In this document: positions 1 through 64,000 of the stretch, in pieces
Position numbering within the stretch: position 1 is the first letter of the stretch
Layout of the letters: the number at the start of each line of letters is the position of its first letter
Assembly: GCA_035476275.1 (NCBI GenBank)
Contig: DATILR010000391.1
Span: 63 to 64,062, forward strand
Direction of reading: 5' to 3'
DNA length: 64,000 nt
Source of the DNA: Candidatus Binatus sp.
Lineage (GTDB): Bacteria; Desulfobacterota; Binatia; DP-6
Notes under the pieces: generated by a model
Told to the model about the DNA's origin: nothing
The model's database searches: none
What the model saw: only the letters and a program-made list of their open reading frames with translations
Made by a program: the position numbers and the translations under genes

Positions 1-522
1 TCGGGCCAGGGCGGCGGTGACCTTGACCATCTGCAGGAGCGAGAAGATGCCTTCCTGCATGCGGGCTCCGCCCGACGCCGCACACACCACCAGGGGCAGA
101 CGCCGCCGTGCCGCGAACTCGATGAGGCGCGTCAGGCGCTCACCCACCGCCGTCCCCATGGTACCGCCGAGAAAGGCGAAGTCGAAGACGCCGATGGCAA
201 CCGGACGACGTCCGATCCGCGCCGTGCCGGTGAGAACCGCGTCGCGCCGCCCCGTCGCCTGGCGCGCCATCTGGAGGCGCTCCACGTAGGGCCGCCGATC
301 CACGAAGCGCAGCGGATCGGCAGACGGCACCTCCGCGTCGCGCTCGCGAAACGAGCCGCGGTCGACGATCAACCGAAGCCGCTCCTCGACGCCGAGCCGC
401 GCGTGATGGCCGCAGTGCGCGCAGACGTGGAGGCGCTGCTTCCGGGCGGGAGTGGCCGTCGGCTCCCGGCAGCTCGGACAGCGCTCGGTCCCGCGTCCGC
501 TCTCAGTCGACGCGCTGGCCAC
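1..522 (-). CDS. accD: Acetyl-CoA carboxylase carboxyltransferase beta subunit, 5' portion; the gene runs off the window start
   Basis: Minus-strand translation gives the AccD zinc finger CPSCREPTATPARKQRLHVCAHCGHH and the ...SGGARMQEGIFSLLQMVKVTAAL motif. It is absent from the ORF track because it reaches the window edge. The start (GTG near 522) is uncertain. Confidence 0.8.
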   Translation of the reverse strand, partial: MASASTESGRGTERCPSCREPTATPARKQRLHVCAHCGHHARLGVEERLRLIVDRGSFRERDAEVPSADPLRFVDRRPYVERLQMARQATGRRDAVLTGTARIGRRPVAIGVFDFAFLGGTMGTAVGERLTRLIEFAARRRLPLVVCAASGGARMQEGIFSLLQMVKVTAALAR

Positions 523-535
523 TCGCGGCAGTCTC

Positions 536-1351
536 TTAGCCGACCCGGGCCGGGGCCGCGGCGCGCATCGCCTGCCGGATGGCGCCGAGAAAATCCGCCA
601 CCCGCCCCGGCGCCCCGTCGGCGCTCCCTTCCTCCACGCAGCGGGCGATCGCGCTGCCGATGATGACGGCATCGGCAAAGCCGGCAATCCAGGCGGCCTG
701 CTCCGGGCGGCTGACACCGAAGCCCACCCCCACGGGCAGCTCCGTCGTCTGCCGCACCCGGCGCACCCAGTCCGGCAGGCTGGGCGGGAGGTCGGTGCGG
801 GCACCCGTCGTCCCCAGGACCGACACGAAGTAGAGAAACCCGCTCGCCGTCCGCGCGATGGTCCGGATTCGAGCCGGCGGGGTCGTCGGTGCGAGGAGCG
901 CGATCAGATCGAGCTCCGCGCTGCGCGCCGCGCGGCGGAGGTCGTGGGCCTCCTCGGGAGGGAGGTCGACGCACAGGAGCCCGTCGGCCCCTGCCGCGGC
1001 GGCATCGCGTGCGAGCTCGGCCACCCCGTAGCGAAAGAACGGATTGTAGTAGCCGAAGAGGATGAGCGGCTGGCTGATCGTCGCCCGCAGCCGGGCCACG
1101 AGCTCGAGGACGCGCGGCAGCGTCGTCCCCGCGTGCAGCGCGCGTCCTGCCGAGCGTTGCAGGACGGGCCCGTCGGCCATCGGATCCGAGAACGGGACAC
1201 CGAGCTCGATCGCATCCGCCCCCTCGGCCACCGCGGCGCGGACCAAGGCTTCGCTGGTCGCCAGATCCGGATCTCCCGCCGTGAAGTAGGGCACGAACGC
1301 GGCCTCACCCCGGGCGCGCAGCGCGGCGAAGACCGACGCGATCTGGCTCAC
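536..1351 (-). CDS. trpA: Tryptophan synthase alpha chain
   Basis: 271 aa, full-length TrpA-like (…[12 protein letters not shown]…). ATGA overlap with the trpB stop. Confidence 0.93.
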
Positions 1352-2571
1352 GCGAGCGTCACTCCCAGGTGGGCGGCCACCGTCGGCATGTCCTTGTCGC
1401 CACGGCCGGAGAGGTTGACGAGGAGGATCGTCCGACGGTCGAGTCGCGGCGCCACCCGCACGGCATGCGCGACGGCGTGCGCGCTCTCGAGCGCGGGAAT
1501 GATGCCCTCGGTCGCCGTGAGGAGGCGGAGGGCCTCGACCGCCTCGTCGTCACCGACGGTGACGTAGCGGGCGCGCCCGCTGTCGCGGAGATACGCGTGC
1601 TCGGGGCCGACGCCCGGGTAGTCGAGGCCCGCAGCGATGGAATGCGCGCTCCGGATCTGTCCGGTCTCGTCCTGTAGGAGGTAGGTCTTGTTGCCGTGCA
1701 GCACGCCGACCTGCCCCGCCGCCAGCGAGGCGGCGTGGGCACCCGTCTCGAGCCCGCGGCCCGCCGCCTCCACCCCGACCAGCTCGACGCGCGCGTCGTT
1801 GCGAAAGGCGTGGAAGAGACCCATGGCATTGCTGCCTCCGCCCACGCACGCGATGCAGACGTCGGGCAGGCGTCCTGCGGCGGAGCGGATCTGGCGGCGG
1901 GCCTCCTCGCCGATGACCGCCTGGAAGTCGCGCACGATCACCGGATAGGGATGCGGTCCCGCCGTCGAGCCGATGAGGTAGAACGTGTCCTCGACGGTCG
2001 CGATCCAGTCGCGCAACGCCTCGTTCATCGCATCCTTGAGGGTGCGGCTGCCCGACTCCACCACGTGCACGTCGGCGCCGAGGAGCTTCATGCGGAACAC
2101 GTTCAGGCTCTGCCGCTGGACGTCTTCCGCGCCCATGAAGATCGCGCAGCGCATGCCGAAGAGCGCGGCGACGGTGGCCGTCGCCACCCCGTGCTGCCCG
2201 GCCCCGGTCTCGGCGATGAGGCGCGTCTTCCGGAGACGCCGGGCGAGGAGCGCCTGGCCGAGAGTGTTGTTGATCTTGTGCGCCCCGGTGTGCAGGAGAT
2301 CCTCGCGCTTGAGATAGATGCGGGCGCCGCCCAGGCGGCGCGAGAGGTGCTCGGCGAAGTAGAGCAGCGTCGGCCGTCCGGCATAGCGCTTGAGCCAGCC
2401 GTGGAGCTCGCGCTGGAAGCTCGCGTCGCGCTTCAGGCGCGTGTAGGCGCGCTCGAGCACGAGGAGGGCCGGCATGAGCGTCTCGGAGACGTAACGGCCC
2501 CCGTAGACGCCGAAATGCCCGGCCGCGTCAGGCAGCTTTGGCAGCGCGGATGAAGGCTTCGATCTTGCCAT
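1348..2571 (-). CDS. trpB: Tryptophan synthase beta chain
   Basis: [18 protein letters not shown]… and PLP-enzyme motifs. The ORF-track start at 2622 is a TTG. I prefer the ATG at 2571, which has a GGAAGGA SD; the alternative is 2622. Confidence 0.9.
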
Positions 2572-3145
2572 GGTCCTTCCGTCCCGGGCGATCCTCGACC
2601 CCCGAGGCGACGTCGACGGCAAAGGGTCTGAGACTCGCGACCACCGCGGCCACGGTGTCCGGACGGAGCCCGCCCGCCACGAACAGGCGGCCGGCCGGCA
2701 GGCCGACGGCAGCCGCCGGATCGAGGGGCCGGCCCGTGCCGCCGGGACGTTCCGGCTCGTAGCTGTCGATCAACAGGTAGTCGGTCCGGTAGCGCGCGCC
2801 CTGGTGCGCGAGGTCGGCCCCTGGCCGCGCGCGGAGTGCCTTGATCGTCCGGCAGGCCCATCCGGTGCAGTACGTGGCATCCTCCTCGCCGTGGAACTGG
2901 AGCACGGCGAGACCCACGAGCGCGGCGATCTCCTCGACGTGGGCCCGCGGCGCATCCACGAACACCCCTACCAGCGGCGTCGCGGCGACCGCATCGGCGA
3001 TGGCGCGCGCCCTTACCGGATCGACGTAGCGCGGGCTCGCCGGATGGAAGTTGAGACCGATGAAGTCCGCCCCCGCCGCGGCCGCGGCGCGGGCGTCGTC
3101 CACCGTGCAGACCCCGCAGATCTTCACCTTCACCGACATAGCCAT
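2528..3145 (-). CDS. trpF: Phosphoribosylanthranilate isomerase
   Basis: C-terminal 205 aa of the long ORF 2528..4033 ([12 protein letters not shown]…) is TrpF-like. The start was chosen at the MAMSVKV ATG. Confidence 0.85.
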
Positions 3146-3906
3146 TCGGCGAGCGCGCGCCCCGGATCGGGACGCTCCATGAACGCCTCTCCCACGAGGA
3201 CGGCACGCGCCCCTGCCGCTTGCATCCGGTGCAGATCCGCGGGCGACCGGATGCCGCTCTCCGCCACCAGCAGGGCCCCGACCGGCGCCAGCGGCGCCAG
3301 GCGCTCCGTCGTGGCGAGCGTCACCGTAAAGCTCCGGAGATCGCGGTTGTTGACGCCGATCAGCGTCGCGCCCTCCGCCGCGGCCCACTGGATCTCCGCC
3401 TCGTCGTGCACCTCGACCAGCACGTCGAGCTCCGCCGCCCGTGCAGCCGCGAGCAGCGCCCGCCCCTCCGCCGCGTCGACCGCCGCCACGATCAGCAGGA
3501 CCGCGTCGGCACCCCAGGCCCGGGCCTCCTCGATCTGGTAAGGATCGACCAGGAAGTCCTTCCGCAGGCAGGGCAGTCCGGACACTTCGCGCGCCAGGGC
3601 GAGATCCTCGAGCGCACCGCCGAAGAAGGCCCCGTCGGTGAGCACCGAAAGAGCCGTGGCGCCGCCGCGCGCATAGCCGCGCGCGAGCTCGGCCACGTCG
3701 TAGGCCGCCCGAATCGTCCCGCGTGACGGCGACGCACGCTTCAGTTCGGCGATCACGGCGGGAGCCCGCGCCGCCGCGAGCGCCCCGCGGAACGGCCGAC
3801 GGGGGGCGGCGTAGAGGGGCCGGTCGCGGAGGGCGCTCACCGGCGCAGCCTGGCGCCGGCCGGCCACCTCCTCCCGCTTGGCCGTCAGGATGCGGTCGAG
3901 GATCAT
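3130..3906 (-). CDS. trpC: Indole-3-glycerol-phosphate synthase
   Basis: [14 protein letters not shown]… with IGP synthase motifs (IAELKRASPS, LRKDF). Start taken at the internal ATG. ATGA overlap with the trpD stop. Confidence 0.88.
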   Translation of the reverse strand: MILDRILTAKREEVAGRRQAAPVSALRDRPLYAAPRRPFRGALAAARAPAVIAELKRASPSRGTIRAAYDVAELARGYARGGATALSVLTDGAFFGGALEDLALAREVSGLPCLRKDFLVDPYQIEEARAWGADAVLLIVAAVDAAEGRALLAAARAAELDVLVEVHDEAEIQWAAAEGATLIGVNNRDLRSFTVTLATTERLAPLAPVGALLVAESGIRSPADLHRMQAAGARAVLVGEAFMERPDPGRALAEWLCR

Positions 3907-4940
3907 CCTGCACACTCTGCCGCCCTGTGCCCGGCGGTGAAGGCGACCAGCCGGTCGAGGAGCGCCATTGCCGCGCCGCCATCGATCGCCGCCGCGGCAC
4001 GGGCCGCGCCGCCCCGGAGATCCGCCGCGACACCCGCGACCACGAGGGCCGCCGCCGCGTTGAGACACACGAGGTCGCGTGCCGGTCCGGGCTCCCCGCC
4101 CAGCACCGCGCGCAGCCTGGCGGCCGCCTCGGCGGCCGACGCGACGCGGAGCGTTCGGGTCGGCGCCGCGGTGAGCCCGGCGTCGCCAGGCGTCACCGAG
4201 CGCTCCCGGATCTCCCCGCGCACGACCTCGACGACGGCCGTCTCGCCTTCCAGGCTCAGCTCGTCGAGGCCGCCCGCCCCGTGCACCACCCAGGCGCGCT
4301 CCGCGCCCAGCCGCACGAGCACCTCGGCGATCGGCCTGAGCCACCGGCGGTCGTAGACCCCGATCACCTGCCGCCGCACGCCCGCCGGATTGGTGAGCGG
4401 GCCGAGCAGGTTGAAGACCGTGCGGAGACCGAGCTCGCGTCGCACGGGAGCGGCGTGGCGCATGGCGGGCTGGAGCGCGGGGGCATAGAGGAACACGAAG
4501 CCCACCGTGCGCAGGCAGCCGGCGAGCGCGGGGACCGGGAGCTCGAGCGTGACCCCGAGGGCCTCGAGCACGTCGGCCCCGCCCACCGTCCCGGACATCG
4601 CGCGGTTCCCGTGCTTGGCGACCGGAACGCCCGCCGCGGCGGCCACCAGCCCCGCACCGGTCGAGACGTTCAGCAGCCCGGCGCCATCTCCACCCGTGCC
4701 GCAGGTGTCGATCGCCTCCGGCGGCACGTCGGGAATCGTGACGGCGTGCGCCCGGAGCGCCCGGGCTGCGCCGGTGAGCTCCGCGACCGTCTCGCCCTTC
4801 ATGCGCAGGGCGACGAGCAAGCCCGCGATCTCGGCCACGCGCGCCCGCCCCCCGAGGATCTCGCCCACCGCGGCGGCCATCTCCGCCTCGTCGAGATCCC
4901 GGCGCTCGACGACCCGGGCGATCGCGTCGCGCAACGTCAC
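3903..4940 (-). CDS. trpD: Anthranilate phosphoribosyltransferase
   Basis: Contains the CGTGGDG motif. A GTG start at 4940 overlaps the trpG TGA as GTGA. Confidence 0.85.
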
Positions 4941-5568
4941 GACCGCTCCGACCCCCGCGGGACCGACGGCAGGCGGGCCAGAAAATTCGCCAGGATCCGC
5001 TTCCCCTCGAGCGTCAGGATCGACTCCGGGTGGAACTGCACCCCCTCCACGAAGAGCGTCCGGTGGCGGACTCCCATGATCTCGTCGTCCGCCGTCCACG
5101 CAGCCCGCTCGAGCACGGGCGGGAGCGCGCGCGGATCGATGACCAGCGAGTGATAGCGCGTCGCCTCGAAGGGAAGCGCCACGCCCGCGAACAGCCCCCG
5201 GCCGTCGTGATGGATGGGCGAGGTCTTGCCGTGCATGATGCACCGGGCCCGCACGATCGGCCCGCCGAACGCGGCCGCGATCGCCTGGTGCCCGAGGCAG
5301 ACGCCGAGGATGGGGATCTCTCCCGCGAACCGGCCGATCAACGGCACGGAGATGCCCGCCTCGCGCGGCGTGCACGGACCCGGCGAGATGACGACACCGT
5401 CGGGTCGGAGCGCCGCAACCTCGTCGAGCGTGATCGCGTCGTTCCGGCGCACGTCGACCTCGGCGCCGAGCTCACCGAGGTACTGGACGAGGTTGTAGGT
5501 GAAGGAGTCGTAGTTGTCGATCATCAGAAGCCGCTTCGGCAAGCCTTCGCGGCCCTCGCGCCGCACCG

Positions 5569-5572
<4 letters not shown>
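4937..5572 (-). CDS. trpG: Anthranilate synthase component II (glutamine amidotransferase)
   Basis: [28 protein letters not shown]… with the GVCLGHQ motif. The ATG overlaps the trpE TGA as ATGA. Confidence 0.88.
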
Positions 5573-7073
<1,501 letters not shown>

Positions 7074-7077
<4 letters not shown>

Positions 7078-7817
7078 TCCGAGGCGACGAAGGCATGCGC
7101 CACACCCTCGTGCTCGCGCAGCCGCTGCATGGTCTCGGTGGCCTGCCCGGCCGTGGCGAAGTGCCCGACCAGCACGCGGTACCACGTGTCACCGTCCCGC
7201 AGCACGCGGACGAGCGTGGCGTCGTAGCCACGGCTGCGCAGTTGGCGGACGAGGCCGTCGGCCTCGTCGTGGTTGCGGGTGGGATTCGCGAGGACGGTCC
7301 AGCTGCCGCCGGCCGGACGGGTCGCGGGGGGAGCCGATGGCGCGGGCGGGACGGGGGCCGCCGTGGCCGCGGGCGCCGGATGTGGGACGGGTGGGGCCGG
7401 CTCGGACGTGGTGGCGACTTCCTTCGGGCGCGGGGGGTGGGGTGCCGGCGCCGCGACGGCTGCGGGTGGCGCGACAGGGGCAGCGGGAGCCGGCGTGGGG
7501 GTGGCAGGGCCCGGAGTCGGGGTCGGGGTCGGGGCAGCGGGGGCGTCGTGCGGGGGATGCGGCACGGTCCGCTCAGAGCCCGCGAGCGTATCGTAAAAGG
7601 TGAGGTCGGACTCGGCCTTCGGCCGCTGCCCTGCAGGCGGCGGGGTGGAGACGACCGGCAGACGCACGAGTCGGTCCTCGGGGCCGAGCGGCCGCTCCTG
7701 CATGCCTTTCCCGACGTAGAAGCCGAGCAGGTAGACGAGTCCGCAGGTGACACCCCACGCGAGCAGCAGGACCACCCGATCCCACAACCCCAGTCCTGCA
7801 CGTCCGGCCTTGGCCAT
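7074..7817 (-). CDS. SPOR-domain membrane protein. It has an N-terminal TM helix, a Pro/Ala/Thr-rich linker and a C-terminal SPOR peptidoglycan-binding domain.
   Basis: Hydrophobic stretch LLLAWGVTCGLVYLLGFYVG. The C-terminus WTVLANPTRNHDEADGLVRQLRSRGYDATLVRV…WYRVLVGHFATAGQATETMQRLREHEG matches the SPOR fold consensus. A strong GGGGGGGAG SD sits immediately after the argS stop. Confidence 0.75.
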
Positions 7818-7830
7818 GATCTCCCCCCCC

Positions 7831-9474
7831 TCACATCCGTTCGGGCGCCTGCACGCCTGCGAGGTGAAGTGCCGAACGCAACACCTGTTGGACGGAGCGC
7901 ACGACTGCGAGGCGGGCCTGCGTCAACGCGGCATCATCGCTCAGAATGCGGTGCGTATTATAGTAGCGATGGAACGCCCCGGCCAACTCGAGCGCGTGGA
8001 ACACGATGCGGTGCGGCTCGAGGTCGCGCGCCGCGACATCGACCACGTCGGGGTAGGCGGCCACGAGCCGCAGCGGCTCCAGCTCGGCGTCCGCGAGCGC
8101 TCCCAGATCTGGCGTGGATTCGACCGATGTACCGGCCTCCGCGGCCTGGCGGAGCACGCTGGCGATCCGCGCGTGGGCGTACTGCACGTAGAAGACAGGA
8201 TTGTCCGTGCTCTGCTGCTTGGCGAGCTCGAGATCGAACTCGAGGTGGCTGTCGGCCTTGCGGGTGAGGAAGAAGAAGCGCGCGGCGTCCACCCCGACCT
8301 CGTCCAGCAGCTCGTCGAGCGTCACGTACTCCGCCCGCCGCGTGGACATCTTCACCTGCTCGCCGTTCCGCGTGAGGGTCACGAACTGGTAGATCACCGC
8401 CCGGATGTGCGCCGTGTCGTGGCCGAGACCCCGCAGCGCCGCCAGCACCTCGCGATGCTCGGCGATGTGGTCGGCGCCGAGGACGTCGAGGATGGCCGCG
8501 TACCCGCGGGCGAGCTTGTCCAGGTGGTAGGCGATGTCGGGCAGCCGGTAGGCCGGCTCACCCGAGCTCTTGACCAGCACCCGGTCCTGCTCCAGGCCCA
8601 CCGCCTCGCCGCGGAGCCAGACGGCGCCCTCGCGCCGGGCGATGAGCCCGCGCTGCTCGAGGGTATCGAGCGTCCGCTCGATGCTGCCCGACTCGTACAG
8701 CGAGTTCTCGTTGAAGTAGCGGTCGAAGGTGATGCCGAGTCGGTCCTGGGTGGCCTGGATGGCCGCGAGGATGGACTGCTCCGCCGCCTTGCGGAACACC
8801 GCACCGTCGGCGTCGGCCAGCCCTGCTCCGCCGCGCTCGAGCAGGCCGCGCGCGATGTCACGGATGTACTCCCCGTGATACCCGTCCTCCGGGAACACGG
8901 CGCCTCGACCGATCAGCTCGAGGTAGCGAGCGCGAACCGATTCGCCGAGCAGCATCATCTGCCGGCCGGCGTTGTTGAAGTAGTACTCGCGCTCGACCCG
9001 CCAGCCCGCGCGCTCGAGGAGACGCGCGAGCGTGTCGCCCAGCACCGCGTTGCGGCCGTGACCGACCGTCAGGGGCCCGGTCGGGTTCGCGCTCACGAAC
9101 TCGACCTGCACCCGCCGCCCCGCCCCTGCCGTCGAGGCACCGTACGACTCCCCCGCGGCGAGCGCCTCGCGGAGGATCATCTGCCAGAAGGCGGGCGCGA
9201 AGCGGAAGTTGAGGAATCCTGGCCCTGCGACCTCGCGGGCGGCGAGCCAGCCAGCCGGATCCTCGAGCCGGCTCAGGATGAGCTCGGCGATGGCGCGTGG
9301 CGGCCGGCCGAGCTCGCGGGCGACGACCATGGCCACGTTGCAGGCGAGGTCGCCGAAGCGAGGATCGGTGGGGGTCTCGATGGTGAGCGACGGAAGGGCG
9401 GCGAGCGGGAGCGCGCCGTCGGCGATCGCGGCGCTCAGCGCCTGGCGAAGTAGCCCCTCAAGGTGCTGCTTCAT
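7831..9474 (-). CDS. argS: Arginine--tRNA ligase
   Basis: 547 aa with class I aaRS motifs (PTGPLTVGHGRN, KMSTR). Confidence 0.95.
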   Translation of the reverse strand: MKQHLEGLLRQALSAAIADGALPLAALPSLTIETPTDPRFGDLACNVAMVVARELGRPPRAIAELILSRLEDPAGWLAAREVAGPGFLNFRFAPAFWQMILREALAAGESYGASTAGAGRRVQVEFVSANPTGPLTVGHGRNAVLGDTLARLLERAGWRVEREYYFNNAGRQMMLLGESVRARYLELIGRGAVFPEDGYHGEYIRDIARGLLERGGAGLADADGAVFRKAAEQSILAAIQATQDRLGITFDRYFNENSLYESGSIERTLDTLEQRGLIARREGAVWLRGEAVGLEQDRVLVKSSGEPAYRLPDIAYHLDKLARGYAAILDVLGADHIAEHREVLAALRGLGHDTAHIRAVIYQFVTLTRNGEQVKMSTRRAEYVTLDELLDEVGVDAARFFFLTRKADSHLEFDLELAKQQSTDNPVFYVQYAHARIASVLRQAAEAGTSVESTPDLGALADAELEPLRLVAAYPDVVDVAARDLEPHRIVFHALELAGAFHRYYNTHRILSDDAALTQARLAVVRSVQQVLRSALHLAGVQAPERM

Positions 9475-9631
9475 CCCGGTCCCCGCGGCGCCAAAGACAG
9501 TCGCCGGCAGACAACTCTGCGGGCCGGGGGGTGAACATGGCGGTCCTTCTATGCGGGGCCACGTAGGCGGTCAAGCCTCGCTCCACGCTCGTCGCAGGAC
9601 GATGCTCTCCGCCGCCGGGGACTCGGGACGC

Positions 9632-10087
9632 TCAGCCCGCGGCCGCGCGCTCCCGGGTCTCGCGTGCCGGCTTCGATCGCTCGCGCGGGCGTCGCTTCTT
9701 CGTCACGCCCGAGCGCTCCTGCTCCGCGCCCGGCCGCTCGACCAGCTCGACCAGGGAGAGGGGTGCGGCGTCGCCGTGACGGGGCCCGAGCTTCACGACC
9801 CGCGTGTAGCCGCCCTGCCGTTTCGTGTAGCGGGGCGCGATCTCGTCGAACAGCTTCTTCAGGACGCTCCGCCGCGCGACGATCGCCGCGGCGCGCCGCC
9901 GGGCATGCAGCGTCCCCTGCTTCCCGAGCGAGATCATGCGGTCGCCCCAGCGGCGGAGCTCCTTCGCCTTCACGTCGGTGGTGCGGACTGCCTCGTGCTC
10001 GAGCAGCGCCGTGACGAGGTTGCGCAACAGCGCCCGGCGGTGGGCCGGGGTCCGTCCGAGCTTCACTCCCGCGACGCGGTGGCGCAT
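9632..10087 (-). CDS. rplQ: 50S ribosomal protein L17, with a basic C-terminal extension
   Basis: [24 protein letters not shown]… The 151 aa length exceeds the typical ~120 aa. Confidence 0.93.
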
Positions 10088-10090
10088 CGC

Positions 10091-11152
10091 TCAGGCCGTC
10101 TCCCGCTCGCGCTGCAGGCGTCGCTTGTCGAGCTCGTCACGCGCGGGGAAGTTCTCGAGCTTCATGCCGAGCGAGAGCCCCATCTCCTGCAGGAATTCCT
10201 TGATCTCGTTGAGCGACTTCCGCCCGAAGTTCTTCGTCTTGAGCATCTCCTGCTCGGTGCGCTGCACCAGCTCGCCGATGTACTTGATGTCGGCGTTCTG
10301 CAGGCAGTTGGCGGAGCGTACCGAGAGCTCCAGGTCGTCCACGGGACGATAGAGATTCTCGTTGTGGGGGACCTCGGTGTGCTCCTCGCTCCGTGTCGAC
10401 GGCTCCTCCTCGAAGTTGACGAAGATCGCCAGCTGCTGCTGCAGGATGCGGGCCGCAAAGCCGACGGCGTCCTCGGGGCGCACGCTGCCGTCGGTGTGCA
10501 CCTCGAGCGTGAGCCGATCGTAGTCGGTCCGCTGCCCCACGCGGGCGTTGGTGACCGTGAAGTTCACCTTGAGGATGGGCGAGAAGATCGCGTCGATCGG
10601 GATGGTCCCCGCGGGGTCCTCCTCGCGCTTGTTCCGCTCGGCTGGCACGTAGCCGCGGCCCATCCGGATGACGAGCTCCACGTCGAGCTCGGAATCCTTC
10701 GCCAGGTTGGCGATGTGCTGATGGGGATTCAGGATCTCCACCCGCGGCCCCGCCTGGATGTCGGCCGCCGTCAGATCGCGCTCGCCCCGCGCCTGGATGC
10801 GCGCCGTCTCCTCGGCCACGCCGTCGTGGAGCTTGACGCGCACCTCTTTCAGGTTGAGGACGATGTCGGTGACGTCTTCGCGCACCCCCGGGATGGTCGA
10901 GAACTCGTGCAGGACGCCCTTGATGCGCAGGGCGACGATCGCCGCCCCCTGCAGCGACGAGAGCAGCACCCGGCGGAGCGCATTGCCTACCGTGGTGCCG
11001 TAGCCGCGCTCGAACGGCTCGCCGTGGAACTTCCCGTAGGTCGGCGTGAGGCTCTTCTCATCGACCTCCAGACGTCGCGGCGTGATCAGCTCGCGCCAGT
11101 TGTTCTGCGCGACGGCATCCGGACTCTGTGTTTCGAATTCCTGAAATGCCAT
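10091..11152 (-). CDS. rpoA: DNA-directed RNA polymerase alpha subunit
   Basis: 353 aa, RpoA-like N- and C-terminal domains. Confidence 0.95.
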
Positions 11153-11176
11153 GACACCTTCCCCTGATCGCGAGGT

Positions 11177-11803
11177 CTACTTCGAGTAGAGCTCGACGAC
11201 CAACTTCTCGTTGATTGGCATGGTCAGATCGGCGCGTGCCGGCAGGGCCTTGACGCTCCCCGCAAACGCCTCCGGGTTCATCTCGAGCCAGTCCGGCACA
11301 CCCCGCCGCTGAGCCAGCTCGAGCGCCTCGCGGATGCACGCGACCTGGCGACTCCGCTCGCGTACCGTGATCGCGTCACCGGGGCGCACGAGATACGACG
11401 GCACGTCGACCTTCCGCCCGTTCACGCGGAAGTGGCCGTGGCGCACCAGCTGGCGCGCCTCGGCGCGTGAGGTCGCGAAGCCGAGCCGGTAGACGATGTT
11501 GTCGAGCCGTCGCTCGAGCAGCTGGAGCAGGGCCTCGCCCGTGACGCCCTTGCCACGGTCGGCCATCGCGAAGTACCGCCGGAACTGCCGCTCGAGGACG
11601 CCGTAGATGCGTCTCAGCTTCTGCTTCTCGCGCAGCTGGATCGAGTACTCGGAGAACTTCGGTCGGGCCTGGCCATGCTCACCCGGCGGGTAGTTCCGTC
11701 GCTCGATGGCGCACTTGTCGGTGTAGCACCGTTCGCCCTTCAGGAAGAGCTTCAAACCCTCGCGCCGGCAGTGCCGGCAGACTGCTCCCGTGTATCGTGC
11801 CAC
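11177..11803 (-). CDS. rpsD: 30S ribosomal protein S4, zinc-ribbon type
   Basis: [31 protein letters not shown]…. Confidence 0.95.
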
Positions 11804-11814
11804 GCGCTAGCTCC

Positions 11815-12273
11815 TCACACGCGCCGTCGCTTGGGCGGTCGGCAGCCGTTGTGCGGGATCGGGGTGACGTCCTTGATGACATTCACGGAGAACCCCGCGG
11901 CCTGCAGGCTGCGCAGCGCCGACTCGCGGCCGGCCCCCGGTCCCTTCACGTAGACCTGGACCTGACGCATGCCGAGGTCGGCGGCCTTGCGCGCGGCTGC
12001 CTCGGCCGCGACCTGCGCGGCGAACGGCGTCCCCTTGCGCGACCCCTTGAACCCGACCGCACCGGCGCTGGACCACGCGATGACGTTTCCCTGCGGATCG
12101 CTGATCGTGATGATCGTGTTGTTGAACGTGGAATGGATATGCACGACACCCTCCGCCACCATGCGCTTGACCTTGCGGCGGCGGGCCGGCGCGTGCTCCC
12201 CGGTGGCGGCCTTCTCGGCCGCGCCCTTCTCACCGGCAGGCTTCTCGGCCGCGGGTTCTTTCGTCTTCGCCAT
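11815..12273 (-). CDS. rpsK: 30S ribosomal protein S11
   Basis: …[17 protein letters not shown]…. Confidence 0.93.
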
Positions 12274-12291
12274 GCAGGCTCCTTCGCGCTT

Positions 12292-12675
12292 CTAGGTCTT
12301 CTGCGGCGCGGGCTTCTTCCCCGCGATCGCCCGCCGCGGTCCCTTTCGCGTCCGGGCGTTCGTATGGGTGCGCTGGCCACGCACCGGGAGGTTGCGTCGG
12401 TGCCGAAGCCCCCGATAGCAGCCGAGATCCACCAGCCGCTTGATGCCACTGGCCACGTCACGGCGCAGGTCGCCCTCGACCTTGTACCCGGCATCGATCA
12501 CGCGACGTATGCGGGTGATCTCGTCGTCGTTCAGGTCGTCGCTCTTCCGGCCCGGCTCCACCTGCGCCTCGGCGCAGATGCTGAGGGCCGCACTCCGACC
12601 GATACCGTAGATGTAGGTCAGCGCGATTTCCATACGCTTGTTGCGCGGCAGATCGACGCCGGCGATGCGTGCCAT
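12292..12675 (-). CDS. rpsM: 30S ribosomal protein S13
   Basis: [26 protein letters not shown]…. Confidence 0.95.
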
Positions 12676-12684
12676 GGCCCTTCC

Positions 12685-12798
12685 CTATCCTTGTCGCTGT
12701 TTGTGCCGGGGGTTCGTGCACAGTACGCGCACCACCCCCTGCCGTCGGATCACCTTGCACTTCTTGCAGATTGCCTTGACGGACGCCCGTACCTTCAT
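12685..12798 (-). CDS. rpmJ: 50S ribosomal protein L36
   Basis: Not in the ORF track because it is short. My translation is [37 protein letters not shown] (37 aa). Confidence 0.9.
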
Positions 12799-12799
12799 G

Positions 12800-13015
12800 T
12801 CATCGCATCCGATAGGTGATGCGGCCGCGGGACAGGTCGAGCGGCGATAGTTCCACCCTCACCTTATCACCCGGCACGATTCGTATGTAGCGCATGCGCA
12901 TCGCACCCGAGAGGTGCGCAACCACGCGGTGGCCGTTGTCGAGATCCACACGGAAGAGAGCATTCGGCATCGATTGCGCCACGGTGCCACTGACGGCGAT
13001 CGCATCGCCCGGCAT
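12800..13015 (-). CDS. infA: Translation initiation factor IF-1
   Basis: …[50 protein letters not shown]. Confidence 0.93.
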
Positions 13016-13030
13016 GGTTTGCGACTCCCT

Positions 13031-13792
13031 TCAGGGCAGCGTCAAGATGTATGGGCCATTCTCCGTGACCGCGACTGAATGCTCGAAGTGCGCCGACAGT
13101 CGCCCGTCGCGTGTCGCCGCCGTCCAGCCGTCTTCCTTGACGTATACCTCTGGTCCTCCCGCATTCACCATCGGCTCGATCGCCAGCACGAGTCCTTCCT
13201 GCAGCCGCACCCCCCGCGCGCCCGTCCGGTAGTTGGGAACCTGCGGATCCTCGTGCAGGCTCTTCCCGATGCCATGCCCCACGAATTCCCGCACCACCGA
13301 GAACCCGGCCGACTCTGCCGCGTCCTGGATGGCCGCCGAGATGTCCGCCACGTGCGCGCCGGGACGGACCGCCTCGATCCCCGCGTGCAGTGCCGCCGCC
13401 GTCACCTCCATGAGCCGCTCGGCCTCGGGCGCGACGCGCCCCACGGGCACGGTGCGCGCCGCGTCCCCGAAGAAGCCCTGATAGCAGACCCCGAAGTCGA
13501 GTCCCACGATGTCCCCCGCCCGCAGCGCGCGCTTGCCGTTGGGTACCCCGTGGACGACCTCGTCGTTGATCGACACGCAGATGGAGGCCGGATAGACCCG
13601 TCCCGCCACCGTGTAGCCCTTGAACGCCGGGCGGGCCCCCTTCGCCAGGGTCAGCTCCTCGGCCAGCGCGTCGAGCTCCGCGGTCGTCACGCCGGGGCGC
13701 ACGCGGCTCGCGACCTCCTCGAGGATCGTCGCGACGATCGTGCTCGCCGCCCGCATCTGCTCGATCTCTTGGCGTGACTTGAGGAGGATCAT
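13031..13792 (-). CDS. map: Methionine aminopeptidase type I
   Basis: Start refined to [14 protein letters not shown]. The ATG overlaps the adk TGA as ATGA. Confidence 0.9.
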   Translation of the reverse strand: MILLKSRQEIEQMRAASTIVATILEEVASRVRPGVTTAELDALAEELTLAKGARPAFKGYTVAGRVYPASICVSINDEVVHGVPNGKRALRAGDIVGLDFGVCYQGFFGDAARTVPVGRVAPEAERLMEVTAAALHAGIEAVRPGAHVADISAAIQDAAESAGFSVVREFVGHGIGKSLHEDPQVPNYRTGARGVRLQEGLVLAIEPMVNAGGPEVYVKEDGWTAATRDGRLSAHFEHSVAVTENGPYILTLP

Positions 13793-14442
13793 GGCACCTC
13801 GGCCGCGATGCGGGCGAAGACGTCGGCCGGGCTGCCGGTACCCGAGACCCGGCGCAGAAGACCCTTCCTCTTGTAGTGAGCCAGCACCGGCTCGGTCTCC
13901 TGGTGGAACACCTCCAGCCGGCGTCGCACGGTGTCCTCGTGGTCGTCCTCGCGCTGGTAGAGCGCGCCCCCGCAGCGGTCGCACTGACCGCCCGGCGGCT
14001 GGAAGGCGGTGTTGAACATCGTGCCGCACGACCGACAGACGCGCCGACCGGAGAGACGGAGAACGACCTCGTCCCGGGGAACGGCGATCTCGACCACTGC
14101 ATTGAGCGGCTGGTTCCGCCGCGCGAGGAGTTCGTCCAGCGCTTCGGCCTGCGCCACCGTGCGCGGGAACCCGTCGAGAACGAACCCCCCGGCACAGTTG
14201 GCCCGCTGCAGCCGCTCGTCGACGATCCGAATCACGAGATCGTCGGGCACCAGGAGCCCCTGCTGGATGATGTGCGCGGCCTCGCGCCCGAGTGGAGTGT
14301 CTGCCTGCACGGCTTCACGCAGCATGTCGCCCGTCGAGATGTGGGGAACGTTGAAACGCTCTTCCAGCAGCTTCGCCTGCGTTCCTTTTCCCGCACCCGG
14401 CGCCCCCATCATGACCACCCGTATCCCCGTTCCCACACTCAC
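13789..14442 (-). CDS. adk: Adenylate kinase, zinc-lid type
   Basis: [12 protein letters not shown]-loop and a CxxC…CxxC lid. The GTG start overlaps the secY TGA. Confidence 0.92.
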
Positions 14443-15746
14443 CGCCGCCCGCGGATCCGTCCCCGCTTCATGAAGCCCTCATAGCTTCGCGTGATCATGT
14501 GCGTCTCGATGGCGGCCACGGTGTCGAGCGCCACCCCCACGACGATCAGGAGGGCGGTGCCACCGAAGTAGAACGGGACCTTGAACTGGCTGATCAGGAT
14601 GGTCGGCAGCACGCAGACCCCGGCGACGTAGAGCGCCCCGGGGAGGGTGATACGCGTCAGGATGCGGTCGATGTACTCGGCGGTGCGCGGTCCCGGGCGG
14701 ATGCCCGGCACATAGCCGCCGAACTTCTTCATGTTGTCCGCCACGTCCGCGGGGTTGAAGGTGACCGCGGTATAGAAGTAGCAGAAGAAGACGATCAGCC
14801 CGACGTACACCAGGTTGTAGAGCCAGCTCCCGGGCGTCAGCTCCTGCTGCACCCAGTGCGCCACCGGGTGGTCGATGAAGCCTGTGACCGTCCCCGGGAA
14901 GAGCAGGATCGAGCTCGCGAAGATGGGGGGGATCACCCCCGAGGTGTTGATCTTGAGCGGCAGATGCGAGCTCTGCCCGCTGTACATCCGCCGGCCGACC
15001 ACCCGCTTCGCGTACTGCACGGCAATCCGGCGCTGGGCGCGCTCCATGTAGATGATCGCCGCCACGACGGCGACCATGAGGATCGCGATGAAGATCGCGA
15101 CCAGGATCGACAGCTCCTGACGCCGGACGAACTCGAAGGTCGTGGCGACGGCCGAGGGCATGGCCGCCACGATGCCCGCGAAGATGATGAGCGAGATCCC
15201 GTTGCCGATGCCGCGCTCGGTGATCTGCTCCCCGAGCCACATGATGAACGCCGTGCCAGTGGTGAGCGTGATGACGGTCATGAATCGGAAGTGCCAGCCG
15301 GGCTGGAACACGACGCTCCCGCCGCCAGGCGCTTCGATCGTCTCGAGACCCATCGAGATGAAGAAGCCCTGCACCAGCGAGAGGACGACCGTGCCGTAAC
15401 GTGTGTACTGCGTGATCTTGCGGCGGCCGAGCTCACCCTCCTTGGAGAGCTTCTCGAGGTAAGGGATCACCACCGTCAGGAGCTGCAGGATGATGCTCGC
15501 ACTGATGTACGGCATGATGCCGAGCGCGAAGATCGAGAACCGCTCGAGCGCGCCGCCGGAGAACAGGTTGACCAGCCCGACGATGTTGTTGCGCGCTGCC
15601 GCGAAGAACTGGGCGAGGGCCTGGCCGTCGATACCGGGGGTGGGGATGGCGACGCCGAGCCGGTAGATGGCGAGCGCACCGGCCGTGAAGAGCAGCCGCT
15701 TGCGAAGCTCCGGGATGCGCGGTGCGTTCGCGAATCCCTCAAACAC
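14439..15746 (-). CDS. secY: Preprotein translocase SecY
   Basis: The real start is a GTG at [17 protein letters not shown], preceded by GGAGGTG 4 nt upstream. The ORF-track N-terminal extension is spurious. Confidence 0.9.
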
Positions 15747-16182
15747 GGACCACCTCCACGCTCCCGCCGGCGGCGGCGATCTGCTCGCGGGCGCGCGCGC
15801 TGAAGGCCTGCAGGCGAACCGTGAGCGCGTGGCCGAGCGTCCCGTCGGCGAGACACTTGACGGGTCCGCGGCCGCGCACGATGCCGCGGGCGCGCAGCTC
15901 CTCGGGACCCACCGTGCTGCCGGCCGGGAAGGCGGCGAGCTGCCCCAGGTTGACGATCGCGTAGGCGACACGGTTGGGAGGATGGAAGCCGCGCTTCGGG
16001 AGCCGGCGCTGGAGCGGCATCTGACCGCCTTCGTAACCCGGGGGGCTGTTGCCGCCCGAGCGCGAACGCCGTCCCTTGTGCCCGCGGCTGGCGGTCTTGC
16101 CGTGGCCGGACCCCGGTCCACGACCGACCCGCTTGCGTTCCCGCGTGGAGCCCGACGCCGGACGGAGACGACTCAGATCCAT
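15739..16182 (-). CDS. rplO: 50S ribosomal protein L15
   Basis: 147 aa, Gly/Arg-rich L15 N-terminus. Confidence 0.93.
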
Positions 16183-16183
16183 C

Positions 16184-16366
16184 TCATTCCTCCACCGCCA
16201 CCAGGTGGGCGACGGCGCGGAGCATCCCGCGCACGGTGGGCGCGTCCTTCAGGATGACGGCCCGGCCGACCCGCGTGAGACCGAGGCCGCGCAGCGTGGC
16301 GCGCTGGCGAGGGCTCGTGCCGATCGCGCTCCGCTTGAGGGTTGCCTTGATGATCCGTTCGCTCAT
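16184..16366 (-). CDS. rpmD: 50S ribosomal protein L30
   Basis: 60 aa, [16 protein letters not shown]…. Confidence 0.9.
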
Positions 16367-16375
16367 CGCCGATCG

Positions 16376-16909
16376 CTACCCGCGGATCTCCCCCAGACTC
16401 TTGCCGCGGCGTTCGGCCAGCGCCGCCGGATCGGCGAGCTGACGGAGCGCCTCCATGGTGGCACGCACCATGTTGTGGGGGTTGTTCGAGCCGATGCACT
16501 TGGTGAGCACGTTGGCAATTCCCGCCAGCTCCACCACCGCCCGCACCCCACCGCCGGCGATCACCCCCGTGCCTGGCGAGGCCGGCTTGAGCAGGACGGA
16601 ACCCGCCCCGAAATCGCCGGTGACCGCGTAGGGAATCGTGCCGTCGACGATCGGCACCCCGACCATCTGCTTCTTCGCCTCCTCGATGCCCTTGCGGATC
16701 GCTTCCGGGACTTCCTTGGCCTTGCCGAGTCCGAAGCCGACGCGGCCACCCTGGTCACCCACCACGACCAGCGCGCTGAAGCTGAACCGCCGCCCGCCCT
16801 TCACCACCTTGGCGACGCGGTTGATGTGCACCACCTTCTCCTTGAGCTCCTGACCCCGCGCGTCCGTGATGATACGCCGCGGACCGCCGCCAGACCGTTC
16901 TTGAGCCAT
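16376..16909 (-). CDS. rpsE: 30S ribosomal protein S5
   Basis: …[18 protein letters not shown]…. Confidence 0.95.
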
Positions 16910-16921
16910 CAGATCCTTTCC

Positions 16922-17287
16922 CTAGAACTCGAGACCACCCTCGCGCGCCCCCTCCGCCACCGCGCGGACGCGACCGTGGTAGAGGAAGCCGTTCCGGTCG
17001 AAGATCACGCGCTTGATGCCCTTCTCCTGGCAGCGGCGGGCCGTGAGCAGGCCGACCTGCTTGGCCGCGGCCACGTCGCGCGTCTTGGTCAGCTCGCCCC
17101 GCAGCTCGGGCGAGCGGGTCGAGACGGTGAGCACCGTCTGCCCCGAGGTATCGACGACGACCTGCGCGTACATGTGCTTGTCGCTGCGGAAGACGGAGAG
17201 CCGCGGCCGCTCCTCCGTACCACGGACGCGCCGCCGCACGCGCGCCCGCCGGCGATCGCGAGAGACGAGCTTCTGACTGGTCGCCAT
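16922..17287 (-). CDS. rplR: 50S ribosomal protein L18
   Basis: 121 aa. Confidence 0.93.
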   Translation of the reverse strand: MATSQKLVSRDRRRARVRRRVRGTEERPRLSVFRSDKHMYAQVVVDTSGQTVLTVSTRSPELRGELTKTRDVAAAKQVGLLTARRCQEKGIKRVIFDRNGFLYHGRVRAVAEGAREGGLEF

Positions 17288-17841
17288 CAGCGCGAGGCCC
17301 CCGCCGCCGCGGCCGCCTTCCCCGCCTTCCGGCGGATGCGCTCCTCGGCGTACTTGACACCCTTCCCCTTGTAGGGCTCGGGCGGTCGCAGCTCGCGGAT
17401 GGCGGCCGCCACGTGACCGAGCAGCTCGTTGTCGGCGCTGGAGAGCGTGATCACCACCTGGCGATCGACCTTGGCGGTGACCTCCGGCGGGAGCTGGTAG
17501 GCGATCGGGTGCGAGTAGCCGAGCGTGAGGAAGAGGAGCTTGTCACGCACCTCGGCCCGGTAGCCGACCCCGTTGATCTCGAGCACGCGCGTGAAGCCCT
17601 TGGTGACCCCTTCCACCATCTTCCCGACCAGCACGCGCGTCAGCCCGTGGATGCTGCGCGCACGCCGTGAGTCGTCACGGCGGACGACGCGGACGGTGTT
17701 GCCCTCGACCGTGATGGTCACGTCCTGATCGAAGGAGCGCTCGAGCTTGCCCTTCGGTCCCTCGGCGCGCACCCGGGCATCGGCGACGCGCACCGTCACG
17801 CCGGCCGGCAATACCAGTGGGGCTCTTCCGACTCGCGACAT
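17287..17841 (-). CDS. rplF: 50S ribosomal protein L6
   Basis: MSRVGRAPLVLPAGVTV…. Confidence 0.95.
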   Translation of the reverse strand: MSRVGRAPLVLPAGVTVRVADARVRAEGPKGKLERSFDQDVTITVEGNTVRVVRRDDSRRARSIHGLTRVLVGKMVEGVTKGFTRVLEINGVGYRAEVRDKLLFLTLGYSHPIAYQLPPEVTAKVDRQVVITLSSADNELLGHVAAAIRELRPPEPYKGKGVKYAEERIRRKAGKAAAAAGASR

Positions 17842-17845
17842 GTCC

Positions 17846-18241
17846 CTACCACACCGTGCAGATCACCTCGCCGCCGACCTTCTCACGGCGCGCGTCGCGA
17901 TCGACGAGCACGCCCTTCGGCGTCGAGAGGACGTTGATGCCGAGACCGCCCCGCACGGCGGGGATCTCGTCCGTGCCGACGTAGACGCGCAGGCTCGGCC
18001 GGCTGACGCGTCGGATCCCGGTGATGACCGGACGGCGTCGGTTGTCGTAGCGGAGGTCGATGCGCAGCACGCGCCGCGGCTCGGCCTCGACGGCGGCCGC
18101 CGCGGCGAGGTAGCCCTCCTGGACCAGCACGCGCGCGATCTCCTCCTTGTGCCGGGACCAGGGCACGTCGACGGTCGCCTTTCGCGCGGAGGTCGCGTTC
18201 CGCACGCGGGTCAGCATGTCGGCGATGGGATCCGTCATCAT
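17846..18241 (-). CDS. rpsH: 30S ribosomal protein S8
   Basis: [16 protein letters not shown]…. Confidence 0.95.
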
Positions 18242-18272
18242 GGGCGCACCATCTGCTCGGTCATGGTCCCGT

Positions 18273-18458
18273 TCACCAGCTGGCCTTGGTGAGGCCGGGG
18301 ATATGTCCCCTACGCGCCAGGTTCCGCAGGCAGAGGCGGCACATGCGGAAGCGCCGGAAGAAGGCGCGCGGCCGCCCGCAGAGGGGGCACCGGTTGTAGG
18401 CGCGCACCTTGAACTTCGGCGCCCGCGACGCCTTCACCATGAGGGATGTCTTCGCCAT
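18273..18458 (-). CDS. rpsN: 30S ribosomal protein S14, type Z (zinc-binding, 61 aa)
   Basis: [20 protein letters not shown]. Confidence 0.93.
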
Positions 18459-18478
18459 CGACGCCTCGCTCTCCGTCC

Positions 18479-19021
18479 TCAGGCCCGAAACGGCATGCCG
18501 AGCGCCCGGAGGAGCGCCTTGCCCTCAGCGTCGCTGCGCGCCGTCGTGCAGATCACCACCGTCAGACCCTTGATCTTGTCCACCTTGTCCAGATTGATCT
18601 CCGGGAAGATCACCTGCTCCCGGAGACCGAGGGAGTAGTTGCCACGGCCGTCGAAGGCCCGGTCGGGCACGCCCTTGAAGTCCCGCACGCGCGGCAGGGC
18701 GACGTTCACCAGCCGCTCGAAGAACTCGAACATGCGCTCGCCACGCAAGGTGACCATGGCACCGATCGGCATGCCCTCGCGCAGCTTGAAGTTGGCGATC
18801 GCCTTCTTCGCGCGCGTCACGACCGGCTTCTGCCCGCTGATCGCGGTGAGCTCCTCGACGGCGGCGTCGAGCAGCTTCGGGTTCTGCGAGGCTTCCCCAA
18901 GGCCCATGTTGAGGACGATCTTCGTGAGCCGCGGCACCGCCATCATGTTCGTGCAGCCGAGATCCCGCATGAGGGCGGGCACCAGGTCCTTGCGATACCG
19001 TTCGTGCAGTTTCGAGAGCAT
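18479..19021 (-). CDS. rplE: 50S ribosomal protein L5
   Basis: Start refined to [17 protein letters not shown]. Confidence 0.92.
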
Positions 19022-19022
19022 G

Positions 19023-19346
19023 TCAGAGGTTCTCGAACGCTTCGCCGCAGCGGCGGCACAGCCGAACGGCGACGCCACCAGTCCGCCGGTGGCCGATCCG
19101 CGTCGGCTTGTTGCATCGCGGGCAGATCGGCACGACGTTCGAGAGGTGGATCGACGCTTCCTTCTCGACGATGCCTCCCGGTTGCTGCACGCCGCGCGGC
19201 TTCGTGTGGCGCTTGATCAGGTTCACCCGCTCGATGACCACCCGGCCGCGCTCGTCGAGCACGCGCAAGACCTTCCCGGTCTTGCCGCGTTCCCTGCCGG
19301 CGATGACCATGACGGTATCGTCTCTCCGCAGCCGACGCAGCGCCAC
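19023..19346 (-). CDS. rplX: 50S ribosomal protein L24, with a C-terminal Cys4 zinc-ribbon variant
   Basis: KOW motif [15 protein letters not shown]. The C-terminus is [30 protein letters not shown]. Confidence 0.92.
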
Positions 19347-19348
19347 GA

Positions 19349-19717
19349 TCAGAGCACCTCCGGGGCGAGCGAGATGATCTTCATGAACTTCTTGGCGCGG
19401 AGCTCACGGGCCACCGGCCCGAAGATGCGGGTGCCGATCGGCTCGCGGGCGTTGTCGATGAGCACGGCGGAGTTCGTGTCGAAGCGGATGTAGGAGCCGT
19501 CGGCGCGGCCGATCTCCTTCGCCGTGCGCACGATGACCGCCTTCATCACGTCGCCCTTCTTCACCTTGGCGTTGGGGATGGCCTCCTTCACGGAGACCAC
19601 GATGACGTCGCCGATCGACGCGTATTTCCGGCGCGTGCCACCCAGCACCTTGATGCAGAGCACTTTCCGGGCTCCGCTATTATCGGCCACGTCGAGGACG
19701 CTCTCCGCCTGGATCAT
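19349..19717 (-). CDS. rplN: 50S ribosomal protein L14
   Basis: Start refined to [16 protein letters not shown]. Confidence 0.93.
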
Positions 19718-19754
19718 GACCGATCCTCGTCCGTGCGCATGCGCGGCGCGTCGC

Positions 19755-20069
19755 TCACACCGGCACTTCCGTCCCGACCAGGGGCTCCCCGGCCCCCTCC
19801 TGGCGTCCGAGGATCGCCTGCACCGCCCACCGCTTGTCGCGTGAGAGCGGCCGTGTCTCGACGATCCGCACCCGGTCCCCAACGCGGCACTGATTCTTCT
19901 GGTCGTGCGCCTTGTAACGATTTCGTTGCTTCAGGTACTTGCGGTACTGGGCGTGGCGCACGAGGCGCGTCACCTCGACCACCACCGTCTTGTCCATCTT
20001 GTCCGACACGACGACCCCGTCGCGCTCCTTCCGCCGCCCGGTCGTCCGCTCGGCGCTCGCTTCGCTCAT
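19755..20069 (-). CDS. rpsQ: 30S ribosomal protein S17, with short N- and C-terminal extensions
   Basis: …[16 protein letters not shown]… ATGA overlap with the rpmC stop. Confidence 0.9.
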
Positions 20070-20275
20070 GGTGTCCCTCCGCGGAGCACCCGCGCCCGCA
20101 GCATCGTCTTGACGCGCGCCAGGTCGCGCCGCGTCTCACGCACCTTCATGGGATTCGGCAGCTGCGACGTCGCCCGGCGGAGTCGGAGATGAAAGAGGGC
20201 ATCGACGAGCTCGTGCTCGCGCGCCTGCAGCTCCCCCTCGCTCATGTCACGAAGCTCCGACGGCTTCAGCGCCAT
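20066..20275 (-). CDS. rpmC: 50S ribosomal protein L29
   Basis: Start refined to [17 protein letters not shown]. Confidence 0.9.
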
Positions 20276-20312
20276 GGCCCACTCGCCCGCGACCCCGCTG
20301 TCCGGGTCCCCT

Positions 20313-20750
20313 TCACGCCGCCGTGCCTCCCGCAGCGCTCCCGTGGTGTCGCTCCACGGGCTGCGTCGCAATCGAGAGCTTCGCCGACGCGAGCCGCATG
20401 GCAGCGAAGGCCGAGGGGCGATCGACCCCTTCCATCTCGAACAGCATGCGCCCGGGCTTGACGACCGCCACCCAGAACTCGGGCGAGCCCTTGCCCTTCC
20501 CCATCCGCGTCTCGGCCGGCTTCTTGGTCAACGGCTTGTCGGGAAAGACGCGCACCCACACGCGTCCCCCGCGCTTGATGTAGCGGGTGAGCGCCACCCG
20601 GGCCGCCTCGATCTCCCGCGCCGTCAGCCACGCGCGCTCGGTCGCCTGCAGCCCGTAGTCCCCGAAGGCGAGCGTGGAGCCCCGCCACGCTGTCCCGCGG
20701 CGGCGGCCCTTCTGCATCTTCCGCCATTTGACCTTCTTGGGGGCGAGCAT
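20313..20750 (-). CDS. rplP: 50S ribosomal protein L16
   Basis: [19 protein letters not shown]…. Confidence 0.94.
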
Positions 20751-20757
20751 GGCTGCG

Positions 20758-21420
20758 TCAGACGCCGAGCGCGGCGCGCTGCTCCTCTTCCTGCTTGGTG
20801 AGCACCTCGCCGCGGAAGATCCAGACCTTCACGCCGATCACGCCGTAGGTCGTCCGCGCCTCCGCGAGGCCGTAGTTGACGTCGGCGCGCAGCGTGTGGA
20901 GCGGCACACGCCCCTCACGGTACCACTCCGTGCGGGCGATCTCCGAGCCGCCCAGACGGCCGGCCGACTGGATGCGGATGCCCTGCGCACCCATGCGCAT
21001 CGCGCGGGCCACCGCTTCCTTCATCGCCCGCCGGAAGGCCACGCGACGCTCGAGCTGCAGGGCGACGTTCTCGCCTACCAACTGCGCGTCGAGATCCGGC
21101 CGTCGCACCTCGTGGATGTTGATGAAGATCTCCTTGTGCGTGAGCTTGCCGAGCTCCTGCTTCAGCTTCTCGATCTCGGCGCCCTTCTTGCCGATGACGA
21201 TCCCGGGACGCGCGGTGTGGATGTTGATCTTCGCCTTGCTCGCGGCCCGCTCGATCTCGATCTTCGACACCCCGGCGTGGTAGAGCCGTTTCTTGAGGAA
21301 GTTCCGGATCTTCGTGTCCTCGTGCAGGAGATCCGCGTACTCGCGCCGCGCGAACCAGCGCGAGTCCCAGTTCTCGATGATGCCGAGGCGGAGCCCCTTC
21401 GGGTGAACCTTCTGTCCCAC
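20758..21420 (-). CDS. rpsC: 30S ribosomal protein S3
   Basis: [14 protein letters not shown]…. Confidence 0.95.
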
Positions 21421-21773
21421 TATGCCTCCCTGGCCGCGCCACGGGCATCGACCACCACCGTGATGTGACTCGTGCGCTTGAAGATCTTTGTCGCTCGCCC
21501 GTGCGCGCGAGGCAGGAACCGCTTGGCGGTCGGCCCCTCGTCCACGAAGGCTCGCTTGACGTAGAGCGTGTCGACGTCCGCCTGCTGCGTCGCCTCGGCG
21601 TTGGCGACGGCCGAGCGCAGGGTTTTCAGGACGATCTTGGCGCCGCGCTTGGGCGTGTACTCGAGCAGCGACATCGCGGCTTCGACCGGCTTGCCCCGGA
21701 TCAGCGCGACCACGAGGCGGGCCTTCTGCGCCGTCAAACGCACGAACCGGGTGGTTGCCCGCGTCTCGGTCAT
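21420..21773 (-). CDS. rplV: 50S ribosomal protein L22
   Basis: 117 aa. Confidence 0.92.
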
Positions 21774-21786
21774 GGATGCCTCGCGC

Positions 21787-22134
21787 TCACGTCCCCGGGG
21801 CCTTTCGCGGCGCCGCCCCCGGGGCCGCCGCGGGAGCGGCCGCCGGTGCCGCGCCGCCCTCCACCTTGCCTTTGCGGTCGCCCGAGTGGCCGTGGAACGT
21901 GCGCGTCGGCGCGAACTCCCCCAGGTGATGACCGACCGCGTTCTCGGTGATGAAGACGGGGATGAACTTGCGCCCGTTGTGCACCGCGAACGTGAAGCCC
22001 ACCATCTCGGGTGTGATGGTGGAGCGGCGCGACCACGTCTTCACCACCCGCTTCTCCCCCGAATCGATCATCGTCCGCACCTTCTTCATGAGGTGCGCAT
22101 CGATGAAGGGGCCCTTCTTGACTGAACGTGCCAT
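21787..22134 (-). CDS. rpsS: 30S ribosomal protein S19, with a ~22-aa Ala/Pro-rich C-terminal tail
   Basis: [15 protein letters not shown]… The tail is …[23 protein letters not shown]. Confidence 0.92.
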
Positions 22135-22137
22135 GCG

Positions 22138-22962
22138 CTAGCGAACCTTCCGCCGCTGCACGATCCACCGGTCCGTGCGCTTGTTGTGACGCGTCTTGTA
22201 GCCCTTGGTCGGCTTGCCCCAGGGCGTCTGCGGGTGATTCCCCTTGCTCCGGCCCTCTCCGCCGCCGTGGGGATGGTCGACCGGATTCATGGCGATGCCG
22301 CGCACGCCCGAGCGAATGCCGAGCCAGCGCCGGCGTCCCGCCTTGCCGAAGGAGATGTTCTCGTGCTCGAGGTTCCCGACCTGACCGATGGTCGCGCGAC
22401 AGGCGAGCCGCACGCGCCGGAGCTCGCCGGAGGGCAGCTTGAGGAGCGCGTAGTCGCCTTCCTTCGCCATCAGCTGGATGGTCGCCCCGGCGCTCCGCCC
22501 GAGCTGCCCACCGCGCCCCTCGCGGAGCTCCACGTTGTGCACCATGGTGCCCAGGGGGATCTGCGCCAGGGGAAGCGAGTTGCCGGGCTGGATATCGGCC
22601 TTCGGGCCGGCCTCGACGCGAGCGCCCACGCCGAGACCCACGGGGGCCAGAATGTAGCGCTTCTCCCCGTCGGCATAGTGGAGGAGCGCGATACGGGCGG
22701 AGCGATTCGGATCGTACTCGATCGCCGCCACCCGCGCCGTCACGCCAACCTTGTCCCGCTTGAAGTCGATGATCCGGTAGAGGCGCTTGTGACCCCCGCC
22801 GCGATGGCGGAGCGTGATGCGGCCGAGGTTGTTCCGCCCCCCGGACTTCCGCAGCGGCGCCGTGAGCGACGGCTCCGGCGTGCTCTTGGTGATCTCCGCA
22901 AAGTCGAATCCGCTCTGGAAGCGGCGGCCGGGCGATGTCGGACGATACGGAACCGTCGGCAT
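22138..22962 (-). CDS. rplB: 50S ribosomal protein L2
   Basis: 274 aa. Confidence 0.95.
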
Positions 22963-22966
22963 CTCG

Positions 22967-23254
22967 CTAGGCTCCCTCGAAGAAGTCGATGCGGCTACCC
23001 TCGGCGAGGGTCACGTAGGCCTTCTTCCAGTCGGGACGCCGTCCGAGATGGCGACCGACCCGCCGGAGCTTGCCGAGCTGACGGCTGGTCCGCACCTTCT
23101 CGACGCGCACCTTGAAGAGCAACTCTACCGCGCGTCGGATCTCGACCTTGTTGGCGCGCGGGTGAACGCGGAACACCACCTGGTTCCCGATCTCGTTCAC
23201 CAGCGTGCCCTTTTCGGTGATCACCGGACCCTGGACGACCTCGGCAGGGGTCAT
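22967..23254 (-). CDS. rplW: 50S ribosomal protein L23
   Basis: Start refined to [20 protein letters not shown] overlap with the rplD stop. Confidence 0.9.
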
Positions 23255-23910
23255 GCCCGCGCCTCCGCGTCGTCGCCGAGTCTCGCCACCACCTGATCGA
23301 GGGCCTGCCGAGTCATGAGGAGCGCGGCGTGTCCCAGCACGTCGTAGACGTTGAGACCACCCGCCAGCAGAACCTTCACCCGGGGGAGGTTGCGCGCCGC
23401 CCGCTGGATCGCGTCGTCCGGCCGCGCGAGCACGATGAGCACGCTCTGTCCGTCCAGACCGAGGCCGTGCAGGCATTCGATCATGCGCTTCGTCTTCGCC
23501 TCGGGGAGCTGCAGGCCGTCGACGACGAGGAGCTTCCCCGTCGAATGCCGGTCAGCGACCGCGGCACGGAGTGCAGCGCGGCGCGCCGTTCTCGGCAGGC
23601 GATAGGCATAGCTGCGCGGCTGCGGTCCGAAGATCGTGCCTCCACCCGCCCAGACCGGCGAACGGCTACTGCCGGCGCGCGCGCGTCCGGTGCCCTTCTG
23701 CCGCCAGGGCTTCTTCCCACCGCCGCTCACAAAGCCACGGGTCTTGGTCGCCGCGGTACCGGCCCGCCGCGACGCAAGCTGGCTCCTCACCACCTCGTGC
23801 AGCAGGGCTTCGCGCGGGGGGCCGGCGAGCACCAGCGCGGGGACCTCGACGTCGCCCACCTTGCTCCCGCCCTGTGAGACGACCGGCAGCGTGATGCGTT
23901 GCTCCGCCAT
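23251..23910 (-). CDS. rplD: 50S ribosomal protein L4
   Basis: 219 aa. Confidence 0.93.
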   Translation of the reverse strand: MAEQRITLPVVSQGGSKVGDVEVPALVLAGPPREALLHEVVRSQLASRRAGTAATKTRGFVSGGGKKPWRQKGTGRARAGSSRSPVWAGGGTIFGPQPRSYAYRLPRTARRAALRAAVADRHSTGKLLVVDGLQLPEAKTKRMIECLHGLGLDGQSVLIVLARPDDAIQRAARNLPRVKVLLAGGLNVYDVLGHAALLMTRQALDQVVARLGDDAEARA

Positions 23911-23913
23911 CGC

Positions 23914-24558
23914 CTACCGCCGTACCTCGGGTCGCTTGCGAACGAGGACGGTTCCCCCCCGAGCCCCGGGGATCGCGCCGCGCACGAGCAGGAGATGCTC
24001 CTCGGGCCGAATCGCCACCACTTCGAGGTTGCGGGTGGTAATGCGATCGGCCCCGTACCGGCCGGACATGCGCTTGCCCTTGAACACCCGGCCCGGGTAC
24101 GAGCGGTTCCCGATGGAGCCGCCGTGCCGGAAGTACTCGTGGGTCCCGTGCGAGCCAGGGAAGCCGGAGAAGCGGTGCCGCTTCATGACACCGGCGGTAC
24201 CGCGGCCCTTGCTCACACCGCTCACGTCGATGCGCTCGCCCGCCTTGAATAGCTCACTGACGACCACCTCGCTGCCCACCGCCGGCGGGTCCCCATCGGT
24301 CAGGCGGAACTCGCGCAGCACGGAGAACACACCCGTGCCCGCCTTCCCGAACTGTCCCGTCACCGCCTTGGGGAGGCGCTGGGGCTTGGCGGGAGCGAAG
24401 CCGAGCTGGGCGGCGGAGTACCCGTTGCGGTCCGTGCGCCGGGTGGCGATCACGGTGCAGGGTCCAGCCTGGATGACCGTCACCGGGACGAGCACCCCGG
24501 CGCCGGTGTAGACCTGCGTCATCCCGAGCTTCCGTCCGATGAGGCCGGCGAGGGGCAT
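23914..24558 (-). CDS. rplC: 50S ribosomal protein L3
   Basis: [18 protein letters not shown]…. Confidence 0.95.
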
Positions 24559-24564
24559 CGTCTC

Positions 24565-24873
<309 letters not shown>

Positions 24874-24905
24874 GCGGACGACTTACTCGTGGCTCATTCG
24901 AAGAT

Positions 24906-26096
<1,191 letters not shown>

Positions 26097-26120
26097 GACG
26101 CTGCTCCCTCCGTGGACTGC

Positions 26121-28226
26121 TTAGCCGGCCTGCGAGGCTTCCGCGAAGCGCGCGCCGGTGGCGCGCAGGGCCTCGGGGCCGATACCCTTTGGCACGGGCT
26201 CGTAATGCGAGAACTGCATCGTGAAGGTCGCACGTCCCTGGGTCCGGGACCGCAGGTCCGTGGCATAGCCGAACATCTCGGCGAGCGGTACCAGGCCGGA
26301 GATCACCTGGGTGTGGCCGCGGGGCTCCTGCCCCGTGATCCGTCCCCGGCGCCGGTTGATGTCGCTGATCACGTCGCCCATCGACTCTTCGGAGGTCACC
26401 ACCTCGAGGGTCATGATGGGCTCGAGGATGACGGGTGAAGCCTTCGCCATTGCCTCCTTGAAGGCCATCGATCCCGCGATCTTGAAGGCCATCTCGGAGG
26501 AGTCGACCTCGTGGTAGGAGCCGTAGATGACGGTGGCCTTGACGTCGACGACCGGGTAGCCGGCGAGCACGCCCGACGACATCGCCTCCTTCACACCCTT
26601 GCCGATGGCCGGAATGTACTCACGCGGGATGACCCCGCCCTTGGTCCCGTCGACGTACTCGAAGCCGCCACCCGGCCCAAGCGGCTCGACGCGCAGGATC
26701 ACGTGACCGTACTGGCCACGCCCACCCGTCTGCCGGATGAAGCGCGACTCCTGCTCGACCGCCTTGCGGATGGTCTCCTTGTAGGCGACCTGCGGCTTCC
26801 CCACGTTGGCATCGACCTTGAACTCGCGCAGCAGCCGATCGACGATGATCTCGAGGTGGAGCTCGCCCATCCCGGAGATGAGCGTCTGACCCGTCTCCGC
26901 GTCCGAGGAGACGCGGAAGGAGGGGTCCTCGGTGGCGAGCTTCTGCAGGGAGCCGCCCAGCCGCTCCTGATCGGCCTTGGTCTTCGGCTCGATGGCAATC
27001 GAGATGACCGGGTCGGGGAACTGCATGCGCTCGAGCACGACCGGACGGTTCTCGTCGCAGAGCGTGTCACCCGTGGTCGTGTCGCGGAGCCCCACCGCGG
27101 CGGCGATGTCGCCCGCGTAGACGTCCTTGATCTCCTCACGCTTGTTGGCGTGCATCTTGAGGAGCCGTCCGATGCGCTCCTTCTTGCCCTTGACGGAGTT
27201 GTAGACGTAGGAGCCCGAGTTCATGACGCCGGCGTAGACGCGGAGGAAGGTGAGCGTCCCGACGTAGGGGTCGGTCATGATCTTGAAGGCGAGCGCCGTG
27301 AAGGGCTCGGTGTCACTCGGGAGGCGCTCCTCCTCGTTGTCGGTGTTGGGGTTGATCCCCTTGACGGGCGGGATGTCGAGCGGCGACGGCAGGTAGTCCA
27401 CGACCGCGTCGAGGAGCGGCTGGACGCCCTTGTTCTTGAACGAGCTCCCGCACACGACCGGCACGATCTGCATCTTGACCGTCCCGGTGCGGATCGCGGC
27501 GCGGACCTCGGCCTCCGAGATCGCCTCCCCGTTCAGGTACTTCTCCATGAGCCGCTCGTCGACGTCGGCGAGCGTCTCGAGCAGGCGCTCGCGACCGGCG
27601 CGGGCCGCCTCGGCATAGTCGTCGGGGATCTCATCCTGGCGGTAGCGCGCGCCGAGGCTCTCATCCTCCCACACGACCGCCTTCATCGTGACCAGGTCGA
27701 CCACGCCGCGGAAACCGTCTTCCGCCCCGAGCGGGAGCTGGAGCACGGCCGCGTTGGCCCGCAGTCGCTCGCGGATCTCCCGCACGACCCGGTCGAAGTC
27801 CGCGCCCACCCGGTCCATCTTGTTGATGAAGGCGATGCGCGGGACGCCGTAGCGGTCCGCCTGACGCCACACGGTCTCCGACTGCGGCTCCACGCCGCCC
27901 ACGCCGCAGAACACCGCGACCGCCCCGTCGAGCACCCGGAGGCTCCGTTCCACCTCGATCGTGAAGTCGACGTGGCCCGGCGTATCGATGATGTTCACGC
28001 GATGCTCGCGCCAGAAACAGGTGGTCGCGGCCGACGTGATGGTGATGCCACGCTCCTGCTCCTGCACCATCCAGTCCATCACGGCGGTCCCCTCGTGGAC
28101 CTCGCCGATCTTGTAGCTGATCCCCGTGTAGTAGAGGATCCGCTCGGTGGTGGTCGTCTTCCCGGCATCGATGTGGGCCATGATGCCGATGTTCCGGGTG
28201 CGTTCGAGTGGGACGTTGCGTGGCAT
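26121..28226 (-). CDS. fusA: Elongation factor G
   Basis: 701 aa, [12 protein letters not shown]…. Confidence 0.97.
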
Positions 28227-28253
28227 GGCTGTGAGCCCGCGGGCGCCGAAGCG

Positions 28254-28775
<522 letters not shown>

Positions 28776-28786
28776 ACGCCGCTGAC

Positions 28787-29158
28787 TCACTTCGGCCTTT
28801 TGGCTCCGTACTTCGAGCGGCCCTGACGCCGATCCTGCACGCCGATCGAGTCGAGGGTGCCGCGGACGATGTGGTAGCGCACGCCGGGCAGGTCCTTCAC
28901 CCGGCCTCCACGGATGAGCACCACCGAGTGCTCCTGCAGGTTGTGACCCACCCCGGGGATGTACGACGTCACCTCGATGCCGTTGGTCAGCCGGACTCGG
29001 GCAACCTTGCGCAGCGCTGAATTCGGTTTCTTCGGCGTCGTCGTATAGACACGCGTGCACACGCCGCGCTTCTGCGGTGACCCCTGCAGGGCGGGGGCCG
29101 TTCGCTTGGCGCGTTGCTGTTCACGTCCGCGCTTGACGAGCTGGTTGATCGTCGGCAT
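28787..29158 (-). CDS. rpsL: 30S ribosomal protein S12
   Basis: [14 protein letters not shown]… with [11 protein letters not shown]. Confidence 0.96.
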
Positions 29159-29203
29159 CGGTCAGCCGCTTCTCTCCCTCAGATTCCCTCGACGGAAACG
29201 ACC

Positions 29204-29232
29204 TTTTTAGGTGGCGCGCTCGTGGGTGTCAA
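29204..29232 (-). promoter_or_regulatory. Sigma-70-like promoter TTGACA-17-TAAAAA upstream of rpsL (str operon promoter)
   Basis: Perfect -35 hexamer in the AT-richer rpoC-rpsL spacer, about 45 nt upstream of the rpsL ATG. Confidence 0.5.
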
Positions 29233-29250
29233 CAAAATGCTGGCGGGGCT

Positions 29251-33408
<4,158 letters not shown>

Positions 33409-33463
33409 GGATTTGAACTCCCGTCGGCCAGCCTGAGCGCTGTCATCCCCGACCTCCCCACCG

Positions 33464-37597
<4,134 letters not shown>

Positions 37598-37639
37598 CGC
37601 GTCTTTACCCCTCCTGGCTTGTGTTGGGCTGCATGTGGA

Positions 37640-38026
37640 TCACTTCAGCTCGACCGTCGCGCCCGACTCTTCGAGCTTCTTCTTGATCGCTTCCGCCTCC
37701 GCCTTCGGAACACCTTCCTTCACCGGCTTGGGCGCGCCATCGACCAGGTCCTTGGCCTCCTTGAGCCCGAGGCCGGTCAGCTCCCGCACCACCTTGATGA
37801 CCTGGATCTTCTTCTCGCCGGCACCCGCCAGGACGACGGTGAACTCCTCCTTCTCCGGCGCCGCGGCCGCCGCCGGAGCCGCCGCCCCTCCGCCACCGCC
37901 CGCGATGGCCACCGGCGCCGCGGCCGACACCCCGAGCTCGGACTCCAGCTCCTTCACCAGCTGGGCGGCGTCCATCAAGCTCATGCTCTTCAAATAATCC
38001 TTGACCTGATCACGCGTGACGTCCAT
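37640..38026 (-). CDS. rplL: 50S ribosomal protein L7/L12
   Basis: Ala/Gly hinge and C-terminal domain …[17 protein letters not shown]…. Confidence 0.94.
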
Positions 38027-38059
38027 TCCCTCGCTCCTTCCTGGTAACTGTGTCGCTTG

Positions 38060-38596
38060 CTACGCCGGCTCTCCGGCCTCGGCGGGGGCGCGCTTCCCGA
38101 TCGCGTCGACGAGTCGCGCGAGACGCGCCGCGGGTTCATTCAGGGTCCGCAGCAGCTGCGCCGCGGGCGCCTGGAGCAACCCGAGAAGCTGCGCCAGGAT
38201 GACCTCGCGCGCCGGCAGCGCCGCGAGCGCCTTGACACCGGCGGCGGGCAGCACCTGTCCATCGAGGACCGCGCCCTTGATCTCCAGCTTGGGCAGCTCC
38301 TCGGCGAGCTTGACCACCACCTTCGCCATGGTGACGGGATCGCGGAAGCCGATGATGAGCGCGAGCGGTCCTTCGCAGAGCGGACCGAGCGGCTCGTAGC
38401 GCGAGGCCGCGGCGGCGCGCTTGGCGAGCGTGTTCTTGGCGACGCGGCAGCGCCCGTCGATGTCGCGGATCGTCTTCCGCAGGTGGTTCATCTGGCCGGC
38501 CGTGAGCCCGCGGTATTCGGCCAGCACCGCGACCGTGGCCCGGCCGAGCTCGCCATGGAGCGTTTCCACGCTCGCGATCTTCTCGGCGCGCCTCAT
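38060..38596 (-). CDS. rplJ: 50S ribosomal protein L10
   Basis: Start refined to MRRAEKIASVE. A GGGAG SD is contributed by the repeat copy in the leader. Confidence 0.88.
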   Translation of the reverse strand: MRRAEKIASVETLHGELGRATVAVLAEYRGLTAGQMNHLRKTIRDIDGRCRVAKNTLAKRAAAASRYEPLGPLCEGPLALIIGFRDPVTMAKVVVKLAEELPKLEIKGAVLDGQVLPAAGVKALAALPAREVILAQLLGLLQAPAAQLLRTLNEPAARLARLVDAIGKRAPAEAGEPA

Positions 38597-38603
38597 GCGA
38601 ACT

Positions 38604-38650
38604 CCCGGGGGCCCGTGCGGTGCTCGCACGCGGCTTTGCCGCGCGCTCCG
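38604..38650. repeat. GC-rich structured intergenic repeat, copy A (truncated), in the rplJ (L10) leader. It overlaps the rplJ SD.
   Basis: A 22-nt exact match to copy B, followed by CGCGGC-ttt-GCCGCG, the same short-hairpin stem as in copy B. Confidence 0.55.
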
Positions 38651-38704
38651 ACCAGCCTCCCTCCCCGTGCGCAATTTGTACTCGCTGTGCTCAAGTGATC
38701 ATCC

Positions 38705-39409
38705 TCAGGCGGCGCGCGCCGTGGCGGGGTCGATCCTCACCGAAGGACCCATGGTGGTGGTGACGGCGATGCTCTGGACGTAGTTGCCCTTGGAGGCGGC
38801 GGGCTTGGCACGCAGCAGGCTGGTGAGCAACGCGTTGGCGTTGGCGACCAGCTTCTCGGCACCGAAGCTCCGCTTGCCGATCGGCACGTGCACGATGCCC
38901 GCCTTCTCGACCCGGAACTCCACCTTGCCGGCCTTCACCTCGCGGACCGCCTTGCCCACCTCGAAGGTCACCGTGCCGACCTTCGGATTCGGCATGAGGC
39001 CGCGAGGACCGAGGATCTTCCCTAGCCGACCGACCGCACCCATCATGTCGGGAGTGGCGATGGCGGTGTCGAAGTCGAGCCACTGCTCGTCCTGAATCTT
39101 CTTGGCGAGCTCGTCCGCTCCGACGTGATCGGCACCCGCTTCGCTCGCCTCCTTGGCCTTGTCGCCCTTCGCGAAGACGACGACCCGGACCGCCTTCCCC
39201 CGGCCGTGCGGGAGCACCACTGTGCCGCGCACGTTCTGATCGGCCTGGCGCGGATCGACGCCCAGCTTCACCGCGAGCTCGACCGTCTCGTCGAACTTCG
39301 CGCCGCCCTCCGCCTTCATGAGAACGTGGATCGCTTCCTCCAGCGGATAGCGGCGCGCGCGATCGATCTTCTCCGCGGCCTGTCGGTACCGCTTGCTCTT
39401 CTTTGCCAT
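38705..39409 (-). CDS. rplA: 50S ribosomal protein L1
   Basis: Start refined to [16 protein letters not shown]. Confidence 0.92.
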
Positions 39410-39417
39410 GACCCCTC

Positions 39418-39840
39418 TCACACCACGTCGAGCCCGAGGCTCCGCGCGGTACCCTCGATGGTCTTCACCGCCTGCGCCAGGTTCGACGCCGTCAGATCCG
39501 GCATCTTCAAGCGCGCGATCTCCTCGACCTGCTGGCGGGTCACCTGCCCGACCTTCTTCTTCCCCGTCTCACCCGAGCCCTTCTCGATGCCGGCGGCACG
39601 CTTGAGCAGCACCGCCGCCGGGGGGGTCTTGGTGATGAACGTGAAGGAGCGGTCCGCGTAGACCGTGATGATGACCGGAATGATGAGCCCCGCCTGCGCC
39701 TGGGTCTGCGCGTTGAACGCCTTGCAGAACTCCATGATGTTGACGCCGCGCTGCCCGAGCGCCGGCCCGACCGGCGGACTCGGGTTCGCCGCACCGGCTG
39801 GAATCTGCAGCTTGATCTCCGCGATGACCTTCTTCGCCAT
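39418..39840 (-). CDS. rplK: 50S ribosomal protein L11
   Basis: [29 protein letters not shown]…. Confidence 0.95.
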
Positions 39841-39843
39841 GCC

Positions 39844-40407
39844 CTACGCTTTCTCCACCTGCACGAAGTCGAGCTCGACCGGCGTCGCCCGGCCGAAGAT
39901 GCTGATCAGCACCCGCAGCTTGCCCTTCTCGGGCTTCACCTCTTCCACGACGCCGTTGAAGTCCTGGAACGGACCGTCGATCACCTTCACCTGCTCGCCC
40001 TGCTCGAAAAGCACCTTGGGCTTCGGCTTGACCGCACCCTCCTCCATCTGGTGCGTGATCTCGCGCACCTCGGCCTCGGAGATCGAGGGGATTGCACTCG
40101 GATCGGTCGCTCCGCCGAGGAAACCCGTTACCTTGGGCGTCGACTTGACGATGTGCCACGTCTCGTTGTTGAGGCGCATGTTCACCAGGATGTACCCAGG
40201 GAAGAACTTGCGCGACGAGGTCTTCTTCTTCCCCTTCACCAGCTCCACGACCTTCTCCGACGGAACCAGGATCTCGCCGAACAGCTGGGGCTTGCCGAGG
40301 GAACGGATCCGCTCTTCGAGAGCCGCCTTCACCTTGTGCTCGTAGCCCGAATAGGTGTGCACCACGTACCACTGCCGCTCACCACCGTTCTGCTCCTTCG
40401 TCAGCAT
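39844..40407 (-). CDS. nusG: Transcription termination/antitermination factor NusG
   Basis: Start refined to MLTKEQNGGERQWYVVHTYSGYEHKV. KOW domain at the C-terminus. Confidence 0.9.
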   Translation of the reverse strand: MLTKEQNGGERQWYVVHTYSGYEHKVKAALEERIRSLGKPQLFGEILVPSEKVVELVKGKKKTSSRKFFPGYILVNMRLNNETWHIVKSTPKVTGFLGGATDPSAIPSISEAEVREITHQMEEGAVKPKPKVLFEQGEQVKVIDGPFQDFNGVVEEVKPEKGKLRVLISIFGRATPVELDFVQVEKA

Positions 40408-40619
40408 CAGCCGAGCAGATGATGGATGACCCAGGACAGCACGAAGTCGACCAGCCCGAGATACAGTGCGACGATCACGACGCCGACGACCACGACGAGC
40501 GTCGCCCCCTGGACCTCCTTGCGCGAGGGCCAGTGCACCTTCTTGAGCTCGGCCCACGATTCCTCGAGAAACTCCCGGGAGCGCGTGACCGGTTGCTTGA
40601 GCGAGTCGAGTGCGTTCAT
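40407..40619 (-). CDS. secE: Preprotein translocase SecE
   Basis: 70 aa from MNALDSLKQPVTRSREFLEE… with a single C-terminal TM helix. Confidence 0.85.
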   Translation of the reverse strand: MNALDSLKQPVTRSREFLEESWAELKKVHWPSRKEVQGATLVVVVGVVIVALYLGLVDFVLSWVIHHLLG

Positions 40620-40632
40620 GTCGTTGGAGGCA

Positions 40633-40705
40633 CGGGTCAGGCAGGATTCGAACCTGCAACCCCCGGATTTGGAGTCCGGTGCTCTGCCGTTCGAGCTACT
40701 GACCC
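40633..40705 (-). tRNA. trnW: tRNA-Trp (anticodon CCA)
   Basis: Cloverleaf drawn by eye. Acceptor GGGTCAG/CTGACCC, anticodon loop CTCCAAA. Confidence 0.85.
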
Positions 40706-40713
40706 CCGCTGGG

Positions 40714-40866
40714 CTAGACCTTGCCCTCCTTGTGCACGGTGTGGCTCCGGCACGACGGACAGAACTTCTTGAAGGCCAGCTTGTCCGTCGTCCGCTTCTT
40801 GTTCTTCGTGCTGGTGTAGTTCTTCCGCTTGCACCCGTCACAGACGAGCGTGATCAGATCGCGCAT
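40714..40866 (-). CDS. rpmG: 50S ribosomal protein L33
   Basis: Not in the ORF track. My translation is [50 protein letters not shown]. Confidence 0.88.
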
Positions 40867-40879
40867 GGCGACACCTCGC

Positions 40880-40955
40880 TGGAGCCCACGACCGGATTCG
40901 AACCGGTGACCTCTTCCTTACCAAGGAAGTGCTCTGCCGAATGAGCTACGTGGGC
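40880..40955 (-). tRNA. tRNA-Thr (GGT), CCA encoded
   Basis: GCCCACG…CTTGGTAA…CGTGGGCTCCA. Confidence 0.85.
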
Positions 40956-40961
40956 TAAATC

Positions 40962-41050
40962 TCCTGGGGGCCCGTGCGGTGCTCGCGCGCTACGCGCGCT
41001 GCGCTCCTCCGATGCCCCCAGACCCCGCGCCGCGCGCGGCAAAGCCGCGC
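40962..41050. repeat. GC-rich structured intergenic repeat, copy B. It has a long hairpin module plus a short GCGCGGC-AA-GCCGCGC hairpin.
   Basis: Shares the 22-nt exact string gggggcccgtgcggtgctcgc with copy A. Module 1 is ~85% identical to copy C. Confidence 0.6.
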
Positions 41051-41081
41051 CCGGCTTCCACGCTGGCGCCAAGCACGTCGA

Positions 41082-41157
41082 ATGGAGCGGGAGACGGGAA
41101 TCGAACCCGCGACCCCGAGCTTGGAAGGCTCGCGCTCTACCACCTGAGCTACTCCCG
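41082..41157 (-). tRNA. tRNA-Gly (TCC), CCA encoded
   Basis: GCGGGAGTAGCTCAGGTGGTAGAGC…CTTCCAA…. Confidence 0.85.
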
Positions 41158-41188
41158 CAGATCATCGTTCGTGTCGTCACCTGAAGAA

Positions 41189-41271
<83 letters not shown>

Positions 41272-41299
41272 ACAGCGGATTCCCAACAAGGCACCCGGC

Positions 41300-41374
41300 T
41301 GGAGCCGATGGTCGGAGTCGAACCGACGACCTGCTGATTACAAGTCAGCTGCTCTACCCCTGAGCTACATCGGC
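41300..41374 (-). tRNA. tRNA-Thr (TGT), CCA encoded
   Basis: GCCGATGTAGCTCAGGGGTAGAGC…CTTGTAA…. Confidence 0.85.
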
Positions 41375-41497
41375 GGGTCGCGCCGCGCCACGACCGGGCG
41401 CTGCGTTCGAGACTTTCCCGCAACCTCCTTGGCCGTTCCGCGTCCGGAACAGCAGTGGCGAGGAGCACCAACACCCCTATCGGCGAGTAAACGCGGC

Positions 41498-41527
41498 TTT
41501 ATAGCACCGGCCATAGAGAGCAGTCAA
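41498..41527 (-). promoter_or_regulatory. Sigma-70-like promoter TTGACT-18-TATAAA, in an AT-rich islet upstream of the tRNA-Thr/Tyr/Gly/Thr-rpmG-tRNA-Trp-secE-nusG operon
   Basis: Read on the minus strand. It is the best hexamer match in the window and sits in a low-GC patch about 115 nt upstream of the tRNA-Thr 5' end. Confidence 0.45.
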
Positions 41528-41551
41528 CGAACGCGCCGTAACAACGACGTT

Positions 41552-42319
41552 TTAGGATGGCCGCCGACGGATGATGAGCTCGTAGAGGGCGATCCCGACC
41601 GCGACCCCGACGTTCAGGGACTCGACCCCCGGCTCCATGGGGATGGAGACCGCAAAGTCACAGGTGCGCCGGACCAGCGGGCGCAGCCCCTCCCCCTCCC
41701 CTCCGGCCACCAAAACGGCGCGCTCCGGCACCGAGTGCGCCGGCAGGGGCGTTCCGCCGTGGGGAGCCAGGGCCACGAGCCAGAACCCGTGCTCCTTCAG
41801 GCGCTCGAGGGCTTGGACGAGGTTGGGGACACGGACCACCGGTCGGTCGAAGAGCACCCCGGCGGCAGTAGCCACGACGACGCCGGTCACCCCGACGCTC
41901 CGGTCGCGGGGGAGGAGAATCCCACCTATCCCGAAGGCACAGGCCGTCCGCAGGATGGCCCCCAGGTTCCGTGGATCCTGGACGCCATCGAGCGCGAGAA
42001 CGCTCGGACAGCCGGGGGCGATCAGGCGATCGAGGGGCGCGTACGAGAAGCCGGCGGAAAGCGCGACGGTCCCCTGATGGTGCGGGGACCGCGCCAGGCG
42101 CTCGAGGGTGGTCTGCTCGGCGACTTCCACCGGCACGCCCCGTTCGCCGGCCGCACGCTCGATCTCCTGCTGGCGCGGGCCGCGACCCAGGAGGAGCCGC
42201 GTGCAAGGGTGTGTGCTCCGGAGCAACTCGAGCACGGGGTTGACGCCGTAGACGACGAGGCCCGGCTCGGCGTCACCCGTCGCCCATCCCCGCCTTCGGG
42301 TTGTTCGACCGGGACGCAT
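41552..42319 (-). CDS. rlmB: SpoU/TrmH-family RNA 2'-O-methyltransferase, RlmB-like
   Basis: …LDGVQDPRNLGAILRTA…, …VAGGEGEGLRP…, …SLNVGVAVGIALYE… motifs. The N-terminal ~20 aa may be an over-extension. Confidence 0.8.
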   Translation of the reverse strand: MRPGRTTRRRGWATGDAEPGLVVYGVNPVLELLRSTHPCTRLLLGRGPRQQEIERAAGERGVPVEVAEQTTLERLARSPHHQGTVALSAGFSYAPLDRLIAPGCPSVLALDGVQDPRNLGAILRTACAFGIGGILLPRDRSVGVTGVVVATAAGVLFDRPVVRVPNLVQALERLKEHGFWLVALAPHGGTPLPAHSVPERAVLVAGGEGEGLRPLVRRTCDFAVSIPMEPGVESLNVGVAVGIALYELIIRRRPS

Positions 42320-42340
42320 CCGCTACACGTTCCGCCCAGG

Positions 42341-43525
42341 GTGCCGCGGATCGTCCATCGCTACATCTTCCGTGAGATCATCGTCCCCTTCGCCCTTGGG
42401 CTCTCGCTCTTCACCTTCGTCCTCCTCATCGCACGGCTGATCAAGCTGATCGAGCTGGTGGTCAACCGGGGCGTGCCGCTCCTCGCCGTGCTCCGTCTGC
42501 TCAGCTACATCCTCCCGGCCTTCCTGGAGGTGACGCTTCCGATGGCGATGCTGCTCGCCATCCTCGTCGCCTTCGGCCGCCTCTCCGCCGACTCCGAGAT
42601 GATCGCCTTGCGGAGCTCGGGGCTGAGCCTCTACCAGCTGGTGCCGTCGGTCGCGGCCTTCGTGGTGATCGCGACCCTCCTCACCGCGGCGCTGTCCTTC
42701 TACGCTCGCCCGTGGGGAACTCGCTCCCTCAAGGGGGCGCTCTACGAGATCGCGCGCACGCGGGCGAGCGCCGGGATCAAACCGCAGGTGTTCAACGACG
42801 ACTTTCCCGGCCTGGTGATCTATACCGAGGACATCGATCCCACGACGGATCGTCTGCGACATGTCCTGGTGGCGGACGAGCGCGAGCCGGGGCAGCAGCA
42901 GACGATCTTCGCCAGCGAGGCGACGATGGTGTCCGACGAACGTCTGCTGACCGTCACGCTGCGCCTGCGGCAGGGATTCATCGCGAGCACCGACAATCGG
43001 GGGGGAGCCGACTACCAGACGGACTTCGAGACCTACGACGTCAATCTCGACCTGCGGCAGGCGTTCGCCGCTGCCCGCCACGATCGTGATCCCAAGGAGA
43101 TGTCGTTTCCTCAGGTGCGGCGCGCGATCGCCGCGAAGCGGGCGGCCGGGCAGCCCTACGTTCCGGAGCTGGTGGAGTATCACCGGAAATTCGCCATTCC
43201 GTTGGCGTGCGTGGTTTTCGGTCTGGTAGCCGCCCCCCTCGGCGCCCTGCCGGTGCGTGCGGCGCGTGCGCGTGGCTTCGCCGTGAGCCTGGTCATGATC
43301 TTCGTCTACTACATCCTCCTTTCGGGCGGGGAGGCGCTGGCGGAGCAGGAGCTCGTTCCGGTGGTGGTGGGCCTCTGGCTCCCGAACCTCCTCTTCGCCG
43401 TCCTCGGTCTCTATCTCTTCACCCAGGTCGCCGGCGAGCGGACCGTGCTCAAGCTCGAGCGTCTCCAGAGCACCGTGGAGGCTCTCAGAGGCAGGCTCCG
43501 GCTCCGGACGGAGGCCTCCTCGTGA
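42341..43525 (+). CDS. lptF: LptF/LptG-family LPS export permease
   Basis: MPRIVHRYIFREIIVPF… (YjgP/YjgQ family) with 6 predicted TM segments. A GTG start was chosen. It lies inside the spurious 848-aa ORF 40979..43525. Confidence 0.78.
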   Translation: MPRIVHRYIFREIIVPFALGLSLFTFVLLIARLIKLIELVVNRGVPLLAVLRLLSYILPAFLEVTLPMAMLLAILVAFGRLSADSEMIALRSSGLSLYQLVPSVAAFVVIATLLTAALSFYARPWGTRSLKGALYEIARTRASAGIKPQVFNDDFPGLVIYTEDIDPTTDRLRHVLVADEREPGQQQTIFASEATMVSDERLLTVTLRLRQGFIASTDNRGGADYQTDFETYDVNLDLRQAFAAARHDRDPKEMSFPQVRRAIAAKRAAGQPYVPELVEYHRKFAIPLACVVFGLVAAPLGALPVRAARARGFAVSLVMIFVYYILLSGGEALAEQELVPVVVGLWLPNLLFAVLGLYLFTQVAGERTVLKLERLQSTVEALRGRLRLRTEASS

Positions 43526-44622
43526 GGGTGGCCCGGCGGGCGCTCCTGCGGACGGTGACGCTCCACCTCGCCGGTGAGTTCCTGTGGGCCTTCGCGCTCA
43601 CCCTCGGAGCCTTCATCGTCATCTACCTGATCGCGGACTTCTTCGATCGATTCGACGGCTTTCTCCGCCACGATGCCCCCGGCGGAGCGATCCTCCGCTA
43701 CTTCCTTTTCAAGATCCCGATGGTCATCACCCAGGCCACGCCGCTGGCGGTGCTGACGGGGGGGATCGTGGGTCTCGGGCTCCTCGCCCGTCACCACGAA
43801 TTCGTCGCGCTCCGGGCGTGCGGGGTGAGCATCTGGCAGATCGCGATGCCGCTCCTCGGGCTCGGCGCCCTGATCAGTCTCGGCGCGCTCACGTGGAACG
43901 AGACCATCGTTCCCTACAGCGCCCACCGCTGGCACACGATCGAGACCATCGAGATCAAAAAACGCGCCCTGCCGACGGCCTTCACGGGACGCGACATCTG
44001 GTACCACGGGCGCGCGGGCTTCTATAACATCGAGCGCGTGAACGCGAAGCGGAACACGCTCTACGGCCTCCGCATCTACCATCTCGGCGCCGACTTCCGT
44101 CCCCAGCGCGTGCTCGAAATCGATACCGCGATTTGGGGGGAGACGGGGTGGCAGTTCTTCGGCGGACGTACCCGGCACTTCGGGCCGAACGGTGTCGAGG
44201 AATCCCCCGGCCTGCCGGAGGGGTTCACGCTGCCCGAGACGCTCGAGGACTTCCGCGTGGCCTCCGTCGAGCCCGAGGAGCTGAGCTATGCGATGCTCCG
44301 CCGCCAGATCCGCGACCTGCGTCGGAAGGGCGTCGACGTCTCGGAGAGCTGGGTGGACCTTCACCTGAAGCTCTCCCTGCCGGCCGCGAGCCTGGTGATG
44401 ATGCTGATCGCCGTGCCCCTCGCCGCCAGCGGGACGCGGCTGACGAGCGTCGCCGCGAGCGCCGGCGTGGGCGTCGTCCTCGGCTTCGGCTACTTCATGC
44501 TGATGGCCTTCTCGCGCGCGCTCGGGCAGAGCGGCGCCCTGTCACCGATGGTCGCGGCGTGGTTGGCCAACGCGCTCTTCACGCTGGTCGGTGGCTACTA
44601 CCTGCTCGGGGCCGACGCGTAG
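43522..44622 (+). CDS. lptG: LptF/LptG-family LPS export permease, second paralogue
   Basis: …VTLHLAGEFLWAFALTLGAFIVIYL… The GTG start overlaps the lptF TGA as GTGA. Confidence 0.75.
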   Translation: MRVARRALLRTVTLHLAGEFLWAFALTLGAFIVIYLIADFFDRFDGFLRHDAPGGAILRYFLFKIPMVITQATPLAVLTGGIVGLGLLARHHEFVALRACGVSIWQIAMPLLGLGALISLGALTWNETIVPYSAHRWHTIETIEIKKRALPTAFTGRDIWYHGRAGFYNIERVNAKRNTLYGLRIYHLGADFRPQRVLEIDTAIWGETGWQFFGGRTRHFGPNGVEESPGLPEGFTLPETLEDFRVASVEPEELSYAMLRRQIRDLRRKGVDVSESWVDLHLKLSLPAASLVMMLIAVPLAASGTRLTSVAASAGVGVVLGFGYFMLMAFSRALGQSGALSPMVAAWLANALFTLVGGYYLLGADA

Positions 44623-44638
44623 AGGCCCCGGAGCTTGC

Positions 44639-45691
44639 TCAGACGGCCAGCGCGGGCGCCTCGAGGCCCGTGGTCTCCGGCAGGCCGAGCAGCAGGTTGA
44701 GACACTGCACGGCCTGACCGGCCGCACCCTTGCCGAGGTTGTCGATGGCCGTCATCACCACCGCCTGCTCGGCGGGCGCGTCCCAGTACCACCCGATGGC
44801 GCAGCGGTTCGTCCCCCGGACCTCGCGCAGCTCGGGAGGGTTCCCCTCGCCTCGCAGGACGATGAACGGCTCCGTCGCGTACGTCTCGGTGAACAGCTCG
44901 GCGAGCGGCGGGCGCTTGCCGCTCACCCGGACGTACATCGTCGAGAGAATCCCGCGGCTCACCGGTACCAGGTGTGGAACGAAGACCACCGGCGCCGTGC
45001 TACCGGCCGCGTGGAGCTCCTGCTCGATCTCGGGGCGGTGCCGATGGCCGGCGACCGCATAGGGGCGAACGTTCTCGTTCACCTCGGCGAAGAGCTGCTC
45101 CACCTTCGCGCCGCGTCCCGCGCCGGTCGTCCCCGACTTGGCATCGACGATCACCGGCTCGCGGATGAAGCCGGCCCGCGCCAGCGGAAGGAGACCGAGC
45201 AGCGCCCCGGTGGGATAGCATCCCGGCGCCGCGACGAGGCGCGCGTCCGGGAGCTGAGCCCGGTGGATCTCGGGCAGGCCGTAGACCGCCTCGGCGAGCA
45301 ATTCCGGCGCCGGGTGCTCACCGTACCAGCGGGCGTACACCCGTGGATCGTGGAGCCGGAAGTCGGCCGACAGGTCGATGACACGACGGCCGCGACGAAC
45401 GATGTCGGCCACCAGCGGCGCCGCCGCCCCGTGGGGCAGAGCGCTCAGGACGATGTCCGCGGCAGCCGCGATCGCCGCCGGCTCGGGTGCCTGCAGCGTC
45501 CCCTCGACCGCGCCGCGGAGGAAGGGGTAGACCTCGGCCACCGACCGCTCCCGGTACTGCTCGGACGACAGGAAGGTGAGCTCCACCGCCGGGTGGCGCG
45601 CGAGGAGCCGCAGCAGCTCCACGCCCGTGTAGCCGGTGGCACCGAGCACGGCGACCGGCACCCGCGTCGACGTCGCCCGGCTGATGGCCAT
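44639..45691 (-). CDS. argC: N-acetyl-gamma-glutamyl-phosphate reductase
   Basis: Start refined to MAISRATSTRVPVAVLGATGYTGVELLRLL. Catalytic Cys in APGCYPT. Confidence 0.9.
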   Translation of the reverse strand: MAISRATSTRVPVAVLGATGYTGVELLRLLARHPAVELTFLSSEQYRERSVAEVYPFLRGAVEGTLQAPEPAAIAAAADIVLSALPHGAAAPLVADIVRRGRRVIDLSADFRLHDPRVYARWYGEHPAPELLAEAVYGLPEIHRAQLPDARLVAAPGCYPTGALLGLLPLARAGFIREPVIVDAKSGTTGAGRGAKVEQLFAEVNENVRPYAVAGHRHRPEIEQELHAAGSTAPVVFVPHLVPVSRGILSTMYVRVSGKRPPLAELFTETYATEPFIVLRGEGNPPELREVRGTNRCAIGWYWDAPAEQAVVMTAIDNLGKGAAGQAVQCLNLLLGLPETTGLEAPALAV

Positions 45692-45698
45692 CGCGCGC

Positions 45699-45727
45699 AC
45701 ACTACGCGAGCGATGCCAACGAGGCAA
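45699..45727 (-). promoter_or_regulatory. Candidate promoter TTGCCT-17-TAGTGT, placing the TSS at or next to the argC ATG (a possibly leaderless transcript)
   Basis: AT-rich islet ggaatcaattgcc directly upstream of argC and downstream of repeat copy C. Confidence 0.3.
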
Positions 45728-45734
45728 TTGATTC

Positions 45735-45820
45735 CGGGGGCCCGTCCAGTGCTCGGGCGCTTCGCGCCCTGCGCGCTTCCGATGCCCCCGGACCCCCGTC
45801 GCCGCCCGCGCGGCGGGCGG
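45735..45820. repeat. GC-rich structured intergenic repeat, copy C (long hairpin CCGGGGGC…GCCCCCGG plus a second short hairpin)
   Basis: About 85% identical to copy B over 58 nt. Both the outer stem (C-G to T-A) and the inner stem show compensatory changes. Confidence 0.6.
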
Positions 45821-45860
45821 CTCCCCTTACTTCGCTCGCGCGCCGTGCGCGCTCGAGACG

Positions 45861-45889
45861 TGCGGAGCGCAGCTCGGCTGCGCTCCGCA
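45861..45889 (-). terminator. Perfect 13-bp stem / 3-nt loop hairpin (TGCGGAGCGCAGC-tcg-GCTGCGCTCCGCA) immediately 3' of rpsI
   Basis: Inverted repeat seen directly in the sequence. There is no U-tract, which is common in high-GC genomes. Confidence 0.45.
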
Positions 45890-45900
45890 TACGCGAAGGT

Positions 45901-46302
45901 TCAGCGCTTCGAGTACTGGGGGCGCTTGCGGGCTTTGTGGCGGCCGTACTTCTTGCGCTCGACGATGCGGGAGTCGCGGGTGATGAAGCCGGCCTTCTTG
46001 AGCGTGACGCGGAGCTCGGGGTCGGCCTGCAGGAGCGCGCGGGTGATGCCGTGACGGATGGCGACCGCCTGAGCCGCCACGCCGCCCCCGTGCACGTTCA
46101 CATCGACGCGGTACTGCCGCTGCGTGGAGGTGACCTCGAACGGCTGGTGGACGATCATGCGCGAGGTCTCCCGCCCGAAGTAGGTGTCGAGCGGGCGGTG
46201 GTTCACCACGATCGCCCCGTCGCCAGGCTGCATGCGAACACGGGCAATCGAGCACTTGCGCTTGCCGGTGGCCCAGATGGTGGATGGATGCTCGGCGCTC
46301 AT
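45901..46302 (-). CDS. rpsI: 30S ribosomal protein S9
   Basis: …[11 protein letters not shown]… C-terminal [18 protein letters not shown]. Confidence 0.95.
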
Positions 46303-46314
46303 CGCGTCATGACC

Positions 46315-46764
46315 TCATTCTCCGGGAAACGGAGCGGGCTTTTGTGCCTGGTGGGGATGATCGGGGCCGGCGTAGATCTTGAGCTTGGTGGCGAGACGAC
46401 GCCCCAGCCGATTCTTGGGCAGCATGCCCTCGACGGCGGCGCGGAGAAGCCGGGTGGGATGCTTCGCCAGCACCTCCTCGGCGCGCTCCCGGCGCACGCC
46501 ACCCGGATAGGTGGTGTGGCGGATGAGCTCCTTCTTGCGGAGCTTTGCGCCGGTCAAGCGCACCTTCGCGGCGTTCACGACCACCACGAAATCGCCGGCG
46601 TCGATGTGCGGAGCGAACTGTGGGCTCGACTTGCCGCGCAGCACCGAGGCGACGCGCGACGCCAGCCGCCCCAGGACCTGGCCTTCCGCATCTGCCAGGT
46701 ACCAGCGACGGGCCGCGTGCGCGTCCTCGCGGCTCAGGCTCTTCGTGCTTCGTGTTAGCGACAT
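46315..46764 (-). CDS. rplM: 50S ribosomal protein L13
   Basis: 149 aa, …WYLADAEGQVLGRLASRVASVLRGK…. Confidence 0.95.
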   Translation of the reverse strand: MSLTRSTKSLSREDAHAARRWYLADAEGQVLGRLASRVASVLRGKSSPQFAPHIDAGDFVVVVNAAKVRLTGAKLRKKELIRHTTYPGGVRRERAEEVLAKHPTRLLRAAVEGMLPKNRLGRRLATKLKIYAGPDHPHQAQKPAPFPGE

Positions 46765-46824
46765 GGCATCTCAGAGATGGCGACGGGACCCTCGGGCAAC
46801 CCTTGCCAGGGGTCCCACCGCGAA

Positions 46825-46901
<77 letters not shown>

Positions 46902-46995
46902 GTGGTTCCCCAGCTCTCGTGATTGTCGGACACGGTGCTCCTAGCGCAGCAGGCGTCGTCTTGCAACGGAACATCCGTCTCGTCGGCGGCGACGG

Positions 46996-48072
46996 TCAGC
47001 GACGGAAGTTGCGACGGTACGTCAGGTAGTTCGCACACAGCGACCCCCCGAGACCCTCGCCCGTCCGCCGCGATGGCCAGTTGTGATCGAGCACCAGCGT
47101 GTAGCTCACCCACGTCGCCCCGCGACGCACGAGCTCGAGGAAGCCATGCGCCGCGATCGCGTAGTTGACCCCCTGCCCGCGCGCGGCCTCGCGGACGCCG
47201 ATCGCGAGCAGGTTGAGCCGCTCGCTCTCCTCGACGCGGCGGCCGGGGGCCAGCACCGCGTGGCCCGGCTCGTCCGGCACGACGAGGCACATCCCGACCG
47301 GCTCATCGCCCCGGTACGCGAGAACGGACGTTTCGAGAAAGCCGGTCGGCTCGAAGCCCGCGAACAGCAACCCGAGCTCCTCCTCCGAGAAGGCGGTGAA
47401 GCCCCAGTGCGCCTTGAACGTCTCGGCCCACGTCGCGGTGAAGTCGCGCAGGCGTCGTGATCGCGAGACCTCGCGCAGTGGCGTGACGGCAAAGCCAGCA
47501 CGCCGGGCCCCGTCGACGGCCCGCTGCCAGCGCTCGGTCAGGGCTGGCGTCACCCGCGCCTTGTAGTCGACCCACCCCTGCTCCACCTCGAAACGGGCCT
47601 GCTTCAGGAGGAGGTGATAGTGGGACGGGTTCTGGCGGAGGACGCTCGGCGGCAGCGCCTCGTAGCTGTCCATTGCAAACGGGAGGTCGAAGAGACCGAA
47701 TCCGGCGCGCGCCGCGACGGCTCCCCGGCTAGCGAGCCACTGCGCCGCGGCATCCATCAACTCGGTCACCGCGGCCTCGGTGGCGGGCAGGGCCTCGAAC
47801 ATGGTCACGTGGCCGAGCGCCTCGCCCCAGTGGCGCTGGTAGCGACGATCGATGACCGCCGCGGCGCGGGCGACGATCTCGCCACCGTCGAGTGCCCAGA
47901 AGGGGCGGATCTCGCGCCCGTCGGCGAACGGCGACCCGCCACCCAGAATGGAGAGATAGAGCTCGAGCGGTGCGGGCCAGTGCGCGCTCCGGTCGGCGTA
48001 CACGCGATCGTGGAAGAGCACGAACTGCTGGAGCGCGTCCTCGCCCGCGGGGGTCTCGATCTTGATGCCCAT
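46996..48072 (-). CDS. Tandem GNAT-fold protein (putative N-acetyltransferase)
   Basis: 358 aa. The C-terminal half has an acetyl-CoA motif-A-like segment, LNLLAIGVREAARGQGVNYAIAAHGFLEL. Substrate unknown. Confidence 0.5.
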   Translation of the reverse strand: MGIKIETPAGEDALQQFVLFHDRVYADRSAHWPAPLELYLSILGGGSPFADGREIRPFWALDGGEIVARAAAVIDRRYQRHWGEALGHVTMFEALPATEAAVTELMDAAAQWLASRGAVAARAGFGLFDLPFAMDSYEALPPSVLRQNPSHYHLLLKQARFEVEQGWVDYKARVTPALTERWQRAVDGARRAGFAVTPLREVSRSRRLRDFTATWAETFKAHWGFTAFSEEELGLLFAGFEPTGFLETSVLAYRGDEPVGMCLVVPDEPGHAVLAPGRRVEESERLNLLAIGVREAARGQGVNYAIAAHGFLELVRRGATWVSYTLVLDHNWPSRRTGEGLGGSLCANYLTYRRNFRR

Positions 48073-48182
48073 TCGAACTCCTCGGCACGACGTACGACGA
48101 TCACGGGCAGGAGTTCAACCGGGCGAACCGCCGGTCGAGTACGACTCCCGAGGGCCTGTCCGAACCGGGGGAAGGGGAGCGA

Positions 48183-48254
48183 TGGGCGGTACTGGGATCG
48201 AACCAGTGGCCCTCGGCTTGTAAGGCCGATGCTCTCCCGCTGAGCTAACCGCCC
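48183..48254 (-). tRNA. tRNA-Val (TAC)
   Basis: GGGCGGTTAGCTCAGCGGGAGAGCATCGGCCTTACAAGCCGA…. Confidence 0.8.
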
Positions 48255-48285
48255 GCGGTGGATGAGGGCGCCCGCGCGCCGATCC

Positions 48286-48558
48286 CTAGTTGAGGGAGTC
48301 TTTCAGGGTCTTGCCGGCCTTGAACTTGGCCGATTTGGAGGCGGCGATCTGGATGCTCTCCCCGGTCTTCGGGTTCCGTCCGGTCCGCGCCTTGCGCGCC
48401 GAGACCGCGAACGTCCCGAAACCCGAGATGTTCACCTTGTCGCCGTTCCGCAGTGCTGCAACGATGTCGTCGAAGATCGTGTTGATGACCCGCTCTGCCT
48501 GGCCCTTGGGCAGGTCCAGCTTGCTGGCCACAGACTCGATCAGGTCGGCCTTGGTCAT
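48286..48558 (-). CDS. hupB: DNA-binding protein HU
   Basis: MTKADLIESVASKLDLPKGQAERVINTIFDDIVAAL… (90 aa). Confidence 0.93.
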   Translation of the reverse strand: MTKADLIESVASKLDLPKGQAERVINTIFDDIVAALRNGDKVNISGFGTFAVSARKARTGRNPKTGESIQIAASKSAKFKAGKTLKDSLN

Positions 48559-48616
48559 GGGCCCTCCCCTTTTCCCGGCGCGGGCGTCGGCCCTTTACCA
48601 ACCGACCTGCGGGCTG

Positions 48617-51082
<2,466 letters not shown>

Positions 51083-51097
51083 GAGCGCCCCGTGCCC

Positions 51098-52351
51098 TTA
51101 GGCGGTCTCCGCCGCCTTCTGGAAGAGGATGATGGGTTGCTCCTTGTTGGTGACCACTTCCTCCGAAATGAGAACCTCCTTGATGTTCGGCTGAGAGGGA
51201 ATGTCGTACATCACGTCGAGCATTATGTTCTCCATGATGGCGCGTAGCCCCCGGGCGCCCGACTTGCGCTTGAGCGCCTCGCGGGCAATCGCCGACAGCG
51301 CCCCGTCCGTGAAACGGAGGTGTACCCCCTCCATCTCGAAGAGCTTCTGATACTGACGGGTGAGCGCGTTCTTCGGCTCCTTCAGGATGCGCACCAGGGC
51401 AGCTTCGTCCAGCTCTTCGAGCGTCGCAATCACCGGCAGTCGCCCCACGAACTCGGGGATCAGACCGAACTTGAGCAGATCCTCGGTCTGCACCTCGTGC
51501 AGCAGATCGCTCATGCTTCGCTCGTCCTTGCGCCTTATATCGGCGCCAAACCCCATTCCCTTGACCCCGATCCGGCGGCGGATGATGTCGTCGAGCCCGA
51601 CGAAGGCTCCCCCGCAGACGAAGAGGATATTAGTGGTATCGACCTGGAGGAACTCTTGCTGGGGGTGCTTCCGCCCGCCCTTGGGCGGCACGCTCGCGGT
51701 TGTCCCCTCGATGATCTTGAGCAGGGCCTGCTGCACGCCCTCGCCCGAAACATCCCGTGTAATCGAGGGGTTGTCACCCTTACGGGCGATCTTGTCGATC
51801 TCGTCGATGTAGACGATGCCCCGCTGGCACTTCTCGACGTCATAGTCGGCGTTCTGGAGCAGCGACAGGATGATGTTCTCGACGTCCTCGCCGACGTACC
51901 CCGCCTCGGTGAGGCTGGTGGCATCGGCGATGGCGAACGGCACCTGGAGGAAGCGGGCCAGCGTCTGCGCCAGGAGGGTCTTGCCGCACCCGGTGGGCCC
52001 GACCAGGAGGATGTTCGATTTCTGGAGCTCGACGTCTCCCGTCACGAGCTGGGAGTCGATGCGCTTGTAGTGGTTGTGAACCGCGACCGCGAGGATCTTC
52101 TTCGCGCGCTCCTGGCCGATCACGTACTGATCGAGGACCTTCTTGATCTCCGAGGGCTTCGGAACCGCGGAGGTAGAGGAGAGACTCTCCTCCTGATCAC
52201 ACTCCTCGGCGATGATGTCGTTGCAGAGGTCGATGCACTCGTCGCAGATGTAGACGGTCGGCCCGGCGATCAGCTTGCGGACTTCGTCCTGGCTCTTTCC
52301 GCAGAAGGAGCAGACGAGGTTTCCGCTCCGATCGTCACCGTGTTTGGCCAT
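51098..52351 (-). CDS. clpX: ATP-dependent Clp protease ATP-binding subunit ClpX
   Basis: Zn-finger [30 protein letters not shown] and GPTGCGKT. Confidence 0.96.
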
Positions 52352-52359
52352 TGGCCCCC

Positions 52360-52965
52360 CTACAGCTTCGGCTTACCCGGCCGAGTCACGATGACCTCGT
52401 CGACGAGACCATACTCGACCGCCTGCTTCCCCGTGAGGAAGAGGTCGCGGTCGGTATCCTTCTCGATCTTCTTGAGGCTCTGGCCGGTGTGCTTGACGAG
52501 GATGTTGTTCATCTGTTCGCGTAGCCGGATGATCTCCCGGGCCTGGATGTCGATGTCGGTCGCCTGACCCTGCACCCCGCCCAGCGGCTGGTGGATCATG
52601 ATCCGCGCGTGGGGCAAAGCAAAGCGCTTCCCCTTGGTGCCCGCGGCGAGGAGCCACGCCGCCATGCTGGCCGCCTGTCCGACGCATAGCGTGGAGACCT
52701 CGGGCTTGATGTACTGCATCGTGTCATAGATCGCGAGACCCGCAGTCACGGATCCGCCCGGAGAGTTGATGTACATGTATATGTCCTTCTCCGGGTCTTC
52801 GGATTCCAGGAAGAGGAGCTGCGCCACCACGAGGTTGGAGAGGTCGTCTCCGATGGGGCTGCCGAGGATGATGATCCGGTCCCGGAGGAGCCGGGAATAG
52901 ATGTCGTAAGCTCGTTCCCCGCGACCGGTCTGCTCGATGACGATGGGGATGAGGTTGGCGTGCAT
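52360..52965 (-). CDS. clpP: ATP-dependent Clp protease proteolytic subunit
   Basis: Start refined to [27 protein letters not shown]. The ORF-track N-terminal extension is probably spurious. Confidence 0.9.
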
Positions 52966-53008
52966 GCCTTCGGCGGGCCCCTCAGGACCAGCGTGGATTG
53001 TACCGGGT

Positions 53009-54310
53009 TTACTTTTCACGGGCAACGCTTTCTGCCGCAGGCGCTGGCATGACCTTTGCGTTGGCAATCACCCGGGAGAGGGCACGATCGCGAACCAGCT
53101 TCGCGCGCAATGCGGCACGGAGCTCCGAGCGGTCGCCGGGGGGCTCACGCCGATCACCGCGCTGTCGCTCGCGGGCCACCATGGCCTCGAGCTCCGTCGT
53201 GATGTCGGCTTCGGACACGGAGATGCCGTCGCGCGCGGCGAGCGCATCCAGCAGCAACTCGGCGCGCACCTGCCCCTCGGCGCGCGGACGGATCTTCAAG
53301 CGCAGCTGATCGAGCGCCTGCTGCTGATCGACCTCCGGTAGGCGCACGTCGAGGCTCGTGAGCAGCGCGTCCGTCCGACGCTCGACGAGCGACGACGGCA
53401 CCTCGAAGCTGTGGCGGGTGATCAGCTGTTCGAGCACCGCCTCCCCCACCGCCTCGTCCGCCCGCGTAGCGGCCTCACGCTCCAGATCGCCGCGGACCTT
53501 GGAGCGCAGGTCGGCGAGTGACGAGCACCGTCCATGATCGCGGGCGAAGTCGTCGTCGAGCGGCGGAAGCTCCTTGACGTGCAGGGCCTTGAGCTCGACT
53601 TCGAACTGGACCGTCTTCCCCCCCAGCCGAGGGTTGGCGTGGTCGGACGGATACGGGACCGCCAGCGAGAGCCGGGCGCCCCGATGCTGCCCCACGAGCT
53701 GGTTCTCCAGTGCCAGGGGGAAGCTGCCGCCACCGGCTTCCAGCAGCACCGCGTCGCGGTGAACCGGCTCTCCCCCGTCGAGGCGGCTCGTGACATCGAC
53801 GGTCACCACGTCGCCAGCCTCGACCAGGTCGCGATCCTCGACGGGGCGGAGCTGCGCCACGGACTCGCGCAGCGCCCCGAGCACGCGCTCGACCTCTTCC
53901 TCGTCCACGCTCGTCGAGGGACGGACGACCTCGATGCCCCCGAGATCACCGAGGACGATGGTCGGACGCACGTCCACGAGGGCCGAATAGCGGAGCGGTG
54001 TTCCCGGGCTCAGGGTCTCGGCGTCGATCTCCGGAGAGCCGACGACCGCGAGGTGGTGATCCTTCACGGCGTGATGGAACGAGTCCGCGACCATCCGCTC
54101 CAGCACCTCGCGGCGAACGTGCGCTCCGTACATCCGCTCGAGGACGTGGCGTGGCGCCTTTCCCGGACGGAAGCCCGGAAGGCGCGCTCCATGCCCCAGC
54201 TGCCGGAACGCGCGATCGAGCTCGGCGTCGACGACTTCTACCGGGATCTCGATCTGCAGCCGCTTGCGGACCGGGGTGAGGTCTTCGAGCATGACCCGCG
54301 CGTCGTGCAT
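53009..54310 (-). CDS. tig: Trigger factor
   Basis: 433 aa. The start may instead be the second ATG at 54292 ([12 protein letters not shown]…). Confidence 0.92.
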
Positions 54311-54342
54311 TCGGTCACGGGGCGGGCACGCACGTCGCCACG

Positions 54343-54422
54343 TGCGAGAGGGGGGACTCGAACCCCCACGGTTGCCCGCGAGATCCTAAGTCTCGTGCGT
54401 CTGCCAGTTCCGCCACTCTCGC
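54343..54422 (-). tRNA. tRNA-Leu (TAG)
   Basis: GCGAGAGTGGCGGAACTGGCAGACGCACGAGACTTAGGATCTCG…. Confidence 0.8.
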
Positions 54423-54437
54423 GTCCCCTCGGTTGCG

Positions 54438-54452
54438 TTGGTGTGACACCAA
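54438..54452. promoter_or_regulatory. Perfect 7-1-7 palindrome TTGGTGT-G-ACACCAA over the predicted -10/+1 of the tRNA-Leu promoter (TTGTCT-18-TGtTATTGG)
   Basis: The palindrome is seen directly in the sequence. The promoter hexamers are weak matches. Confidence 0.35.
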
Positions 54453-54526
54453 TAACAACGGGGAGAGACCGAGACAAGCGCGCTCACCTACGCGCGTGGA
54501 ACGCCGATCCCGGATCGTCCGGGGCG

Positions 54527-54910
54527 TCAGGCAACGCAGCAGCGCTCGAGCGTGTGAAGCAGCGCGTCGACCTCGATCGGCTTGCGGAGGTACGCCGTGG
54601 CGCCCATGCGCGCCGCCTTCTCGGCAACGCTCGAGTCCGCGGAGATGACGATCACGGGGATCGACGCGAGCGAGGGATCTCGCATCAGCTCGGAGCGAAA
54701 CTGATAGCCGTCCATGATCGGCATCATCAGATCGAGCAGGATCGCCGCCGGCGGCGGGGTGCTGCGCAGATGGTCGATAGCCTCCTGCCCATTGGCGGCT
54801 CCCGCCACCAGGTAGCCCTCGAACTCGAGCAGCTGGCTGAGAGCGTCGCGCACGTCGAAGTCGTCTTCGACGATGAGGACGCTCCTCCCCTCCAACCCTC
54901 GATCCAGCAC
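54527..54910 (-). CDS. Single-domain CheY-like response regulator (orphan receiver)
   Basis: …SVLIVEDDFDVRDALSQLLEFEGYLV…ILLDLMMPIMDGYQF…VIVISADS…LRKPIE. GTG start. Confidence 0.85.
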   Translation of the reverse strand: MLDRGLEGRSVLIVEDDFDVRDALSQLLEFEGYLVAGAANGQEAIDHLRSTPPPAAILLDLMMPIMDGYQFRSELMRDPSLASIPVIVISADSSVAEKAARMGATAYLRKPIEVDALLHTLERCCVA

Positions 54911-55009
54911 TGTCCCCGTACTCCCGCCAGGCGTACGGCGGGCTCCCCAGCGAACGCTTTTACCGCTCGGCTAAGGGGGTGTCGAGGCTCCCGTACGCAT
55001 ATTACATCC

Positions 55010-55408
55010 CTAGGGGGTGCGCGTTCGCTTCGACTTCGGTTGCGCTGGGGGAGGAGGCGGTGCCGTGCTGGCGCTCGGGGCACCACTGAAATAGTCCCAC
55101 GGGAACTCGGGACGGATGATGGGTCGGTAGTTCGCGGGAGCGGGCAAGGGCGCCGTCACGAACTCGTACACCCCGACCAACGTGCGCACGACGATCATGC
55201 CGAGGCCCTTCACGAAGCCGAGGGGGATACCGACACCCGGTCCCTGAGCGTGACTCTCGGCCACCATGTTGCCCGGCACCTCGAGAACGGAGGTGGTCAT
55301 CCCGGCGAGGCCGCGACCCGCCTTGCGCATCGCGGTCTGTGAGCGCGCGGGCGTCGTGAGCACGAGCATCACGAACAACAAGAGGAACGCAGCAAGCTGG
55401 CGCGCCAT
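55010..55408 (-). CDS. Small secreted or periplasmic hypothetical protein, with a signal peptide and a Pro-rich basic C-terminus
   Basis: MARQLAAFLLLFVMLVLTTPARSQTA signal peptide. A strong GGAGGA SD sits 7 nt upstream. GC3 is high. Confidence 0.6.
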   Translation of the reverse strand: MARQLAAFLLLFVMLVLTTPARSQTAMRKAGRGLAGMTTSVLEVPGNMVAESHAQGPGVGIPLGFVKGLGMIVVRTLVGVYEFVTAPLPAPANYRPIIRPEFPWDYFSGAPSASTAPPPPPAQPKSKRTRTP

Positions 55409-55592
55409 CAGGAAATCCTCCTTTCGATGAGAGCTAAACAGGTTTCCGGCCCACGGTCAATTCCCGAACGCGACGCCGCGGGTGTCGCGCACTCCTCGCG
55501 TAGACGAAATTGAACGGCGCGTAGAGAGGATCCGAACCTGCGAACTTCGATGCGTGATCCGCAGCACAGCAAACGCCGCTGCAGGCGCAACG

Positions 55593-55814
55593 TCAGGCGC
55601 TGCGAGGACCCTGTTGCTTCGATTGCTGCTGGGGCGCGACGATGAGCCAACCCACGAGCACCCCGACGACGCCCACGATGAAGGCGGCCCACGATGTCGG
55701 GTCCTGGAATCCCTCGACCCTGCGGGCGATGACCGCCGGGCTCGCCCCGATCCAGACGATGACCAGGAGCTCGTAGAGACCATCCGAGCCGACCGCGCGC
55801 TTGAACCAGCCCAT
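55593..55814 (-). CDS. 73-aa two-helix membrane mini-protein (hypothetical)
   Basis: Two hydrophobic segments, LYELLVIVWIGASPAVIA and AAFIVGVVGVLVGWLIVA. High GC3. TGTATAGA -10-like element just upstream. Confidence 0.5.
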   Translation of the reverse strand: MGWFKRAVGSDGLYELLVIVWIGASPAVIARRVEGFQDPTSWAAFIVGVVGVLVGWLIVAPQQQSKQQGPRSA

Positions 55815-55992
55815 GGCGGCTCTCTATACACCGCCGGCGCGGGGAGCTTCCGAAAAACTCGCACCTCGCTCCGTGCCTGCCCACCGCCTTCTCCCAGCAG
55901 CCGCGTGGGGCGCCGATGCCGCGCCCTCACCGCCCACCGGACGTGCTCGGCGGCCCCGGAATCGGCCAAGACCCGACGGTGGTGCTTTGGAG

Positions 55993-56065
<73 letters not shown>

Positions 56066-56126
56066 ATCGGGGCGGGTGATCGAGTTGGCGAACTCTACTA
56101 CCGACCAGACTCCCGCCGAGGCAAGG

Positions 56127-56200
56127 GGTGAGTGAAGGGATTTGAACCCTCGACCCCCGGGGCCACAACCCGGTGCTCTGCCAATTGAGCTACACTCACC
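56127..56200 (-). tRNA. tRNA-His (GTG), with the extra 5' G(-1)
   Basis: GGTGAGTGTAGCTCAATTGGCAGAGCACCGGGTTGTGGCCCCGG…. Confidence 0.85.
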
Positions 56201-56236
56201 ATCACCACCGTCTGCCGTCCTCTCCTCTTACGGGTG

Positions 56237-56310
<74 letters not shown>

Positions 56311-56334
56311 GAACGTCTTGGATTGGCTTGGCTT

Positions 56335-56411
56335 TGGTCGGGGCGAGCCGATTTGAACGGCCGACCACCTGCTCCCAAGGCAGGTGCGCTGCCAGGCTGC
56401 GCTACGCCCCG
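56335..56411 (-). tRNA. tRNA-Pro (TGG), CCA encoded
   Basis: CGGGGCGTAGCGCAGCCTGGCAGCGCACCTGCCTTGGGAGCAGG…. Confidence 0.85.
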
Positions 56412-56465
56412 TCCACTCACGCTCGTCCCTAACATGGAGACCCGATTCGACGCAACTTCGCTCGC

Positions 56466-57053
56466 TTACGGACGTCGAAGGCGTTCCCCGAGTGCGCGCA
56501 CGGCGCGCGCCCGGTGGCTCACGCGCTGCTTCTCGGCAGCCGTCGCGTCGCCGAATGTCCTCCCGAGATCGTCGGAGACGAACACGGGATCGTAGCCGAA
56601 ACCGCCGCTGCCGCTGGGCGCGATGGCCAACCGACCTTGGCACTCTCCTTCGGCCGTCTCGACGCCTGCCCCCGGCCATGCGATCGCCACCACGCAGCGG
56701 AAGCGGGCCGACCGCCGGTGCGCCGGCACATGCGCCACCTGGGCCAGCAGCTTCGCGACGCGCTCTCCGGGCCCGGCATAGCGCGCCGAGTAGACACCCG
56801 GCGCGCCGTCGAGCGCGTCGACCTCGAGGCCCGAGTCGTCGGCGAGAGCCGGGAGACCGGTAGCCGCCGCCACCGCCGACGCCTTGGCCACGGCATTCTC
56901 GGCATAGGTGGTCCCCCGCTCCTCGGGACACGAGAGTCCCGGGAAGCACGCGAGGTCGAGCACGTCGATCGTCCCCCACTCGCGCAGCAGCTCGGCGAGC
57001 TCGGCCGTCTTCCCGGGGTTCGCCGTCGCGAGCACCAGACGACGCGGAATCAT
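56466..57053 (-). CDS. rdgB: Non-canonical purine NTP pyrophosphatase (dITP/XTP pyrophosphatase, Ham1 family)
   Basis: [23 protein letters not shown]… ATGA overlap with the rph stop. Confidence 0.9.
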
Positions 57054-57808
57054 CCGGCCGCGGCGGCGCGCGCCTGGCGGAGAACGTCCGCCTGGAGCGC
57101 GGTGAGCGTCCGCACGCCTTCCCCCGCGGCGGCGAGCATGCGGTCGAGCTGTCCCAGGGTGAAGGGCTTCCCCTCCGCGGTGCCCTGGATCTCGACCAGC
57201 CGGCCCTTGCCGGTCATGACGAGATTCAGATCCACCTCGGCGCGCCGGTCCTCCTCGTAGTCGAGATCGAGGAGCACGCGACCGTCGACGATGCCCGCGC
57301 TGACCGCGGCGACGCTCCCCGTGATCGGCAGTCGGGAAAGCTGACCCGCGGCGTGCAGCCGCTCGAGTGCCAGCACGAGGGCCACGTAGCCGCCCGTGAT
57401 CGACGCGGTGCGGGTGCCCCCGTCGGCCTGGAGGACGTCGCAGTCGATGAGCACCGAGCGCTCGCCGAGCGCGTCCATGTCGACCACGGCCCGGAGGCTC
57501 CGGCCGATCAATCGCTGGATCTCGTGCGTGCGGCCGCCGGGGCCACGCCGCTCCCGTTCGATCCGTTCGACCGAGCTGCGGGGCAGCATGGCGTACTCCG
57601 CCGTCACCCAGCCACGGCCCTGTCCACGGAGAAAGGGCGGGACGCTCTCCTGCACCGTCGCCGTGCAGATCACCCGCGTCGCCCCCACCTCGATCAACAG
57701 CGACCCCTCGGCCGGCGGCAGGAACCCCGGGACCAGGCGGACCGGACGGAGGTGGCGGGGCCCCCGTCCGTCGGCCCGCCGGCCACTCCGGCGGCCCCGC
57801 TCAACCAT
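57050..57808 (-). CDS. rph: Ribonuclease PH
   Basis: Start refined to [23 protein letters not shown]… (…[20 protein letters not shown]…). The ORF-track N-terminal extension is spurious. Confidence 0.9.
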
Positions 57809-57948
57809 TCGGCGTTCTCGGCCGATATAGCTCTCGATCGGCTCCCTGCATGGCAGTGCGCATAGCACGGCAGAGAAGTGGTTCGCCATTCTGATTGAGA
57901 CCCCGTCGGGGGGCTGTTACGTTTTCAGCATCCCGAGTTGAGGAGCAC

Positions 57949-58958
57949 GTGAGCGGCACGAACGGAGCGACCGAGGGCTATTCTCATCTGATCGGCGAAC
58001 ACCAGCTGATCCAGAAGATCACCCAGCTCGTCCGCAAGGTGGCGGTCACCGACGCCACCATCCTGATCACGGGAGAGAGCGGCACGGGCAAGGAGCTCGT
58101 CGCCCGCGCGATCCACGCGCTCAGTCTGCGGGTGGATCGGCCCTTCATCCCCGTCAACTGCGGCGCCATCCCCGCCGAACTCCTCGAGTCGGAGATGTTC
58201 GGTCACGAGCGTGGCGCCTTCACCGGCGCCATCGGCCAGCGGGCCGGCATGTTCCAGCTCGCGAACGGCGGCACGATCTTCCTCGACGAGGTCGGGGAGA
58301 TGAGCCCCACCCTGCAGGTGAAGCTCCTCCGGGTCCTCCAGGACCGTGAGATCCGTCCCGTCGGCGCCGATCGCGTCCTCAAGGTCGACGTGCGCGTCAT
58401 CGCGGCGTCGAACAAGGATCTTGCCGCCGAGGTCGAGGAGGGCAACTTCCGGGAGGACCTGTTCTACCGCCTCCAGGTCATACCGATCGTCATGCCGCCG
58501 CTTCGCGAGCGCCGCTCGGACATTCCGCTCCTCACCGGCCACTTCCTCGACAAGCACAATCGGAAGCGCTCCGGTCGCCCCGCACGGATCGCCGAGGAAG
58601 CAATGGTGCACCTCTGGGAATACGACTGGCCAGGCAACGTGCGCGAGCTCGAAAATCTTCTCGAGCGTCTCGTCATCCTCTCCGAGGACGGCATGATCGG
58701 CGTCGAGCACCTGCCGCCCAGCATGCGCTCCTTCATCTCGGAAAAGAAGATTCCGCGCCCCACCCTGGGCGAGGAGGGTCTCGATCTCAACACCGCGGTG
58801 GAAGAGTTCGAGAACCGCCTCATCGAGGAGGCCCTCCGTCGCACCAAGGGCAACAAGCAGGCGGCCGCCCGTCTGCTTGGCCTCAAGCGCACGACGCTGG
58901 TCGCGAAGCTGCGGCGCCGCCGAGGCGAGGACGCGGACGACGAACAAGAGGTGTCGGA

Positions 58959-58962
<4 letters not shown>
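57949..58962 (+). CDS. Sigma-54-dependent transcriptional activator without a receiver or sensor domain: an AAA+ sigma-54 interaction domain plus a C-terminal Fis-type HTH
   Basis: GESGTGKELVARAIH Walker A, GAFTGA sigma-54 contact motif, ESELFGHERGAFTGA, and a C-terminal KGNKQAAARLLGLKRTTLVAKLRR HTH. Only ~14 aa precede the AAA+ core. The GTG start has a GAGGAG SD. Confidence 0.85.
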
Positions 58963-59420
<458 letters not shown>

Positions 59421-59528
59421 CTCCCGCCTAGACGTGAGTGCCCGGCGCCTCTCGGCGACAGGCGCATTGGTAGAAAACATTAAGAGAAATCGTCCGACCC
59501 GCTCTCCGACAAGCCGTCGCCCCCCCCG

Positions 59529-59558
59529 TTGCCATCATCACCTTCAATAAGCTAAATA
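59529..59558 (+). promoter_or_regulatory. Candidate sigma-70 promoter TTGCCA-18-TAAATA for the RHH gene, in an AT-rich islet
   Basis: The AT-rich stretches cattggtagaaaacattaagagaaa and caataagctaaatagctcttt stand out against ~70% GC. Confidence 0.35.
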
Positions 59559-59597
59559 GCTCTTTCACCCGCCCCCGGGGGCGTGGGGGAGGCTTCG

Positions 59598-59783
59598 ATG
59601 GCGAAAGAAGATGACGTCCTCATCCAGCTTGCAACCCGCATCCCGAAAGGCCTCCATCGCGAGATCAAGCTGTTCTGCGTGCACAACGGCATCTCGGTGA
59701 TGGAGTTCGTGGCCGCCGCCCTCGAGGAAAAGCTGCGCAAGAGCAGCGTCCGCGGCGGTGGCCGGCGCGCCGCCGCCCGCTAG
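59598..59783 (+). CDS. Ribbon-helix-helix (CopG/ParG/Arc-like) small DNA-binding protein
   Basis: 61 aa. Beta-strand VLIQLATRIPKGLHREIK followed by helices LFCVHNGISVMEFVAAALEEKL. GGGGGAGG SD 5 nt before the ATG. Confidence 0.6.
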   Translation: MAKEDDVLIQLATRIPKGLHREIKLFCVHNGISVMEFVAAALEEKLRKSSVRGGGRRAAAR

Positions 59784-59806
59784 CCGACGGTCCGTCACAT
59801 GGTCGG

Positions 59807-59828
59807 GGACGCCGCGCCGTCGGCGTCC
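59807..59828. terminator. 8-bp stem hairpin GGACGCCG-cgccgt-CGGCGTCC between the convergent RHH and acyl-CoA dehydrogenase genes (candidate bidirectional terminator)
   Basis: Inverted repeat seen directly in the sequence. Confidence 0.35.
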
Positions 59829-59868
59829 TCGACCGCGTCTACCTCCCCCGCCCCACCTCGCACGGCAC

Positions 59869-61680
59869 TCAGCGCAGGAAGACCGGTCCCAGGCCGCGTC
59901 CCACCAGGGCCTCGGCAATCCGGGTCTTCACGGCGATCGTGCGGATCGGCATGTGGGGCACAATGCCCTCCAGCCGGAGGTGCATGCGAAGCTCCTCACC
60001 TTCGAGCTCGTTCACCAGCAGCCGGCGCGCCCCGTCGATCACCCGCTCGTTGGCCGACGACACGAAGACGTTGGTCATGGCGAGCCGCAGCGCGTCATCC
60101 GCCGTGGAGCCGTGGCCAGTGAGCAGCCGCGTCCGGTTCACCACGCTGTCCATGGCGTAGACGTCGATGATCATGTTGCTCAGGATCTCGAGGTGCTGCT
60201 GCTTGTCCTTGAGGGAAGCCAGTCCCCGTTCGATCAGCAGGCGAGCCGCGTAGGCAACTACCCGCTTGGCCACCTCGGCCGCGCGGATCTCCCGCCCGAG
60301 CTGGCCCGGAACGGCGGGGGGCCACGCGGCGCGGTCGGCGATCTCGCGGTCGAGCTGCTGGAGGAAGTCGGGGAACGGCAGCCCGCCCTGACCGATCCGC
60401 TTGAGGAGCGTCGCGGGGATGATGAGGCGGTTGATCTCGTTCGTGCCCTCGAAGATCCGGTTGATGCGCGAGTCCCGGTAGTGCCGCTCGACGGGATAGT
60501 CGGCGGTGAAGCCGTACCCGCCCAGGATCTGCAGGGCCTCGTCGGCCACGAAGTCCAGCGTCTCCGTACCGAAGACCTTCAGGATGGACGCCTCAATCGT
60601 GTACTCCTCGATCGACTCCCGCACCAGGCGCTCGGCCGCGTCGGGCGCGTTCGGATCGATGTGGTCCGCGGCCGCGTCCATCAGGCCCGCCGTCCGGTAG
60701 CTCATGCTGTCGGCCACGTAGATGCGGGTCGCCATGTCGGCGAGTTTCCGCTGGATCATGCCGAAGCTGGCGATCGGCCGACCGAACTGCCGGCGGTCTT
60801 TCGCGTAGGCGAGCGCGACGTCGAGACAATCCTTCGCGGCGCCGACGGATCCGGCGCCCAGCTTGAACCGTCCGATGTTCAGGATGTTGAAGGCGATCTT
60901 GTGCCCTTGCCCGATCTGGCCGAGCACGCTCTCCGCGCCCACCGGTGCATCCTCGAGGATCACCTGGCGCGTGGATGATCCGCGGATGCCGAGCTTCTTC
61001 TCCTCCGGCCCGGTGCTGAGGCCGGGCGTCGTGCGCTCGACGAGAAAAGCAGTGAAATGCTCGCCGTCCACCTTGGCGAACACGGTGAACAGGTCGGCGA
61101 AGGCGGCGTTGGTGATGAACTGCTTCGTGCCCGAGAGGCGATAGCCGCCGCCCGGCTGGGGCACGGCGCGCGTCTTGGCGCCCAGCGCGTCGCTGCCCGA
61201 GCCGGGCTCGGTCAGGGCGTAGGCCGCCAGCCACTCGCCGGTGGCCAGCCGCGGCAGGTAGCGTTGCTTCTGCGCCTCGGTGCCGTAGTAGACGATGGGC
61301 AGCGTGCCGATCCCGGTGTGCGCACCCCACGAAACGCTGAAGGAGGCGTAGAGCGCTCCGCGCTCGGAGACCAGCATCGAGGTCGTCTTGCGAAGACCGA
61401 GCCCCCCGTAGCGCTCCGGGATGTCGATCATCAGGAGGCCGAGCTCACCGGCGCGCCGGAGGAGCTTGGCCATCAGGCCTTCCTGCTTTGCCTCGATCTC
61501 CTCGAGGTGCGGGAGGACCTCGTGCCGGACGAAATCCTCGGCCGTCTTGGCGTAGAGCAGGTCGTCGCTGGTGAAGTCGGCGCCGGTGAACTGCGGAGCC
61601 GAGCCGAGCGGGCTGACGAGCCAGCTCGCGCCACCTCCGATCGCCCGGCCACTCGCCAGCCCGTGTTCGCCGGCGGGCAC
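59869..61680 (-). CDS. Acyl-CoA dehydrogenase, long (~600 aa) form
   Basis: ACAD N-, middle and C-terminal domains (…IDIPERYGGLGL…, …YALTEPGSGSDA…) plus a ~180-aa C-terminal extension. The GTG start at 61680 lies 10 nt after the upstream ORF's stop and is uncertain. Confidence 0.85.
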   Translation of the reverse strand: MPAGEHGLASGRAIGGGASWLVSPLGSAPQFTGADFTSDDLLYAKTAEDFVRHEVLPHLEEIEAKQEGLMAKLLRRAGELGLLMIDIPERYGGLGLRKTTSMLVSERGALYASFSVSWGAHTGIGTLPIVYYGTEAQKQRYLPRLATGEWLAAYALTEPGSGSDALGAKTRAVPQPGGGYRLSGTKQFITNAAFADLFTVFAKVDGEHFTAFLVERTTPGLSTGPEEKKLGIRGSSTRQVILEDAPVGAESVLGQIGQGHKIAFNILNIGRFKLGAGSVGAAKDCLDVALAYAKDRRQFGRPIASFGMIQRKLADMATRIYVADSMSYRTAGLMDAAADHIDPNAPDAAERLVRESIEEYTIEASILKVFGTETLDFVADEALQILGGYGFTADYPVERHYRDSRINRIFEGTNEINRLIIPATLLKRIGQGGLPFPDFLQQLDREIADRAAWPPAVPGQLGREIRAAEVAKRVVAYAARLLIERGLASLKDKQQHLEILSNMIIDVYAMDSVVNRTRLLTGHGSTADDALRLAMTNVFVSSANERVIDGARRLLVNELEGEELRMHLRLEGIVPHMPIRTIAVKTRIAEALVGRGLGPVFLR

Positions 61681-61690
61681 GCTCTGACCG

Positions 61691-62158
61691 CTAGTGCAGC
61701 GAGCGCTGGGGAAGCTCGCCGTCCGATTCGGCCAGCACGCGCGCGCGGAGACGAGCGGCGTCGACCCCCAGCGTCTCGCAGATGTTCTCGAAGCAGAACA
61801 CGTCGCTCCGATCGGCGCTCGTGAGCCAGGTGAGCGCTTCACGCCGGAGGTTCAGCCCGCGTCCGTGCGTCGCCCGCGCGTGCTTCAGAAGCGTCCGGAT
61901 GCCGTCCTCCAGGACCGCGAGCAGGAGTCGACGCTCACCGCATGCGGGCTCGGCGCGTCGATAGACGGCTTCGTAACGAACACAGACTTCGCCGTCGAAC
62001 CCCGACAGATCGACGACCGCGTGGCCCGGATGACCGAGGGCGGCCCGTCGACGCGCGCTGGGCGCGGCGGTGCGCGGAACCACGGACTGTGGAATCGCAT
62101 GCTGCCGCGTCTGGCTCGCGACGACGGCCGCCGTCCTCCCCGCTCTCGACGTTGGCAT
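61691..62158 (-). CDS. Hypothetical protein with four Cys residues. The start is uncertain, since the N-terminal ~40 aa are low-complexity.
   Basis: 155-aa ORF. Conserved-looking core …FDGEVCVRYEAVYRRAEPACGERRLLLAVLEDGIRTLL…SDVFCFENICETLGVDAARLRARVL… Its GC3 is noticeably lower than in the neighbouring genes. Confidence 0.45.
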   Translation of the reverse strand: MPTSRAGRTAAVVASQTRQHAIPQSVVPRTAAPSARRRAALGHPGHAVVDLSGFDGEVCVRYEAVYRRAEPACGERRLLLAVLEDGIRTLLKHARATHGRGLNLRREALTWLTSADRSDVFCFENICETLGVDAARLRARVLAESDGELPQRSLH

Positions 62159-62238
62159 GGCGCGGTCATGGCCCGCGCACCCGCTGCTGACAATCGGCCA
62201 AAAGCTTGATTTTCCATACCAAAATGGCGGGAGAAATC

Positions 62239-63645
62239 TCAGCCGAATTGCATTTCCTTCAGGTCGGGCGCGACGGCCAAGGGTGCGTCGGTGAGCTCCC
62301 GCACGCGCTCGAGTGAAACGCCGGGAGCTAGCTCCCGGAGTACAAATCCCTCCGGTTCAACAACTATATACGCGAGATCCGTGACAATTTCCTTGACGCA
62401 GCGGAGGGCCGTGAGGGGGTAGGTACAGCGTCGGACGAGCTTCGCTTGGAAGCGGCGCGTCGTATGGTAGGTGACCACCACCACCCTCGCCCCGCCGGAG
62501 GCCAGGTCCATCGCCCCCCCGATGCCGCCCTTGCCGGTGTCGGGGACGTTCCAGTTGGCCAGGTCCCCCTGCTCGGAGACCTGAAAGGCCCCGAGGACGA
62601 CGGTCGAGACCCGGCCACCCCGCGCCATGCCGTGCGCAGCGACGGAGTCGAAGAAGCTCGCCCCGGGTAGCATGCTCACGAGCTGTCCGCTCGCGTTGTA
62701 GAGATCGACGTCGTCGTTTCCTTCCTCCGCGAGCGGTCCGAAGCCGAGCATGCCGTTCTCGGAGTGCAGGATCACGTCGCGCTCGCCGGTGATGTAGTTC
62801 GACAGGAGGGTGGGCAGACCGAGGCCGAGGTTGACGTACTCGCCGTCGCGCAGGAGGAGCGCGGCGCGACGCGCCATCAGGTCGGGCGGCAGTCCTCCCA
62901 GATCGGGACGCGGCTCGACGTGAATCGCGCGCCCGAAGCGGCGGCTGAGCGCCCGGATCTCCTCGGTCGCGAGCGGGTGCTCGGTGTGCACGACACGGTC
63001 GACGTAGATCCCCGGCGTCACGATGCATTCGGGATCGATCTGGCCGGGGTTCACGACCTCGTCGACCTCGGCGATCGTGAGCCGGGCGCCGGTGGCGAAC
63101 GAGGGATGGAGATTCCGTGCGCCGCGACGGTAGACCAGGTTCCCGTGGTGATCGCCGCGGTGGGCGCGGATGAAGGCGAAGTCGGCGGTGAGCGCCGTCT
63201 CGAGGATGTACTCCCGGCCGCCGAACGTACGATGCTCCTTCCCCTCCGCCACCGGCGTCCCCACGCCGGTCGGCGTGTAGAAGGCGGGAATGCCGGCGCC
63301 CCCCGCCCGCACACGTTCGGCTAGAGTGCCCTGCGGAACGAGTTCCAGCAGCGCCACCTTCCCCGCCTTGATCTGCTCCTCGAGCGGTGTCGGGCGCGTG
63401 GGATAGGCGGCGAAGGAGGCAATCACCTTGCGGATGAGGCCCGCCTCGGCGAGCAGCTGCGCCGATAGCGGACCCACGCCAGGCGTGTTGAAGATCACCG
63501 TGAGATCGCGCGCGCCCCGATCGCGCAGGGCGAGAAGCAGGCTGTTGGGCCAGCCCTGCACCACGCCGAAGCCGCCGAAGAGGATGCTCGCGCCGTCGGG
63601 CACGTCGCGCACGGCAGCGGCGGCGCTCGGCACGACCTTGTCCAC
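62239..63645 (-). CDS. 3-oxoacid CoA-transferase, family I, with fused A and B subunits
   Basis: The N-terminal half is subunit-A-like (…ILFGGFGVVQGWP…). The C-terminal half is subunit-B-like (…RDGEYVNLGLGLPTL…SENGMLGFGP…). GTG start. Confidence 0.85.
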   Translation of the reverse strand: MDKVVPSAAAAVRDVPDGASILFGGFGVVQGWPNSLLLALRDRGARDLTVIFNTPGVGPLSAQLLAEAGLIRKVIASFAAYPTRPTPLEEQIKAGKVALLELVPQGTLAERVRAGGAGIPAFYTPTGVGTPVAEGKEHRTFGGREYILETALTADFAFIRAHRGDHHGNLVYRRGARNLHPSFATGARLTIAEVDEVVNPGQIDPECIVTPGIYVDRVVHTEHPLATEEIRALSRRFGRAIHVEPRPDLGGLPPDLMARRAALLLRDGEYVNLGLGLPTLLSNYITGERDVILHSENGMLGFGPLAEEGNDDVDLYNASGQLVSMLPGASFFDSVAAHGMARGGRVSTVVLGAFQVSEQGDLANWNVPDTGKGGIGGAMDLASGGARVVVVTYHTTRRFQAKLVRRCTYPLTALRCVKEIVTDLAYIVVEPEGFVLRELAPGVSLERVRELTDAPLAVAPDLKEMQFG

Positions 63646-63767
63646 GACGGAGGGACCTTCTAGCGCAGGTGCGTCGCGGGCGGCAACGCCAAGCGTCGCG
63701 ACGCGAAGGCGTGCACGGACACTGCGCGGCGATTGACCCGCTCGACCCTGCCCGGTACTTCCAGCGA

Positions 63768-64000
63768 ATGCCGGTGCCGGTCGAGGAGGTGGTCAGGGCG
63801 GCGCTCACCTCGACCAAGCCCGCCGAGGTCTGCGGACGCGTGCTCGAGATCGTCCGCGGCAGGCTCGCCGCCGACGCGGCGCTCCTCCTGCGCTCGGGGT
63901 CATCGGGGACGGGGTCGATCTCGGTCCACCGTGCGGCGGGGCCGGGGGTCACGGCCACCGTGGCGGGCGAGCTCCTCGCGCCCGCCTTCGCGCAGGACGA
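63768..64000 (+). CDS. Partial ORF with a GAF-domain-like N-terminus; it runs off the window end
   Basis: ATG followed by MPVPVEEVVRAALTSTKPAEVCGRVLEIVRGRLAADAALLLRSG… with very high GC3. Absent from the ORF track because it reaches the edge. Confidence 0.4.
   Translation, partial: MPVPVEEVVRAALTSTKPAEVCGRVLEIVRGRLAADAALLLRSGSSGTGSISVHRAAGPGVTATVAGELLAPAFAQD

Follow-up and report, generated by a model that had tools for sequence, protein, structure and literature searches.

The three GC-rich intergenic elements of this window (the whole 64-kb stretch of DNA analyzed here) are genuine members of a multi-copy palindromic repeat family, REP-like, dispersed and apparently mobile, in uncultured soil Binatia, a phylum known from metagenomes only. 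Specifically, we assign a probability of roughly 0.72 to a reading in which they belong to a mosaic REP/BIME-like family that spread into the intergenic spacers of Candidatus Binatia genomes and reached at least one genome of the Nitrospirota. A full-text literature search returned no published description of such a family, and an Rfam cmscan of the window reported tRNAs only, both at the gathering threshold and at E<=10, with no ribozyme, SRP RNA, L10_leader or other RNA.

The original prediction had placed three copies (A, B and C) in the rplA-rplJ leader, between tRNA-Thr and tRNA-Gly, and between rpsI and argC, respectively, and two types of evidence confirm these locations. A 20-nt core, GGGGGCCCGTNCNGTGCTCG, was matched three times in the window with at most two mismatches, as compared to 0.02 matches expected from shuffles, and 0 of 100 shuffles reached three. 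In addition, a covariance model trained on 71 copies from outside the window and then run on it identified exactly three copies in 64 kb, scoring 91.5 (C), 86.0 (B) and 24.1 bits (A), with the next window match at 13 bits. Copies B and C were found to be 87% identical over 61 nt (~85% had been claimed), and the exact string said to be shared by A and B exists, albeit with a length of 21 nt rather than 22. With the window at ~70% G+C, short GC-rich words recur randomly, and the similarity of the three elements could in principle reflect chance in low-complexity sequence. Set against the excess of core matches, the 86-92-bit model scores and the ~70 copies in other genomes that score 50-97 bits with the covariance model, however, the probability of this explanation is negligible, and we consider it ruled out. 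The elements and their surroundings are laid out as follows.

38594-38596, minus strand: rplJ ATG.
38602..38666, minus strand: copy A, rplA-rplJ spacer, an element with a 60-nt internal deletion (24.1 bits, E 0.0014, covariance model); layout 5' GGGGAGGGAGGCUG, then GUCGGAG-apical hairpin GCGCGCGGC-AAA-GCCGCGUGC-GAGCACCGCACGGGCCCCCGGGAG.
38602-38606, minus strand: 3' GGGAG of copy A, which is the rplJ Shine-Dalgarno; its end is 5 nt ahead of the rplJ ATG.
40880-40955: tRNA-Thr.
40956..40963, minus strand: copy B 3' tail GAGAUUUA, short and AT-rich, adjoining the tRNA-Thr 5' end.
40964..41021, minus strand: copy B hairpin 2, the conserved 58-nt imperfect hairpin (86.0 bits); layout CUGGGGGC AUCGGAGGAGCGCAG-GCGCGC-GUA-GCGCGC-GAGCACCGCACGG GCCCCCAG.
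41022..41055, minus strand: copy B linker GCGCGGGGUC plus hairpin 1.
41029-41055, minus strand: copy B hairpin 1, type 2, GCCGGGCGCGGC-UUU-GCCGCGCGCGGC.
41083-41158: tRNA-Gly (copy B lies between the two tRNAs).
45689-45691: argC ATG.
45723..45733, minus strand: copy C 3' tail AAUCAAUUGCC, AT-rich, 31 nt upstream of the argC ATG.
45734..45791, minus strand: copy C hairpin 2, CACUGG subfamily (91.5 bits).
45792..45821, minus strand: copy C linker GACGGGGGU plus hairpin 1.
45801-45821, minus strand: copy C hairpin 1, type 3, GCCGCCCGC-CGC-GCGGGCGGC.
45835..45888, minus strand: copy C extra 5' hairpins, hp-a (45835-45857) and hp0 (45862-45888), belonging to the type-3 composite.

All three copies are on the minus strand, and all are sense to highly expressed operons. 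Read on this strand, the unit consists of one or more variable perfect GC hairpins (hairpin 1), a G(A/C)(C/G)GGGGTC linker, the conserved 58-nt imperfect hairpin (hairpin 2) and an AT-rich tail of ~10 nt. In the two-module layout described originally, module 2 precedes module 1 on its 5' side when the better-folding (minus) strand is read. Two of the copies also proved to be more extensive than first described: copy A is not merely the first half of module 1 but the whole element with an internal deletion of 60 nt, and copy C is a composite of four hairpins that occupies most of the rpsI-argC spacer, from 45723 to 45888. The hp0/hp-a/hp1/hp2 order of copy C is seen again in locus L142, and its hp-a/hp1/hp2 part in loci L048, L067, L068, L075, L111 and L133. 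Across the family, the types of hairpin 1 are freely shuffled against the subfamilies of hairpin 2 and the tail classes, and the result is a mosaic. Several copies are without hairpin 1, the 5' boundary differs among copies, and GNRA and UUCG loops are seen in hairpin 1. A GACG (CGTC on the opposite strand) adjoins hairpin 1 in most copies, though not all (copy B has GCGCGG). At the 3' side, TCA(A) occurs in 19 of 69 tails and a GGAG-type tail recurs among copies, and the ends of the element form a weak 7-nt inverted repeat (GGAGGCC ... GGCCCCC). No intrinsic terminator was found on any of the three window copies, the tails of which are mixed A/T with no T run.

With respect to hairpin 2, the compensatory changes originally noted between copies B and C are real and extend family-wide, affecting nine pairs. 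Overall, 96.9% of cells are paired, and the covariation score across this larger set is 0.261 versus 0.086 for shuffles, with none of 500 as high, and no more than 0.055 for slid registers, where the score counts copies rather than independent events and ~3-5 subfamilies underlie the inner-helix changes. The internal loops are also conserved, as are the unpaired 5'-arm bases GGGGGCAUCGGA, even though the search pattern took in the 3' arm only. A U.G wobble is present in 63 of 71 copies, and tandem G.A pairs are possible. In 61 of 69 copies, folding is better for the sense strand than for the antisense strand. The covariation confirms selection on pairing, as had been proposed from the window copies; such selection does not tell RNA from single-stranded DNA.

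Beyond the window, further copies are abundant. A scan of public genomes gave at least 104 stretches, with at least ~90 true copies in ~20 MAGs, mostly Candidatus Binatia among the matches listed. Individual genomes may be heavily populated (at least 18 copies in MAG DP_23 and at least 14 in GB_EKS_MAG_00090), and one copy of 65 bits resides in the closed chromosome of a Ca. Manganitrophus (Nitrospirota). Many copies are located on short contigs or at contig ends. Gene calls from a crude finder based on GC3 place 80 of 89 copies outside genes, and the intergenic copies with a gene predicted on both sides comprise 30 sense and 18 antisense copies between co-directional genes, 17 between convergent genes and 3 between divergent genes. 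Where the neighbor is on the opposite strand, its stop codon is a median of 5 nt from the 3' foot of the element. The element has no fixed orientation with respect to transcription, and divergent-gene spacers are avoided, as in REP/BIME; the same placement pattern has been described for published REP families (PMC3733652). Neither a recurrent ORF family adjoining the copies in element-bearing loci nor a consistently downstream gene family among the examined loci was found.

Comparison of related loci shows that copies have been gained, lost, inverted, tandem-duplicated, internally deleted and recombined between lineages. The copy A site is empty in relatives with L10 proteins 94%, 86% and 74% identical, in which the rplA-rplJ spacer measures ~15-50 nt, and the element is absent there in every relative outside this species; copy A is missing from loci L009, L010, L011 and L076, and L008 retains the undeleted form. 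Orthologous operons carry the element in different spacers. In one operon, L142 has the element in the c6-c7 spacer and L041 and L116 lack it there, with the reverse being true of the c7-c7 spacer. The tRNA-Gly/tRNA-Thr spacer of another lineage (L015) holds the element in the opposite orientation, the C site of L009 contains a new copy along with a deleted older one, and tandem arrays are present in L042, L099 and L110. Truncated copies are common, and internally deleted copies are also seen. Two to three filled/empty comparisons revealed no target-site duplication, nor did such sites show a clear terminal inverted repeat or a fixed target motif. A REP/MITE-like mobile palindrome was among the options originally raised, alongside a protein-binding site and a transcribed RNA structure, and it is supported by the dispersed copies, the presence/absence differences between close relatives, the inverted copy in the same spacer and the REP-like gene placement.

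These observations bear on copy A in particular, as its position inside the L10 leader had been taken as a hint of autoregulation. An L10 (rplJ) autoregulatory leader at copy A, with B and C as related protein-binding mimics, would account for a position directly upstream of the rplJ Shine-Dalgarno, and the 3' arm GAGCACUGGACGG faintly resembles, by eye, what we take to be part of 23S rRNA helix 42-44. Nonetheless, the element-free spacers of the relatives, the lack of a match to L10_leader (RF00557) or any other Rfam family at E<=10, and the dozens of unrelated genes that the element adjoins largely refute this proposal, which we judge to be very improbable. The GGGAG said to be supplied by copy A does sit at its foot, in keeping with the GGAG-type tails of other copies, but element-free relatives also have GGGAG before the ATG; the rplJ Shine-Dalgarno may well, if not provably, be borne by the element.

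Alternatively, hairpin 2 could act chiefly as a structured RNA with a function of its own, for example as an mRNA stabilizer, an RNase processing site or a binding site for a conserved host protein, and could have spread or been retained for its role in transcripts. This would be consistent with the strong covariation, the conserved internal-loop bases and U.G wobble, the better folding of the sense strand, the GNRA and UUCG loops of hairpin 1, the conservation of the motif across phyla, and the sense orientation of all window copies to highly expressed operons. It is less easily reconciled with the 18 antisense copies among 48 between co-directional gene pairs, the use of both orientations in one tRNA spacer by different lineages, the frequent truncations and presence/absence differences between close relatives, or the lack of a consistent downstream gene family and of an Rfam match. 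Moreover, a single-stranded DNA substrate equally predicts that one strand folds better, and overall we view a primary RNA function as unlikely. Classical MITEs, which derive by deletion from a DDE-type insertion sequence and have cut-and-paste movement, terminal inverted repeats and target-site duplications, would fit the size of the elements (~110-190 nt), their dispersal, the weak inverted repeat of their ends and the AT-rich flank beside the 3' end. This origin is quite unlikely in light of the filled/empty sites without target-site duplication, the variable 5' boundary, the copies that have no hairpin 1, and the absence from the loci of a parent IS or recurrent transposase ORF. It is also conceivable, though improbable, that hairpin 2, with its invariant unpaired bases, conserved U.G wobble, possible tandem G.A pairs and occurrence in both Binatia and a Nitrospirota genome, is the recognition element of a putative protein (either a new kind of nuclease/transposase for single strands that has been domesticated, or a host factor that binds RNA) and that copies have been co-opted as 5'/3' UTR modules setting the stability, processing or translation of their neighbors, including rplJ and the tRNA cluster.

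In terms of how a mobile REP/BIME-like family might operate, the conserved hairpin and its loops would serve as the recognition site of a trans-acting enzyme, and by acting on the folded single strand such an enzyme would preserve base pairing as well as the loop sequence from copy to copy. The most plausible candidate, which we put forward only tentatively, is a HUH/Y1 transposase specific for single strands, of the RAYT or IS200/IS605 type. Within ~0.7 Mb of element-bearing loci around the copies, an E. coli RayT query had no match by phmmer or tblastn, and no transposase of any kind was found. The window copies would be carried along as passengers in the minus-strand transcription units for r-proteins and tRNAs. 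Copy A would represent a recent insertion that now places a hairpin in the 5' UTR, immediately ahead of the rplJ Shine-Dalgarno, where it may alter mRNA stability or processing without being an ancestral regulator. None of the three elements is a dedicated ribosomal-protein regulator.

Taken together, these results document a new Binatia repeat family, of a known element kind and with no Rfam family. Repeats of this kind break assemblies and can pass for regulatory RNAs, as nearly happened with the rplJ leader, the hairpin of which we infer to be a recent insertion rather than an ancestral autoregulatory site. The family is also a useful marker of strain-level variation, and its unusually conserved 58-nt hairpin offers a practical starting point for identifying the enzyme responsible for its movement or binding.

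Several known systems share features with this family. MITEs of the Correia, ERIC and RPE types are likewise structured intergenic repeats of 100-190 nt that are co-transcribed with their neighbors and can supply or alter 5' UTRs; they differ in having clear terminal inverted repeats and, for Correia, a TA duplication, neither of which is seen in the Binatia family. IS200/IS605-derived palindrome-associated elements (PATEs) and their TnpA recognition hairpins offer a parallel in their two different subterminal hairpins and their lack of both terminal inverted repeats and target-site duplication, and in PATEs one strand similarly folds better and a short conserved tail follows the hairpin (compare TCA(A) above). 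On the other hand, the loci around the Binatia copies yielded no tnpA/tnpB parent, and the opposite end of the element showed no fixed target of four or five nucleotides. The foot of the hairpin is also closer to the element end in the Binatia family than in IS608 or ISDra2. The CGTC-tagged REPs also invite comparison, since on the opposite strand CGTC precedes hairpin 1 of most Binatia copies (sense ...GACGGGG). That super-family has no known dedicated transposase and a genomic distribution like that seen here (Di Nocera et al. 2013, PMC3733652). Its published members, mostly from Alphaproteobacteria, have 8-9 bp stems starting with A/T pairs, 4-5 nt loops and a CCA tail (PMC3733652), whereas the Binatia hairpins are all-GC, variable in length and joined to a second conserved hairpin.

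With respect to REP/BIME of Enterobacteria and the RAYT-mobilized (Y1 HUH) REPINs of Pseudomonas, certain features count against a simple equivalence. Hairpin 2, at 58 nt, is longer than classical REPs (20-40 nt), the REP GTAG head is absent, and no RAYT was found in the ~0.7 Mb around the copies. REPINs are inverted REP pairs, whereas the Binatia family has head-to-tail hairpins and tandem units, with one inverted pair only among the copies (4.7 kb apart and flanking ordinary genes). For REPs, which are normally lineage-specific, it is likewise unusual that one hairpin is conserved in at least two phyla. Nonetheless, the REP/BIME/REPIN systems are the same in being GC-rich extragenic imperfect palindromes with tens to hundreds of copies, located mainly between convergent or co-directional genes and near stop codons. 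They likewise form hairpin/linker mosaics with clusters and tandem copies, vary between related strains, and exhibit selection both for pairing and for a small number of unpaired bases.

The three copies that the original prediction placed in the rplA–rplJ (copy A), tRNA-Gly–tRNA-Thr (copy B) and rpsI–argC (copy C) spacers were confirmed at their positions, and their likeness was supported by MAFFT and by a repeat finder. Specifically, copies B and C share 87% identity across 61 nt (about 85% had been predicted), and copies A and B are 93% identical across the first 30 nt; an exact string is indeed shared by A and B, with a longest run of 21 nt rather than the 22 nt claimed. The conserved 20-mer GGGGGCCCGTNCNGTGCTCG has three matches in the window when two mismatches are permitted, against an expectation of 0.02 in dinucleotide-preserving shuffles of the window. 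Moreover, a covariance model trained solely on copies from other genomes scored copy C at 91.5 bits, copy B at 86.0 and copy A at 24.1, with the next-best match at 13 bits. Given this excess over shuffles and this gap in scores, the repeat is real, with exactly three copies in the 64 kb, each of them minus-strand. Their surroundings, in the order of transcription with coordinates descending, are as follows.

rplM, minus strand
45901-46302, minus strand, rpsI
copy C, minus strand
44639-45691, minus strand, argC
tRNA-Thr, then tRNA-Tyr, minus strand
41083-41158, minus strand, tRNA-Gly
copy B, minus strand
40880-40955, minus strand, tRNA-Thr
rpmG, tRNA-Trp, secE, nusG, rplK and rplA in this order, minus strand
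copy A, minus strand
38060-38596, minus strand, rplJ
rplL, then rpoB, minus strand, after rplJ

The cluster tRNA-Thr/Tyr/Gly/Thr–rpmG–tRNA-Trp–secE–nusG–rplKAJL–rpoB has no tuf after tRNA-Thr(GGU), and the gap from this tRNA to rpmG is 13 nt (window 40866-40880; the region 40956-41082 was also noted). An identical L10 protein was found in soil-metagenome contigs only; the closest named genome is the metagenome-assembled genome (MAG) DP_23 (VBLA01), with an L10 that is 86% identical and with unchanged synteny.

Read along the minus strand, which is the one that folds better, a unit typically consists of hairpin 1, a linker, hairpin 2 and an AT-rich tail. Hairpin 1, a perfect GC hairpin, varies in sequence, with at least 5 types and loops that include GNRA, UUCG, UUU, UCA and ACAUG, and the linker that follows it reads G(A/C)(C/G)GGGGUC. 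Hairpin 2 spans 58 nt, YGGGGGC-AUCGG-AG-GR-N-GC-GCAG-[GC stem, GNA-type loop]-CGAG-CA-SY-GSA-CGG-GCCCCCR, and by eye GCGCTCGAGCTGGCCGACGGGGTCC (the 3′ side of hairpin 1 plus the linker) resembles GCGCGCGAGCACCGCACGGGCCCCC on its 3′ side. Positions +3 to +13 of the tail are 39–84% A+T (all but one of them reaching at least 49%) vs about 30% farther out. Types of hairpin 1, subfamilies of hairpin 2 and classes of tail occur in free combination, so that the family is a BIME-like mosaic, and multiple hairpin-2 subfamilies occur within a single genome. When tail class was compared with subfamily as a test of the tail as part of the element, no correlation was found, so the 3′ boundary is ambiguous; one filled/empty site sets it directly after ...GGGCCCCCG.

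Copy C is part of a longer composite, hp0/hp-a/hp1/hp2, in which hp0 and hp-a are further 5′ hairpins (hp-a being similar by eye to the apical part of hairpin 2) and which occupies most of the 200-nt rpsI–argC spacer. The same order is found in the MAG contig L142, and the hp-a/hp1/hp2 portion recurs at loci L048, L067, L068, L075, L111 and L133; the composite may have arisen from a single ancestral unit that was partly duplicated in tandem. In a second architecture, an extra hairpin takes the place of the hairpin-2 5′ arm (loci L015, L069, L070, L097, L108, L138 and L139). Copy A is a complete element from which 60 nt have been deleted internally, and its long form is retained, with a type-1 hairpin 1, in a strain with a 99% identical L10 (L008). 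That strain also has, within the hairpin-2 5′ arm, an extra 21-nt segment, TGTCAGTTGAGCAGCCAATGG (L008 3790-3850), absent from every other copy.

The proposal of a repeat family was borne out beyond the window, where a scan of a genome collection with a 3′-arm pattern found many additional copies (at least 104 stretches). Pooled with the copies from the window and metagenome loci, these gave 129 pattern matches among the matches listed, of which about 28 are chance matches in the coding regions of high-GC genomes, Streptomyces among them, and the remainder true copies; in 678 kb of loci, a covariance model found 84 matches at E<0.01. DP_23 carries at least 18 copies, the MAG GB_EKS_MAG_00090 at least 14, and five other assemblies at least 5–7. 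No copy was found in the viral contigs searched.

Most element-bearing genomes carry the label Candidatus Binatia or Binatota. A 65-bit copy, adjoined by a truncated second copy, lies in Ca. Manganitrophus sp. GAC4 (Nitrospirota, CP114561.1), whose closed chromosome is, among the matches listed, the sole one with a copy outside Binatia-like MAGs. Besides a single canonical element, the 350-nt spacer concerned (L135 4930-5280) contains a truncated 5′ half and a 24-nt hairpin in duplicate, AGGATCAGGCTTT[T/G]CCTGTCCGAG. It is flanked on one side by a transglutaminase-like gene and on the other by one that, by eye, resembles a proteasome-type (Anbu-like) peptidase. The Gemmatimonadales and Hyphomicrobiaceae labels come from MAG contigs of 2 kb, and these assignments may be binning errors. 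Several short contigs (L099, 2254 nt; L110, 2138 nt; L089; L098) consist mostly of head-to-tail tandem elements with a period of ~105–110 nt; such contigs, some of them assigned to unrelated taxa, probably reflect repeat-induced assembly breaks and mis-binning.

With respect to structure, RNAalifold on 71 distinct canonical copies of hairpin 2 gave 20 pairs, 9 with compensatory changes, and 96.9% of cells are paired in a 21-pair structure. The covariation anticipated from copies B and C was upheld in this larger set, with a score of 0.261 vs 0.086 after shuffling (0 of 500 shuffles reached 0.261) and at most 0.055 for slid registers. The outer closing pair is CG in 37, UA in 16 and GC in 12, and the two pairs of the inner helix are G–C in 46 or A–U in 24, and G–C in 59 or C–G in 10, these counts being of copies rather than independent events and the inner-helix changes stemming from only a few subfamilies. 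The 3′ arm of the alignment was fixed by the search pattern; the resulting circularity is countered by the 5′ arm, which lay outside the pattern and is nonetheless at least 90% conserved, unpaired bases included, and by the extra copies recovered via the 5′ arm, which have a near-consensus 3′ arm. Both the pairing of hairpin 2 and specific unpaired bases have been kept across copies and lineages. Of the two strands, the sense one is the better folded in 61 of 69 copies under RNA parameters; under DNA parameters this holds for 47 of 69. A U·G wobble occurs in 63 of 71 copies. As judged from these predicted folds, strand-specific folding and the wobble mark the relevant strand, and RNA and single-stranded DNA are both compatible with them.

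Related loci reveal considerable turnover. The rplA–rplJ spacer is free of the element in relatives with L10 proteins that are 94% (L009), 86% (L010 and L076, the latter from DP_23) and 74% identical (about a dozen), and such spacers measure ~15–50 nt. In the 74% clade (L011–L023; e.g. L011 1290-1316), the gap is only ~15 nt (TGAGGACGGGAGCATG), which leaves no room for an L10 leader structure. Together with the lack of an Rfam match, these element-free spacers argue strongly against the suggested role of copy A as an L10 autoregulatory leader. Copy A is instead a recent insertion that puts a hairpin immediately 5′ of the Shine-Dalgarno sequence of rplJ, and this correction of the rplJ 'leader' is the main practical value of the analysis. 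The whole rplA–rplJ spacer folds at -45 kcal/mol, which is no significant gain in stability over shuffled sequences (z = -1.3), and copy A might affect how stable rplJ–rplL mRNA is or how it is processed. The other two copies, B and C, are probably passengers of co-transcription.

An operon common to three MAG contigs has the c6-c7 spacer filled and c7-c7 empty in L142, with the reverse in L041 and L116. The c6-c7 insertion lies precisely between a stop codon and a conserved CGAC flank, which places the element's 3′ boundary directly after ...ACGGGCCCCCG, and no target duplication is visible at this site. In L116 (4216-4250) and L041 (4988-5016), the downstream start codon (TTG or ATG) lies 7–8 nt past the hairpin-2 foot and aligns with the ATG of the element-free L142 ortholog; no Shine-Dalgarno sequence lies between foot and start codon in either contig. 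At locus L015, an element occupies the same tRNA-Gly/tRNA-Thr spacer as copy B in opposite orientation, and the C site of L009 holds both a new copy from a different subfamily and a deleted remnant of the window-type copy. Tandem arrays and 3′-half remnants are common. Taken together, copies have been gained, lost, inverted, duplicated and deleted on a species-divergence timescale, as members of a multi-copy mosaic palindromic family. In DP_23 (L076 5795-5860, VBLA01000119.1), tRNA-Gly(UCC) ends after its anticodon arm, where it is joined directly to an element 3′ half (…AAGCTCGGG followed by CGCAGCGCGCGAGCACCGCACGGGCCCCCAG…), either through a real element-mediated deletion that destroyed the tRNA or as an assembly chimera.

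Of the identities originally entertained, we favor a mobile REP/BIME-like repeat, with a probability of about 0.7. Rfam, searched at the gathering threshold and at E≤10, matched tRNAs only, and these negatives exclude an L10 leader, SRP RNA and known ribozymes as far as the models reach. Inspection by eye, taken with the Rfam negatives, found no fit to the hammerhead (CUGAUGA/GAAA), an HDV-like nested pseudoknot, the kink-turn (3-nt bulge plus GA/AG), SRP domain IV or integron attC (R′/R″ boxes), and a scan placed no intrinsic terminator or promoter on the elements.

For a mobile repeat, hairpin 2 would be the recognition structure of a trans-acting enzyme working on a single folded strand. 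The most plausible candidate, put forward tentatively from the parallel with REP/RAYT and IS200/IS605 systems, is an HUH/Y1 single-strand transposase. Searches of all loci with E. coli RayT (phmmer and tblastn) found no RAYT, a weak negative that covers just the DNA around the copies; the sole weak tblastn match fell within an ABC-transporter region (L048). All-against-all clustering of 923 predicted proteins from the loci returned syntenic housekeeping operons only and no transposase-like family. The family nevertheless offers a starting point toward its cognate enzyme.

In terms of placement, gene contexts came from a crude GC3-based gene finder, checked in the window against JGI gene calls. 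Among 89 copies assessed, 80 are intergenic and 9 lie inside a predicted ORF. A predicted gene flanks 68 intergenic copies on both sides (30 sense co-directional, 18 antisense co-directional, 17 convergent and 3 divergent), and the other 12 lie at a locus edge with a predicted neighbor on one side only. The sense/antisense split of 30 vs 18 gives a two-sided binomial p of ~0.1 by our estimate, and from these counts orientation relative to transcription is not fixed; promoter-rich divergent spacers are avoided. The hairpin-2 3′ foot lies a median of 5 nt from the stop codon of the opposite-strand neighbor (at most 12 nt in 27 of 36); for an upstream gene on the same strand, the median distance from its stop codon to the 5′ foot is 83 nt. 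The close fit of the 3′ foot against stop and start codons could reflect a preference for AT-containing sequence at gene borders, or selection could retain those insertions whose AT-rich tail halts an incoming reading frame.

Full-text literature searches returned general REP papers only and no published description of the Binatia family, for which Rfam has no model. It represents a new family within a well-known class of elements, slightly unusual in its long conserved second hairpin and in its occurrence in two phyla. GTAG and CGTC REPs likewise lie between unidirectional or convergent ORFs, at most 20 bp from their 3′ ends, and their termini supply stop codons in some cases (PMC3733652), a placement pattern that the Binatia elements share.
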